Shown here one piece after another: positions 1 through 64,000 of a DNA stretch of 64,000 nt. How positions within the stretch are numbered: the stretch's first letter is position 1; each line of letters begins with the position of its first letter. This DNA is from Mantamonas sphyraenae STR306 (lineage: Eukaryota > Protista > CRuMs), in the NCBI GenBank assembly GCA_026936335.1, contig JAPMXV010000075.1, forward strand, positions 62,001-126,000. The letters run 5' to 3'. Both the position numbers and the translations under genes were made by a program. Under the pieces are notes generated by a model, which was not told where the DNA came from, ran no database searches, and saw only the letters and a program-made list of their open reading frames with translations.

Positions 1-1410
<1,410 letters not shown>

Positions 1411-1573
1411 GTTGGGATGTGTGCGGTCGCAGGTGTGTGGCTGCGCGGGCGGGGAGCCAGCCGCCCCAAACAAACCTCTCTCTCCGTTTCTGTGCTGTGT
1501 CAATTTGTACATTTAACACACACGCACACACCCACAAGCGCACATCACCTCGGGACGCAAGTCTGCAAAAAGC

Positions 1574-4500
1574 ATGCACAAAGACTCGCAGGTGGAGGAA
1601 CCCGAATCACCCGGGGAGGCCTGGCCGAGTTCACCTCGTTCCCGGCAGGAGAAGGAACGGAGAACAATAGGACACGCCCTACGCGACCTGGAGAGTGCCA
1701 GACAAAACACAAAAATCGTGGATGTGGAGCTGGTGAGTGTTGGGGGCCGGGCAGGGGTTCCTGGTGGAATTTCCCGATTTGGCTGACTGACACACACTTG
1801 CCCTTTTCGGGTGCGACGGACGCAGGCAGAGCAGCATGCGCTGAGCCAGATGTGCATCCGTTATGCACAGCGGTATGACGGCACACGCCAGCCGCTGCTA
1901 TACCCCGTGAACATGCCGTTTTGGAAGCTGGCGCGCTTCGGCGTGGGAGTGGGCATCTACTATCGCATTGTGATCTATTTCGGCGTCCTCTACGCCATTG
2001 CCTCTTTGGGTACCATCATCCTTGCCGCCTTTGAGTTTCCGGGCCTTGTCGAGTTCAACCCGCTGCTGTGGTTCTCTGCGTACTCGCTGCGGGAGCCAGG
2101 TGAGTGTTCACTCCCCTTCCCACACACCCACACCCACACCCACACACACATGCACACACACACACAAACACATGAGGCATGAGTGCAAAGTCGTACAAGT
2201 GGATGTTTCCATGCGCGTGCCCACTGCATCCTTCTTCTCGTCTGCGGACGGACGGGTGTGCGCGTGGGAAAGCGTGCGTGCAAAACGGTTCTGGTGGAAA
2301 CGGCTGCTGACCAACCCACTCCCCCCCCCCACACACACACACAACCACCACCGTCGCACACAGATGCGCAAAAGGCAGTGGTGTATGGCCAGTTTGACAT
2401 GGCCGTGTCTATTTTATTTTTGGTGCTGGTGTGGTTGTTTCTGCCGCGGCTTTTGTCGCTGTGGTCGCTTGCCATCCGCAAGCGCAACGTGAGCGCAGCT
2501 GCGTTCACTGTGTATGTAGACTGGCTGTCCAGCGAGACAACAGCCAAGGATTTGCACGACTACTTTTCCCAATGGGGCCGTGTGCAGCAGGTGTGCACGA
2601 GTGCACGCGAGGAGGTGTTTCACAGCAAGCTGCTGGCACGGCAACAGGCTCTCGAGGCGTACCAACGCATGCTGGAGTGGGAGGAAAGCAACAGTGTGTA
2701 TCGTCGCATGGCAGGCTTCCTGGAGCGCTGGGGACTGGTGTACGGCTCGGAGCACTGGAAGGCACGGTTCTTTGAGGCAGACAACGACCTGCGCAACATC
2801 ACCGTGAACCTGCCACACAACGGACACGCGTTTGTGACGTTTGAGTACATTGCAGACAAGGTGCGATGTGTGGAGGCCACCCAGTTTGGACGGTTGCGGC
2901 TGTACACGGCGTGGCTGGTGCGTGCGCTGACCAACGGTCAGTACAACGTGGGCGTGCCTCTTATGGACGGCCAGTTGATACGTGTGCGCCCTGCCCCAGA
3001 AAGCAAGGACATCATTTGGGAGAATCTGAACTACGGCTCGTGGGATCATCTGTTTCGCGAGGGGGCCACCAAGCTGCTGGCACTGACCATCATTGCTGGG
3101 AGTTTCATCATGCAGTTGCTGGTGGTGGTGTGGTCCCAACCCAGCGGTGGCTCGGCGTCGTCGTCATCGTCGTCGTCATCGGGCAGCAACACACGCGTCA
3201 GCGACGAAGTGTTGCGATCCGAATTGGAGGTGTTGCGACAGGACAGCACGGGACTCTTGCTGCCTCTGGTGTCTTCCTCGCTGGTGTTGCTTGTGAACAA
3301 GCTGATGGAACGGCTGCTCCTTGTGTTCAGTTGGGTGGAGAAGCACCACACCCGAAGCGGGGCCGAAGACACCTTTCTCAACCAGCTCATGTGGGCACAG
3401 GTGCTCAACGCAGGCGTGGTCGTGCTCATGGTCCACGTGCTCTACCCGCTGTGGGATTCACGCACACACAACTCGTGGTACGACCCGCAGGCAGGTGCAC
3501 ACACCGTCCTCGCCCTCCTCATGCTCAATGCCTTTCTTCCCTCTGCCCTCCGTGTGCTCGCCTACTACCTTCTCGAGCTGCGCAAGGTGTGGTTGCAACC
3601 CTACCGGCACACGCAGGCGTCGATGAACCGGCTGTTTGAGGGCCCCGAGTTTCTGCTCAGCCGCCGCTTTTCCACACTGGGGCTCAACGTCTTTCTCACT
3701 CTCATGTACAGTGCCGCTCACCCGTTGGCCTTCATCTTTGGCTTCCTCAGCGTCCTGTGTGGCTACTGGGCGGACAAGTACATCATGTTGCGGTACACAA
3801 AGAGACCGGCCCCGTACGACGAGACCCTGGCCGTGCGGTTTGTGCGCAACGTCAAGTGGGCACTTGCCTTTCACGCAGGCATGGTGCTCTTCCTGTACAA
3901 CGTCGGTCCCTTTATGACCCTGTTGGAACACGTGCTGAACGGCGACGGCGGCCAAGCCGTGGAGGCTGCGTTTGCTGCGTACGTGAACGCGTGGATGGGT
4001 CGCACATGGGCAGTGATGCCAGCCCTGAGTGTGTTGGCCCTGTTTGCAGCCTACTTTGTGTGGAAGAACGGCTTGGTACGTGTGTTTCTGCGCATTTCCA
4101 CCGCCCTGATGTGCATCCAGGTGCAAGACATGTCGGATTTGCGCACACTGCAGAAGCTGGCCGAGTTGCATCGCAACGATCGCTTCACCGACTTTGCCGA
4201 CATGGACGATTTCGTGCACCCGTTGAAGAGCATGCTTCATCAGGTCAAATTCTACTCGGCCCTGCCCTCCACCGCACGTGGTGCACGCTCCATGCTGCGC
4301 AACGAGTCACGCCAACGCTCCTCGATGCAACAGCGTGTGACCAGTCGTGCCGCTTCGCGACACGGTGGGTCATCTGCGATGGCGGCAGGCGCAGGCGAGG
4401 ACGATGTTCTCACGGGCGTCATGCCGGAGCGGTCGTCGACGCCCGTGCAGTCGGTGGGCAGTGGGTTGATGCGCAGCAGCACGGCACAGTCATTTGCGTC

Positions 4501-5902
4501 GCTGGTGACACTGGAGGATGCGTTTGCAAGCGACATTGGATGGGAGGAAATGATTGCTCGGGCGGCAGCGGCGCGGGGCGACGATCCAGCGACGGCGGCG
4601 TTGTTGATGGAGGACAGCGACAGCGAGGACGATTCGGGTGGCGCTGTAGACACGCAGAACATCTTTGGGTTTCGCATGAGTGACCTGCGTGCGCTGCGCG
4701 AACAGTCACTGGCCGTCAACGAACGGCAAGTGGAGGAGTTGCGCAAGCAGAGACGCAAACCCGGGAAAAGGACAAGAGGGACACGGAGGCACACAAGCAC
4801 AGGTGCAGCGGCGGTGGATGAGGATGCGGTGGAAGAGTTTCACCCGGGTGGTGGGTTTGGTGGTGGGGATGATGACTACGCAGACGATGACGACGACCAC
4901 GACCACAATGATGTGGAGGTGGGACGTGTGAGCTCTGCACCCTCCACGGGTGGCAGTACAGGCAGCAGCAGCAGCACTAATTCGTCGTCGGCGTCATCAT
5001 CCGGGCGACCCAAGCCTGCGTTTACGCCTCGCACTGCCCAACGCAAACTGCGAGGGTTCCGTCGTCTGAGCAGAGTGGTGCCTGTGGTGGCCATGCAGGC
5101 GGGTGACAACAAAGGTGTGCATGGTGACGACCACGGTGTGGATCCCGTGGCCTCGGCCGCCGATGCCATGTACGTGTTGGAGGAGGAGGCAGAGGAAGAC
5201 GGCAGTCGCAGCAGCAGCCGAAGCACACGGTATGGCACTGCATCGTCGTCCATGGTCACCGCAGACGAAGCTTCAGCAAGCATGAGTGTGACGGTGAGCG
5301 TGGATGAGGTTGAGAGCGGTGGTGGCAGGCGATCATTGCAAAGCGTGCATGACACCACACGCGATACACGTCGCAGCAGAAGTGGAGGTGACATATACGC
5401 ACGCAAGCAGTCGTCTGGCAGTGATGTCGGCATGGGCAAGCGAAAGGGAGAGCAGAAGAAGAAGCAGCAGCCGCGCAAACACACACACAGACGCAGCCAC
5501 AAGCAACGACAGGGAGGCATGCGTGTCAAGGATGTGGATGGATGGTCGGACGACGACGACCACAGCTCTGCGTACGGCAGCGACACAGACACCAGCAGCA
5601 GCAGCAGCAGCAGTGGAAGCAGCAGCAGTGATTCCAGCAACCCGGGCACCACAGCCTATTTGCGTCGCCCGTCACATTCTCATGACAGTGCCAACAACGA
5701 GGTGATGGTGGCTCTGGAGCAACAGCAGGCCTCAATGCGACAGATGCTCGACGGTTGGAAGCAGAAGCAGGGTCGTTCGTTCGTCCTTCCCGGAAGCCAA
5801 GGCACAGATGCTCCTGCTCCCCTCATCGGACAACAGCACAGCTTTGCTTTGCAAGATGCGTGGGATGGCGATGGCGACACAGACAGCGATGAAGAACAAT
5901 GA
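1574..5902 (+). CDS. OSCA/TMEM63 (CSC1)-like, TMC/anoctamin-superfamily membrane channel with long disordered C-tail
   Basis: Multiple TM segments; motifs GHAFVTF, VRPAPESKDIIWENL, YWADKYIMLRYTKRPAPYD. Inferred exons ~1574-1732, ~1826-2099, ~2364-5902. Confidence 0.75.
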
Positions 5903-5991
5903 AAAGATGCGAAAGCGGGAGACAGCGATGGTGATCCATTGTGTTTGGAGTGGGTGGTTGTGTGCATGTGTGTGTGTGTGTGTGTGCCTGT

Positions 5992-6779
5992 TCACGCCCA
6001 CAGCGGGGCCATGTCGACAACCTGGTCAAAATCCAGGCTGATGTGTTCGGCCATGGCCTGGACGAGGGCAAACTTGGGGTTGACGTCGCGAAGGCGGGTG
6101 ACCTTCTTGGGATTCTCAAAGATGTAGTGGTTCTCCATCACATAGAAGCGCACGCTTTCGATCTCGTCCACCTCGTTCTTGTACACCAGCACGTAGCTGT
6201 TGTCCTTCTGCATCGAGTCGCGCACCACGTACGTGCCGGGCACCGCCTCCAGCAACAAGTCTTCCGCCTCCTCCTCCGTCACTTCGCCCGCATAGCAGTC
6301 CGAAGGGAATTCGTGCTTGCGGTTGTTCAGAAACTCGTCTGCGTGTGTGTGTGTGTGCCGTGCGCCGTGTGTTTGATTGTGTGCCCCATCTCCGTGTCAG
6401 CCAGCGTCCCCACGCCGTAGGCGCTCGCTCGGGTGAGCGATTGGAAGCCGCGCGAATTTTTTTTGCGCGGCCAAGACGGAATGCACCTGGCGGCGGCGGG
6501 CGAACAAAGGATGGGTGCACAGACTGGCAACCGGCACGTACCCAACGGCGAGCTCTTGTGTGTGTTTGTGCGCCGCGGCGGCGTGGTGTAGGTGTGCTCG
6601 GGATGGTTGCGAGGAATATAGTTGCCCTTCTTCTTGACGCCCACGGGTGTGCCAAAGAAGTCGGTCTTGGTTTCCTCCTCCTCGTCCAGGCCCTCCTCAA
6701 AGTCCCTTGCTCCATCAATCACATCCCGCAAGTCGTCTTCGTCCAGATCCAGGTCCAGACTACCGTAGTTGCTGCTCAT
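5992..6779 (-). CDS. Small acidic SH2-domain protein
   Basis: CYAGEVTEEEAEDLL..PGTYVVRDS...SYVLVY matches the SH2 core (FLVRES-equivalent Arg kept). One intron ~6339-6541. Confidence 0.7.
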
Positions 6780-7366
6780 TTCGAGAACAAAGCGATGTTG
6801 AAGTGGCCGCGCCGGGGCCGCCATAACTTTCAAACCGGAAGCGCCTGCAACCCGCGCCTAGGACCGGAAGCCGCTTCGTGGCTGGCTCCCTGAGCAGGGG
6901 ACGGGTAGTGCCTACTGATGTGTGGGTCTGGTGGCAGACACGGCCTGGGGTGGGAGGTGCGGAGAGTTGATTGCAGGACACTTGGGCATTGCCCCAACGA
7001 GTTCTCTCGGCTGCCGTGGTCCTCTTTCAACACCCCAGTGCCCTCTGTCTGCCGTCTTACATGCCAGTCCACATCTCTGTGGTGCTGCTCTCTCTGCACA
7101 CAGCCGGCTGCACTGGCACGCCGGCCCTCTGACGGCATTTGTGATCTGCGGGTGACTTTCCAGACCAAACCCATACACGCATTCCATATCTGCCTGGACC
7201 GAAATCGATACACACGTCGGACCGGGCTCGTCTAAATGCGTACATTTCCATGCCTGCGTGGCTCCCGTTCCCCTATGCCCGCCACCCGAGCGTTGTGTGT
7301 GTGTGTTGTTTTTGACGTGCATGTTGTCTGCATTCTCGGCTCCCGCCGCCCGTCGCTCCATTTCCA

Positions 7367-10300
7367 TCATTCACGAAACAGCTGCTTGCGCTGTTGAGCG
7401 CCTGTGCCTCGCTTACGTCCGCTCGACTTTGGTGTCGACGGACTTGTGGGCGAGTAAAGTGCTGGCGAAGGCCAATCAAACCCCTCGTCCTCCTCGTCCT
7501 CCTCCGTGTCCTCCTCTACCCGCTCCTCCCTTCTCTTGGGTGTTTCTTGCCCATCCCTGCGTCGTGGTTTGCGCCTGCGCCCGCCAGATGACACGGGCGA
7601 GCCCATGTCTACGACGGCGCCCTCGTCTTGCAGTGGAGACTCTGCAAGCTGCCGCTCCTGCTCCTCCACGTCTCTTTCCTCGCGGCGTCCCTCTCGCTTG
7701 CGTCTGCGTCTGCTGCTGCTGCTGCTGCTTGCGCGAGGCGAAGCCATCACCACGTGTTCCTGACTGTCAACGTTGGCCGCCACCTCCTCGTCCTCCTCGT
7801 CCTCCACCTCCACCTCCTCCACCTCTTGCTCCCCCTGCTGCTCCGATCGCAGCAAACGAAGGGCTGCAAGCATGCCATCTCCACCTGAGCCGCCCGTACC
7901 CGCACCGACTCCGCCGCGCTCGCCCGAACGTTTGAGAGCGTTCTTGAGACGCAGACGTTGGAGCGCCACGCTTGCGTTCTTCCAGGAGGAGCCCGCACGT
8001 GTGGAGCCCAGCTTTGGCGAATCGAGGATCTGAGAGCGTTTTACAAAGCGCGCCACCAGACGAGTCATCTCCTTGTGTGCTTGCCTGCTCAGCGGCACGT
8101 TCGACTTGAGCTGATGCAGGTTGGACAAGTTGCCGATGACAAAGTGAAAGTCGTGGTGGTACCGCATGTCCAGTTGCCTGTGCAGGTGTTTGCCTCCGTC
8201 CTCCTGCGAATCCAAGAGTTTGTTGAGCAGCTCGGCGTGCTGCAGGATTGTCAGCGCGTTGGACGCCTGCCCCGACCCGCTCACAAACTCCTTGATGTTC
8301 AGCACCCAGCACTGCGCCGCGTGAACCACCTGTCCATGCACACCCACCACCTTGGTGTACACGTCGTCCACCACCCGCTTCTCGCTCCAAGCCTCCTTCA
8401 CCACAGGGTGCGTTTCAAACACAAGTGCCGCCACAACCTCTGCCATCTCCAACACCGCACGACGTTCCTCCTCGTGCATGACTGTTGCTTCTTCCACCTG
8501 TGCTGCGCTGTACTCAAATTCCTCGTCGTCCTCCGTGTCCTCTGTGCTCTCTGCATACAGATCCAACTCTTTTGCGTACGCCGCCACGTTGAAGAAGAGG
8601 TCGCCCAGGTGTTCGTCGTGCAAGAACGCGTGCTGCTTGGCGCTCAACTCCACCGTGTGCATGGGTGCCACATACGTCATCATGGCGTCCAGCAGCGCAT
8701 ACAGAGTTGTGCCACGCGCACGCGTCACCAGCTTGCTTCGCTTTGCCACACTCGTCGACCGCTCCAGCGCACGGTAATACACCTCGCCCAGTGCCATCAC
8801 GTACCTGTACTGTTCCAGACGCCGTCGCCGTCGCACAAAATCCACCGTGATGTTTGCGCGCCCTTCTGCGCCACGTCCTGCACCCGTCCGCTTGCTCGAC
8901 TCTTCCCCAAAGATGTTTGCACGCAACGTTCGCAACCGCTGTCGCGGTGTTGTCGGCAACGATCGCGACGTGCCTCGCGCAGTGCCAAACTCCTCTTCCA
9001 GCTGTTCTGCCACCTCCATGCGAAACCTGTGCGTACGTCCTCCCTCCTGTCCTGCTGTGCCCCGCCCGCCCTCCTGCTCTGCCGTCTCTGTCCAAGATGT
9101 GTACCCGTGGCCCAGCTCCTCTCGCAAATCCCAAATCGACCCCTGTCGCATCAGCGGCGGCGGTTGGAACTCTCCTGTGGTGCTGTCTCCGCGACGGTCT
9201 CCGCTGCTGGATTGGCCTTCGTACAGCTTGCTTCCCAGCACACCCGTGGTGGTCAGAGACAGCGCGGCAGAGAACCCCGGGCGCACGTTGTCGCCGTTGA
9301 GCGAGTACGCGGAGCGCGAGGTGGTGTTGCCGCCGCCCATTCGCTGGCTCTCCATGGCAGCACTCACGACACTGCGCACACTTAGGGCACCGCTTTCAAA
9401 CACACGTGGTACACGTGGCTCCTCCTCCAGGCCAAACACCAACGGGTGCAGTCTGTCCATCTCGCCAATCACAAACCGCATCAGCTCCTCGCTTTCCATC
9501 ACCATCCGCTTCACGTCTGCGTCTGAGCGCACCGCCTCGCACAACTCCTCCACAAACTCCATCCGCTCGTCCAGCGTCTCGGAAAACATGACGTCAAACA
9601 CAAGGTCGTTGAACAGCGTCCGCTTGCTGTTGCTCTGGCCCCCTTGCACCCCGCCGCTCGTCAGCCTCAGCGCAGACGGTTGGTGCACCAATGGCGGAAT
9701 GTTGAACTTTTTCGACAGTGCCGATTGCTCGGGGCCGTTTTGGTTTCGCCTGCTGCTGCCACTCCTGCTGCTCGTCGCGTTGAAGTTGCCGCTGCTCCGA
9801 TTGTTCTCGGCGTTGGCCATGGCTTGCATGAAGCGTTCCTGCATCATCGTAGACGACGGTGAGTGTTCAGCGCGCGATGCCAGCAGTGAAGAGCTCGATG
9901 TTGTGGTGCCTTCCTGGCTGTCATCGCCCTTGCCCTTGCCCTTGCCCTTGCTCGGCGACGGAGAGCTGCGCACCATTGTGCTCTCGCCCGTGAAAAGGGT
10001 TGTGCGGATGCTCTTGGCCACGCTCTCGCTTCGTGTGGACATGAACAAGGCTCGGCGTGCGTCCATTGTGTCTGCGTACAACGGGTTCTTCTCCATGTCC
10101 TTGACTCCCTCCTTGCCCTTTTCTGTCTTTTTCTTTGCTGCCTCCTTCTTCTTCTTTCCCTTTTCCTGCGCCCGTCGCCGAGCCTGTGCATCAAACCCGC
10201 CACGGCTGCTTCCCACGCCCTCTCCCGGATCCCCGTCCGCATCCGCCGATTCGCCGATGCCACGCGCACCCAGCCCCGGGCGACCCCTGCCTGTGCTTAG

Positions 10301-11308
10301 CCGTGTGCCTGTTTGTGTCCTGCGTCCCACCGTGTGGTCCAGCTCAAGTGTGCGATGTTCCTGTACAGCGTCGCCGTGTTCGTACGCGTCTTCCTCCGCC
10401 TCCACCGCCGTCATGTGGTTGTGTACAAGTGCAGACGGGTGTCGCATCACTTCCACGCCTGTGTTGTGCCCTTCTGAGTCGTCGTCGTCCACATCTGTGC
10501 CACCATTGTCCGAGACCAGCCCTTCGCTTGCCAACGCTGCGGCGCGTTGATGCACGGGTGTCGCGTTGGCCACAAATGCAAGGGCCACCTGCGGGTCATG
10601 AGTGAGGTCTGCCAGTTCCGCTCCAAATCGTCGCTGGCTGGTTTCCCATGCGTCCATCAGCTTGAATGGAAGCCGCGACGAGCTCTGGTACGTGTACAGC
10701 TCCAGCTCTTCCGGCTCGTCCCTGTGCAGCGGCAGCTGTGTGATCAACACATGGTGGGACACCTTTTGCAGATCCTCGCTCAAGAAATCAGGTGGTTCGT
10801 CCAACATCTGCGCCAGTGGCGGTTCTGTGTCAGGACAGGGCCACTCGGGTTTGCTCGAAATGACGCCGCCTCCGCACCGTCACTCACCTCGATATTCTGC
10901 GTGAAGGGCAACCAGCACACAATGGTTGACTTGGCCAGCGCCTGCACTCGGTCCTGAAACAGTTTCTGCTGCTTGATGAGAAAGACAAACTCGTCGGCAA
11001 TGATGAGGTGGTACCACTCTGCGTGTTGGAGGAGCCGTTGCAGCGCAGCGTGTCAGCAACTCTGTCGCCTCCCACGGCGTCACACGGCCCCAACTGCGGC
11101 CCTTGCCTGTAAAGACGTCGTATCCATACACGGGGCGGGAAGAAATCTGCACTGCATTCTGTTTCAACTCACGTGGCTTGTCGTCTCGCAGCAGGATGAC
11201 CAACTCGCAGTACGAGATCTTCTCCTGGACGTCCAGCGGAAGCACAAGACGACACATGCGCTCCTGGGCGTAGTTATTGAACACGCCCTTTTGTGCGTGG
11301 ACCGACAT
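7367..11308 (-). CDS. Large hypothetical protein, N-terminus resembles DUF4551/C12orf56-like
   Basis: 1146-aa terminal ORF plus short upstream exons starting MSVHAQKGVFNNYAQER. LDEPPDFLSEDLQKVSHHVLI recalls the DUF4551 family from memory. The gene is clear, the family is tentative. Confidence 0.5.
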
Positions 11309-11364
11309 GTGGTGCAACTGGTTCCCCCGAGAGAGATTTGAGGTGTTGTTTTGGTGCGACCAGC

Positions 11365-12310
11365 TCACATTGTCTGTTCGCGCTTCAGCTCCTCCTTGAG
11401 CACCACGGCGTACTCTTCGGGTGTGTCCAGCTTCCCCACCATGCTCCAGTACAGATTGGAAGCACGGTCGTCCTCACCCTCAATCAGCTGGCGCTCAAAG
11501 ACGGGAAACTCCACCACTTCGTCTGCCTCCTCCTCCGAATCGGTTCCCTGCAGCAGTCGCCCCGACGCGCGGTCATGCACGCTCACTGCCTGCTTGGAAC
11601 GCACAAGCAGAGTCAGCTGAGCAAACTCGTTGCTCTTGGTCTGTGTGGGGAAGAGGTATGCAGGGGTCAGGGCGGCTGCGGGGTCAGCAGGATTTCCGAA
11701 AGTGTCTCCCTCGCCATACAGAGCTCACCTTGTCCATGTAAAAGGTGCGCGCGTTGACCAGACGCGTGCCTCCCATGCTCCACACGTGATACTTGTGCAC
11801 GTCGTTCTTGGGCCTTCGCTTGAGCTCGCCCTTTAGGATGGTGTACAGATTGGGCGTCACCATGGCCTTCAGCGCCGTCTTGTCCCCCTGTGCAAAAGCC
11901 CCATTGATGGCCTGGTACAATTCGGCCAGTTCCGCCTGGATGTTGATGGGATGGAATTCGGGAAGCACCTTTTTCAGCCGGGCCACAGCCATCGTCGAGC
12001 GAGACTGCGACTTCCACCGCTGCACACGCGCCTTGAGACCCACCGACGAGAACAGAGAGGGCATGTTCTCGCTAGGCGGAGGGATGTCGGTGTCAAAAAT
12101 GCGACCACTGGTATTTCGCACCACACGCATGCTGCGCGAGCTGCCCGGAGGTGCTCCGCGGCCTTTCGACGACATGCTCCGTTCCTGCTGTGTCGCCGCC
12201 CACACGGACGCAGATGCCGGTAGCTGCTGGGTCGACGTCGCCGCCGCCGCCATTGTTGCAACCGTTGCCTCTATGCTTCGTCCCACTCTGCCACTGCTGC
12301 GTGCAAACAT
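11365..12310 (-). CDS. MRPL45: Mitochondrial Tim44-like domain protein (MRPL45/Mba1 family)
   Basis: R/S/A-rich presequence MFARSSGRVGRS; ELYQAINGAFAQGDKTALKAMVT; after intron ~11641-11729, FAQLTLLVRSKQAVSVHD...VVEFPVFER. Confidence 0.8.
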
Positions 12311-12330
12311 TTGGATTTTGTTGTGTCCTG

Positions 12331-14500
12331 TCAATCGGCCGCCGTCGCATCGCGCATCACTCGCCGAAAGCGAGCCGATAACGACGAGCGAGCTCGCTGT
12401 GATTCGCTCCATGTCTCACCAGCCGGTTTTGCCTCCAGATCCATGTCCCCCAAGTCTTCCCACCCGTCCTTGCTGTCGTTCCGCTGCACCGCGGGTGGGG
12501 GTGATTTGGTAGGGCTGCTTCTGCTGCTGCCACTCTGGTTCTTGTCGTCAACACTCTCCTCTGTTTCCTCTGCGACTGCTATAAGCTCACTTGTTGTGTC
12601 TGTGGATGATGTGATTGAGTTGTTGCTGCTGCTGCTGCTCGGTGGTGGTGATCCTTCCCCTTCCCCTTCCTCCACCTCCTCCTCCTTCTCCTCCTTCTCC
12701 TTCTCGCCATCACCGTTTGCTGTGGATGTTTCCGTGCTGGACACGCTGGACAGTGCCAGATCCAACACATCCACTTCGCTTTTGCTGCGCACGGCAAGCT
12801 TGGGTGGTGTGTCTTCGCTTGCCGCACGTCTCTTTGGCTGCAGCTCTGTGAATGACCTGCTGGGCATCCGTGCAGACTGCGACTCCCCGTTGCGTCGCCA
12901 CGCATCCTCGTCACGCGCAATCATTCCCCGCTCCTTGTTCAAAATCACAAAGTGACCACTGCGCGGAATCATTGCAATCGATGTCATGTCCGAATCGGAC
13001 CGTTCGCGAGGCGTCTCGCCCCCATCCTTGTCACCTTCCTCCCCTTTCTTCTCCCCTTCTTCCTTCTCCCCGTCCTTTGTTCCCTCACCGCCGCTGGTGG
13101 TGAGCCCTTCTCCTTCTTCTTCTTCTTCTTCTTCTTCTTCTTCCTCCTGTGTGTTTGCTTTGTCCAAACAAGGTGCATCTGTGCCTCCTGCCACCTCCTC
13201 TGCGTGTGTGGCATTGTCCTTGCGCACCGGTTGGCCTTTCACCTCATCCTCCTCCTCCTGCTCCCCCTCCTCTTCCTCCCCTTCTTCCTCCTCGGTGGTG
13301 CTGCCCTGAGAACGAGACGTGTTCATCTGCAACAGAACACCCTCGTCGACAACGGTGCTGCTCCCTGCCCAGGTACGTGGCGCCCCACCGACAAGCACCC
13401 CATCCGCCACCGATGTGGTCGATGTCACGCCCACGTCGATGTCGTCGCGGCTCTTGCGGTTGCGAAGCTTGCCCACTGCATCCTTGAATTTGATGAACCC
13501 CTGCTTGGGGCCACGCATGGGCTTGTTTGTGGCAGGGGTGGTGGTGGTGGTGGTGGTGGTGGTGGTGCCGTCGTCACCACCACCACCGTGCAACAGATCC
13601 TCACTGCTGCTCCCCAGCAACACTGCGTCGCTATCTTCGCTGTCGGTGGCATTCATGATGATGGGCTCCTCGCTCACCGCACGCCGTTTCTTGCGAAACA
13701 CGCGTGGCAGCATGCTTCCACTCGTGCTGTTGCGCGTCGACGAGCCAGCGCCTGCCTCTTCCGGGTTTTCTTCCTCCTCTGCTTCCTGCTCGTCTTCCAC
13801 AGTCTCGTTCTCCACGCCAACGTCCTCATCCTCGTCGTCCTCGTCCTCAATCTCGTTTTCTGTCATCTGTGTCGTTGCAGCCTCTGTGTGTGTGCTGAGC
13901 TCCTCGTTCAGAGCGGCGTCGAGCGAGGCCTTTCGCTTGACCCACGCGCGGCGGCCCAGCACGGCGCACACAAGCGTCTGCACCACACATAGGGGCGTGC
14001 GAAGAAAGACTGCGACTAGAGAAAGGCGCAGGGAAAAGAGAAGGGAGAGGAGCGAGTGCAACTGGAAGGGTAGGACGCAGAGAAAGTGGGCCAGACTCAA
14101 GCCCAGCAACGTGTCGCCGACACTCTTTGCCACCGGCTCTTCTTCCGACGCACGCACCAGCAGATAGGCCATCCCCGCACTCAGGATACACATCGACCAT
14201 GCGGGGTCAAACACTGTGGTGTGTGTGGACCACCACACACAATTGGACCCATGTCAGCAGCCACGACTCGATCCACAAAGCTGAACCCCTTGCTCCACAC
14301 CCCAGCCGAGCACTCACCGGCAAATTCTTGTGCAGCCTCATCCCCAATGCGTGCCAGGTTGACCGGGTCGTGAAACACCATGATTGCCTGCAATGCAAAG
14401 GCCATGGCGGCTGTGTGGAATGCCCCCTGCTCGCTTTGCAGCCATTCGGCAGAGGTCCACCGCTCCGCGATGGCCTGCAAGGTCCACAGGAAAGAGAAAG
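12331..14500 (-). CDS. Hypothetical protein with N-terminal hydrophobic segments and long acidic low-complexity region (5' end approximate)
   Basis: 635-aa ORF 12331-14238 with TM-like segments then E/D/S/T tracts. Probable upstream exon in ORF 14181-14714. Start not resolved. Confidence 0.5.
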
Positions 14501-14642
14501 TGAAGCACAAGTTCAGGGGCACAACAGCAGTGTCAGTACAAACCGTGTTGGGGACAAGACGAGGGAGAGAGGCACCCACGGGCACCCACGCACAGTCATG
14601 GCCAAGGGAAAAGCAAAGAGGTTTTGGTTCGGCAAACGCAAG

Positions 14643-17600
14643 GATGAGTTCGCCCGCGTCTTCGATTTCTTCGTCGGCGTTGTACGAAGCGCGTGCGGAA
14701 CACAGCGTCAACACACGTCACGTGGTGGCTGGGGGACGGTGGAGTGTGCCGGACGATGCCGGGTGGACCGAGACGCGGCACTGGGACGAGGAGTGGCAGA
14801 GGCTTCAAGACATGGACGACAGTTCCGAGACAATCCACACACTGAAACGCCAGCTGATGATGGTGCTAAGTCAAGAGTTTGCGGAGCATGTGGTGCCTGT
14901 GGTGCGCACCCTTGTGGACGAACGCTGGCTGCCGTACTCGGCCAAGTCGATTCCCCCTCTGCGGGTCAACGCAGAACGGCCGGACGTCGACGCGTTCCAC
15001 GAGTCAGTGCTGGCCTCTGTGTCGTCGCAGCCCCTCTCAGAGTTTCAATTGCAGGTGCACAACGACGCCACAGCAGAAGGCAGTGGCGACGCAGGCCACG
15101 GCACCCCGAAGCAGTCGTCAGGAACCTGGGGTGAGCGAGATGATTCGAGCAAACGCTCATCCGGCTCCTCCCTGCCTCCTGTGATGGACCTGACGCCCGA
15201 GGAACTGGGCCATGGGCGCAGAGATAGCACAGGCAGGGGCTCCGACACGTCAGTGCCATCCATGCGGTCGTTCAGGGTGGACGGAAATGCGGGCGGTGGG
15301 AATGACGGCGTCGACGGAGGTACGCATTCGTCGAGTGGCTCTCAGCAGCCGCAACTGGACCACATGTATCTGATGCCCAGCGTGGCGGCCAATGTGGCGA
15401 TGAACAATGGCACAGACGGCGACGAAATCTACTTTCACCAAGGAGTGTTCTTCCGCTTTGCCACGGTGACCAGGGCCAACGAGCGTGTGTTTAACAACCT
15501 GTACGTGGCACACAAGTACGCAGCACACGAGTTGCGTGCCACAGGGTCCGTGGCTGCGTTGCAGGACCACAGTCTGCATGTGCCGCTGCTGGCTGTGTTG
15601 GACTACAAGGGCGAACGTGTGGTGGCCAGTGCCCACATGGATGCACTGGGCGACGCAACAGTGCTGTACGGCTCGCACGACGCGGGCGAGCTGATCCACA
15701 ACGAGAGCACGGCGCTGAGCGAGGTGATGACCAAGGTGGCGAGCAAGTTGCACCTTGCGCCACACCGTGTGCCCATGCACGTGGACGCAGGATACGCGAC
15801 GTCGGATGATAGCGACATGGAGTCGCCCGAGAGTGAGCTGCATGGTGGCGAACAGGAGCAGCAGGACGGCAGGCGCAGGTCGTTCAGCCAGCGGATACGG
15901 AGGAAGCTGAAGCGACGCAAGTCGCAGGAGGGGGTGGATCAGGGCGACGAGATGGTGCTGTTGGGTGTGGAGGAGGAAGAAGAACGGTACGGGACGTGTG
16001 TGACGCTGCATGGACCCGCAGACATGGAGGGGTACGAAGGGCAGGAAAACCGTCTGTACGCCATCCACTTGGCTCGGTTGCTGCCTCCACACTCGCCGTC
16101 ACGCGTCGTGCACGCGTTGTACATACCGGCTGTGGACGATGCACCCGTAGCCGTGGTCAGTTTGGGCATTGACGAGTGGTTTGGGACGGTGTCGCAGATG
16201 TTGAACGGGGAAGATGCTCCCACGGTGCGTTTGCCCCTACCGAACGGCGCCTACATGTTTTCGTCATCATTGTCGGCGACAGCGCAGACAAAGAGTGACG
16301 AGTGGGGCGACGGAGACTCGGGAGGCACGCCCAGCATTGTGGTCCATTCGGCAGAGGGAGAACGACGACAGGTAAACACGCAGCAGGGACACAAAAAGGA
16401 GTCTGCAAACAAGCGCGCGACGGCACTTGCGCACCAGCACGTGTACGGCGACGCTGTGGCGGTGGTGTGGCCACGCACGCAGCTGTTGACACACCAGTTT
16501 CGGCCCGAGTTTCTGCGCGCGTACGAAGGCGAGGCAGTGAGCTCGGACTCGTACAGCCGATTTGGGATGGTTAACCACAGGCGGTGCAACGCAGCAAGTG
16601 GGGCTGCGTACGAGCACTTGCTCAAGACTGTGATCCCAGCGTGTGCACACCTGCTGGACAGCAAGTCACAGGAGCTGGGCCGTAGCAAGGAAGTGTGCGC
16701 ACACATGCACCGCATGGGGATCAATCTGCGCTTTTTGGGACACGTGAGGCGCCACTGTACAAAGGCACGCGTGCGTTCGCTCATCCTGTGTGAAATGGTG
16801 GGGCGGTGCGTGAAAACGCAGCTGCGGTTTGTGTTTCGGCAGCTGAACAGGGTGGGAGAAACACGCACCGAGGCATACAGCGAGCCCGTGTTGCATGCGT
16901 TCAACCAGGTGTTGGGCATGTCGACGTCAAGCGCGTTCTACTGGCGCTGCGTGGCGACGCTGCAGCTGCGCCTCAAAGTACGGGGTGGATGCGTTGCGGC
17001 AGGAGGAGAGCTTGCCAGACTACGATCTGCGACAGCATTTGCTACGTTCACAGCTCATGGAGTCGTTGGTGCACTGCACAGGCATTGGCATTGCGTGCGA
17101 AACGCAACGGAAGCTGGTGAGTGACGTGGAGAACTGGAACACGCCGACACCGATCTCGACCGTGGACTTGGAGTTGGGTTGGTTGTCGAAGCATGTGCAG
17201 GCGCGTGGCGTGGTGTTTGTGGAGGAGGAGTGGCGAGAAATGGAGGAACGGGAGCACGCGTACATGCTGGACCGGATCCGAAACTACGTGTCGCCTTGGG
17301 CCAAGGTGGACGATGTCCTGGCGGGGACAAAGGGGGATGGAAAGAGCGCACGGGCACGGCAACGCAAGGGAGGATTCGGCCGGATGGACTCGTTCATGAG
17401 CACAGGGAGTGCGGCGAGCAGCAGCAGCAGCGGTGGTGGCGGAGGCGGAGGGGACGAGGACGAGGAAACGGCGGAGGAGGCAGCGCGTGCGGCGCTGTCG
17501 GAGGATGTGTTTTATGCAGCGGCTCGAGGACTGTTGTACCACAGGGAGAGCGAGCAGGTGGGTGCGAGTCCGCTGCACGAGGTGCTGATGGAGCATAGGG

Positions 17601-17926
17601 TGGCCGTCGAACGGGAGCGCAAGCACAAGCAGTTTGACTCGTTGGTGATTGGAGAGGAAGAGGCACACGGATTGGGAGGGGCGCACGGAAGCAACGAAGA
17701 CGCGGCTGCGTCGCTGGAAGTGCCCGGACGCAGGAGCTCCGACAGCCACCGCAGCGATCGGGATTGGGACTTTGTGGACCACATGGAGTTGAACGAAGTA
17801 TCGGATGATGAGCTCAAGGCGGCACAGACAGGCGAAAGCCCGCTCGGTGAGGACAATCCGTTTATGATGGTGTCGTCATTCTTTAAGCGGACCAAGAGCA
17901 AGCTGAAGAGTGATCTGTTCAAGTGA
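14643..17926 (+). CDS. Clu (clustered mitochondria)/CLU-central domain protein, frame change at ~16975
   Basis: HWDEEWQRL, KYAAHELRA, LHVPLLAVLDYKGERVVA, LHGPADMEGYEGQENRLYAIHLARLLPP, FRPEFL, MHRMGINLRFLGHV. The protein continues in the next frame (KYGVDALRQEESLPDYDLR). Confidence 0.85.
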
Positions 17927-17970
17927 GTTCGGGTGCGCGCGTTGGGGCAGGAGAAGAAGATTCGGCAAGG

Positions 17971-19144
17971 ATGAGCACGCTGGGATCGGCCAATGAAGAA
18001 GCCATGCGACTGTTTCGCATCTACCGGACGACCACCCAGATGCTGGTTGACCGTGGGTACTCAGTGACCAAGGACGACAAGAGCATGGACTTTGACAAGT
18101 TTACAGAGACGTTTGGCGAGTCACCGTCGTAGGTTGCACGCGAGAGAGGGTTGAATGGAGGGGTGGATGGGTGGAGGGGTGGAAAGGGGGGTGGGTGGGT
18201 GGAGAGAGAGAGGGAGAGGCGGGAGCAGGAGAGAGGAGCGGACGCTCACACGCTCCCACACGCGCACACACGTACAGGCGAGACGCAATGGTGCGGTTCA
18301 ACACGCGCAGGGACGATCTGAGTGAAAAGATCTTTGTGTTTTACTGCGAAAGCCTGAAAGTGCGCGTGAGCGACGTGAAAGGGTGGGTTTTGTGTGAGGA
18401 GGCAAGGCGGGAGGAAGTGGTGCTCGAGAGGCTGACACACAAAAGGGGAATGGGGGGCCAACCACACACACACACATGCACCGATGGGAATGGATGGTGG
18501 GGAGGACAGGTATTGGGAGAGGATGAAGGATGCAGGGGTGACGAGGGCGGTGCTTGTGTACAGGAGCGGCATCACGTCGATGGCCAAGCAGGGGATTCAG
18601 CGTTTGGCGCCGGATTTCCACATTGAGATCTTTCAGGAGAGCGAACTGCTGGTGAACATTACAGAGCATGTGCTTGTGCCGAAGCATGTGGTGCTGGACA
18701 ACGACACAAAGGCGTTGCTGCTGAAGAAGTACAAGATCAAGCAGACTCAGCTGCCGCGCATTCAGAACACGGACCCTGTGGCGCGGTACTTTGGGGTGAG
18801 TGTGGAGAGAGATGTGGCGAGGGAAGGAGAGAGGAGGAGGCAGAGAGGCATGGGAAGTGGGGTTGGATGGGGTGAGGGAATGGTGGACAGGGAAGGAAGG
18901 GAAGGAGAAAGGGGGAGAGCTGAAGAGTGGTTTGGGGGGTGTGGGGGAAAGAACATGTATGGCTGACACAGTGTGGGTGTATGGGGCCATTGTGTGTGTA
19001 TGTGGGAACGTATGCTGGTTGACTGTGCTTGTGTGTGTGTGTGCACGACAGCTGCGACCTGGACAGGTGGTCAAGATCATCCGACCGAGCGAGACGGCAG
19101 GGCGGTATGTGACGTACCGATTTGTGTGTCCGTCGCGTGCGTAA
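17971..19144 (+). CDS. RPB5: RNA polymerases I/II/III shared subunit RPB5, copy 1
   Basis: RLFRIYRTTTQMLVDRGY; FQESELLVNITEHVLVPKH; QLPRIQNTDPVARYFG; GQVVKIIRPSETAGRYVTYR. Three introns. Confidence 0.97.
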
Positions 19145-19294
19145 GGAGAGCCACAGAGGGGAAGAATGGAGACGAACGAGAGAGAGCGTGTGGTGTGGTA
19201 GGGTGGTGGGAGTGGGAGTGGAGGAATGGAAACTGCAGGACGGCAGAACGCACCTGCTTCAGCACCAACAACCAAACCCACCAAATCACAATCG

Positions 19295-19909
19295 ATGTTT
19301 GGGCGTGTGAGCAAGGGTAGCTCGAGGAGCGGAGCAGTGATTACGCGTGCGCTGAATGGGACGCTGGGCCAAAACAGCCGCCACGCAAGCAGCAGCAGCA
19401 GCGTGTCGGGTGTGCCAGAGCCGCCGATTGCAACGTACGATCCCGCGGTCGACTCCAGGGGAGCACAGGAGCTTGGCGTACGTGTGGCGTGGCTGTGAGG
19501 AGGGGGGATGTGAGAATGTGTGTGCAGCCCGTCGGTGCGCAGGAGACTTGGAGCCCCGTGGAGCCGTCACGGCCCCTCAGAGGGTCGGCCGGCCCACGGC
19601 AGCGCGCTCGGCAAAATTCCGCGGGCGGGCTGTGCAGGAACACAAAGACACGGGGGAGGGATAGGATGGCATGGAACTGACAGGAGGACATGTCACACAC
19701 ACACACAGCTGCACGAGGAAGTCGAGGTGCTGGGCATTTGGGGTCTGGACAAGGACAACACCATCAAGGCGGGCGAATCGCTCGTCACTCTCGTGGGTGC
19801 ACTTGCATTCATGGGCTTTGCCGCCGCTATGGTCAAACCGGCCAAGAAGCCGACAGCTGACCGCGTCCTGCCGTACAACAATGCAGCCAAAGCACTGGGC
19901 AAGGAATGA
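19295..19909 (+). CDS. Putative mitochondrial complex I accessory subunit, NDUFB8-like
   Basis: Presequence MFGRVSKGSSRSGAVITRAL. Last exon LHEEVEVLGIW, one TM, then PAKKPTADRVLPYNNAAKALG resembles NDUFB8 C-termini. Middle exon(s) unresolved. Confidence 0.5.
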
Positions 19910-19950
19910 AACAACTGGCATTCACTCTTTGGCACTCGCACATGGCCTCT

Positions 19951-21582
19951 TTAGGCCAGGAACTGACCCAGGGCAGCCTGGATGGTCTTGTGAGCCGATT
20001 GCAGGGCGGTGGAATCCGTAGAGGCCGGGTAGTACATGTTGGAGCAGTGAGCACCCTGAGGGATGATCACCAGCTGCAGGTTCTTGTTGGCAGGCGGTGT
20101 GGTGATGCTCAAGGCATGCCACGGGTCGATGAGTCCGTTCACCATCACCGTGTTGCTGCTGCCCAGCATCTTGCCTCCGTAGTAGTCGTTGGTAAAGTCC
20201 ACGTGCGGCATGCGGAAGGCGTCGCCATACACATCTGCACACATCTGGTTCCAATACTCAATGGGGAACTGGTCGCCAAAGGGCTGGCTGGAAGAGTCGG
20301 CGTCGCTGGATTGGAAGAAGCCAAACTCGCGGCAGGATTGCCAGATCCACAGACGCATGGCTGTGGCTCCCGGGTTGGCCGTCGACGTGTTCTTCAACTG
20401 GTTCACCTGCGATGCATACGACACATCCAAGCAAGGCTGGCCCTGCAGCAGCAACTCGTTCACTGCAGCCAGCTGGGCAACTGCATCGTCACCTGCACCC
20501 ATGATGTCGCACAGGGCGGAGATGGTGATGTTGGACGAAGGGATGTCCCGGTTGTACTGCACCACACCCATGAACAGACCGGCAATGGCCGACATGAACG
20601 TGGCACGCGATGCACTGTCGTCCTTGAGGGCATCACACGTCTTGAACTGGTTCTGCAGCTGAGTGCGCCCTGCATCCGTGCCATACAGGCTCGTGATCTG
20701 GTTCACACCCATGGCAATCTTGGGCACACATGATTGTCCACCCATTGTCGTCAGCGATGCCTGCACCACCTGCAGGTACGCACTAAAGTCGTTGACGGCT
20801 TGCACCGGAGCAGACGACGAAATAGCACCCACCACCTTGTGCGGGTACTTGAGACGGTACCACGCAGACAGTGCTCCCGGGTAGCTTCCACCAAAGCACA
20901 CCCACTTGTTCGCATCCGTCATCCCATACTTGCTCTGCAGGAACGATTGCAGCGTATCCAGATCAGCCAACGCCTGCTGGCTGCTCAGGAAGCGCAGGTT
21001 GGGTGTGTCCACTCCACTGGCAGGGAACGATTCACCGTAGAAACGATGCTCAATGTCCACCAGCAGGGCGTTGTACTGCTTGGCGTAGTAGGCAATGGCG
21101 CCAACCTGCAGGAAGGCACCGTTCTCAGGGCCCTCGCCTCCGATCATGAGGAACACAGGGCCGTTCTCCTTGTCCCAGTACTGGTCATTGACATAGTACT
21201 TCTGCTGGAACGTGGCGTTGTTCTCGCTGTCGTAGTGGTCCAGCGTCTGCGTAAAGAACTGCTTCGGCAGGTCGTCTTTGCGTGGACACCCGTCAGTTTC
21301 CGGGCCCCTGCACGCTCTGCACCCCTCTCCACGCCCTCCTCCTCCCACTTACCCAGTCCCTCTGTCTTCAGAGAGCTCACCATCATGTCTGTGTGCGTTT
21401 ATCCGACTGTGTCAGAGCCTGGGTGCCGCGAGAGCCGTTTGCAAGTGGGCATCATCTTCCTCTCTCTCTCCCGTTCCTCCCCCCCACGCTGAACACTCAC
21501 CGTAATGCGTGCGGGGAAACGGCAGTGCAAGCGCAGCCTGGACACACACGAGTGCAATGAGCACACTCACAGCAATCTTCAT
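19951..21582 (-). CDS. Serine peptidase family S28 (PRSS16/Pro-X carboxypeptidase-like), copy 1
   Basis: Signal peptide MKIAVSVLIALVCVQAALA; FTQTLDHYD, GPVFLMIGGEG, EHRFYGES, GGSYPG (catalytic Ser), NGLIDPWH, GAHC. Confidence 0.95.
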
Positions 21583-21710
21583 TGGTGTGGGTGAAAATGT
21601 GTTTGTCTTGGACGCCGGTGAGCACCCGTTCACAATCACATCTCCAATGGTGACCCATTGACCAGCAACGAGGGGGACGCCCCCCAGAAACCGACCGTTC
21701 ACCAACGATG

Positions 21711-21914
21711 AAACCGTTGAGCCAAGAACGCGTTCCACACTTTCATTGTTCAGTTACAGGCTGTTCGGTTCAAATTGAAACTTTGTGTGAGGCAGCGCAA
21801 AGGGTTTGGTCTCGGTGACGGAAAAGGAAAACTTACATCATTACAACCCTGTGCTAGGTGGTATACACCCAATGTTTGGTTGGTTGGTTGGTTGACGGTT
21901 CTGGTGCCCCGTCC
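21711..21914 (-). ncRNA. Candidate Fanzor omegaRNA scaffold region
   Basis: Non-coding, relatively AT-rich ~200 nt directly 3' of the Fanzor stop, ending where host-duplication homology begins. Ends can pair (GAACCGU 21901-21895 with ACGGUUU 21717-21711). Positional inference from Fanzor/TnpB biology. Confidence 0.4.
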
Positions 21915-24900
21915 TCAGCCTGCACTCGAATTCGCCTCCAGGTTCTGTGCCTCGCCGTCCACGTTCTCTGGCAGACCAATCTTGCTTCGGAACGCCCTGC
22001 CGATCTGACTCCGTTGCCAAACCTTGGTCATGCACCATATGGTGTGACCGCGAAGGGCAGCGTACACCTTGTTCGCGATTGCTTGTGCGCTGGCAAAGTC
22101 CCGGTTCCGGTGCATTTTGCATCGCGTACAGTACTTGACACGCGCGGTGCGGGCATTGCCGTGCTTGCTCTCGTGCACACTGCCACATGTGGGACATCTC
22201 AGCGTCGTATTGCACTCGTTCACACGCACAACAATCATGTTGTGCTTGGCCAGCTCCTCCAGTTTCTTCACTCCACCACGGCCGCCCTTGAATCCGTCAC
22301 CGATGCACAGCAGTGTGATGCGTCGCAGTTGCCCCTTCTCCAACTGCATCTTCTCGGTCGCACGCACCTGAGCCAGCCAGTGTTCCCTCATCTTTCGAAT
22401 CCTGTTCTTCTGTTCCCGTCGATGATGCGTCTTTCTGTCTCCACTTTGGCTGTCCTCCTCCTGTTCCTTCTGGATGACAGCTGATGAAGCTTCTTCAGCC
22501 GTCAAGGCCCTGCACTGATGGCGCAGCGTGCGTCCCACCCGTGCCTCCGAATGCCTCTCGGCAAACAGTCCTGCTCTTTTCACGCGCAGCTCCTGCATCC
22601 GTTCACGCACCCTCCTTGAAAGTGTTGCATTGTCTTTCTTGAGACCCACCTTGCGTTCCATGGCTCCGAGTGATGGGGGCGAAAACCGCCACGCGGTGGC
22701 AAACTGGAGCAGGTAGCCATCCTGCACGGTTTCTTTCAGCGGGATGCATAGAGCTGACGGTGCGTTCGCAATGCCGGGATCTGCTCCAAGGAATTGTAAG
22801 CGCTGATTGGCGCCTTGACTGAGAGCGAGGAGGCGGGAAAAGGACGAAACCACGCCATGAGGTCGTCTTGAGTGTTCCAGGTTCCGTGGACACAATCCCA
22901 AGGCGATGAGCTTTCCAGCAGAGTGCGGAAGCCATTTGTGGAGTAGTGCGTGCACAGCCTTGGTCTGCGCTCCCACATCCCCATCTCCATCTGCGAGTTC
23001 CCGCACAGGTTGCAACTGATGCTCGTGCGAGGCAACAAGCATGCCCACCTGGCAGAGCCTGATAGCCACAGCTGCCACGCGCTCAAGAAGGCGCCTGGTG
23101 TTCTGCTGCTCCTCGGTGTGGGCGTCTGAGTCTCGTCCTCTCTTCCCCTTGGCTGCCACCTTGCCAACCGCTGAGTAGTTGTATCTGGCGATGCTATGGG
23201 TGACAAACGGCGCAGAAAGCGCAGGCCTGGGCTCTGGTGCATCTTCCAGCAGCGTGTAATCCCCCCGCAGAAACTGCAGTAGATCGGCATCGTCGATTCT
23301 TTCTGTGTCCTCGTATGACGTTGCAGTGGGGTTGCGGAGCAGGTTGATGCAGGCACGAAGCGTTGGAAACAAGGAGAGGCGCTGGTGCGGCACAAGAAGG
23401 TGCTCCAGCATGAAAAGTCGTCGCTGATCGGCCCCGGATGGAATCGTCCAGTGACGCACGTTTGCCATATGTACGTTGGAGAAGAGACGTACAGAGAGGA
23501 AGCCATCGTTGAAGAAGGGTGTTTTGGCCACACGAGCCGCGTGTGTGGGTGAAAGGATGTCATACACGTTGAAGGAGGAAAAAAGCAGTGCATCGGCATA
23601 AGCACCAAGCTCCTCGTCAGCTATGTGCGCACCTTCCTCGTACGTGACCACGCGCGCTGATTTGTTTACACATGTCTGTGCACATACATGCATGGCCTGA
23701 ATCGATGTGGAGGCGAACAGCGAGCGCCTGCTGCTGCCTCCACCGCCTCCGCTGCTGCTGCTGGTGCTGCTGCTGCTGCTCTGAACCACTTCCTCCTGAT
23801 TCGTATTCATCATATGCCACGCCAGCGATGCACGCATGGCATGAACGTGTGCCTGGTTGTCAGCCCGACGGGCACCCCGTACAAACTCGTGCACACCACA
23901 GTGACACGCTGTCGTACTGTCCCAACACTCCTGCGGCGGAGGTGCATCGGAACAGCCGCCGGGTAGTGATGTGGCAGCACCACAGAGGACAGACCAGGCT
24001 AACAACTTGCTGTCCAAGTCCACCTCCTTGTCCCCGCAAATGCGCAGCAGATTTCTCGCCAATGTGGTGGTTGCCCACCGCCCAAAAATCAACTCCCGTT
24101 CGGCCGCCAGCTGGATCTCGAAAGAGTGTTGGTCCCCATAGAGCTTTCGGGTTGAGTTGCACTCCTTGGCAAGCTCGTAGAAGCACCGCAGTGCAACGAG
24201 TGGTGACTTGGTTTCCAGGCTGCGCAGCGAGCTGAACTGCTTGAGAGACACGTTCCCTACGTCCAGTAGAACCTTCTCAACAGCCCGTTTGCATGCTCGG
24301 TGCATTGTGGTGTCTGTAGGGCCGTCGTCGCCGTCGTCGTCGGGGTTTGCGTGGCGTGTCAGAAACCCCACCACGTCTTTGCGCTCTAGCTGCGGGGAAG
24401 CAGCCACAACAAGGTCAGCCAGGTTGTCGTTGGCCTGTGTGGTCAACATTACTCTCCAGCTGGTGAGGATGTGAGCAGCAGCCCGATTGCACAGAGTTGA
24501 AAACACACCTGCTGGCAGACCTTCCAGATGCACGGGCGCTCTCGCCGCCGTCTCGTCCAAACCGTCCACGTACTCAGCCCGAATGCATCCGTCTTGTTGC
24601 CTTTGCAGTATGAGATCTGTGTTTGCAGCGATCAAGCCGTTTGTTGTGGAGCCCGCGGCGGAAACAACGGACACCTCGTCGGGTGGCCTCAAATACAGAC
24701 GGTCATTCCTGATGACAAGGCTGCGTGACAACATACCTTCCACCGTTTTGTCTGGTTCAACCTGGGCGCACTGTAGCAGGTCTCGCTGGATGGCAACCAC
24801 AACACCAAACACGTTCTGGATTTGGATCAGCTGGCTGACGTCCTTCTCGGTCACCAGCGCTTTGTTGCGGAGAGTGGACATAGATCCCAGTTCCACAATG

Positions 24901-27566
24901 CACGAGGAGGAGGCAAGGTACTCTGCATGCGTCTCGTCGAGGTTTGGCGTGGTGAGTCCAAAAAAGACAGACCACTCTGCGTCGTCTGCCTGCTCGTTGT
25001 CGGGCAGGATGGTGTCAATGACGTCGTCTAAGGACAGTACGCCCCCGTCTCCGTCTCCGTCGCCTTGGTCTTGGTCTTGTTCGTGCACACGGAAGACTCG
25101 GTCAATGGCGGCAGATGTGTTCTCTTGCCACTCCTGTGACTCGTCTACAGAAGGGGGTGTCGCTCCAAGGATAGATGCTAGATCCTTGGTTGCACCAACA
25201 AACACGTCCTTGGACATGTCAACACCCTCTTCCTCCAGAGCAGCGACAAGCCGGCTTTGTTTGAGCAGTGCCTGGCGGAGATCTGGGTGAAGCACACCGC
25301 GAAGCGATGCAATGGACTTGCGAATCCTATCCTTGGGTAGGTACTGTGTGCAAAGACTCGTCCATCTCTTCGCGTTGACCATGTTCGAGTACAACATCGA
25401 CGGGCACGTGTAGTTGGCGGCCGTGCCGCTAGCCTGCGCCTGCGCCGTGCCGCTAGCCTGCGCCTGCGCCGTGCCAGTATCCTGGGCCGTGCCGCCAGCC
25501 TGCGCCGTGCCAGTATGCTGCTCCTGCGCCGTGCCAGTATGCTGCTCCTGCGCCGTGCCGTTCGCCTGCGCCGCAGCAACCAACCCCTCCATCCCAATGG
25601 CCCGTGTGTCCACAGACACCTTGTACTGGTGCCTATCTTTGTGATCGATGTCTGCAAAGTGGACGTTGCGCTTGTCGTTGGCGCGCTGGCACTCCCAGCG
25701 CGCCATGGTGGATTCACGCAGATCATGGAGAACGTGCGTGCTCAGCGTGTCACTGCCTGTAAGTGCCCCCGCTCGCCGACAAACCTCACCAGCGGGAAGG
25801 ACATGAGCTGTTGACATGTCTGAGTCATACTCGACCGCAAACTGCCGTACAAACGCATTCAAGAGCGACATGACCCCTCCGTCGTCATCAAAGTGCACTG
25901 CGCCTAGGACGTTGGCCTCTGGCAAAGTCTCCTCAACAACCACGTCCTTCACGTCCCCATCAAACACACGCCCCCACGCATGGAGGGACGTGAGCCGCTC
26001 AATAGCGTCGTCGTCGAACCCAAGGACCTGGAGGTGGAGCTTGACCCAGCGAAGGTAGTGGAGAGCATGCTGTTGCAGGAGAAGCATGTGCTCGGACGCC
26101 GGCTGCTTACCAGACGTGCCACGCAGGAGGGTGGCGACCGACAAGTCATTGTGGACAATGCTGGCGTAAACGTGCGTGAGAAGATCGCCATCCTCAAGCA
26201 GATCTCGCAGTGACTCCGTGTCCAAGCTCAGCAGATTGCGACTTGGTGGTCGTACTGTGGCTTGGATGTCACTGGAGAGCAGCATTGCAGCGGCCAAGCT
26301 CATCAGTTGGTTGTCCATGTCTTGCACAAGTGCTGTCCCGAGAGTAGGATGCAGGAGGTAAACCGGCTGTGTGGTCTGGTTGAATCCCCAATCGCTATCG
26401 TGGAGAGTGATGATAAAGGCGATGTCCTCCTCCTTGTCGTACACTCGCATGACCGCGTCTTTGACCTGATCTGCAAGCACCGGTTGATTCTGAAGATCGG
26501 CCAGCTCGTTCCCGAACTCGTACTCCTGGTGCTCCATGGACAAATGTTTCGCAGCGTGGTACATGGCAATGTGGGCCTGTCCCGTGAGACATAGTCTATG
26601 TCCTTGGCCAGCGCCGTGCGCCGAGAACGGGGCTGCGTCTTCTTTCCGGGAAACATCACGGCGGAGTCGCTGCATAGCCTCTACCTGCACCATGGTTCCC
26701 TCAATGCGCCGAAGGTGTGTCCCATAGCTGATGGATTGTGCTTCCTCGTCTGCCATCTCGGGCTTCACATCGCAGCAGAGGACGTACCGCAATCGGTTGT
26801 CATTCTTGGCGTCCGCAATGTCAATGCGCAGCTCGGTGTTGGCCTTCTCAACCTCTAAGCACCGCTGTACCAACTCGCGCACCTCGTTCTTGTTCAGGTC
26901 TGTGGTACGACAAGCCTCCTCGAGCACCGTGTAGCAGACGGCGGAGACGTCGACCAAAACAATCACCCATTCCACCGGCGTCCCCCCAGCGCCAGGCGTC
27001 AGCATCTCCTCCTGGAAACCAATGTCAAGCATGGACATGATATCCCTCTGTCGTTTCGCCTTCCCGCTCCCTCCTTGCCGTCCCGTATGAAGCTCAACGT
27101 GCTGCTTTTTGGCGGAGATTTTTGAGCTGTTGGAAATTGCATCCCGCACTTGCTTTTTGTCCTGCCATACCGGATTACCAAGGTCATCGCCATCTACATC
27201 CACCTGTTCCCCACCATCCACCCGTTCCGTATCCATTCCATCGTCAGTCGACGCGTCGATAGCCTCCTGAAACATGTGGACGCTCCCAGCACTTCGGCGG
27301 CTCCTCCTTCGCCCGACTGCAACCTCCTCCTGGCCCTTTTCGACCACCGGGTCCTTTTCACGCAGTACACACGCACTGCAGAACCTATTCACCAGATGCA
27401 CATCGTTGTTGCATCCACAGGAATCGCATTTGTGCCGCCGTGACCGCTTTCGGTGCGGAAGCGTCCAGTGCAACTGCAGAGTCGCCTCATCTTCGTCGTT
27501 GTCGACGATGATGTCGCTGTGGCCACGTTTTCGTGTACGGTTGTATTCTATGTTGCGCTCACTCAT
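21915..27566 (-). CDS. Giant Fanzor1/TnpB-family RNA-guided nuclease with long N-terminal extension (putative FEN1/XPG-like PIN domain)
   Basis: Intronless 1,883-aa ORF from GCCACC-ATG. RuvC-I FLGADPGI (D1596), LCIGDG, RuvC-II VVRVNECNTT (E1784), CPTC..CTRC, RuvC-III RNRDFASAQAI (D1823). Confidence 0.88.
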   Translation of the reverse strand: MSERNIEYNRTRKRGHSDIIVDNDEDEATLQLHWTLPHRKRSRRHKCDSCGCNNDVHLVNRFCSACVLREKDPVVEKGQEEVAVGRRRSRRSAGSVHMFQEAIDASTDDGMDTERVDGGEQVDVDGDDLGNPVWQDKKQVRDAISNSSKISAKKQHVELHTGRQGGSGKAKRQRDIMSMLDIGFQEEMLTPGAGGTPVEWVIVLVDVSAVCYTVLEEACRTTDLNKNEVRELVQRCLEVEKANTELRIDIADAKNDNRLRYVLCCDVKPEMADEEAQSISYGTHLRRIEGTMVQVEAMQRLRRDVSRKEDAAPFSAHGAGQGHRLCLTGQAHIAMYHAAKHLSMEHQEYEFGNELADLQNQPVLADQVKDAVMRVYDKEEDIAFIITLHDSDWGFNQTTQPVYLLHPTLGTALVQDMDNQLMSLAAAMLLSSDIQATVRPPSRNLLSLDTESLRDLLEDGDLLTHVYASIVHNDLSVATLLRGTSGKQPASEHMLLLQQHALHYLRWVKLHLQVLGFDDDAIERLTSLHAWGRVFDGDVKDVVVEETLPEANVLGAVHFDDDGGVMSLLNAFVRQFAVEYDSDMSTAHVLPAGEVCRRAGALTGSDTLSTHVLHDLRESTMARWECQRANDKRNVHFADIDHKDRHQYKVSVDTRAIGMEGLVAAAQANGTAQEQHTGTAQEQHTGTAQAGGTAQDTGTAQAQASGTAQAQASGTAANYTCPSMLYSNMVNAKRWTSLCTQYLPKDRIRKSIASLRGVLHPDLRQALLKQSRLVAALEEEGVDMSKDVFVGATKDLASILGATPPSVDESQEWQENTSAAIDRVFRVHEQDQDQGDGDGDGGVLSLDDVIDTILPDNEQADDAEWSVFFGLTTPNLDETHAEYLASSSCIVELGSMSTLRNKALVTEKDVSQLIQIQNVFGVVVAIQRDLLQCAQVEPDKTVEGMLSRSLVIRNDRLYLRPPDEVSVVSAAGSTTNGLIAANTDLILQRQQDGCIRAEYVDGLDETAARAPVHLEGLPAGVFSTLCNRAAAHILTSWRVMLTTQANDNLADLVVAASPQLERKDVVGFLTRHANPDDDGDDGPTDTTMHRACKRAVEKVLLDVGNVSLKQFSSLRSLETKSPLVALRCFYELAKECNSTRKLYGDQHSFEIQLAAERELIFGRWATTTLARNLLRICGDKEVDLDSKLLAWSVLCGAATSLPGGCSDAPPPQECWDSTTACHCGVHEFVRGARRADNQAHVHAMRASLAWHMMNTNQEEVVQSSSSSTSSSSGGGGGSSRRSLFASTSIQAMHVCAQTCVNKSARVVTYEEGAHIADEELGAYADALLFSSFNVYDILSPTHAARVAKTPFFNDGFLSVRLFSNVHMANVRHWTIPSGADQRRLFMLEHLLVPHQRLSLFPTLRACINLLRNPTATSYEDTERIDDADLLQFLRGDYTLLEDAPEPRPALSAPFVTHSIARYNYSAVGKVAAKGKRGRDSDAHTEEQQNTRRLLERVAAVAIRLCQVGMLVASHEHQLQPVRELADGDGDVGAQTKAVHALLHKWLPHSAGKLIALGLCPRNLEHSRRPHGVVSSFSRLLALSQGANQRLQFLGADPGIANAPSALCIPLKETVQDGYLLQFATAWRFSPPSLGAMERKVGLKKDNATLSRRVRERMQELRVKRAGLFAERHSEARVGRTLRHQCRALTAEEASSAVIQKEQEEDSQSGDRKTHHRREQKNRIRKMREHWLAQVRATEKMQLEKGQLRRITLLCIGDGFKGGRGGVKKLEELAKHNMIVVRVNECNTTLRCPTCGSVHESKHGNARTARVKYCTRCKMHRNRDFASAQAIANKVYAALRGHTIWCMTKVWQRSQIGRAFRSKIGLPENVDGEAQNLEANSSAG
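25420..25570 (-). repeat. In-frame 18-24-nt tandem repeat (GTAQ-x) inside the Fanzor ORF
   Basis: Units encode GTAQEQHT x2, GTAQAG, GTAQDT, GTAQAQAS x2. Recurring gccgtgcc on the + strand. Confidence 0.9.
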
Positions 27567-27579
27567 GGTGGCTTTTTCT

Positions 27580-27673
27580 CTTGGGCATGGTGGCGCACGA
27601 TCCACACACTGTGGACTGCCACCATGCCCAAGGCAGGTGACCTAAATCATGTGTGAAGGACGCGTAGCGTCCT
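27580..27673. promoter_or_regulatory. Two hairpins upstream of the Fanzor start
   Basis: Perfect 15-bp inverted repeat CTTGGGCATGGTGGC (27580-27594) / GCCACCATGCCCAAG (27618-27632) with inner TCCACA/TGTGGA. Second stem AGGACGC-gta-GCGTCCT (27657-27673). Function unknown. Confidence 0.6.
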
Positions 27674-27762
27674 ATATGCTGCTCATTGGCTCATACACCA
27701 CGAGAACACCTATCAGAACACACGCGGAGACGTTGCCGACACTGAATCAACTTGACCCGAAT

Positions 27763-29332
27763 TCACTGTAATTCATCGCTGCTGTTGCTGCTGCTGCTGC
27801 TGCTCTCCTTCCGCGGGTACACATCCTCCTTGGGTTCCCAGTTCTTTGCAAAGGTCTCTGCGACAAGGAGGGGAAACACAAGCGTGGCCTCGGCACACAC
27901 CTTGACGGGTTCCGCGTAGATGCTGATCTTCCCCCAGGTGACAGCCTCGGACGGAGCAGCGCCGCTGTCGCTACCGTCAAACTCGTGTGCAGTGTTGATG
28001 TACACGGCCCAGTCAGCGCCGTTGCGCATGAGGTTTGCATTGCAGATGTGGTGCTTGACAATGCCGCCGCCGAGGATGATCATGCCACTGTGGGCAGCCT
28101 TGACGGCAATGTCGTTGATGCGACGGATGTCTTGGGCAATGTCCACCACCAGTCCCTCGTTCTGGTAGCTCTGGAAGTAGATCATGTCTCCGATGGAGCC
28201 GTCGGTGATCGCCGGGCAAAACACAGGGATGTTGTTCTTGTGGGCCCAGTAGTAGACGCTGTCCTCGTTGTCAATCTCCTTTCCCAGACGATCGATGATC
28301 TTGGAGGGTGACCACACGACGCCGTCCTCCTGCTGTTCCTTGAGCATGGCATTGAGGATGGGCATCATAAACTCCTCAAACTTGACGTAGTTGTCATTGG
28401 GCACAATCAGGTTGCCCAGGCGGTTGAGTCCCTTGAGACGCATGTCCTTGCCATTCAGGTTGAATGCGCCGTGGTAGTGCGGCGTCATGCACTTCATGAA
28501 ATCCTCCTCGATCCCACCCCCCGTCGTCACAATCGCATCCACCATCTTGTGTTCCACCAGGTACCGAATCACCTCGCGCAGACCGCTGCTGATCATGTTG
28601 GACGTGTATCCCAGAAAGATGGTCGCCCGTGTCTTTTTGCGCAGGTCCGGATCGACGATGGAATCGCGGTCCGTCACCTCTTCGTCGCTCAGGCGCCATT
28701 TGATCTGCGTGCACGGGTCCTGTGTCAATCAATGTCTTTGTGTGCAATCCATGGACCCTGGGGACCCTTTGTGCATGCTTTCCGGCAGCGTACCATGTCA
28801 TTCACTCGGTCCATGGCCTTGCCCAAATGCGTGGACTGGAAGCCCGTTGAGATGTAGTGCTTCATGATCTGCTCGTAGTCCACGCCCTGGTTAAAGTCGT
28901 ACCCAAACACGGTGGGGCTGTTCCAATGAGGCGTGTGTCAGCGTGTGTGGGCAGGTGAGTGGTGTGTGTGTGGAAGACCTGTCACACACGCAAGGGTGCG
29001 CCCAGTTCGGCGAAACACCGCACTCCGCGAGAGCAGCCAGCCAGCCCACAGAGGTACGAGTGGACGTGTGCACGTGGCATACACACAACCACAGGACCAT
29101 GCCACACATAAAGATGCACACGAGCAACGTACTGGTCGTCCGGCATGGCCACACTCTGCACAAGCACAGCCTCAGTGGCCTTTTCAGGGCGATTGTCCGC
29201 AAAGAGTTCCTTGCTACTGACCCCTTTCGACTCTGTGCTTCCCTGTTCCTGTTCCTGTTCCTGCTTTTGCTCCTGCTCCTGCTCCTGTTCCTGTTCAGTG
29301 GATGGTGTTGTTTCCTTGTCGGTGGTACTCAT
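27763..29332 (-). CDS. DHPS: Deoxyhypusine synthase
   Basis: [89 protein letters not shown]. Multi-exon. Confidence 0.97.
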
Positions 29333-29387
29333 GATGATGGGTGGGCGGGTTGGGGTTTGCGTTGGAGCCGCTGGCGCGGGCAAACGA

Positions 29388-32300
29388 ATGTCGCATTTGT
29401 CCACAGAGGGTGCTCAGGACCAATCGTTGGCCGACGCCATCAAGGCGGCGTCGTCGACGAGCAACCGACACATGGGCGGGGCCGGGAGCAGCAGCAGCAG
29501 CAGCGTGCATCTCCTGGGCAAATCCACCCACCCTCACTTTCGAAGCAGCGGCCACGGCGGCAGCGGCAGCAGGATGATGATGGCAGGTGGCAAGGAGATG
29601 CCGACAGAGATGCGTGTGTTGCGCGACCTGGTGGATGATGAGGAGAATTGGTGGAACATCCAAGAGTCGGTGCGCTCGGCGCTGCTGGCCCTCACCAACG
29701 TGGTGGAACGGCAACAAGTGACCATCCAGGAGCTGCAGCTGCATGCACGCACACACGCAGGCACCATTGAACAGATGGCCACGCATTTGGCACACGAGAG
29801 CAAGCAGGTGAGATGGGCCCAATTAGTCGTCATCATCATCCATCCATTTGAGAGCGCGCGAGCGCGAGACGCGGGTTCGCTGCTTTTCACGCGCCAATTT
29901 CTGACACCGCTTGCCGGCACCCACCCCAGCTGTCCAGCAAGGCCGAGGCGAGCGTAGTGCAAGACCTGATGGCAGATGTGAGCGCGGTGCAAAAGGAGAC
30001 GCAGGCTTTGAAGCGAACAATGGCCGACCTGCCTCCCAACACGGTGGAAAAGGAGCTTGCCGTGCTGGAAGGGGAGATGCGCTCGCTGCTGAAGACCAAA
30101 ATGGATGTCAACGAGTGCAAGCAGCTCCTGGAAAACAAGGTGGACTACGAGGAAGTGCGCGAAGCCATGGGCACCAAAGCAAATGCTGTGGAGGTTGCGG
30201 TGAGTGTGACATGGAGGGTTAGCGGCGGGGGGGGGGGGAGGTGTTGGGGATTGGAGGTCTTTCTAGCGCTGACACAAATCACACCCACTCACTCACTCAC
30301 ACACACACACACTCACTCACACACACTTGCCATGACAGCGCATCTTGGACCAAAAAGCAGACCAGAGCACACTGGTGGAGCTTGCGGGGCAGGTGGTGAC
30401 ACAGAACGAGCTGAAGAGCAAACTGTACAAGAAGGCGAACAAGGAGGCGCTGGAGGCTCGGCTGGCAAACAAGGCGGACATTGAGGATGTGAACGAGGCG
30501 TTGGCCAGGACGATGAACACATTGAACCGAACTCTGGCGCAGCACACGGCAGAGGTGGAGGGCAAGGTGGATGCGGCGCAAGAGAGCCACAAGAGTAGCA
30601 TGCGTGCGCAGCAGCACTCGTTGCAAGAGTTGAAGCGGCAGGTGGACGCGTGTGTGACCGGCATGGAGGTGGAGGGACTTGTGGAGGGACGGCTCAACGC
30701 AGCAATGCGTGAGGCGACCGAGGCGACGATGGCACGCATCGAACAGGTGGAACTGAGCGTGCACAAGGTGCAGAGCGAGGTGAACAGTGCCGTGCATGGG
30801 TATGACGACAATCCGATGAACAGGAGTGGCGTGGGAGGAGGTGGTGGTGGTGGTGGTGGTGGTGGGGACGACGACATGGGAGGTGGTCCCAGCATGAGTT
30901 TGCGCGGGTTGACGTCGGCAGTGACGCAGTTGCGCACGGCAATGTCCAGGCACGGGAGGGAGCATGACAAGGCGTGGCAGACGACACAGGAAAGCGTGCG
31001 TGCGTTGGAACGTGCGGTGCACGGCGACGGGGGACTGGATGCGTTTGTGCACGAGCAGCGACGCGGGCTCGGCGATTTGGAGGAACGCGTCCAGCAGCTG
31101 AAGTATGCACACGACGAAGGAATGCACAGCGTGAGTCTGCTGCGCTCAAATGTGGACGAGACGAAACGTGCGCTGGCAGACGCCGAGGCGTCGCGGGAAT
31201 CGGCTGCGCGAGGGGACGTGCAGGAGCTCAACGGACGCCTGTTCAAGCTGGAGAACCTGTGGGGATTCATACAGTCGCAGCTGTCGGAGCTGAAGGACGA
31301 TGCACAGTCGACCAATGTGGAGATGACCCAACTGCGGAGTCAGACGACGGAGCTGCTGGAGAATCGTAGCAAGAAGTATGTGGCAGAGGAAATGGCGTCG
31401 GTGAGGCGACAGATGGACGCAATGCGTGCTGATATGGTGCGTATGATCAACAACACGGTGGATGATGTGATTGTGGGCACCAGTGCAGCGATGAAGGAAG
31501 AGCGCAGGCGAGAGATTCGCGAGAGCAGGATGCGACAGGATGAGGACGATCTGATGCTGGACACAACGGCGTCGACAGGCACCACGGGCAGGGCCGCGGG
31601 TGGCGCTGGTAACATGGAAAGGTGGAAGTCGCAGATGGAGGAACAGGTGCGGGAGAAGGCAAGCCGCAGGGAGTTGGAGGATCTGCTGAGTCGCAAGGCG
31701 GATTTGCGGGAGGTAAATCGTCGATTGGACCAGCTCACAACAGAGGTGAAACTGTACAGGGGTGGGATGGGTACAGGCGACGCTGGAGAGTCGGGAGGGG
31801 CTGGCAAGAGGCGCAAGTTTGCGGTGGGTGGAGGAGGTGGAGGCGAGGAGGAAGATGAGGCGTTGGCGTTGGTGGTTGTGCAGAAACAGATGCACGCGGC
31901 CATCACAACCCTCTCTGAAGAGGTGGAGGCAGAGCTGGCACGCAAGGCAGATGTGGATGTGGTGCAGGCATTGGAGAGCAAAGTGGATCGGGTGGCAGGA
32001 CGTTTGGAAGAGCAGGTGTGGGACACACAGGTGGGTATCTACACGAGATGGATGGACGAGGAGGTGAGTGAAAAGAGCTGACATGCTTCCCCCCCCCCAC
32101 ACCCGTCACGACGTTGTTTACCCCCGTGCACACAGTATCAGCAGCAGCAGCAACAACAACAACATAGGAGAAGTCAGTACGACCGTTCCATGTGGGAGAG
32201 CGAAACCAGCTGGGCCCGGGGCAGTGGAAGAGTGCAGCAACAGCAGCAGCATCAGGATGTGCGGTCGCCGCTGAAGGAGCAGGTGGAACAAATGGAACGC

Positions 32301-32513
32301 GTGCACGGTGACGAATCGTTCTACGGTGTGCACACAGCCCACCTGAGCAAGAGCCCAAGTGTGGACTATGGTCACCGAATGCGACAGGCAGCTGCAAGGG
32401 AGGCACAGAATGGGAATCGCTTGCTCAAGGCGCGGCGGTCCATTGTTGGTGAACGGTCGTTTTCGGGGGCGTCCCCCTCGTTGCTGGTCAATGGGTCACC
32501 ATTGGACATGTGA
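29388..32513 (+). CDS. Long coiled-coil hypothetical protein
   Basis: Spliced ORFs with WWNIQESVRSALLAL and repeated L..KAD/KVD heptad motifs. Its last ~70 nt are included in the duplicated segment. Confidence 0.7.
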
Positions 32514-32566
32514 TTGTGAACGGGTGCTCACCGGCGTCCAAGACAAACACATTTTCACCCACACCA

Positions 32567-34204
32567 ATGAAGATTGCTGTGAGTGTGCTCATTGCACTCG
32601 TGTGTGTCCAGGCTGTGCTTGCACTGCCGTTTCCCCGCACGCATTACGGTGAGTGTTCAGCGTGTGGGGGCGGAACGGGAGAGAGAGAGGAAGATGATGC
32701 CCACTTGCAAACGGCTCTCGCGGCACCCAGGCTCTGACACAGTCGGATAAACGCACACAGACATGATGGTGAGCTCTCTGAAGACAGAGGGACTGGGTAA
32801 GTGGGAGGAGGAGGGCGTGGAGAGGGGTGCAGAGCGTGCAGGGGCCCGGAAACTGACGGGTGTCCACGCAAAGACGACCTGCCGAAGCAGTTCTTTACGC
32901 AGACGCTGGACCACTACGACAGCGAGAACAACGCCACGTTCCAGCAGAAGTACTATGTCAATGACCAGTACTGGGACAAGGAGAACGGCCCTGTGTTCCT
33001 CATGATCGGAGGCGAGGGTCCTGAGAACGGGAAGTTCATCCAGGTCGGCATGATCAACCTCTACGCACAGAAGTACAACGCCCTGCTGGTGGACATTGAG
33101 CATCGTTTCTACGGTGAATCGTTCCCTGCCAGTGGAGTGGACACACCCAACCTGCGCTTCCTGAGCAGCCAGCAGGCGTTGGCTGATCTGGATACGCTGC
33201 AATCGTTCCTGCAGAGCAAGTATGGGATGACGGATGCGAACAAGTGGGTGTGCTTTGGTGGGAGCTACCCGGGAGCACTGTCTGCGTGGTACCGTCTCAA
33301 GTACCCGCACAAGGTGGTGGGTGCTATTTCGTCGTCTGCTCCGGTGCAAGCCGTCAACGACTTTAGTGCGTACCTGCAGGTGGTGCAGGCATCGCTGACG
33401 ACAATGGGTGGACAAGCATGTGTGCCCAAGATTGCCATGGGTGTGAACCAGATCACGAGCCTGTATGGCACGGATGCAGGGCGCACTCAGCTGCAGAGCC
33501 AGTTCAAGACGTGTGATGCCCTCAAGGACGACAGTGCATCGCGTGCCACGTTCATGTCGGCCATTGCCGGTCTGTTCATGGGTGTGGTGCAGTACAACAG
33601 GGATAACCGCCCCGGAAGCAATGTGACCGTGTCGATGCTGTGCGACATCATGGGTGCGGGTGACGACGCAGTTGCCCAGCTGGCTGCAGTGAACGAGTTG
33701 CTGCTGCAGGGTCAGCCTTGCTTGGATGTGTCGTATGCATCGCAGGTGAACCAGTTGCAGAACACGTCGACGGCCAACCCGGGAGCCACAGCCATGCGTC
33801 TGTGGATCTGGCAATCCTGCCGCGAGTTTGGCTTCTTCCAATCCAGCGACGCCGACTCGTCCAGCCAGCCCTTTGGCGACCAGTTCCCCATTGAGTATTG
33901 GAACCAGATGTGTGCAGATGTGTATGGCGACGCCTTCCGCATGCCGCACGTGGACTTTACCAACGACTACTACGGAGGCAAGATGCTGGGCAGCAGCAAC
34001 ACGGTGATGGTGAACGGACTCATCGACCCGTGGCATGCCTTGAGCATCACCACACCGCCTGCCAACAAGAACCTGCAGCTGGTGGTGATCCCTGAGGGTG
34101 CACACTGCTCCAACATGTACCCGCCGACGGATCACGACTCGCCAGCGCTGCAGGCGGCTCACAAGACCATCGAGACGGCCATTGGACAGTTCATTGGTGC
34201 TTGA
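32567..34204 (+). CDS. Serine peptidase family S28, copy 2
   Basis: Same motifs as copy 1 and near-identical except three divergent patches. Confidence 0.95.
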
Positions 34205-34296
34205 TCGTGCTTGGTGGGGGGGTCCCAAGGAATGAAAAGTGGACAGCGTGCTGAAAGTAGGTGGATATTACATACATGGGCACCCAACTGGGAGAC

Positions 34297-35559
34297 CTAT
34301 GTTGGTGGTGATGGCCAGAATTTCGGGTTGTGAGGGTGATTGTCCCAATCGAATGTGGTTGATGGACAGCGGAGAGCATGAGGATACGCCTCTCCCATCA
34401 GGTCGTGCTCCTTCACAGGCCCGTTCAAATGGATGCCAAAGCACTGAAACTGCCATTGCATGTCAAATTGTGACCGCAGGTGCGAATGGCAATTGAGCCA
34501 GGGGAACTTTGTCGTTTCTGGGATGAAGCGCACAAACTCGGAACTTCGGTTTCCCATTGGGCCGACCAAACGATCAAGTTCAGCACTGAAGCAATTTGAG
34601 TAGGCTTGGTTGACCTTCAGGTATCCCTCGCGATCCTGTGACAAGTACCAGCTTGGGAAAGGAATCTCCAGAAACGGCCCACACGTGTTGTTGTAGGCAG
34701 ACACCCCTGCGACTGATTTCTCTGCACCCAACATCACCAACAGGGCTTCCATCCACGCCCCGTTGTCGATTTGGACAGTGTACCGCTTTCGCCAGCGCAG
34801 AAAGTTGGCAAAGTACGCTTCGATCCATCCGCCGTCACGTCGGCGTGCGTACAGATCCGCATTCTCATTGATTCCCCAGTGTGGGATTGGCGCGTGGTCT
34901 GTCATTGTGAATGGTCTTCCGTCATACAGCTTCTCCAGCTGGAAGCTCAACCACAGCGGGTTGAGGGCGTAGTCGACCCCCGTGAAGAACACGACATCGT
35001 ATTCCTGCAGCAAAGGCACCATGCCGAACGCCCATGCCCAAACAGGTGCCTCGCTATACCACCTGTGAGAGCTCTTGAGTGCAGCAGCGACATCGTCCGG
35101 AAGAGAAACATCCTTTTCGTGTAGCCTGGGGTCGACGAACCTTGAGATCAACAAGTCGTAGCCGTGCAAATGTGCGTAGCACGCACGCCAGAAGTTCTCC
35201 TTTGCATATGTGGTGAAGGTGTCATTGGTCCCTGTTGCGAACAGCAGCACTTTCAACGGGCTGCTCTCGCGTTTGTGGTTGCGAACGATGGAAGCCATGG
35301 CCGCCTCGCTGCCATTGCTCGCCACTCTGGCTTCCTCCACATACTGTGCTTCGACACCGGTAAGAGCTATCCAGTTTATGTGCGTGTCTTCCTTGGGTTT
35401 TGGTTTGGGTTTGATCGTTGGCTGCAAGGGCCCTGTGGAAGGATTTGCATCGGTTGCAATTTGTCCCTCGGTGTCCTTTTCTGTGGCCGGCACGAGCACC
35501 AGTATTAGGCTGATCAGGGTAACCAGCACAAGCAAAACCACGATCGCCAGTCGGCGCAT
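34297..35559 (-). CDS. Intronless type II membrane glycosyltransferase-like protein (GT34/GMA12-MNN10-like)
   Basis: N-terminal TM anchor MRRLAIVVLLVLVTLISLILVLV, a stem, then YAKENFWRACYAHLHGYDL and LQEYDVVFFTGVDYAL as in GT34-like enzymes. Confidence 0.55.
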   Translation of the reverse strand: MRRLAIVVLLVLVTLISLILVLVPATEKDTEGQIATDANPSTGPLQPTIKPKPKPKEDTHINWIALTGVEAQYVEEARVASNGSEAAMASIVRNHKRESSPLKVLLFATGTNDTFTTYAKENFWRACYAHLHGYDLLISRFVDPRLHEKDVSLPDDVAAALKSSHRWYSEAPVWAWAFGMVPLLQEYDVVFFTGVDYALNPLWLSFQLEKLYDGRPFTMTDHAPIPHWGINENADLYARRRDGGWIEAYFANFLRWRKRYTVQIDNGAWMEALLVMLGAEKSVAGVSAYNNTCGPFLEIPFPSWYLSQDREGYLKVNQAYSNCFSAELDRLVGPMGNRSSEFVRFIPETTKFPWLNCHSHLRSQFDMQWQFQCFGIHLNGPVKEHDLMGEAYPHALRCPSTTFDWDNHPHNPKFWPSPPT

Positions 35560-35561
35560 GG

Positions 35562-35831
35562 TCAACGACTTGCCTTGGGCACATGTGCGCGATGTGTGGC
35601 AGAACTTGTCCCGTGTTCAGGGACGCCAATTGTCTCAAGAAGGAACTTGCAATGCTCCTGTGCTCCCCTGGAGTCGACCGCGGGATCGTACGTTGCAATC
35701 GGCGGCTCTGGCACACCCGACACGCTGCTGCTGCTGCTTGCGTGGCGGCTGTTTTGGCCCAGCGTCCCATTCAGCGCACGCGTAATCACTGCTCCGCTCC
35801 TCGAGCTACCCTTGCTCACACGCCCAAACAT
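35562..35831 (-). pseudogene. Truncated/chimeric 5' copy of the NDUFB8-like gene
   Basis: Matches 19295-19472 (MFGRVSKG...SRGAQE), then runs into unrelated sequence and stops at 35562. Confidence 0.7.
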
Positions 35832-35982
35832 CGATTGTGATTGGTGGGTTTGGTTGGTTGTGCTGAAGCAGAAGTGCGTCCTGCCGTCCTGCGGTTTCCA
35901 TTCCTCCACTCCCACTCCCACCACCCTACCACACCACACGCTCTCTCTCTTTCGTCTCCATTCTTCCCCTCTGTGGCTCTCC

Positions 35983-37147
35983 TTACGCACGCGACGGACA
36001 CACAAATCGGTACGTCACATACCGCCCTGCCGTCTCGCTCGGTCGGATGATCTTGACCACCTGTCCAGGTCGCAGCTGTCGTGCACACACACACACAAGC
36101 ACAGTCAACCAGCATACGTTCCCACATACACACACAATGGCCCCATACACCCACACTGTGTCAGCCATACATGTCCCCCCCACCCCCCCCAAACCACTCT
36201 CCAGCTCTCCCCCTTTCTCCTTCCCTTCCTTCCCTGTCCACCATTCCCTCACCCCATCCAACCCCACTCCCCATGCCTCTCTGCCTCCTCCTCCCTCCTT
36301 CCCTCGCCACATCTCTCTCCACACTCACCCCAAAGTACCGCGCCACAGGGTCCGTGTTCTGAATGCGCGGCAGCTGAGTCTGCTTGATCTTGTACTTCTT
36401 CAGCAGCAACGCCTTTGTGTCGTTGTCCAGCACCACATGCTTCGGCACAAGCACATGCTCTGTAATGTTCACCAGCAGTTCGCTCTCCTGAAAGATCTCA
36501 ATGTGGAAATCCGGCGCCAAACGCTGAATCCCCTGCTTGGCCATCGACGTGATGCCGCTCCTGTACACAAGCACCGCCCTCGTCACCCCTGCATCCTTCA
36601 TCCTCTCCCAATACCTGTCCTCCCCACCATCCATTCCCATCGGTGCATGTGTGTGGTTGGCCCCCCATTCCCCTCTTGTGTGTCAGCCTCTCGAGCACCA
36701 CTTCCTCCCGCCTTGCCTCCTCACACAAAACCCACCCTTTCACGTCGCTCACGCGCACTTTCAGGCTTTCGCAGTAAAACACAAAGATCTTTTCACTCAG
36801 ATCGTCCCTGCGCGTGTTGAACCGCACCATTGCGTCTCGCCTGTACGTGTGTGCGCGTGTGGGAGTGTGTGAGCGTCCGCTCCTCTCTCCTGTTCCCGCC
36901 TCTCCCTCTCTCTCCACCCACCCAACCCCCCCTGTCCACCCCTCCACCCATCCACCCATCCATCCAACCCTCTCTCGCGTGCAACCTACGACGGTGACTC
37001 GCCAAACGTCTCTGTAAACTTGTCAAAGTCCATGCTTTTGTCGTCCTTGGTCACTGAGTACCCACGGTCAACCAGCATCTGGGTGGTCGTCCGGTAGATG
37101 CGAAACAGTCGCATGGCTTCTTCATTGGCCGATCCCAGCGTGCTCAT
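35983..37147 (-). CDS. RPB5: RPB5, copy 2
   Basis: Coding sequence essentially identical to copy 1; introns differ by small indels and substitutions. Confidence 0.97.
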
Positions 37148-37244
37148 CCTTGCCGAATCTTCTTCTCCTGCCCCAACGCGCGCAGAGCACACGAGCGCCC
37201 GTGGAACCAAAGCCAAAGCAAACACTCCGAGCACACACTCAATC

Positions 37245-39933
37245 ATGCCAAACCTCCAATTTGGCAGTCTGTTTGGTGGCAAGAACAGCAGCAGCAGCAA
37301 CAGCAACAGCAGCAACAACACCAGCAAGTCGGGGAGCAGTTCGAGTGTCTTTGCCGCTCAGAACCAGCAGCCTGGTCTCGTGTTTGGCACCTCGTTGCAG
37401 GAGATGCGGGATGACGACGTGTACGAGTTTCGTGCCGACGACATCCCCGGTTTCAACGACCGTACGTGCTTGTGGAACGTGGAGGGGGGAGGGACAAAGC
37501 ACAACTCACGTTTACTTTCGTGTCAGGATTTTCAAACGGCTGACACCGCACGTTGTTTTCGTTGCCTGCGTTGCACAGCCAGCGATCCGGGCTTGTGGAA
37601 CGAAGAGCTGCAGGACATTGCCTTCCAGGTGCCTCGGTTCCTTGTGGACACATGCATGTGGATCCTGCAGAATGGCCTGCGTGAACAGGGCCCGTTTCGT
37701 ACGGAACCGGACCATTCGCGGGCCAACGAAGTCCAGCGCCAACTTGACACGGGTACGCGTCCTTGCCCGAAGCTCTCGTGCCCTCCCTGCTGCACGCCAC
37801 ACGCTGACTGCAATGGTCACAATGACGCCGCCACTCACACTTGCCCACAGACAAAGACTACACCTTTCCAGACACGCTGGAGGAGGCGATTCCACAGAGT
37901 TTGCTCAAACGCTGGCTTCGCGACCTCAAGGACACCGTGGTGCCTGCACGCATGGTGAAGCAATTTGTGCGCTGTGGCGACCGAGCAGCTGCAGGTGAGT
38001 GACATCCCCTTCCCCATGTGTGTGTCTGTGTCTGTGTGAGTGTCTGTGTGACAAATGAGGCAGTTTTTGGGCGGCCAACGGCTGACGACACGAGACACAC
38101 GGCCGTCACACAGAGCGATCTGCGTCGATGAACATGGCGTCGGAGGAACACCGAGAGGTGATGGCAACGAATCTGCGACGGTTTGTAAACACATTGCCGT
38201 GGCACCATCGGTCGACGCTGCACTACCTCATGTGCTTCTTGAACGAAGTGTCCGGGTATGCGGCACGAACAAGCATGGACTCGGCCAACCTGGCCACTGT
38301 GTTTGCACCCAATCTGGCCTTTGATCTCATGTCCATGCAGGACATCAACCTGCTCACCCAGGTCATGATCACCCACTTTCACTACATCTTTGACCCTTCC
38401 GTTGCCGGCTGTGCCGAACTGCCCTCCACCAAGCTGAGTCGCAAGGCAGAGCAGCAGGCACAACGGGACCAGGATGCAGGGGCGTCGACCTCCACGACGA
38501 CAACGACAACAACAGCAACCGCTGGCCAAGGGAGAGACTGGACGGTGGAAGAAGTGGATGAGGCGGATGAGGCGGATGCTCACGAAGCGCAGGACCACGG
38601 TGACACACAGGGACAGAAAGAACAGCACACACACGCACACAGCCCAGCTCCACACAAGGCTTTGCCTGAGCCGCATCACCACCACGAGGAGGAGGATGCC
38701 CATGACGTGCTGGTGGTCGATGGGAAGCGCGATGAGGAGGACTCTGGATACCAGATGCCCGCCGGATTTGTCAACGCCGCAGACGACGACGACTGGGACG
38801 ACGATTCGTACGATGACAACGACTTTGACTATGGCTTTGCTGATTCCATGCCCCGTGGAACGGCACCCACGCCTGCAGAGGAGCCGACGTCGCCAGCCCC
38901 GGCACCCACACCAGCCCCGGCACCCGCATCGACGACACAAGATGCAGAAGCGGTGCGTGCGTTGCAGGCACAGGTGGCGATGTTGGAGCAGCGTGCAGCA
39001 AGAGCAGAAAAGGCAAAGGAGGCGGCAGAGAGGCAGGCGGCGCAGTTGCAGCAGCGGGAACGGATGCAGACACAGTCGCAGAGTGCAAGTGCACGAGAGA
39101 TGGAGCAATTGCAACGGGAGAATGCATCTCTGCACGCCGAGGTGCAGCGAGCACAGGAGGCGAGGACAAAGGCGGAGCAAAGGCAACGTGAGGCGGAGGA
39201 GCAGCAGATGCGTGCGACGACAGAGGCACAGGAGAGTGTGGAGAGGGCAGAAGAGGCACAGAGAGCGATGCAACGAGAGATAGAGGCGCACGAGAGGACA
39301 CGGGAGGCGTTGGAGGAGGCACGCGGACGAGTGGAGGAGAGCAAACGGGCAGCGAGGGAACTGCGAGCGCAGCTGGACGAGGCGAACCGGGCCAACATCC
39401 ACGAGCAGTACGAACGAGTGATCGAGTCGCAACAGAGGGAACTGGACAGGGAGCGCCGCACGCGGATGGCGGAGAGGGAGGCGTACGAGAACCAACTTGC
39501 GGCGATGCGCAAGGAGATGCGTGCCATCCAGCTCAACGACGAGGAGATGAAGAGGAAGCTGGCACACATGGAGATGAACTATGTGGAGATGAAGGACACG
39601 CTGGAGTTGGAGATTGAGGAGCGCACACAGACCATGCGACAGATGCAGGAGCTGCAGGCGGAACTGCACGACACCACCCTCAAACTCGACATGATGGGCT
39701 ACCAGGCACGTCTGCAGGCAAACATCTACGGCAGCGGAGGAGGAGGAGGAGTGGCCGAGTACGATGCCTACGGTATGGCACACAGCCCCTACCATGGTGG
39801 CGGTGGAGGTGGCAGTCCGTACCGCGGGGCGTTTGGGACGCCTGAACAGGAGCAAGTGTTGCGTGAGGAGATGCGTGAGATTGCACGCAGCAAGACACTG
39901 GACTATCGCAGTCGCATGTCCACGCGGTTGTGA
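37245..39933 (+). CDS. RhoGAP domain protein with C-terminal coiled coil
   Basis: VFGTSL, VPRFLVDTC..GLREQGPFR (Arg finger), LLKRWLRDL, TLHYLMCFL, MDSANLATVFAPNL. Several introns. Confidence 0.9.
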
Positions 39934-39987
39934 AGGCAAGGCAACACACGAGAGAGACCACCAGAGAAGGGGGGACGGGGACGGGAA

Positions 39988-40830
39988 ATGTTTACGCGTG
40001 CGATGCTGCACTGCAAGGGAGGCAATGTACAGGCGAGCACAGAGCAGGTGCCAAAGGCGGCGTTGGTGTTGCGGGGCTTTGTGACGGATCCAGTGGCGTG
40101 GGGTGCGTTGGGCATGTTGCACGGCTCGGGTCTTGCGGGCGTCCTGGAGACCGTAGGGCCGAGCAGCACGGACGTGGTGGCCCGTCACCAGTTGCAAGAC
40201 ACATTGGATGAGGAGTTGGGACGGGATGTGCGTGACGCACCGGTGCCAAGCAGCCACGGGGTGCTGGAAGCGGATGGACGTCGCGGGCTGGGACCCGTGC
40301 TGGACGCCATTGAGGACAGGGTGCGCCGAAGCAGTGGCTACGTGGAGGAGGAAGTAGATGGGGACTTTGACGCGGTGGAGGATGCGCATGTGCTGCACAG
40401 CATGCGTCGAGGGTGGTTTGTGGAAGAAGCGGCGCCGCTGCTGCAGGCGGTGGCGTTGAGCAGGTGGCATGGCTTGCGTGCGGTGGAAGCATCGAGTGGG
40501 GCCTCACACACTCTGGGCCTGCGTGACCGCTTGGCGGTGTGGCAACGCCAGAGCGAGTGGACGCACGAGTTGGAACGACGCAACGGAGGGCGTTCCGTCC
40601 ACGAGGCGCTGTACATGCAGCTTGGCTTCTTTGTGGACCATTTGGGTGACAATGCGTACGCAGGCGTGTCTCGCCCCGCCATGGCAGATTGGATGCTGTT
40701 TGGCGGCCTCAATCTGCTGGCCCACGCAGGACCACACGTCATCGGCGACGTCATGGGCAAGACCATGCTTGCCGAGTGGTGGCGACGCATGCGCAAGGCG
40801 TGTGTAGAGGTGGAGAACAGTGTCAGGTGA
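39988..40830 (+). CDS. Divergent GST-fold protein (prostaglandin E synthase 2-like C-terminus)
   Basis: 280-aa ORF; PAMADWMLFGGL and LAEWWRRMRKA resemble the GST C-terminal helices. No CPFC motif. Confidence 0.45.
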   Translation: MFTRAMLHCKGGNVQASTEQVPKAALVLRGFVTDPVAWGALGMLHGSGLAGVLETVGPSSTDVVARHQLQDTLDEELGRDVRDAPVPSSHGVLEADGRRGLGPVLDAIEDRVRRSSGYVEEEVDGDFDAVEDAHVLHSMRRGWFVEEAAPLLQAVALSRWHGLRAVEASSGASHTLGLRDRLAVWQRQSEWTHELERRNGGRSVHEALYMQLGFFVDHLGDNAYAGVSRPAMADWMLFGGLNLLAHAGPHVIGDVMGKTMLAEWWRRMRKACVEVENSVR

Positions 40831-40844
40831 GAATGGAGAGTGTT

Positions 40845-43800
40845 TTATGCAATGCTGCTGCTGCTGCTGGGGGTGCTGGTGCCGTTTGTCGTCTGCGTCT
40901 TGTTTTCCTTTTGCTCCTCCTCCTCCTCCTCCTGTTCCAGGATGCTGTTCTGGCTCGCAGTCGCTTCCGATGGGTCGTCCTCCGTCTCTCCTTTTGCTGG
41001 TGTGTGCACAGGGCTTGTTCCAACTTGGACACTGGACGGGGTTTCCTCGCGGTGGTGTTGGTGTTGTTGCTCCAACAGCTCCAGCTTCGTCTGGCCCTCG
41101 ACAGGTTCCGATGGCCCCTCCTGTGCCACCACGTGCACCTGCGCCTGCTTCTCTTCCTGTGGCTCGTTCTCCCGCTCCTTCACATCCTCCTCTCGCTCCT
41201 TCTCTTGCACTTCCTCTTCTTGCACTTCCTCTTCCTGCACATCCTCCTCTTGCTCCTGAACCTGCAGCTTCTCTTCCACTTTCTCTTCCTGCACTTCTTC
41301 TTCTTCTTGCTCTTCGTCCTCTCGCAGCTGCGCATTCTCGTGTGACTTCTCTTGCTCCTGCTGCGTTTCCTCTTCCTGCTCCTTGTCTTCCTGCACCTCC
41401 TCCTCGTCTGCGTCCTCCTCTTGCTCCTCCTCCTGCTCCTGCGTCTGCTCTTGCTCCTCCTCCTGCTCCTCTGCCAACTCCTCTCCTTGCACCTCTTCCT
41501 CCTCTTCCTCCCGCCTCTGTTCCACATGGTCACTCTCCAGATAGTCCTTGGCCATCTTTCCCACCTCTCCCGACGCCACATGCGTCCCAAACAGCCACCC
41601 GCCTGCCTCCCCCTCAATCTCAAACACATCCCCTGCCTCGTACGACAGGAATCCGTACACGCCACTCTGAAACGACCGCACAGCCACCATGCGGTGTGTC
41701 TTGGGTCTGAACGGTTCCCTCTTTTTCACCGCTTCCACCGCTTCCACCTGCACCACCTCCTCTTCCTCCTCCTCCTCCTTCTCCTCTTCATCCTCCTCCT
41801 CCCTCTCCTTCTCCTCTTCCTCCTCCACCACACCCTCTTGTTGCTCCTCCTCTTCCTCCTTCTCCTCTGCTGCCACCTCCTCCCGTGGCTCCAGCATATC
41901 CAACGCCGTCTCCTCCTCTTCCTCCCGTTCCTCCTCCTCCAACCGCTGCACCTCCTCATGATCCTCCTCCCCTTCCTGCACCAAGTACTCCACTTCATCT
42001 TCCTCTTCCTCCTCCTCGTGTCCACCATCATCCACCAACTCCTCCTCCTCCTCTTCCTCCTCTGCCTCCTCCTGCTCCTCCACCTCCTCATCACCATCCT
42101 CCCCGTCCTCCTCCTCTCCCTCCTCCCTCCTCTTCCCTTTCCCACGCTGGCTATCCGAACTATTCAGCCGTCTGTCCACGTGCACACGGTGCGTATCACG
42201 CACACTCTGCCACGGAGGCAGCGTCGTCGATCGCCGTTTCTCCAACGACTGCAGCTGTTCCTGGTTGTCGCGCATGCTCTGTCGCCAAGCAACGGTGGTC
42301 CGTTCGTGCACGGGCGTTGTGGGTGCCACTATTCCCTGCCGTCCGTGGTACTCCCTCCGTTCCACCGCCGGCAGCTCCTCCGCCCACGCTGCCCCTTTCG
42401 CCGTCGTCACAAAGCGCGACTTTTGCCCACGCCGCTTCTCGTCGTACTCCTTCAACTCTTCGTCGCTGCGTTTCTTGCTGCGTGATGCATCCGTGCCCAC
42501 CAGCAACCTGCTGCTCACGCCACGTCGTTGGGCACTCTGCAGCCTGCGCCTGCGCCTGTTCTCTGCCTGTCTCTCCTCCTCCTCCTCCTTCTGCTTGGCC
42601 ACATACGACGCCGTTTTCGCCCGGTGCAGCTTTTCAAACCGCGCCTGCAGTCTGCGCTTCGGCACCTTTTTCGTCGGCGGTGCACTCGCAGGCCGGCCGT
42701 TCTTCAACAAGCCCTCCTTGCCCTTCTCCTTCACCACCACACTCCGTTTGCCATACCCCGACGATTGCACAGCACTCGGAGGCCGTGGACGCCGCCCAGA
42801 CGCAGGTGCCGTCGACGGACGAGCAGTCTGCACGTCCCGCCTCCCGTTTCTTCCTTCAGCCGACGACGCAGAGGCCTCTGCACGCTGCGCCTCCACAATC
42901 GTCTCGCTACCGTCGTACAGGTCGCGTAGGTACTCTGTGATGGACGACACCCCCGTGGGTGGTGGCGGACGCGGCGGCCTGCTGCTTGCCCCCGCGGTTG
43001 CCGGCCGCTTCTCCTCCGCCTTCCGCTTCTTGTCCCTCGCCTTTTGCTCCGCCTTCATCTGCGACACCCGTCCGCTCAGCGTGGTTGCGTTGCGCTGCGG
43101 CTGCACAAGCAACCCCTCTGCCACAAGCTCCTCGTACGTGTGCGTCTGCACAGCACGCAGCAGCTCAGCAGACACATACCGCCTGGGGTTCAGCGCACGT
43201 CGCAGCGAGGCGATGCTTTCGCCTCCCGCAAGTCCACCCTCTTCGCCAATCAGCGAATCCACGTCGCTTTCCTGGTCCCCGCGTCGCTTACCACCACCGC
43301 CGGCGGCACCACCAGCTGTGTGGGGTCGCTTGCGACGCGGAGGGTGCTTGCGTCCCTTGCCACGTCGTGTCGAGGGCGATGGCGACGGGCTGCCGTAGAT
43401 CTGTGTCAGCTCCTCAATGGTGTTTGTCACCGACTTGCGCCGCTGTTCTTCCGTCTGTTCGTTCACCATACTGAGCAGCGAGGCCCCTGCCCCATCTGCC
43501 GCCGTGCCTGTGCTCATCACACTGACCACACTCTCCCCACTGGGCGAGCCGCGCAGCACACGTGGCGACGACGACGACAGCGTACTTTGTGCACTCGCAC
43601 TGGGTGTCATGCCGCCGCCGCCGCCGCCGCCGCCCTCTGTCCGCGTGCTCCGTGCGCTGTCCGGACGTCGCCTGTGCTCCCCTCCCAAGCTGCCACGCGG
43701 CATCGACAGCGTCGCACGACGCCTGGAAATAATCATGTTGCCGCTGCCGCTGCCTCCTTTGACACGTCGCCTGCCTTTGTGCTCCTGCACCGCCACCTGT

Positions 43801-46800
43801 GTCACGCGCAACACGAGCGGGGAGCCCAACACGGGCACAAACTCGAGCAGCCCAGGCGGCAACCGGCGCACATCCACACGTCCTTCCACCCTCGGGGCAG
43901 CATCCACCTGCGCCTGCTCCTCTGCGTTCAAGTCGCCTCGCACATGCACAAGCAGCACGTCCAGGCGATACTTGCCCGCCGCACGGATCCGTGCGTTGAT
44001 GCCGTAGCTGCCGTCGCCGTGGTCCATCACACAGATTGCATGCGGCACCTCGTCCCCTTCCACATCCCTCAACTCGGCCAGAAACACGTCCCCGCCCGAC
44101 GTGCGTGCCACTCCCTCCTTGCTCACCGCCTGCATCCGCGCCGCAATCACACTCTCGGTCGTCCACACCGCCTTTTTGTCCACATACACACGGCACTGCT
44201 CGCCGTCCGTCTCACGCGGTGCCACCTTGACCCAAAGTGGTTTGCCACCCAGCAGCTTCTTCTTCGTGTCCCCACCACCACCACCACCGCCAATGCCACC
44301 ACTCTCCCCTTCCTCCTCGCCACTGACATCCACTGCCTCGTCCATGCCCACCCGCAAACGATAGCATCCGGCACGGGGAAACTCCACGTGCCAGTCGTAC
44401 TTGCCCGTGCCCCTGTCCACCAGGCTGCCCAACACAACCTCCTCTGTGTTCACCGTCACCGGACCGGCGGACGCACACACTGCCATCAGCACACGGGCGT
44501 CCTCCTCGTCGTTCGCATCCAGGTACATCCTCGCGTCGCGACCGTACTGCTGCATGCGAGACGCAGCCGATGGTGTGCTGGATGTGGAGGTCGACTCCTG
44601 TCCCTCCATCCCCTCCTGCCCGTCTGGCACCCCCTTCGCTTGTGCGTGTGCGTGTGCTTGCACGTCCTCCTCCGCCACCCGTTCCCAAGTGGCACGCAAG
44701 GATGCGCCGCCACACGCCAGATCGTTGCCAAACTGGTCGGCGGCCTGGATGACCACGTGGCACACGTCACCTTCCACCACGGGCGGCATGTCGCGTGCGT
44801 CCAACACCACGTGTTCGCTGCCGTCCAGCGAGTGCACCTGCACGTGCATGTAACTGCTCACCAGATCCAGCTGCGCCTCCACACACTTCACCAGAAAGGG
44901 CGACCCGTGGATGTGCACGTTGTCCAACAGCATGGCCACCATGTACTCGCCTGCACTCGTCAACCGTCCGTCCAGGTTCACCTGGTACAACCACGGCTTG
45001 GCCTCCACCGCCTTTGCCGTCGTGTGCACACACGTCGCGTTGCCGTTCACAAACACGTGAAACACCTCCGCCTTGCCACTCCCGTTGCCGTTGCCTCTGC
45101 CGGCTCCTCGTTCCAACCGCACCCCGTCCCTGTTGCGCGCCTCAATGTCAAAGCGCAAGGGACCGCCGGCCACGACACGCATTCCCGCGGCAATTTGCTC
45201 TCCCAACGTGGCGGTACACTTGGGTGCAAACGCACGGTGCTCGTCCTGGGCCGCCTCAATCACAAACGGCGAGCCTTGGATGTGCACGTGGCCGCGTTCG
45301 CCGTCCAACTCCACCGCACGTACGCTGCGCATCATCCACAGCTTGGTGTGTGCCCTCCGCATCGCCGCCATTCCGCCGCTGCCCTCGTACTCGCCCAGCT
45401 CAGAGTCCACGTCGCTGTCCACACTCTCGTAGTCGCTGTCATACTCTTCTGCATCCGAATACTCCGGGTTGGCTGCGTACGGATTGAAAAAGGCAAACTT
45501 GGGCGACGAATCCCCCCCCGACGACGACGACGATGATGACGATGACGAGGACGATGTGCCACCTCCTACGCCGGGACCGCTTTCGTGCAGGTGCATCTCG
45601 TGCCGTGGTACGTCTGTGGTGATGGCCAGACAGAGGTAGGTGCCCTGTGAGACACGACACTCCACGGTGTACGTGCCGTTGCCGTTGTTGGTCAGGCGTG
45701 TCCACACGGGATACTGCTTCTGCACGCTGTGGTACAACTCGTTGGTGCGCACCTCCTGCATGGCATCCATGGCACGCACATCCTGGGCAATCGACGACCG
45801 GTGCTTCAGTTCACGCTTGATGCTACGCAACGGCTGCGTCTCCTTGGCCAGCGTCATGTTGTGTGTGCTCATCGACGCACTGTGTCCCAGCATGGCTCCC
45901 AAGGGCGGAGGCACACGCGGGTCCCAATCCGTGCTGTATGCCTGCACGTGGAACGTCTGCGTGCTCTGCGGCAACGCGTTGAAGTACGCGTCCATCACAC
46001 AAAAGTCCAGACGCAGCGTACGTCCGTGGTATGCCACCAAACTGCGTGGGTGTTGCAACAGCGTGCACTGTTTGGCACTCATTCGCCCAGGCGACACGGC
46101 AAAGGCAAACGGCGACCCTGCAATCGGCTCGCCGTGCAGTTCCACGTGCACCTCGTAGGCACCGGCCAGTGTGCACCGGAACCCAAAGTGGTAAATGCCC
46201 AATCTGGTTTCCTCCACACTCACACGCGGGGTTGCATTGGCCGCACGTGCTGCCACATGCGGTGCCACCTGACCCACCTCCGACGCATCCGCCTCCACCA
46301 GCACACACCGTGCACGAAACGCCCCCTCGTGGCCGTGGCTGCGCACACGCGATCCATACACCGAACACGCCTCCACCAGGAAGCAATTGTGCTCCCCTGC
46401 CGCCGAATGGCCCGGACCCGAGCCCAACAACCGACAATGCCGACCGCTGGGCTCGTCCTTTTCCGCCTCCAGCCGTTCCAACTCGGTGGCAAACGTGTTG
46501 TGGCCATGGTACGCCGCCTCCTGTACAAAGGTCCTTCCGTGGGTGTTGACACGCGTACGGTCGGCCCCACGCACCAACAACAAACTGCTCGCTTCCACAC
46601 ACCCTGCCGCCGCCGCGTGATGCAACACCGTGTCACCGTGCCTGTCCGCATGATTCTTGTCCGCCCCATTTTCCATCAGCAGCCTCATGGACGCCAGCGA
46701 CGATTGCCAGGCCGCACGCCCCAACGCCGTACACCCATCCTTGTCCTTTGCATCCACCTCGGCTCCGTACCGCAACAACACAGGCAACACCTGCGCTTGG

Positions 46801-47888
46801 TCCATTTGCGCCGCAATGTGCAACGCCGTGTATCCTCGCACATCCTTCCGTCGCACCGCCTGCTTGTGATTCCTGGCCCGCTGCAACAGCAACTCCACAA
46901 TCTCCACCGCCCCTGCACGTGCCGCCAGATGCAACGGCGTCTCACCCGCCGTGTTGACCACTGTCAATGACGCACCCATGTCCACCAGCACTTGCACGCA
47001 GTCCAGCTCCGGCGTGCCCAGCGACAGCGTGTGCATCAGCGGCGTCCGTCCGTCGCTCCCGCTGATGTCCACGTCCACGTTGGGCGTTTCCACAAGCTCC
47101 GTGAGGATGTCCACGTTGCCCAACTGTGCCGCCTGATGCAATGCACTCATGCCCACAGAGTTGAAAAAGTGCACCCCTGCCCCGTGGCTCAGCACAAGCT
47201 TCACCGCAATGGCGTTTCCGTGCAGCACAGCCGTCTGCAACGGCGAGTTGCCTACATACCTCCCGCAGTTGGCACCCACATTGCAGCCCCGTGTGTGTGA
47301 GTACACACATGCCACCGTGTCATGTGTCAGTGTCAGTGTGTGCATGTGTGTGTGTGTGTGCATCACCGGCCTTCCATGGTCCACTCTGCAAACTGGCCGT
47401 TGTGTGGCGCGCCACACCCCGCCAACCACCCGTTTTCCTCGCCCACTCACCATCGTTGTCCGGCAGCTCCAGATTTGCACCTGCGCCCAGCAGCTGCTTG
47501 AGACACGAGTACCGTCCCAGACGGCAAGCCATGTGTGTGGCCGTCTCTCCGTCCCTGTTGAACGCCGAGATGTTTGCGTTCTTCGCCAGCAACGTGTCCA
47601 GCAGGCTCGTCCTATCTGCAAGCACCACCCTATGGATTAGATTCATCCCATGCACGTCGGGTTGGTCAATATGAATGCCTGCATGTGTGTGCGTGTGTGG
47701 AGGATGGGAAGGCGGTGGTGGGTGGGTGTCAGCTGGGAAAGGTGCGCTGCTGCCGGTGGGTCTGCTGCCTGTGGAATCCACCCACCATAGTTCAGCACAC
47801 TCAAATCAGAATGCGACGAACACTCCTGCACTGCCTCCTCCAATGTATACTCTCGATCTGTGCCAAATGGCGTGAACATTTCCTTCAT
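40845..47888 (-). CDS. Ankyrin-repeat / filamin-repeat / SH3 protein with Glu-rich tail
   Basis: About 8-9 ankyrin repeats (GETPLHLAA, GYTALHIAA), several filamin Ig repeats (GEPIAGSPF, HIQGSPF, HIHGSPF, GDGSYGI), SH3 (VAVRSF..LSYEAGDVFEI..GGWLFG..GKMAKDYLE). Start MKEMFTPF inferred at 47888. Confidence 0.85.
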
Positions 47889-47948
47889 GGTGGTTCGTTT
47901 GCATGCTTCTGCGCCTGCCGGACCCACACAACAACCCCCGGGGAAGGT

Positions 47949-48332
47949 ATGGATCGCATCCACGTCGAAGAACCCATCCAGTCGCTGGGAGTGGACCATG
48001 TGACCCTGGAAGACGGCGAGGCCATGCTCACTGCCTTTCTGGAGCAGCATGGAGGCGCGTTGAGCAAGGACGTCCACGGCCAGCTTCAATTTGTCCAGAA
48101 ACACCTGCAGGGGGACTTTGAAGGCCTCAAGGCCCTCATGAGTGCCGGTCTCTATGCAGACGACGACGACTTTGGTGATGATGCCATGGATGAGGACGAC
48201 CTGGGTGCCAGCGGGGCCCCAAGCAGCAGCTTTGCCGGCTCGCATGCTCCTTCTGCCTCCACCTCCACCGCCGGCCCTACCACCAGGATACAGTTCCAAG
48301 ACAGCGACAGCGACAGCGACGAGAGCGACTAA
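47949..48332 (+). CDS. Small acidic protein, possibly RNA polymerase I A14/Ker1-like
   Basis: 127-aa ORF; HVTLEDGEAMLTAFLEQH...VHGQLQFVQKHLQG two-helix pattern plus acidic tail. Family call is tentative. Confidence 0.35.
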   Translation: MDRIHVEEPIQSLGVDHVTLEDGEAMLTAFLEQHGGALSKDVHGQLQFVQKHLQGDFEGLKALMSAGLYADDDDFGDDAMDEDDLGASGAPSSSFAGSHAPSASTSTAGPTTRIQFQDSDSDSDESD

Positions 48333-48672
48333 GGAGACGCCACATGTGGGCCCAAAGGTCCCATGGGCATCCCTGAAGCGGCAATTCAGGGATGTTGCAA
48401 TTGTCCGCTGTCCTGTCCGTCTCGCCACCCCCGTGCCTCCGTGCCAACCTGCACACCTGCCTCCTTGTTACCTCCCATCCAATCCATTCCCAACATTCAG
48501 GAACAAAGGTGCAACATTTGGAATTCCATGTGTCTCTTTCTTGGCAACCGCCCCCCCCCCCCACAGCCACCCGAAATCCCCCGCCATGTCCTGCTCCTAC
48601 ACCCTTCGTGTGCTCTCCAACTACACCATCTGCCTGGACTCCATTGTGGCCAAGGCAAACAAGGGGGTCACC

Positions 48673-50040
48673 ATGGAACGGGGTCTGCTGGACGACCCGT
48701 TGGACAGCGACCAGGACGACACCAAGGAGGGCAACGGACGAGGGCGTCGCCGACGCAACTGGTGGAAGATTGGCAGGCAGATGGGCCAACTGGAACAGGC
48801 AGCATACACGGCTTTGGACGACGACGACAGCCTGAGTGACGTCGATCGCGCCTACGCCGCCGAGGGCATGAAACTCCACGCCTGTTTTTTTGTGCTTGGC
48901 GTGGCGATTTCCATCACCTGGGGCAGCATCGCCCTGCCCCTGCAGTACTGGACCGGACTCTACGGCGTCGGCATTTGGCCTGTGCTTCTGGCGTGTTACA
49001 ACAGCCCCGGTCTGCCCATCCTCCTCATGCAGCTCACCACAGACGCAAAGTTTGAGCGCAAAGTGGGCACCCAAAGAGCCTACCGCCTGCGTGGCTCCTT
49101 CGAGTTGGGCTTCCTCCTCCTCACCACCATCCTTGTGGCTGTCCTCCAGACGCCCGGTCTCATGGGCGTCGGTGGCATCATTGCTGTGGCCATCATGACT
49201 GGCATTGGCGTGGGTCTTGCCCACGGCCACGTGTTTTCCCTCGCCTCGTTCTTCCCTGCCAAGTGCACCTCCTACACTCTCCTCGGCGCCGGCATGGCCT
49301 CGGTCTTCATCCTCATCATTACCCTCATCCTCCACTTTGACGCCTCCACCACCGACCTCTTTACCATCGACACCTACTTTGCCTACGCGGCCGTCTTTGT
49401 CCTCCTCGGCATGCTCGCCATCCACACCGTCCTTCGCACACGCACAGCCACCCTCCTCCTCACTGCAAAGGACATGCTTGAGGAGGAGGCACAGCAGGAC
49501 ATGGAAATGGTCTCGCACGGCGTCAGCCTGCAACTGTTTTCCGTCGATGCCCTCAAGGTGTGCTGGGTCGAGGCCGTCTCTGTCTTTCTCCTCACCTACG
49601 GCCTCGTCGCCTCCACTGGAGCCGCTGTCCTCATTCCCAGCGACAGCAACAATCCCATGCTCATCACCATTGTCGCCTATAGCTCTGCCGTGGCCGCCTT
49701 TGTCGGCAACGAGCTGAAGATCCTCCTGGGGGATCTCGTACGCTCTCGCGTCGTCCTCTTTGTCCTCTCCCTCCTTCGCTTCCTCGTGTTCCCGCTCCTC
49801 GTCGTGTACAGCAGCCAACGCGAGTTTCTCAGCGACGTTCTCATCATCATTGTCATCATTGTCGGCTCCCTCCTCAACTCGTACCTCACCGCAACCTGCT
49901 ACACCATGGGCTCTGCTGCTGCCTCTGCAGACCAAAAGGGTGCCGTCAGCTCCGTCCTCAACATGATGCTCTACTTGGGCGTCTACATCGGCCTCGCCAC
50001 CAGCTTTGCCCTTGTCGGCGCACCCTCTGGTGGCGGTTGA
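48673..50040 (+). CDS. Equilibrative nucleoside transporter (SLC29/ENT)
   Basis: About 11 TM segments; FFVLGVAISITW, LASFFPAKCTSYTLLGAGMASV, LLRFLVFPLL, LLNSYL, LYLGVYIG. Alternative start at 48586. Confidence 0.85.
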   Translation: MERGLLDDPLDSDQDDTKEGNGRGRRRRNWWKIGRQMGQLEQAAYTALDDDDSLSDVDRAYAAEGMKLHACFFVLGVAISITWGSIALPLQYWTGLYGVGIWPVLLACYNSPGLPILLMQLTTDAKFERKVGTQRAYRLRGSFELGFLLLTTILVAVLQTPGLMGVGGIIAVAIMTGIGVGLAHGHVFSLASFFPAKCTSYTLLGAGMASVFILIITLILHFDASTTDLFTIDTYFAYAAVFVLLGMLAIHTVLRTRTATLLLTAKDMLEEEAQQDMEMVSHGVSLQLFSVDALKVCWVEAVSVFLLTYGLVASTGAAVLIPSDSNNPMLITIVAYSSAVAAFVGNELKILLGDLVRSRVVLFVLSLLRFLVFPLLVVYSSQREFLSDVLIIIVIIVGSLLNSYLTATCYTMGSAAASADQKGAVSSVLNMMLYLGVYIGLATSFALVGAPSGGG

Positions 50041-50218
50041 CGAGAGTCGCTGCGTCGCTGTGTCCACCATAAATCCCACTCCCAAACGTATTGCCACTCC
50101 ACCCCACTTGGGTTGCACGTTGCCCATGCACACACGCGCACACACCCCACCTCCGATCTCTCCAGCTGGCTGACACCTGCTGCCTTGTCGCCCTCTTCCC
50201 TCTCAGACTCAACACCCA

Positions 50219-51898
50219 ATGAGCACCAACGAGACTGATTTGAGCGAAGCCAGCGCCGCCAAGGCGTTTGAGGCCTCCGGCACCGACGGCGAGAAGAAGC
50301 GCGTCGTCCTTGCATACAGGTACGCTGTGCCAGAGGGTCGCTCGTCCGCGGTGGCGGGAAATTGGCGCCAAAACCACACTCTACCCTCTCGCACGCACTC
50401 ACACCATGTGCACACACACAGCGGCGGTCTGGACACAAGCTGCATCCTGTTGTGGCTGATTGAGGCCGGTTTTGAGGTATGTGTGCATCTGCATGGGTGC
50501 AGCGTGTGCGCAAGAAGCGTTGCGTTTTTGTTTTTCGGAGGCTCCACAGCGCTGACACTATCACGCGCGCTTGCGACGCACAGGTTGTCTGCTACACCGC
50601 CAACGTGGGCCAGGAGGAAGACTGGGAAAAGGTGGAGGCCACCGCCAAGGCTGTGGGCGCCAGCAAGGTGTACATCGAAGATCTGCGCGTAAGTTGCTCG
50701 CGAGGCCGATTTCTCGTCGCTTTTTTCGCTCGGGCCACCCCTCACACACGCTGGCACGCTGGCACGCTCAAACGCCCTACAGGAGGACTTTATCCGCGAC
50801 TACATCTACCCGGCCATCAAGTGCAACGCCGTGTACGAGGACGTGTACCTGATGGGCACAGCCCTTGCACGTCCGTGCATCGTCAAGCGCATGGTTGAGA
50901 TCGCCGCGGAGGAGGACTGCCAATACATCAGCCACGGAGCCACGGGCAAGGGCAACGACCAGATCCGCTTTGAGCTGGGTGCCTTTGCACTCAACCCGTC
51001 GCTGCAGGTCATTGCACCGTGGCGCATCCCTGCCTTCTACAACCGCTTCGAAGGCCGCCTGGATCTGCTCAAGTACGCGGATGAGAACAACATTCCCATC
51101 GAGGCGTCGCTGGACAAGCCGTACAGCATCGACAGCAACCTGATGCACACGTCATACGAGAGTGGTGTGTTGGAGAACCCACGCACGCCGCCGCCCAAGG
51201 ACATGTTCCTGCACACGGCCGACCCTGTGGACGCCAAGCAGGAGGCGGACAACATCACCATCGAGTTTGAACAGGGCATCCCCATCAAGATCACCAACAA
51301 CGTGACGGGCGAGGAGACCACAGGTGACCTGGCCATGTTTGAGCTGCTCAACGAGCTCGGCAACGCACACGGCGTCGGCCGCATCGACATTGTCGAGAAC
51401 CGGTTCATTGGCATCAAGAGCCGGGGTGTGTACGAGCAGTCGGGCGGCCACATCCTGCGCACGGCTCACCTGGATCTCGAAGGCGTTGCCATGGATCGCG
51501 AGGTGCGCAAGCTGCGCAACATGATGGCTTCCTTCTTCTCCGAGTACTGCTACCAGGGCCTGTGGTTCAGTCCCGAGATGGACTTTGTCCTCAAGGCCAT
51601 GGACCACTCCCAGCAGTATGTTACGGGCAAGGTCGACCTGCAGATGTACGGCGGTCACGTCACCATCCTCGGTCGCGAGTCCCCGTATTCTCTGTACAAC
51701 GCCGAACTCGCTTCCATGGACGTCGGTGGTGGCTACGACCCGCTCGATGCCGGAGGCTTCATTCGCATCCAGTCGTTGCGTCTGCGCACCTACCGCACCA
51801 TTGCCACCGCCGACCAGGCCAAGGCCCGTGCCGCACAGGACCAATCCGTTGTGCCCAGCCTGTATGCAGACACTGTCGTGAGTCTGCCCACCGAGTGA
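50219..51898 (+). CDS. ASS1: Argininosuccinate synthase
   Basis: VVLAYSGGLDTS (spliced), YLMGTALARPCI, SHGATGKGNDQIRFE, YSIDSNLMHTSYESG, GRIDIVENRFIGIKSRGVYE. Confidence 0.98.
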
Positions 51899-52084
51899 TG
51901 TGCTGCCACACACACACACACATGCGCGTTTGCGACGTCGAGCTGCTGACCTCGCGTCGCTGCCGCTCGCACGCGCACAAGATCAATCTGCCACAAAATG
52001 GAAACCCAAACCATTCCCACACAAAAGGAAGAGCAAGGACATGAAACGGTCAAAACTTCACTTTGATGTCACACTGTGCGGTGC

Positions 52085-55000
52085 TCAGAAGCGGCGACGA
52101 CGACGGCGACGGAACAAGCTGCCAATCTTCTTGCCAGCCTTCTTGAGGCCCTTGCCGATCTTCTTGCCAACCTTCTTGAGGCCCTTGCCAATCTTCTTGA
52201 GACCCTTGCCCAGCCACTTGATCACCTTGCTGTTCTTGAGCCACTTGGCAAACTTCTGCAGATGGGCGCGGAACTTGAGGTAGTACGGCAGTGCCTTGAT
52301 GAGGATGTCCACTGTGGTCTGCCACTTCTTGGGCAGCAGCTTGGTGATGAGCTCCATCACCAGCTTGTCCATACCGGCCTCCTTCATCAGCGCATACATC
52401 TTCTTCGGACTCTTCCACGTGTCGCGGTTCAGCTTCGGCAGCATGTTCAGGAACACATGCAGGGCACCGATGCCCGACTCCACCGCCTTGTCGTTCTTGG
52501 CCAGCTTCGCCTTGAGCTTGTCAAGCGCACGCATGTCCTCACGGTCGTCGCCACGCACGTCCTCCATCGCCTCCTCCTCCTCGTCGTCCTCCTCGTCCTC
52601 ATCCAGACCCTGTTCCTCGTTCACATCCACGTCCTTGTTCTCCTCCAGACCCTGTGCGCGCTCGCGGGCAGCCACGGCCGCCTGGTGCTTGCGACGCTCA
52701 ATGTCCTTCAGAATGATGGCGTGCAGACGCTTGGCCAGCTGCTCCAGCACAGCCTTGTCGTGGTCCGACAGACGCGACTCCATGTCGTCGTTGCTATCGT
52801 CGTCATCCACGGCGCTCATGCTCATGGCCACCAGGGCGCTGCTGCTGCTCTGGGCATCTTCTTCCTCCTCATCCTCAAGGTCCTCCTCATCCTCCTCATC
52901 CTCGTCCATCAACGCATCGGGGTCCACGTCGTCGATCTTGGCCAGGGCTTCGTCGTCGCTGTCCATGCTGTTGAGGTTGACCTGGGTGCCCAGCGAGCGC
53001 AGCTGTGCACGAGCGTGCTCGATGGCGCTGCGCCCGTCCTCGTCCAGGTTTGCGTACAGCTCCTCGGTGGCGTCCACACCGGCGTCAAACACATCGTCGT
53101 CCTTCTTCTCCTCCACCTCCTTTGCCTTGCTTGTGGTCAGCTTGAGCAGCATCTTGCCGTACTTCTTGATCGGGCCGGCAAACTTCTTGTAAAAGGCCAC
53201 AATCTTCTTGGCCTTGTACACCCACTCGCGGATCTTGGGCGGCAGCATGTCCAGCATCAGCTCCGTCAGCTGGCTCTCCACGCCGATGTACTGCACCACA
53301 CGCAACAACTCCTTGGGTTCCTTCCAGTTGATGCTACGCAGCTGCGGCAGCACCTTGAACACCTCGATCATCACCTCCACCGCACCCTCAAACTTGGTGC
53401 CTGCCACCTTGGCCTTGGCCAGCTCCATCAGCTTCTTGCCCGTCTCGCTCGTGGCCACCGCCTTGGCCAGGCGTGCACCGTTGCGAGCCAGCGCCTGCTG
53501 CTCAAAGTGGAATGCCTTTTCGTCCGCCGCACGCTTCTTGGCGTCCTCCTCGATGTCCAGCAGCATCTGCGGCTTGCCTTCGCTGTTGAACAGCTTGTTG
53601 CCAGCCTCGTTTGCTTGCACACCCAGTGCCAGCGCCTTCTTCAGCGTCTCCTTGCTCTCCGACACGCACCATTCCTTCATCTGTGCAAACGCCTGTGCAC
53701 CCAGTTCCTTCTGCGTGCGCACGTTGCGCTCGTGCGAGTTTGCAAGACGCTTGGCGGCCAGCGCCACGCGGTCCAGACCTGCAATCTCCACGCGTTCGCG
53801 CAGCTCCATCGACTTGGCGCGGTTCTCGCAGAACCCGTAGGCAAAGTAGTTGCGCAGGGCCACCAGACGCGCCTTGTTCAGGCTCCAGAACTGAAGAGTG
53901 GCCTGGTTCAGCGCATTCTTCTTCTTCTTGTACGCCTTTTGCGCGTCCTCCAGCTTCTCCTCGGTCAGCTTCAGAGGCTCCACCACCTCGGGCGTGTAGC
54001 GCTCCTTGAACAAACTCAGCGGGATTTCCACAGAGCCTGCCTCGACCGTCTTGCGCACCTCCTCCTTGGAGGCTTCGATCTCCTGCAGGTTCTTCTCGAT
54101 GCCCTCCTGCAGGTCGCTGATCGAGTTGCGCAGCTTTGTGGCTGCCTTTTCGCGCTCCTTGGCAGAGATGGACTTCAGTGCGCTCACTTGCTCCAGGTTC
54201 ACCTCGTTCTCCTTCTTCAGCGTGCGCAGCTTCTCCAGCTCCTCCCGCAGCGGTTTGGTTGCCTCCTTTTCAATCTCGGCAAGCAGCTCCTCCTGGGCAC
54301 GCTGCTTCTCGGCAATTGCAAGCTGCATCGGCGTCATGGCAGGCGTAAACGTCGCACGACGCCTGGTAAACAGCAGGTCTGCGTCGCGGATGTCCTCTTC
54401 GGTCGTGTCCTGCACCTCGTCGTCGTCGTCCTCGTCGTCTTCGTCGTCGGCATCGGCGGTTTCGTCGTCCTCGTCAAAGAACAGGTCGTCGTCGCGCTGC
54501 AGCTCGTCGGCGTCGCTGAGCTCGTCGTCCACGGCGTTGTCCTCAAACGCTTCCATCGGCTCCTCCACGTCGGCGTCGCTGTCGCTGTCGCTTGCAAAGG
54601 CGCGTGCAGGGGCCAGGGCCAGGGGCGCGTTGTCGTTGTCGTTGTCGCTGTCGTTCAGGATGGCAATCTTCTTCTTGAGCTTGAGCTTGCCCTTGAGCAG
54701 GGTCTTTGTCTTGTCAAACAGGGTGTAGTCCTTGTCCAGCAGACTCTTGCCAAACAGCTTGATGGTGACCTTGATCTGGCCACGGATGCCCAGCGCCAGG
54801 TCCCAATCCAAGTAGAACGTGGACGTGGCGCCCGCAGACGCAGCTGCGTTCATCACCAGCTTCAGGTACGGCTCGATGCTAAACTCGGGGCCCGACACGT
54901 CGTAGAGGAGGAAGGCAAGACGCGGCGACAGGTACGCCTCGTAGTCCAGGCTGGCCTTGGCGTCCACCTTCTTGGGCGCGTACACCTTGTTCTTAAACTC

Positions 55001-58000
55001 CTTCTCAAAGATGCCTTTGAACTTGCCGTCGTCGTACTCGACACCCACCGTCATGCCTGCGGACAGCTCGCCGCCCAGCTCCAGGCGGAAGTCGCCTGCC
55101 GCCTTGAGCACAGAGCCAGCCCACAGGGTGGGCTTGATGGAAATCCACACCGGCACAGGACCCAGCATGAACTGCACCTTGGTGCCCTTGAAGTCCAGCA
55201 GCTTCTTCGACTTGTTCTCGTCGATCTCAAACTCCATCACCGCCAGCATGCGCAGCGTGAGGGACACACGGCCGCCCAGGGTGGCGCGGAACAGCTTCAG
55301 CTTGTAGCTGCGGATCTTAAACACCATCTTGAACATAAACTCGATGACGGCCTCGGCCTTTTCCAGACGCAGCAGGATCAGATAGTTGTCCTTCTGGCGT
55401 TTGAACAGGTCGCGGGGCTTGATCTCGGTGCCCACGTCCACTCCCTTTTGGTAGGTGTAGTCGATCTTGCCCATGAGGGCGTTGACCAGCGTGGTGACCA
55501 TTTTGGCCACCTTGGCGATCTCCTCCTTGATCTTGGCCACCACCTTCTTCACAAAGTCCATGATCTGGTCGCTGAGTGCGTTGGCCATGGCCTCAAAGCC
55601 CTTTTCCATCGCGGCCCACACGCCCGTGGCGTACTTGGACACGGCGGCGGCAATCTTGGCGCCAAACTTCTTCATGGCCTTCTTCAGAGCGGCCAATCCC
55701 TTGGACACGGCGCTCTTGATGGCACGACCCAGACGGCTGAAGAAACCGCGGTTGCGTTCGTAGTCTTGCAGCTCCAGCTCGTCGTCCTCGCGTGCGTCGG
55801 CGTCGTCCTGGGCGCGGTACATGCCGTTCTCGTCCTCGTCGTTGAGGGCCAGGGCGTCATTGTCGCCCTCGTCCTCCTCCTCCTCGTCGGCGCTGCTGCT
55901 TCCACGACCCTCTGTGATTTCGCGCATGTGTGCGTGTGCCACGTGGTCGTCGCTTGCAAAGTCGTCGTCCTCCATCTCTGTGTCTGCGCGTGCGTGCAGG
56001 TGGTCGAGGTGGTCCTGGGTGTAGTCCACAAAGGCGTCGTGTGCGTGTGCGGCAACGTCGTCCACAAAGGCAGCCGTCTCGTCACGCACGGCCTGGGACA
56101 CGGATGCGTCTGCAGGCATGTCCTGGACATGCTTGGCCACGGCAAGGGTCGCCTCGCGCTGTGCGGTCTCGCGCACCACCGAGGCGTACTTGCGCACGCG
56201 CTCCATGCGTTCGTTGTTGGCTGCCGTCTTCTTCCACTGGGCAAACATGCGCTCGAGCACGTCGCGGTCGTGTTGCACCGAGGCGTGTGTGCGCATGTCG
56301 GTCACCTCGCCGGTTTCTGCGTCGCGTGCCATGCTGGGGGCGCCCTGCACAGAGGTTTCCACGTCGCCGTCCTTGACAATGTCCAGCAGGCCTGCGTTGT
56401 GGCAGCGCAGCTGCACCGTGTTGGGTTCGTGCGGCAGTGCGTTGACGTGCGACACGCGAAAGAGGCCGTTGGGCACGGAGAAGATGCTGCCCACCTGGAT
56501 GGCGTACTTGTCCACCAGCCACTTGGGCACCTCAAACTCGCCTGCAATGTCGCCCTCGGGCAGGATCTTCTTGATGTCGTCCAGCCACTGCTGTGTGCCC
56601 GGGATGGTTTGTCCGTCGGCGTCGCGCAGTTCCTCGTCGGCAATCAGGCCGCGGTCCAGGGTGCTTGCGCGTGCCATGCGGTGCACACGGTCCATGAGTG
56701 TGGAGCCGTGCATGCCCATGAGGGCCAGCGGATCTTCGTCGTTGATGGCGTTGTGCGGACGACGCACCATCCTGAGGTGCTCGTGGTGCTCGTTGGCAAT
56801 GTGCACAAACTTGTCGTTGACCACCACGTCACCACGCTGGCGCGTGTGTGCAGTGTACTCCTGCTGGTGGCGCAGGGCCTCGCGTGCCTCTTCCGGTTCC
56901 AGCACACGTGCCTTTTCCTCGTTGCTCAGCTCACGTGTGGGCATCAGCGGCGTCTGTGCGTCCTGCAGCTCCTCGCTGTGGGCGTAGTGCGGGTCGGCAA
57001 AGAACGCCTCTTCCGAAACCTCGTTCGGGTCCACACGCTCCACCGTGTAGGCGTCGTTGACCTCATGCGGCAGCTCAAACTGCTCGCGCAGGGTGGCCTG
57101 GTCCAGTGTGGGGCCAGCAGGATGGTCAAACAGACGCTCCTTGGCCATCAGCGTGTGGTACGCACGCATGTTTTCGTCCAAATCGTCCACGTCTTCGTGG
57201 TCGCTGTCGCTGTCGCTCTCGCTGTCGCCATTGTCGCGCTTGGCCTGCTTCAGCGATGCCTTGGCCTCCTTCACCACGGGCTTGGCGGCCTTGTTCACAA
57301 CCGCCTCCGACTCGTGCTTCAGCTTCTGCGTGATCAGAAAGTTCTTGACCATGGTGCGCTGGGTGCTCACGAGCGTCTTGTGCATCGTGCTGAGCAGCTT
57401 GAGCTTCTTGTCCGAATCAATGGTGCCCACGCCACGCACAGCCTCCAGGTTGGCCTTTGTCTTTTCCTCCAGGGCCGCCAGCCGCTCGGCGGCGTGGTGC
57501 ATGTCTTGCACATTGGTGCCCTCGACGGTCTTTTTCATCTCCTCGCGTGCAGCCATGGCCTCTGCCAGCTCGGTGCGCTTGGCATCCACCTTTTTGCTGC
57601 GTTTGCTGGAGCGGCGGCGACGGCGGCGCCAGATGCCGCTGTCCTCGTCTTCCAGGTCTGCCGTGTCGTCGCCGTAGAGGGCGGCGCGTTCGTTGGCGTC
57701 GAGCACCTGCGCCTCCTGAGCGGCCTTGCCGCCTGCGGTAAAGGTGCCCTTGGCCACGACGGCGCTCTTGCTGAACAGCTCGTAGTTCTTGTTGAGGAGC
57801 TTGTTGCCCAGGATGGTCACCTGCACGCCAACGTCACCGCGGCAGCCGACAAGCAGCTCCCAGGTGCTGACCTTGCTTGCGCGAAGCACAGCCTGCACGT
57901 ACGGTTCCACGGAAAAGGTGGGGCCTGCGATGCCGTAGAGCAAAAAGCCCACCACGGGCTTGGCAAACGCCTCAAACGTGACGGTGCCCACGGGCAGCTT

Positions 58001-60240
58001 CTTGGGCAGGGTCAGGCTCTTCTTGAAGTGGCGCTTGAACATGCCCTTGAAGCCGTCGCCCTTTGTGTAGCGCAGACCGACGGCGATGCCCGAGCTGACG
58101 GTACCGCCCACAGTGGCCTCGGCCTCCACGGTCACCTCCAGGTTGAAACCGGCAAAGATCTCAAAGCGGATGTTGATCCAGATGGGCACGGGGCCGGCCA
58201 TGAAACTGATGCGTGCGCCGTTGAACAAGGCGACCTTGGTGCTCTTGTTCATGCGCAGGCGGTAGTTGAGCTTGGCAAACAGGTCGATGAGGACCGACAC
58301 GTCGCCGGCAAGCTCCACGCGGAAGTACTGCAGACGGAACATCTTGAGGGCAAACTGAAAGGTAAACTTGGGCACAAACTTGACGTGTGCGTTGCGCAGG
58401 AGCACCTGCGCGTGCACACCCTTGGCCTCGTTGTCGTACTCGTAGAGCACCTTGTTGGTGACAGCCTTGCCCAGGGTGACACTCTTTTGCAGGTCGACCT
58501 TCATGGACCCGAGGGCCGTGATGGTCTCCTTGATGTGCTTGACCACAGACACGACTGCATTGAGCACACCCTTGAGGTCACCCCGCAGGAACGCGCCCAC
58601 GGCTTCCTTCATGGCCTTGAGAATGGGGCCTGCAAACTTTTTGATGGCCTTGAACATCTTGGCGGCAAACTTGGTGACGCCCTTGACGAGTTTCTTGCCA
58701 AACTTTTTCAGTCCCTTGGCGATGACCTTGCCCAGCTTGGCGAGCTTCTTGATGCGGATGCGGTCTGTGTTGACGTCCTCCACCTGCTGCTGCTGCTGTT
58801 CTTCCTGCTCCGAGTCAACGTCGTCAGACGAGGACGACGCGGGGTCGGCGTCGGCATCGGCATCGGCGTCCTGGGCATTGTACACGGCGTGGCGCACAGA
58901 GTCCTTCAGGACGGCCTCTGCACGGGTTGCAAAGAGCTCGCGTGCGGGCTCCTCCACATCCTTGTAGAGTTGCTTGGTCGCCTGGACCATGGCCGGGATG
59001 GTGCGCGAGGTGATGGCACTCTTGGGCACCGAGTTGGAGGCCAGCTTCCACAGGGTGGTGTGCAGCTTGCGCAGGCTGTCCTGCACATACTGTTCCTGCA
59101 GCTCCTTTGTGCGCGAGGCCACAAAGTCGTCGCGGATGGCCTGCAGGGTGTCGCGGTCGCGCACGCTGCTGGCCTTTGCAGACAGGTCGGTGATCTCGTT
59201 GGTGAAGGCATCCTGCACCTTGGAGGGCGAACCCTCGACGGTGGTGGACACCTCACCGTTCTTGATGACGTCGGTGAGGCCTGCGTTGTGGCAACGCAGC
59301 TGCACGTACTCGGTCTGGCCTGCGATGGGATTCACGGCTGTGACGCGGAAGATGCCGTTGGGCACGGAGAACAGAGTGTCCACCTCGATGGAGTACTTGT
59401 TCACGAGCCACTTGGGCACCTCAAACTCGCCTGTGAGGTGTGGACGGGGGACCACGTGTGTGAGCAGGGCGAGGGGAGGCAAGAGAGGGAAACAAGAGGC
59501 GAAAAAGGCAAACGAGGTCCAGAGCGGAAAAAAACAACCACCACGCAGCCTCTCACGGGCGTCGTACCTGGGATGTCGCCCTCGGGGAGGACCTTGCCAA
59601 TGTCGTGCATCCAAGCCTGGGTGCCCGGGATGGTCTGGTCGTCGAGGTCGTCGTCGTAGAGGTCGTCGTCGTCCTGCTGGCTGCCGAGGTTGTCGTCGTC
59701 GGAAACGTCGGCGGAGGAAACGTCGGCAGAGAAGCGGACCGAGTCGGAACCGTCGCGCTGGGCCTGGCGCATGGCCTGGTCAAACACACGCGGGGCCTTG
59801 CGTTCGAGGATGGCGAGCGGATCGTCGTCTCGGAGACGGTTGGTGGGACGGGAGACCATCTTGAGGTGCTGGTGGTGTTGGCGGTCGATCTGCACGTACT
59901 TGTCGTGGACCTCGACCTCACCGCGCACACGGGTGGTCACAGTAATGCCCTTGCCCAGGTGCATGGTGTGCACTTCAAAGGGCTCGGGTACGGCCTCGGT
60001 ATACTCGGCCGTAGGTTCGAGGGGGGCGCCGTCGCGCAATTCCGCATACTCGTGTCCGTTGTCCTCGAAAAACTGCTCCGAGGACACGGAGGGAGACACG
60101 GTTTCGTAGTCGAGCTGGTCGACCACGTCGGGCGCGAAATCGTCCACGGCCTCGTGGGCGTCGGCGGGCGCAGCGGCCACCATGGCGGCCGCGCACAGCA
60201 AGAGAAGAAGGAGAGCGGGCGTTTTGTAGCCCGGCATCAT
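52085..60240 (-). CDS. Giant secreted modular protein (2,672 aa) of unknown function
   Basis: Signal peptide MMPGYKTPALLLLLLCAAAMVAAA. One intron 59431-59567 joins DIP-G-EFEVPKW, confirmed by the internal repeat DIAGEFEVPKW. Strong codon bias. Confidence 0.9.
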
Positions 60241-60372
60241 CTCTGGTTTCGTTCTACTTCGCTCGTTTGTTGTCAATTGCTGATGGTACAGACAGTCGCA
60301 CGTGCGGGGAAACTAGAATTCAAAAGAGAAGTGGTGTAATGTGAAAACAATGGTCTTGGGACTTGTTGTTTT

Positions 60373-62421
60373 TCAATGCGAAAGCAAGCGCGTTTGCTGC
60401 GACGGCACTTCAGCGGAGGCGGAGGCGGCGGGGAGAAGGGGAGAACGTGCGTCGACAATGTCATTGAGTTGGTAAAGGTGTACGGACTCGCAGTGTGGGT
60501 TGGGCTGGTGTTGCTGGAGGCGTGTGCAGCTCTGTCGGACCTGGGATTGGATGAAGCGCAGGCAATCGGCCTGGTTGCAACGTGTGGTCATGGTGAGGAT
60601 GGGAGAGTGGTCTGGAAGAGGCAGGGTGGCAAAGGAGAGGCGTACGCCCGACCAGCCTGCAGGTTGGGGCAGATGGAGAAAGGGACCTCGGTAGAGGTTG
60701 GCCAGCCAGTAGGGAAGGTAGCGTGCAGAGGCAAACGAGGAGGGAAGAAGGTGGCCATGGATGTGCATGTGTGTGCGTGAGACGAGAGCGAGGCTGCGAT
60801 GGAAGCGGGGGGCGTGGCTGAGGGAAAGGCCAGCGGTGAGGTTGAGGGCAGGCATGACTGCGCCGATGCCACGTGTGCGCAGGAGGGGTTTGAGCATGAG
60901 AGAGGCCCAGTCGAGGGTGAGCCAGCGTGTGTGTTCGGTGCACATGAGGAGAAAGGCCTGGTTGTCGTCGTACGCGGCGTCGGCCAGCTTGTTCCACTGG
61001 AAGCCCGGCAGATGAGCCGAGTTGTCCGGGAGGTCCACAAAGCGCACCTTCCACGTACGTGTTCCATGGCCAGCGCGTGCGCTGAGGTCACGCAAGAGAC
61101 CAGCGAGTTGTTCGCGCACGGTGTGCACGCTGTAGACGGGATGGGAGGAGACAAACCCGACGTAGAGGCTGATCTGGATCTGTTTTGTGTCCATGTCGAG
61201 GGTGTGTGCCATGGAGGAGGCGAGGTGGCGGATGAGGGGCGTGTGGCGCGGGTCGTTGACGTGCGCAGCCGCCTGTGTGGCAGACAAGGCGTTTGCAGGG
61301 TCTGTGAGGACGAGGAGTGCGAGGGTGTGCAGGTTTGGGGCAGCAGTGTCTGGAGCGAGGGAGTCGCCCATGTGTGCGGCGTGGCCGTTTCGGAGGAGGA
61401 TGTGTCGGGCGTAGTCTGTACGAGAGTGAAGATTGGTGGAAGAGACGACGCCCTGGAGCATGATGTTTGGATGTTGCTGGATGTCTGTGAGGGCAAGGTG
61501 GCCTGCGTGGAGGAGAGTGGACGGCGTGCAGGGAAGCGGAGGAGGGGTGTCGCTGGTGGCCAGCCAGGAGGCGTTGCGGATGCGATGAAGGGCGTCGGTT
61601 GGGAAGGAGGTGAGAGTGGGACGTGCGCGGTGTGGAGCAATGTTGGAGGAGGAGGAGGAGGAAGGAGAGAGTGGGAGCGTTGGGGGGTGGTGTGGCCAGG
61701 GACCGTACCAGGAGCGTGCTGATGTGGGAAAGGCACAGCGGAGGAGCGGGATGAGAAAGGCGTCGTAGGTTGCAGAGCGGTGGAGGTAGCCGTGGAGCAT
61801 GGGGCTGGCAAAGGGAAGCTGTGTGCGCTGGGAGAGCTCGGGCGGGTAGTCTGTGGACAAGAGAGCACCCGTGTTGAGGAGGGTGTGGAGGAGAGCGTCG
61901 ACGCGGCCATGGAGGACGAGGTCGTGGGATATGTACAGGACGCGCGGGTGGGTGTTGCTTGCGTGGTGGAGGGCGACGGCGGCGAGGAGAGGGGCCGGGA
62001 TTTCGGAGAGGGAGGCGCGAGCGGAGGCGTAAAAGTCGGGAGGCATGTTGGGGAAGATGTCTGCGAGGAGCGGGTGGACGGGGATGTCTCGGAGGGCAAT
62101 AAACTCTGTGTGGGCCCAGGACTTGATTTCGGAGCGGTGGCGGGCGTGGAGATCGGAGGCGTAGATGGAGAGGGTCCAGGACGGGTGCCAGAAGTGAATG
62201 GAGCCGACGAGCTGTCGGGTGGCCTTGATGGTGGAGCGGGAAACGAGGAGGACGACGTTGAGGACCTCTGTTTCGCCCGAACGGGTGTCCAGGGCAAAGT
62301 GTTGACGCGTGTGGGGTTGGTTGCCCGAGGAGGCTTTGGAGATGGAGATAAAGATAAATAGGGAGCTGGAGAGGGAGAAGGTGAGGAGGGCGAGGAGGAC
62401 GTGGCTGCGACGTAGGCGCAT
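60373..62421 (-). CDS. Type II membrane protein with two GT-A-like glycosyltransferase modules
   Basis: TM anchor MRLRRSHVLLALLTFSLSSSLFIFISIS; LVGSIHFWHPSWTLSIYASDL; LYVGF..WNKLADAAYDD. Confidence 0.5.
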   Translation of the reverse strand: MRLRRSHVLLALLTFSLSSSLFIFISISKASSGNQPHTRQHFALDTRSGETEVLNVVLLVSRSTIKATRQLVGSIHFWHPSWTLSIYASDLHARHRSEIKSWAHTEFIALRDIPVHPLLADIFPNMPPDFYASARASLSEIPAPLLAAVALHHASNTHPRVLYISHDLVLHGRVDALLHTLLNTGALLSTDYPPELSQRTQLPFASPMLHGYLHRSATYDAFLIPLLRCAFPTSARSWYGPWPHHPPTLPLSPSSSSSSNIAPHRARPTLTSFPTDALHRIRNASWLATSDTPPPLPCTPSTLLHAGHLALTDIQQHPNIMLQGVVSSTNLHSRTDYARHILLRNGHAAHMGDSLAPDTAAPNLHTLALLVLTDPANALSATQAAAHVNDPRHTPLIRHLASSMAHTLDMDTKQIQISLYVGFVSSHPVYSVHTVREQLAGLLRDLSARAGHGTRTWKVRFVDLPDNSAHLPGFQWNKLADAAYDDNQAFLLMCTEHTRWLTLDWASLMLKPLLRTRGIGAVMPALNLTAGLSLSHAPRFHRSLALVSRTHMHIHGHLLPSSFASARYLPYWLANLYRGPFLHLPQPAGWSGVRLSFATLPLPDHSPILTMTTRCNQADCLRFIQSQVRQSCTRLQQHQPNPHCESVHLYQLNDIVDARSPLLPAASASAEVPSQQTRLLSH

Positions 62422-62492
62422 GGTGGATTGGGTTGGTTGCGCAGCGGTGTGTGTGAAGGCGGAGGCGGAGGCACCGATTTCCAGTTTCCACG

Positions 62493-64000
62493 ATGAGTGG
62501 GCAACCGACACTTTTCAGCTTTTTTGCACGTCCGAACCAGGTCAAGGCGGAGCGAGACGCGGCAATGGATGTGGAGAGGAGCAGTGCAGAGGCGACGCCT
62601 GTGGGCCGTACGGCGGTGGAGATGGAAGGGACGCCGTCAAGCAGCGCAGGGCCGATGCAAGCAGGTGGTTTGGGTGTGGGAGTGGGTGTGAGTGGAGGAG
62701 GGACGAAGCGCAAGCTGGAGATTGAAGGGGCAGAGGCAGACGTGGACAGTGTGGGACGCAAGGTGAGTTTTCCTGTTTTTTTTGGCGGGAAGGCGATCGG
62801 GAATCAGGAAAAGGCGGGTTTTGGCGGGAAACCGTGTCGGCTGACGCCTGGAGGTTCCAGGCACAGGGAGAGTCTGCAGCAGAGCACGCAGCACGCAAGG
62901 CAGCGAATACGGGGATGCAGGGGATGGATGGGATGGACGATGGAAGCAGTAGCAGTGATGAAGACGGCCTGGATGATGTGCCGCTTGCGAAGCGGGCACG
63001 TGTGGGGAAGAAGCGGTTGATTGAGGATGAGGAGGAGGATGACCAAGACGGGTTGGATGATGTGCCTCTTGCACAAAAGGTGGGAGAAGGGGCTATGGAG
63101 GTCGAGGTGCCTACGACGCCGTCGAGGAACCCGCTGGATGCGTTTTCGTTTGGATCGCCTGCAGTGAGTGAGAGCGCGGGAGGAGGGTCTGCGGTAAAGG
63201 TGCGCGCCCTTGCGGGCAGAGCGGGAGGCAAGGCATCGTCGTCGTCGTCGTCGTCGAGCGGCAGCAACACCAACCGGGAAGAGACGCGGTACGAGTGGCT
63301 GGTGGACGTGCGGGATGCCGAAGGGAGGCGACGAGGAGAGGCCGAGTATGACCCAAGGACGCTGTATATTCCGGATGAGGCGTACGCAGAGTTTAGCAAC
63401 TTTGAGAAGCAGTTTTGGGACATCAAGCGGAAGCTGTTTGACACGGTGCTGTTTTTCCAGAAGGGCAAGTTTTACGAGCTGTACGAGAACGACGCGGACA
63501 TCGGACACCGGTACCTGGACCTGAAGCTGACGGACCGTGTGAACATGCGCATGGTGGGCGTGCCGGAAAAGAGCCTGAACATCTGGATGAGCAAGATCAT
63601 GGGCCTCGGGTACAAGGTTGCGCGGGTGGATCAGCAAGGCAACGCGACGCAGGCAAAGATGGCAGGAGTGGCAAGTGGCAAGGTGTTGACACGCAAGCTG
63701 ACAGCCATTCTGACGCGCGGGACGGTGATGGACGAGGAGCTGCTGAACGACCCTGCGGCCAACTATCTGCTGGCGATCAAGGAGGTGCCGGAGCGCAGGC
63801 AGTATGCAGTGTGTTTTGTGGACGCGACGACGGCCGAGGTGAACCTGGGGGTGTTTGAGGACGACGAGCGGCGGACACAGCTGGAAACGCTGATTCTGCA
63901 GATCCGGCCGCAGGAGCTGCTGCTGGAGAAGGGCGTGGGACGGGTGAGTGTGGAGACACGACGTGTCATCAAGGCGCACCTTGTGGCGCCGTTGATCAAC
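62493..64000 (+). CDS. MSH6: DNA mismatch repair protein MSH6, 3' end outside window
   Basis: PIP box QPTLFSFF; YDPRTLYIP, FEKQFWDIK, FFQKGKFYELYENDA, MRMVGVPE, GYKVARVDQ. Confidence 0.96.

Follow-up and report, generated by a model that had tools for sequence, protein, structure and literature searches.

Why does a Fanzor-like nuclease of 1,883 residues lie immediately beside a host deoxyhypusine synthase (DHPS) gene, and what does its extra length hold? A first-pass annotation, made from the DNA letters alone, had raised this question for a stretch of 64,000 nucleotides from Mantamonas sphyraenae STR306 (hereafter the window, G+C ~59%), proposing an unusual large Fanzor class that was either non-autonomous or domesticated. 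Indeed, the minus-strand ORF at 21915-27566 is open throughout its 1,883 codons, as that annotation had it, and 197 nt separate its ATG and the DHPS stop codon (~200 nt in the annotation). The ORF was also said to lack the GT/CA-rich style of its neighbours; this is not so, the density of GT/CA repeats being 1-7 per 2 kb within the ORF and 0-13 in the remaining window. An assembly artefact was considered and rejected, since most of the copy-specific sequence recurs in contigs from three public runs, in long stretches with no joints; a viral or Polinton context was likewise rejected, since host genes (DHPS and an S28 peptidase) adjoin. The protein and its parts are laid out as follows.

21915..27566, minus strand: ORF of the FEN-like nuclease-Fanzor fusion, 1,883 aa, crossed by raw-read contigs without joints
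27369..27428, minus strand: N-terminal Cys cluster (C47, C52, C63 and C66), accompanied by basic NLS-like runs at residues 39-44 and 86-91
25962..27074, minus strand: putative FEN/EXO1/XRN-like (PIN superfamily) 5' nuclease domain, residues ~165-535, from the AlphaFold2 fold and acidic motifs
24177..25949, minus strand: middle region, residues ~540-1130, AlphaFold2 pLDDT mostly <50
25413..25565, minus strand: GTAQ-type repeat linker, seen in the alignment only in the window copy
21918..24176, minus strand: Fanzor module, residues ~1130-1883 (start approximate), from the RuvC residues, TNB and ESM Atlas

The three residues that had been named as a RuvC triad are exactly where the annotation placed them, D1596 (in DPG) at 22779-22781, E1784 at 22215-22217 and D1823 at 22098-22100, and all three are retained in the 13 full-length paralogues, which puts the pattern well outside what chance would give. 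As claimed, E1784 stands ahead of a CxxC..CxxC zinc finger (C1791-x2-C1794...C1813-x2-C1816), seven residues before C1791 (E1784-x6-C1791), and D1823 follows six residues past the last zinc-finger Cys; the Pfam Cas12f1-like TNB profile (PF07282) matches at 27.3 bits over a cut-off of 26.3. The R/K-rich helical stretch reported between RuvC-I and RuvC-II is also present, basic and 188 residues long, and the module further contains a helical REC-like section and an NDG strand at residues 1353-1355. The Bao-Jurka motif, D-X(125,275)-[TS][TS]-XX-C4 finger-X-RD at the C-terminus (PMC3627910), was found in 13/13 full copies, and so was the Fanzor signature of DPG at RuvC-I with an alternative Glu placed six residues ahead of the zinc finger (PMC10711439). 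The Glu position had been taken as Fanzor1-type. It is not specific, as Glu beside the zinc finger is common to Fanzor1, Fanzor2 and some TnpBs (PMC10711439, PMC10530073), and the signature alone is therefore no proof of Fanzor1. A Fanzor1 affinity is favoured by the host element, which is a eukaryotic DDE transposon with TIRs and a target-site duplication rather than IS607, by the 188-residue helical stretch, by the NDG strand and by the language-model neighbours. A TDG motif in the WED domain marks the Fanzor1 clade (PMC10711439); the corresponding residues here are NDG in 10/14 sequences and NGE, NAG or NAS in the rest. These neighbours, found in the ESM Atlas at a feature similarity of 0.97, have 625-804 aa and come from eukaryotes and large DNA viruses; among them are TNB-domain clusters of 707-804 aa.

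From these sequence features we infer a RuvC fold for the C-terminal part, whose AlphaFold2 model is of low confidence (mean pLDDT 49), with Cas12f the best Foldseek match at E 0.58 and no match at Z>=5 in VIA. Solved Fanzor1 chains gave no sequence match to the giant protein. A word search of 5.8 billion proteins with the RuvC region and the whole protein returned no outside homologue, a word-based blank being weak evidence, and none was found in the viral contigs, metagenome contigs and phage DNA searched. Within the Mantamonas genome itself, ~20 other ORFs of 1,480-2,090 aa have a TNB domain, and in five cases a long transposase ORF lies some 6.5-7.3 kb upstream. The PF00443 profile gave no match to a ubiquitin-protease domain in the other giant TNB ORFs, which may still contain one.

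What, then, makes up the rest of the protein? An AlphaFold2 run on residues 155-1090 gave a confident domain at about 165-535, with pLDDT mostly 75-90. The first 36 Foldseek rows for it were all FEN-superfamily 5' nucleases, none of them reaching E 0.001. An unbiased VIA-align search ranked T4 RNase H (Z 10.4) and EXO1 (Z 10.2) highest, the best 15 rows being FEN-like and the top unrelated row reaching Z 7.4. A second look gave Z 11.4 for T4 RNase H (rmsd 4.8, 231 aligned) and Z 10.9 for EXO1 (rmsd 5.6, 277 aligned), with XRN1/2 at Z 8.4-9.4, and an atlas search matched a 5'-3' exonuclease cluster with a TM of 0.63 by target. The FEN-like active site is described as Asp after S1, S2 and S4, Asp before H5 and two acidic residues before H4 (PMC5499597). 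When mapped by secondary-structure position in the model, rather than by residue-level superposition, D206, D266, D390, D392, E/D354 and D366 occupy these core positions. The acidic motifs at residues 200-435 are invariant in the family alignment: 14/14 sequences have the same six Asp (D206, D266, D366, D390, D392 and D433) and an acidic residue at position 354, and the pattern is kept even in a relative that is ~23% identical. D433 follows a helix, placed like the Asp of the H2TH/H3TH motif, without the Gly-rich loop. That loop and the gateway Lys/Arg spacing of EXO1/FEN1 are unrecognisable in the alignment, a point against DNA resection; so is the fact that the same fold family takes in the RNases XRN1/2 and T4 RNase H.

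Sequence profiles were silent on this domain. The N-terminal domain had no match in Pfam (including XPG_I and 5_3_exonuc), PDB sequence or PHROG searches, the XPG_I profile run on the genome matched five other ORFs, none of which is a copy of this gene, and a HMMER profile of the domain found no relative among 1.84 billion protein representatives. The FEN-like assignment thus rests on structure and motif. In the AlphaFold2 model, residues ~165-535 are shown to fold as a FEN-like 5' nuclease with an acidic site and putative activity, and much of the extra protein length is, on the same model, a second, FEN/EXO1-like nuclease domain that the annotation had missed. Its description of an unusual large Fanzor class stands in so far as the protein is a giant Fanzor-like nuclease, the length itself including this domain. 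One could argue from the very divergent N-terminal sequence and its lack of a Pfam XPG/FEN match that this part was captured as a passenger, or serves only as a scaffold for binding, in what is otherwise an ordinary Fanzor1 with added bulk. This we regard as very unlikely, given that the six Asp are invariant and that the FEN-like domain has the lowest dN/dS of the whole protein (0.18-0.24). The N-terminal Cys cluster is likely a zinc finger, with presumed metal binding, and its Cys pattern is present in the aligned subfamily representatives except the divergent L044. The middle region had no Pfam or PHROG match; its residues 541-1000 have a dN/dS of 0.21-0.42 between subfamilies, by which measure the region is apparently under selection.

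The genome (25.06 Mb in 78 contigs) was searched with both protein halves, and the copy count that the annotation had recommended came to 13 full-length copies, dispersed at unrelated TA sites, together with one divergent copy frameshifted near RuvC-II and one fragment. The full copies form six subfamilies (36-78% identity between and 96-98% within them), the closest relatives of the window copy being 70% identical, and the element ends could be set at the points where similarity among the 13 copies breaks off sharply. The elements are 5.8-7.1 kb long and TA-flanked. At the window locus they resolve as follows.

21757..27768, minus strand: whole non-autonomous IS630/Tc1-mariner-type element, 6,012 bp
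27769..27770, unstranded: left TA target-site duplication, within a Leu codon of DHPS (TA in 13/13 copies)
21755..21756, unstranded: right TA target-site duplication (TA in 12/13 copies)
27747..27768, minus strand: left TIR, its first 6 nt being the last codon and stop of DHPS (16/22 match to the right TIR)
21757..21778, minus strand: right TIR, also the 3' strand of the terminal stem of the predicted omegaRNA
27763..28728, minus strand: host DHPS (Pfam DS, 388 bits), single copy in the genome

The TIRs are imperfect, ~22 bp long and begin with CAG, and 13-20 of their 22 bases match. TIRs and a TA duplication, as expected of IS630/Tc1/mariner elements, are thus both present. The other expectation of such an element is an HTH and DD(34)E transposase of its own, for which no intact cognate gene was found in the genome. 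The annotation had recognised no transposase, and for the window copy this holds, as it does for 10 other copies (11/13 in all); the sister copies L032 and L033, on the other hand, carry a decayed one, a broken IS630/Tc1-type transposase (HTH_32, DDE_3) inside the left end. By origin the element is an IS630/Tc1-mariner transposon, bounded by TIRs and inserting at TA, whose transposase has been lost. Long open frames persist in 13/13 copies, with the N-terminus displaced in one. The dN/dS ratio, another check that the annotation had proposed, is about 0.2-0.3 for the family (about 0.27-0.31 overall between subfamilies) and 0.18-0.26 in RuvC, and these ratios, with that of the FEN-like part, show both nuclease domains to be under purifying selection. 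TIR pattern searches of the genome matched full copies almost exclusively, apart from one clear orphan end; that so few TIR ends lack a full gene fits selection on each copy in cis.

Could the FEN-like domain serve the transposon in this older sense? Excision by Tc1/mariner elements leaves footprints, and the domain might aid transposition or gap repair by clearing the footprints or flaps that remain once a transposase supplied in trans has excised the element, independently of RuvC, the fusion merely localising it. There are ~20 more distant IS630/Tc1-like transposase matches elsewhere in the genome, in open frames of ~350-440 aa, one of which is a complete DD34E type, and these could in principle serve. 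We consider such a role unlikely, since an intact cognate transposase was not found and since both nuclease parts are conserved jointly in all copies.

The insertion itself can be read in some detail at DHPS. The DHPS stop codon sits within the left TIR, and the insertion point is three codons ahead of the inferred original stop. Joining the flanks gives an inferred original tail of DELTEQ*, which has become DELQ* because the TIR supplies Gln and a stop; the change lies beyond a poly-Ser tail and is probably harmless. In two DNA runs, contig depth (a weak measure) within the element is close to that of DHPS, and three apparent allelic variants lie inside the ORF at 24966-24983, two silent and one D862H. 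Taken together, depth and variants suggest that the window insertion is carried by both homologues. A further run, X3, has no RNA label on its record and behaves like the one RNA-seq run of the study: it has no contig at 27600-27799, a DHPS contig of 1.2-kb against 2.5-kb, and a longest record of 20 kb. Its copy-specific contigs cover the ORF with no splice joints, from which, taking X3 by its behaviour as RNA-seq, the fused gene would seem to be transcribed. An intact frame, apparently transcribed and apparently on both homologues, is what a domesticated host gene would also give. Domestication is nonetheless highly improbable: the TIRs, the TA duplications, the dispersal of 13 copies over unrelated TA sites and the near-identical sibling groups (96-98%) mark the ORF as mobile cargo of a non-autonomous element. 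Thus, of the two fates that the annotation had offered, non-autonomous stands and domesticated does not.

If the element is a Fanzor transposon, an RNA should be encoded near its right end, and candidates for the RNA and its guide were located as follows.

21755..21917, minus strand: predicted omegaRNA scaffold, from the stop codon to the target-site duplication, with conserved stems
21740..21754, minus strand: predicted guide, being the right flank, with the empty DHPS end as target, deduced from Fanzor architecture (PMC10432273, PMC10711439)

From stop codon to right TA there are 147-174 nt, conserved except for an AACC spacer of variable length, and the predicted layout is a hairpin, the AACC spacer, a second hairpin and a terminal stem closing on the TIR and TA. 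Across the three stems 99% of cells are paired, with one clear G-C/A-U swap, in four rows, and in the most divergent copy the terminal stem also has an apparent swap, at its fifth pair. Since the aligned copies are related, these compensatory swaps support the omegaRNA stems rather than prove them. The T of the right TA pairs in the predicted terminal stem, and the omegaRNA scaffold probably ends with the right TA; a target-site duplication inside the scaffold has been described for Fanzor1 (PMC10711439). No Rfam family matches the region, and the 21-mer of the empty site is missing from the assembly with up to 3 mismatches allowed. A site 10.7 kb away was considered as a match of the guide and rejected: taken from the true right end, the flank is no more like it than expected by chance, 5% of real windows scoring as high. 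At the left flank, no copy has G directly 5' of the TA (0/13), a base that precedes 55% of the window's TA sites, and positions -2 and -3 are enriched in A. The right end of the element itself reads CTG-TA, that is, with G before TA. An (A-rich)-notG-TA TAM would therefore spare occupied sites, and the left-flank bias is a possible self/non-self rule. A weaker bias is present on the right side too (C at +1 in 3/13, p about 0.02), and the flank bias may thus reflect, at least partly, the preference of the transposase.

The same end of the element also bears traces of exchange. Over their final ~160 codons, copies that are otherwise ~57% alike form a patchwork. The DNA identity of the window copy to other subfamilies is 50-77% before codon ~1660, whereas it reaches 98-99% to L034/L040 over codons 1760-1800 and 97-98% to L032/L036 over codons 1800-1840. 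Raw-read contigs over 22173-22290 have a depth 6-7 times single-copy, as expected with about seven copies having that tract. Both patchwork and depth indicate recombination between copies close to the right end. On the identity pattern, these 3' patchworks were made by gene conversion among dispersed copies, concentrated towards the omegaRNA end, and constraint from the overlapping RNA may add to the 3' conservation.

We propose that the protein is a homing nuclease with a built-in end-resection module, an RNA-guided RuvC joined to a FEN-like domain, a reading whose activities are predicted and to which we give a probability of roughly 0.5. The origin would lie in a Fanzor whose N-terminus captured a FEN/EXO1-like 5' nuclease, in an element that lost its transposase. 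The 3' end of the mRNA would become the omegaRNA, its scaffold ending at the right TIR and TA and the flank serving as guide. The resulting RNP would recognise the same locus where it lacks the element, on an uninserted homologue or at a cleanly excised site, with a TA-ending TAM adjacent, and RuvC would cut there. The tethered 5' nuclease would trim 5' strands (or flaps) at the break, leaving 3' tails. Repair would then tend to go by homology, with the element-bearing copy as template, rather than by end joining, with the result that the 6-kb element is copied in. The evidence for homing is that 13 TA-flanked copies keep long frames while the transposase decays, that gene-less TIR ends are nearly absent, that dN/dS is low in both FEN and RuvC, that the N-terminal fold is FEN-like, with EXO1 among its best matches, and has an invariant acidic core, that the predicted stems end in TIR and TA, that exchange between copies occurs towards the right end, that G never precedes the left TA, and that both homologues are apparently occupied. 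That the whole works as a natural two-nuclease homing machine, with the Fanzor cutting the allele that lacks the insertion and its fused EXO1/FEN-like partner resecting so as to force copying, is a tentative claim which we hold at somewhat less than even odds; if true, it would account for the persistence of intact 6-kb elements after transposase loss. There is precedent in the restorative homing of TnpB/IscB, shown for the bacterial proteins only (PMC13565253), homing being so far unproven for any Fanzor according to a review. A FEN1-like nuclease, G5 of poxviruses, is involved in homologous repair (PMC5499597).

The FEN-like domain could instead act on RNA within the same homing element, either by XRN-like 5'->3' trimming of the mRNA that frees the omegaRNA in cis, or by T4 RNase H-like removal of R-loop RNA after cutting. 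T4 RNase H ties with EXO1 as the top fold match and XRN1/2 also score well, the omegaRNA is predicted within the mRNA 3' UTR, and the near absence of gene-less ghost elements suggests cis loading. In yeast, however, RNA maturation by ordinary Fanzors needs no domain of this kind (PMC10432273), and the extra domains specific to XRN are not seen here; we hold an RNA substrate to be a less likely alternative to the resection of DNA ends, at about one chance in four. Should homing with resection prove the right reading, the element may cut and then steer repair so as to copy itself, and this fusion may be part of a wider radiation of giant Fanzors in the lineage that recruits repair-steering enzymes. 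What Fanzors do in their own genomes can be tested here, with 13 intact copies that have their own predicted guides and a patchwork at the guide end, and with a cultured host and public reads.

How does the giant protein compare with systems already described? SpuFz1 (SPu-1-1p), of the SPu-1 element, is a protein of 633 aa in an element of ~2.1 kb with 30-33-bp TIRs and a TA duplication (PMC3627910, PMC10432273). The giant family shares with it a non-autonomous TIR element with TA duplication and a single ORF, the triad of DPG, Glu before the zinc finger and RD, and a structured RNA region, predicted here, from stop codon to right TIR. Most Fanzor1 proteins in the literature have 600-700 aa, the largest about 800 (PMC11423790, PMC10711439), whereas the giant protein is about three times the typical length, adds the FEN-like nuclease, the Cys cluster and the ~600-aa middle region, has ~240 residues from the WED-like NDG strand to RuvC-I, and lacks a swarm of ghost elements. 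Fanzor/TnpB proteins linked to Mariner/Tc1 and IS630 are known (PMC3627910), including IS630-linked TnpB in Klosneuvirinae (PMC10691335). Like them, L032 and L033 hold an HTH and DDE_3 upstream of the nuclease and have symmetrical ends; unlike them, the transposase is broken in these two and unrecognisable in the other 11, and in contrast to the Klosneuvirinae type no relative was found in the viral contigs searched.

The N-terminal domain resembles T4 RNase H, EXO1, FEN1, XRN1/2, T5 exonuclease and poxvirus G5 in fold (Z up to 11.4) and in acidic pattern, but it is about 10-14% identical to such 5' nucleases, its arch and H2TH motifs are divergent, a 10-residue loop separates the two acidic residues before H4, and it is fused to a predicted RNA-guided nuclease. 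We found no paper with both Fanzor and XPG, in a search thin on subscription papers, and titles and abstracts held no natural Fanzor-exonuclease fusion, such a pairing being found only in engineered editors; nor did any paper link Fanzor to Mantamonas, or any report of a Fanzor in CRuMs come to light. T5 exonuclease fused to Cas12f raises editing, and in exoCasMINI, as here, a 5' exonuclease of the same superfamily is tethered to a TnpB-family RuvC nuclease (PMC12337685). Nature would thus have joined a 5' nuclease to a predicted RNA-guided RuvC as engineers did to raise editing, and the way in which this fusion is built could help in designing editors that favour deletion or homologous repair. 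What appears new is the natural fusion of a FEN-like 5' nuclease with a Fanzor, mariner/IS630-borne Fanzors being already known; unlike exoCasMINI, it is carried by a transposon and places ~600 further residues between its two nucleases.

Three features of the window touch the element or its surroundings:

17934-21710 and 32441-37184, inverted duplication, with identities of 95.5% (S28 peptidase arm) and 97.8% (outer arm)
25413-25565, GTAQ-type minisatellite linker, present in the window copy only
27555-27625, strong hairpin and upstream ATG directly ahead of the start codon, in the 5' leader of the fusion ORF

The inner breakpoint of the inverted duplication lies 45 bp beyond the element's right TSD. 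This is close to where the Fanzor would be expected to cut the empty site, the same locus without the element. The duplication is possibly a scar of repair.

In the predicted omegaRNA region of one sibling copy (L037:7907-8053), the right TIR is present again as an almost perfect inverted copy, producing a long terminal hairpin of -54.7 kcal/mol, versus about -31 in its siblings. A complete DD34E IS630/Tc1-like transposase frame (L034:7653-8726, + strand) has its start adjoining the left end of the copy on contig C44 and is oriented away from that copy; it might be a helper transposase or represent a nested insertion.

A divergent relative, L044 (C52:257.6-263.6 kb), has approximately 23-25% identity and keeps every FEN acidic residue, with an expanded acidic repeat and a frameshift directly upstream of RuvC-II; TIRs of the 13-copy family were not found at this locus. 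A single orphan right TIR end with its TA lies at C69:55138-55156, without the family gene nearby.

Elsewhere in the genome, around 20 further giant ORFs (1,480-2,090 aa) with the TNB domain, which the zinc finger of the Fanzor part matches, belong to other families, and four ordinary-sized ones measure 633-849 aa. Example positions of these TNB-domain ORFs are:

C45:413799
C8:254712
C57:104843
C43:65675

Five giant ORFs of these other families have IS630/Tc1-like transposase ORFs (373-423 aa) some 6.5-7.3 kb upstream.

Follow-up and report, generated by a model that had tools for sequence, protein, structure and literature searches.

The locus raises the question of whether a Fanzor of the marine protist Mantamonas sphyraenae carries a second, working nuclease in the same polypeptide and, if so, what that nuclease could do for the transposon that encodes it. 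Fanzors, RNA-guided DNA nucleases related to Cas12, are known as compact single-nuclease proteins, and their role in eukaryotic transposons is still a matter of inference. In the window, the 64,000-nucleotide stretch of DNA analysed here, two nucleases, a FEN/XPG-superfamily 5′ nuclease and a Fanzor, are joined in one unbroken frame of 1,883 residues (Table 1).

A single frame encoding two nucleases

An earlier note on this DNA had claimed that a 5′ nuclease was fused to the Fanzor. The single open frame bears this out, and all of the aspartate motifs quoted at the time lie within it: D206 (codon 26951), D266 (26771) and D390/D392 (26399/26393). The genome holds 14 copies of the fusion element; the equivalent frame is open for 1,728–1,977 codons in the 13 other copies, and the frame runs without insertion or deletion in Logan contigs of three public runs. 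The number of copies and the agreement of these Illumina-type contigs rule out an assembly artefact. The earlier note knew of no characterized fusion of this kind, and the literature searched yielded no description of a Fanzor or TnpB joined to an XPG protein, a flap endonuclease or an exonuclease.

The N terminus is basic and is followed by a C4 motif with the conserved spacing C-x4/5-C-x10-C-x2-C. The zinc finger previously read as CDSC-x10-CSAC stands as a C4 motif, but C50 of ‘CDSC’ is not among its conserved cysteines. The motif is kept in most copies, is absent from copy L047, and has been frameshifted in L037 and, in part, in L043. Residues ~520–885 include a Thr/Ala/Gln repeat (25396–25597) specific to this copy. 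A Foldseek search with residues 715–1590 returned no matches.

Table 1 Features of the element and its flank, in window coordinates.
Feature	Position	Strand	Basis
Whole transposon, IS630/Tc1-mariner type, 6,016 bp including TA at both ends	21755–27770	−	Copy boundaries
Left terminal inverted repeat, ~24 bp, starts TA/CAG	27747–27770	−	Copy comparison and pattern search
Right terminal inverted repeat, ends CTG/TA	21755–21778	−	Copy comparison, pattern search, Logan contigs
Single ORF: FEN-like 5′ nuclease, middle region and Fanzor	21915–27566	−	ATG common to most copies
Basic NLS-like N terminus and C4 zinc-finger-like motif (C47, C52, C63, C66)	27369–27566	−	Conservation; function inferred
FEN-superfamily (FEN-like PIN) 5′ nuclease, residues ~191–520	26007–26996	−	Predicted fold and invariant residues
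Predicted metal ligands of the 5′ nuclease domain: D206, D266, D366, D390, D392, D433; possibly E354			
Residues ~520–885, moderately conserved	24912–26006	−	Copy comparison
Fanzor WED/REC lobe with insertions, residues ~886–1362	23481–24911	−	VIA-align
RuvC and TNB zinc finger	21918–22800	−	PF07282 over cut-off
Candidate ωRNA scaffold, 160-nt conserved non-coding tail	21755–21914	−	Conserved across copies
Host deoxyhypusine synthase gene, last exon; outside the element	27763–28728	−	PF01916, E 3e-116

Fold of the 5′ nuclease domain

The AlphaFold model of residues 175–540 (pLDDT 78, pTM 0.75) contains the α/β core of the FEN/PIN fold and a C-terminal helical subdomain; the helical arch is poorly modelled, with pLDDT below 50 at model residues 96–154. 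All 50 top rows of a Foldseek search against the PDB are FEN-superfamily 5′ nucleases (FEN, XRN, EXO1 and XPG), none of them under E 1e-3, in keeping with the PIN-like fold proposed earlier. The top structural match is T4 RNase H (Z 11–12, best 12.1; 236 residues aligned, rmsd 4.8), XRN proteins are nearly as good (Z 9.5–9.9; TM 0.53 in the Atlas), and FEN-fold viral nucleases, shutoff proteins included, are also among the neighbours. The label ‘FEN1/XPG-like’ holds at the level of the superfamily only, the best matches being T4 RNase H, T5 FEN, XRN and EXO1 and those to FEN1 and XPG ranking below them. Profile–profile alignment with the T4 RNase H family scored 39.1, whereas the best of 60 column shuffles reached 21.6. 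The model and the alignment confirm a predicted FEN-superfamily fold for residues ~191–520, with motifs far beyond chance.

The domain has the fold of T4 RNase H, T5 D15 FEN, the Pol I 5′ nuclease, EXO1, XRN1/2, FEN1 and XPG (Z 8–12), but departs from the superfamily in its ~10% identity, its want of a Pfam match or of placement in a single subfamily, and its joining to an RNA-guided nuclease. DNA ends and flaps are the substrates of T4 RNase H, T5 FEN and EXO1, the first of which strips RNA from hybrids as well; in the predicted structure, DNA and RNA substrates are indistinguishable for this domain.

Searches by sequence returned no relatives of the domain. The Pfam families XPG_N, XPG_I, XRN_N and 5_3_exonuc_N gave no match in any of the 14 copies, scans of the genome with the XRN_N and XPG_I profiles matched no element copy, and an HMM search of the PDB did not detect the domain, its dystroglycan rows being chance matches. 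A word search of 5.8 billion proteins, a profile search of 1.84 billion representatives (0 matches) and the viral and metagenome contigs searched likewise yielded nothing, and ESM Atlas feature matches, all below 0.9, included PIN-like DDX60 and Asteroid/XPG_N clusters. Length-limited or pattern-based searches retrieved no outside relative of the RuvC part. Homologues with both domains, which the earlier note had proposed to look for, are present as the 14 copies in this genome, with none retrieved outside it by those same searches. The host genome encodes XRN genes of its own.

Active site and selection

Six aspartates (206, 266, 366, 390, 392 and 433) are invariant in the 14 copies, at identities down to 20%. 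Eight of the 57 Asp/Glu residues in the 175–540 range are invariant, six of these eight being the predicted metal ligands, and invariance overall extends to only 36 of 366 positions among copies at 20–70% identity. The order and spacing of the carboxylates resemble those of T4 RNase H: the first five align with T4 D19, D71, D132, D155 and D157 (hhalign), with D366, in the invariant LADQVK, aligning also with Pol I D115, and D433 (LLSSD) is matched to T4 D200 by spacing and motif only. Seven active-site carboxylates are canonical for the superfamily, and the seventh is ambiguous here. The equivalent of T4 E130 is replaced or displaced, the position being L364 (Leu, Cys or Thr among copies); E354, which is Glu or Asp in 14 of 14 copies, may substitute.

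Four of the six aspartates (D206, D266, D390 and D392) had been picked out before and prove invariant across the genomic copies; the conserved D433 had been missed. The reading of Q330/H332 as an altered E-x-E motif was a misassignment, as the TGQAH positions vary between copies (Q/E/K/N and H/Q/L). The possible reduction or loss of activity suggested from that misaligned motif is unsupported: the six carboxylates are invariant and purifying selection is strong. The active site looks intact because D366, and not Q330/H332, is the helix carboxylate, and a degenerate site is rejected; judged by residue conservation, the site looks active. Between subfamilies, dN/dS is 0.10–0.16 for the 5′ nuclease and 0.16–0.20 for RuvC, and by this estimate purifying selection on the former is as strong as on the latter. 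Both active sites are retained together in 13 of the 14 copies.

The Fanzor half and its candidate ωRNA

Residues ~886–1883 form an expanded Fanzor, with a WED/REC lobe like that of GtFz1 and the RuvC residues D1596, E1784 and D1823. Among the 48,161 chains compared, the lobe best matches the Guillardia theta Fanzor 9cer, at a middling Z of 7.7 (272 residues aligned, rmsd 6.0; next row 5.0). Eight other Cas12/TnpB/Fanzor rows over this range include Cas12k, Cas12g, Fanzor2, TnpB and Cas12f. Structural comparison favours Fanzor1 over Fanzor2 (Z 7.7 versus 4.7).

The RuvC/TNB region contains D1596, CxxC pairs at 1791/1794 and 1813/1816, and RD at 1822–1823; the Fanzor motif D-x(125,275)-[TS][TS]-xx-C4-x(5,50)-RD is present, with spacers of 190 and 5 residues. 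The canonical RuvC Glu is replaced by GD at 1756–1757, and six residues separate the rearranged E1784 from C1791. A rearranged RuvC-II Glu about six residues ahead of the zinc finger is a criterion for Fanzors (PMC13565253, PMC10530073). These residues are intact in 13 of 14 copies, the exception being the frameshifted L047.

The candidate ωRNA scaffold has its predicted 3′ end at the right terminal inverted repeat, and the guide, if any, would be the flank 21754–21735. In 3 of 9 sequences, one small hairpin of the tail has changed on both sides; the folding energy of the tail is no better than that of shuffles (z +0.9). Nowhere else in the window is the presumed 20-nt guide matched (best 11/15), and a guide target 10.7 kb away is unsupported with the element end as placed here.

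Boundaries of the transposon

Similarity between copies ends at both element boundaries in 13 copies, the flanks of which are unrelated. In a pattern search the ends occur in pairs (control 0), and Logan contigs contain loose ends with other flanks at 21754–21755. TA is found at both ends in 12 of the 13 bounded copies, with AA at the right end of one, and from this we infer a TA target duplication; no empty site with a single TA was recovered, either from public contigs or at the L044 locus, whose other flank is single-copy. In the window, the insertion point is in the final codons of the deoxyhypusine synthase gene, the frame of which enters the left repeat, which provides its stop codon.

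Possible roles of the fused nuclease

The account that we prefer, and regard as evenly poised, is that a transposase moves the element, the Fanzor cuts the empty allele and the fused nuclease resects the break in favour of homing. End resection for homing had also been put forward in the earlier note. Movement would be cut-and-paste by an IS630/Tc1 transposase, which two damaged copies encode in cis and which is probably supplied in trans to the rest. The Fanzor half would bind an ωRNA consisting of the right end plus about 15–20 nt of flank and, by homology with known Fanzors, would cut the empty site or allele (TA-ending TAM plus flank). The tethered FEN-superfamily domain would resect 5′ ends or trim 5′ flaps at the break, which would then be repaired from the filled copy by homologous recombination in preference to end-joining, so restoring or spreading the element at the locus. 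Fanzor-bearing Mariner elements with TA duplications are known, with the transposase present or absent (PMC3627910). For TnpB-type systems the accepted role is restorative homing, and the benefit of Fanzor within DDE transposons has been doubted (PMC13565253).

The intact 5′ nuclease fusion across 14 diverged copies suggests that the element can steer repair of its RNA-guided break. Through it the homing model could be tested directly for DDE transposons, as one point mutant would part cutting from end processing. Engineered Cas–exonuclease fusions exist, and this protein would be their natural counterpart.

The nuclease might instead serve the system's own RNA, by trimming a long transcript 5′ to 3′ to the ωRNA, which would come last in a 6-kb transcript, or by clearing the guide from the R-loop. 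The rank of XRN1/XRN2 among the best structural matches and the RNA-stripping activity of T4 RNase H are consistent with such a role, but the XRN match is limited to the nuclease core and the host already has XRN genes. Known Fanzors, moreover, lack such a domain and still acquire their guides (PMC10432273, PMC10530073), and we consider this role unlikely. That the domain is host-manipulating cargo, damping silencing or expression in the manner of the FEN-fold viral shutoff RNases found among its neighbours and not serving the cut, appears quite unlikely: those matches are weaker than the ones to T4, T5 and XRN, and 13 of the 14 copies, deeply diverged as they are, keep the domain and an intact RuvC in one frame.

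Copying without a transposase, as the earlier note had suggested, would have RNA-guided cutting, resection and host recombination carry the element to new sites. The window copy, like 11 of the 13 bounded copies, has no transposase gene; an IS630/Tc1 gene (NF033545, E 3e-11; PF13358, E 3e-12) lies within the ends of L035 and L036 only and is damaged in both, and no intact cognate was found in the primary contigs. An intact IS630 gene adjoining L044 belongs to another multicopy element, lies outside the ends and is 28–36% identical to the cis transposase. Five copies, at five loci, are nonetheless 96–100% identical, and the last ~650 nt are homogenized across subfamilies. However, 13 copies in unrelated surroundings have exact TA/CAG inverted ends on both sides, which is the footprint of a DDE transposase, and homing requires flank homology and leaves new sites unexplained. 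The L035 gene is, besides, one base and a short C terminus away from an open frame, and the search covered primary contigs only. These observations make transposase-free copying very unlikely. A bolder scheme, in which a self-contained cut-and-resect protein copies the element through host recombination without its own transposase, the homogenized right ends being the trace, and in which other giant Fanzors of this genome may likewise accrete N-terminal enzymes, is rather improbable. A catalytically dead or weak domain that merely binds junctions or ends would suit the missing sequence-level match to FEN families, the one canonical carboxylate out of its usual place and the poorly modelled arch, but is highly improbable given six aspartates invariant at 20–70% identity where so few positions are.

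Relation to known systems

The Fanzor1 Tc1/mariner elements PGv-1, PUl-1 and PUl-4 (Bao & Jurka 2013, PMC3627910) are similarly TA-bounded with inverted repeats, share the C-terminal motif described above, and have a transposase gene upstream of Fanzor in some copies and none in others. Unlike theirs, the Fanzor here is 1,883 residues long and fused to a 5′ nuclease; the additional GIY-YIG nuclease of PGv-1 is a separate gene, with no fusion. The rearranged RuvC Glu near the zinc finger and a conserved tail running from the stop codon to the right end are shared with GtFz1 (PDB 9cer), to which the WED/REC lobe is closest, and with SpuFz1 (PMC10432273), but sequence similarity to either is detectable only in the TNB finger. 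The Fanzor part is ~1,000 residues long, compared with ~610 in the GtFz structure, and ~880 additional residues precede it.

IS630-associated TnpB (DDE-6 branch, also in Klosneuvirinae; PMC10691335) likewise has an IS630 transposase and symmetric ends, and its 3′ end lies <250 bp from the element end, the distance here being 160 nt. Solo copies are mobilized in trans in that system, as they would be here; those TnpBs are of ordinary size, with no second fused nuclease reported in that paper. The literature searched holds no mention of Fanzor in CRuMs or Mantamonas, and the present element extends the range of Fanzor to this lineage. The genome also holds other families of giant Fanzors, as well as three 6.7-kb elements.

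A nuclease and a Fanzor in one open frame

The copy of the giant-Fanzor element in the window carries one minus-strand open frame (27566–21915) encoding 1,883 residues from its ATG; the region at 26300–27430, in which the earlier note had read FEN1/XPG-like nuclease motifs, falls in its 5′ part, and the quoted motifs are present in this frame. The sole Pfam match over cut-off is the TnpB zinc finger (PF07282, residues 1772–1830), the N-terminal part having none. A search of the genome (25,061,354 bases in 78 contigs, window approximately 59% G+C; published as 25.06 Mb, 78 contigs and 59.19% GC, PMC10492846) located the 5′ nuclease region at 14 places, all in open frames of 1,728–1,977 codons that continue into the RuvC part. 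Contigs of three public runs match the window across the frame with zero indels, so the fusion did not arise in assembly, and one open frame joins nuclease and Fanzor. Depth rises approximately ten- to twentyfold across the last 600 bases of the element, as expected with many near-identical right ends. Over residues 195–445, the subfamilies are 67, 47–52, 38 and 20% identical to the window copy. The RuvC of one copy (L047) is frameshifted, and two copies carry 5′ frameshifts that lie before the nuclease.

Fold and catalytic residues of the nuclease

Residues 175–540, modelled with AlphaFold on the 14 copies (mean pLDDT 78), are predicted to adopt a FEN-superfamily fold. The best 50 Foldseek matches in the PDB all belong to this superfamily (T4 RNase H, T5 D15, XRN1/2, EXO1, XPG and FEN1), none alone under E 1e-3. 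Eleven viral models pass this threshold, and those of them that carry a name are XRN, FEN-1 and 5′–3′ exonucleases. An independent structural aligner ranked T4 RNase H highest (Z 11.2–12.1), followed by XRN, T5 FEN and EXO1 (9–10) and FEN1 and XPG (7–9). Profile alignment to a T4 RNase H family scored 39.1, against a maximum of 21.6 over 60 shuffles, and pairs T4 D19, D71, D132, D155 and D157 with D206, D266, D366, D390 and D392; in a separate alignment, E. coli Pol I D115, D138 and D140 pair with D366, D390 and D392. D433 (LLSSD), 41 residues past D392, pairs by spacing with T4 D200, 43 past D157. These six aspartates, among them the four that the earlier note had singled out (D206, D266, D390 and D392), are invariant across the 14 copies, in which 8 of 57 acidic residues are invariant. 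At the position of T4 E130 the copies have Leu, Cys or Thr; its place may be taken by E354, which is acidic throughout the 14 copies and follows directly on the preceding strand of the model. Between subfamilies, dN/dS is 0.10–0.16 over residues 195–445, while RuvC gives 0.16–0.20 and the middle region 0.2–0.36; these values are rough, synonymous sites being near saturation. The domain looks active by prediction, its class being fixed at the level of the superfamily, not of subfamily or substrate.

The Fanzor half

The RuvC residues D1596, GD 1756–1757, E1784 shortly before a CxxC…CxxC finger, and RD 1822–1823, intact in 13 copies, match both the Fanzor motif of PMC3627910 and, through the placement of E1784, the rearranged-Glu pattern of PMC10530073. 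Foldseek returned no match for a second model (residues 715–1590, pLDDT 65). The best structural alignment of residues ~886–1362 is to the WED/REC lobe of Guillardia theta Fanzor1 (9cer; Z 7.7 over 272 residues, next row 5.0), and Cas12k, Cas12g, Fanzor2, Cas12f and TnpB align over the same residues. The fold assignments leave residues ~520–885, between the nuclease and this lobe, uncovered.

The element and its insertion site

Similarity between copies stops sharply on either side of the element, whose ends are imperfect inverted repeats of ~24 bp reading TA|CAG inward. A search for this pattern gave 31 sites, almost all of which face each other in pairs, and the reversed control gave zero; both ends are present, in unrelated flanks, in 13 copies. 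Flanks are A-rich at −3, −2, +1 and +5 (8–9 of 13 each). Five copies at five loci are 96–100% identical, so movement was recent. Two longer copies, L035 (7,143 bp) and L036 (6,839 bp), hold an IS630-family transposase gene within the left end, upstream of the large frame and on its strand. Together with the paired ends, this makes the family IS630/Tc1-mariner type and the window copy non-autonomous. The L035 gene shows a one-base gap, a shortened C terminus and probably a 98-nt intron, the L036 gene a 325-base deletion. The primary contigs yielded no intact member of this transposase family, and 17 intact-looking DDE_3 genes belong to other families.

The window copy interrupts a deoxyhypusine synthase gene within its final codons (27763–27770 and 21745–21756). 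The left repeat of the element now supplies the stop; the two flanks by themselves stay in frame for three codons before a stop, and the host protein is thus barely altered. In this copy only, a perfect 15-bp inverted repeat (27580–27632) immediately precedes the ATG. A 3.7-kb inverted duplication (17934–21689 and 32460–37184; 93–99%) with two peptidase S28 genes has one inner end ~45–65 bases from the element's right end. At another copy (L044), a different IS630/Tc1 element (L044:7669–9700; C44:17468–19499) abuts the left end; it encodes an intact 353-residue transposase and is multicopy (nine or more, 91–100% identical). Truncated or 'ghost' copies are suggested by a solo right end (C69:55133–55156) and by contigs that depart from the element at internal positions (window 21949 and 22619).

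Coordinates of the window copy and of transposase-associated TnpB-family loci (C, contig of the genome assembly, G000)
Feature	Location	Strand	Evidence
Window copy of element	window 27770–21755	−	paired inverted ends
Intact-looking DDE_3 gene 6–7 kb upstream of TnpB-family frame	G000 C2:227110–233653	same for both	
As above	G000 C11:271587–278184	same for both	
As above	G000 C57:104843–111403	same for both	
As above	G000 C44:200440–207743	same for both	
As above	G000 C44:318368–325670	same for both	

Proposed mechanism and alternatives

The fusion, the fold, the residues, selection and the anatomy of the element are shown by the analysis. With about even confidence, we favour a mechanism built on them whose activity steps are all predicted: once cut-and-paste excision has happened, or wherever an allele lacks the element, the Fanzor would cut the empty site, the tethered 5′ nuclease would resect or trim the cut ends, and recombination would then copy the element back.

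Fanzor omegaRNAs occupy the region between stop codon and right end (PMC10432273), where this element has a conserved 160-nt tail, a candidate omegaRNA; the tail contains one small hairpin, with two-sided change in 3 of 9 sequences, folds no better than shuffles, and its predicted guide has no second match within the window. A separate feature of the element is its homogenised right-hand part: past codon ~1720, DNA identity between subfamilies is 87–94%, with fourfold sites at 70–93% versus 25–45% upstream. In the window copy, moreover, the left end is of L037 type and the body of L035 type. This pattern suggests either that copies have recombined with one another or that a long stretch is constrained at the RNA level. 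The last ~650 bases (21755–22400) are homogenised across otherwise diverged subfamilies, one copy (L046) excepted.

Processing of the system's own RNA by the 5′ nuclease is a distinctly less probable role. A host-manipulating RNase borne as cargo is unlikely. Spread without a transposase is a shade less likely again. Least probable is a catalytically dead binding module: the earlier note had suspected reduced or lost activity from Q330/H332, read as an altered E-x-E, yet both positions vary among copies and sit in the helical-arch region, while the aligned aspartates are retained.

Known Fanzor elements and other giant TnpB-family frames

Fanzors within Mariner and IS630 elements are already known (PMC3627910, PMC10691335, PMC13565253). 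We found no description of one fused to a FEN-superfamily nuclease, or of this size, in the literature that was searched, and no relatives beyond the M. sphyraenae genome. Similar inverted ends are paired ~6.7 kb apart at C4:296220–302971, C43:588270–595020 and C44:41353–48037, and the intervals between them match neither the 5′ nuclease nor TNB nor DDE_3. Approximately 20 more giant TnpB-family frames in the genome are unmatched by the 5′ nuclease profile, including a second set of 1,780–1,861 codons (PF07282) on C8, C10, C25, C29, C30, C31, C45 and C58. Several have an intact-looking transposase 6–7 kb upstream; the five tabulated loci, with frames of 1,536–1,638 codons, are probably autonomous elements of another family that combine a transposase with a giant Fanzor.
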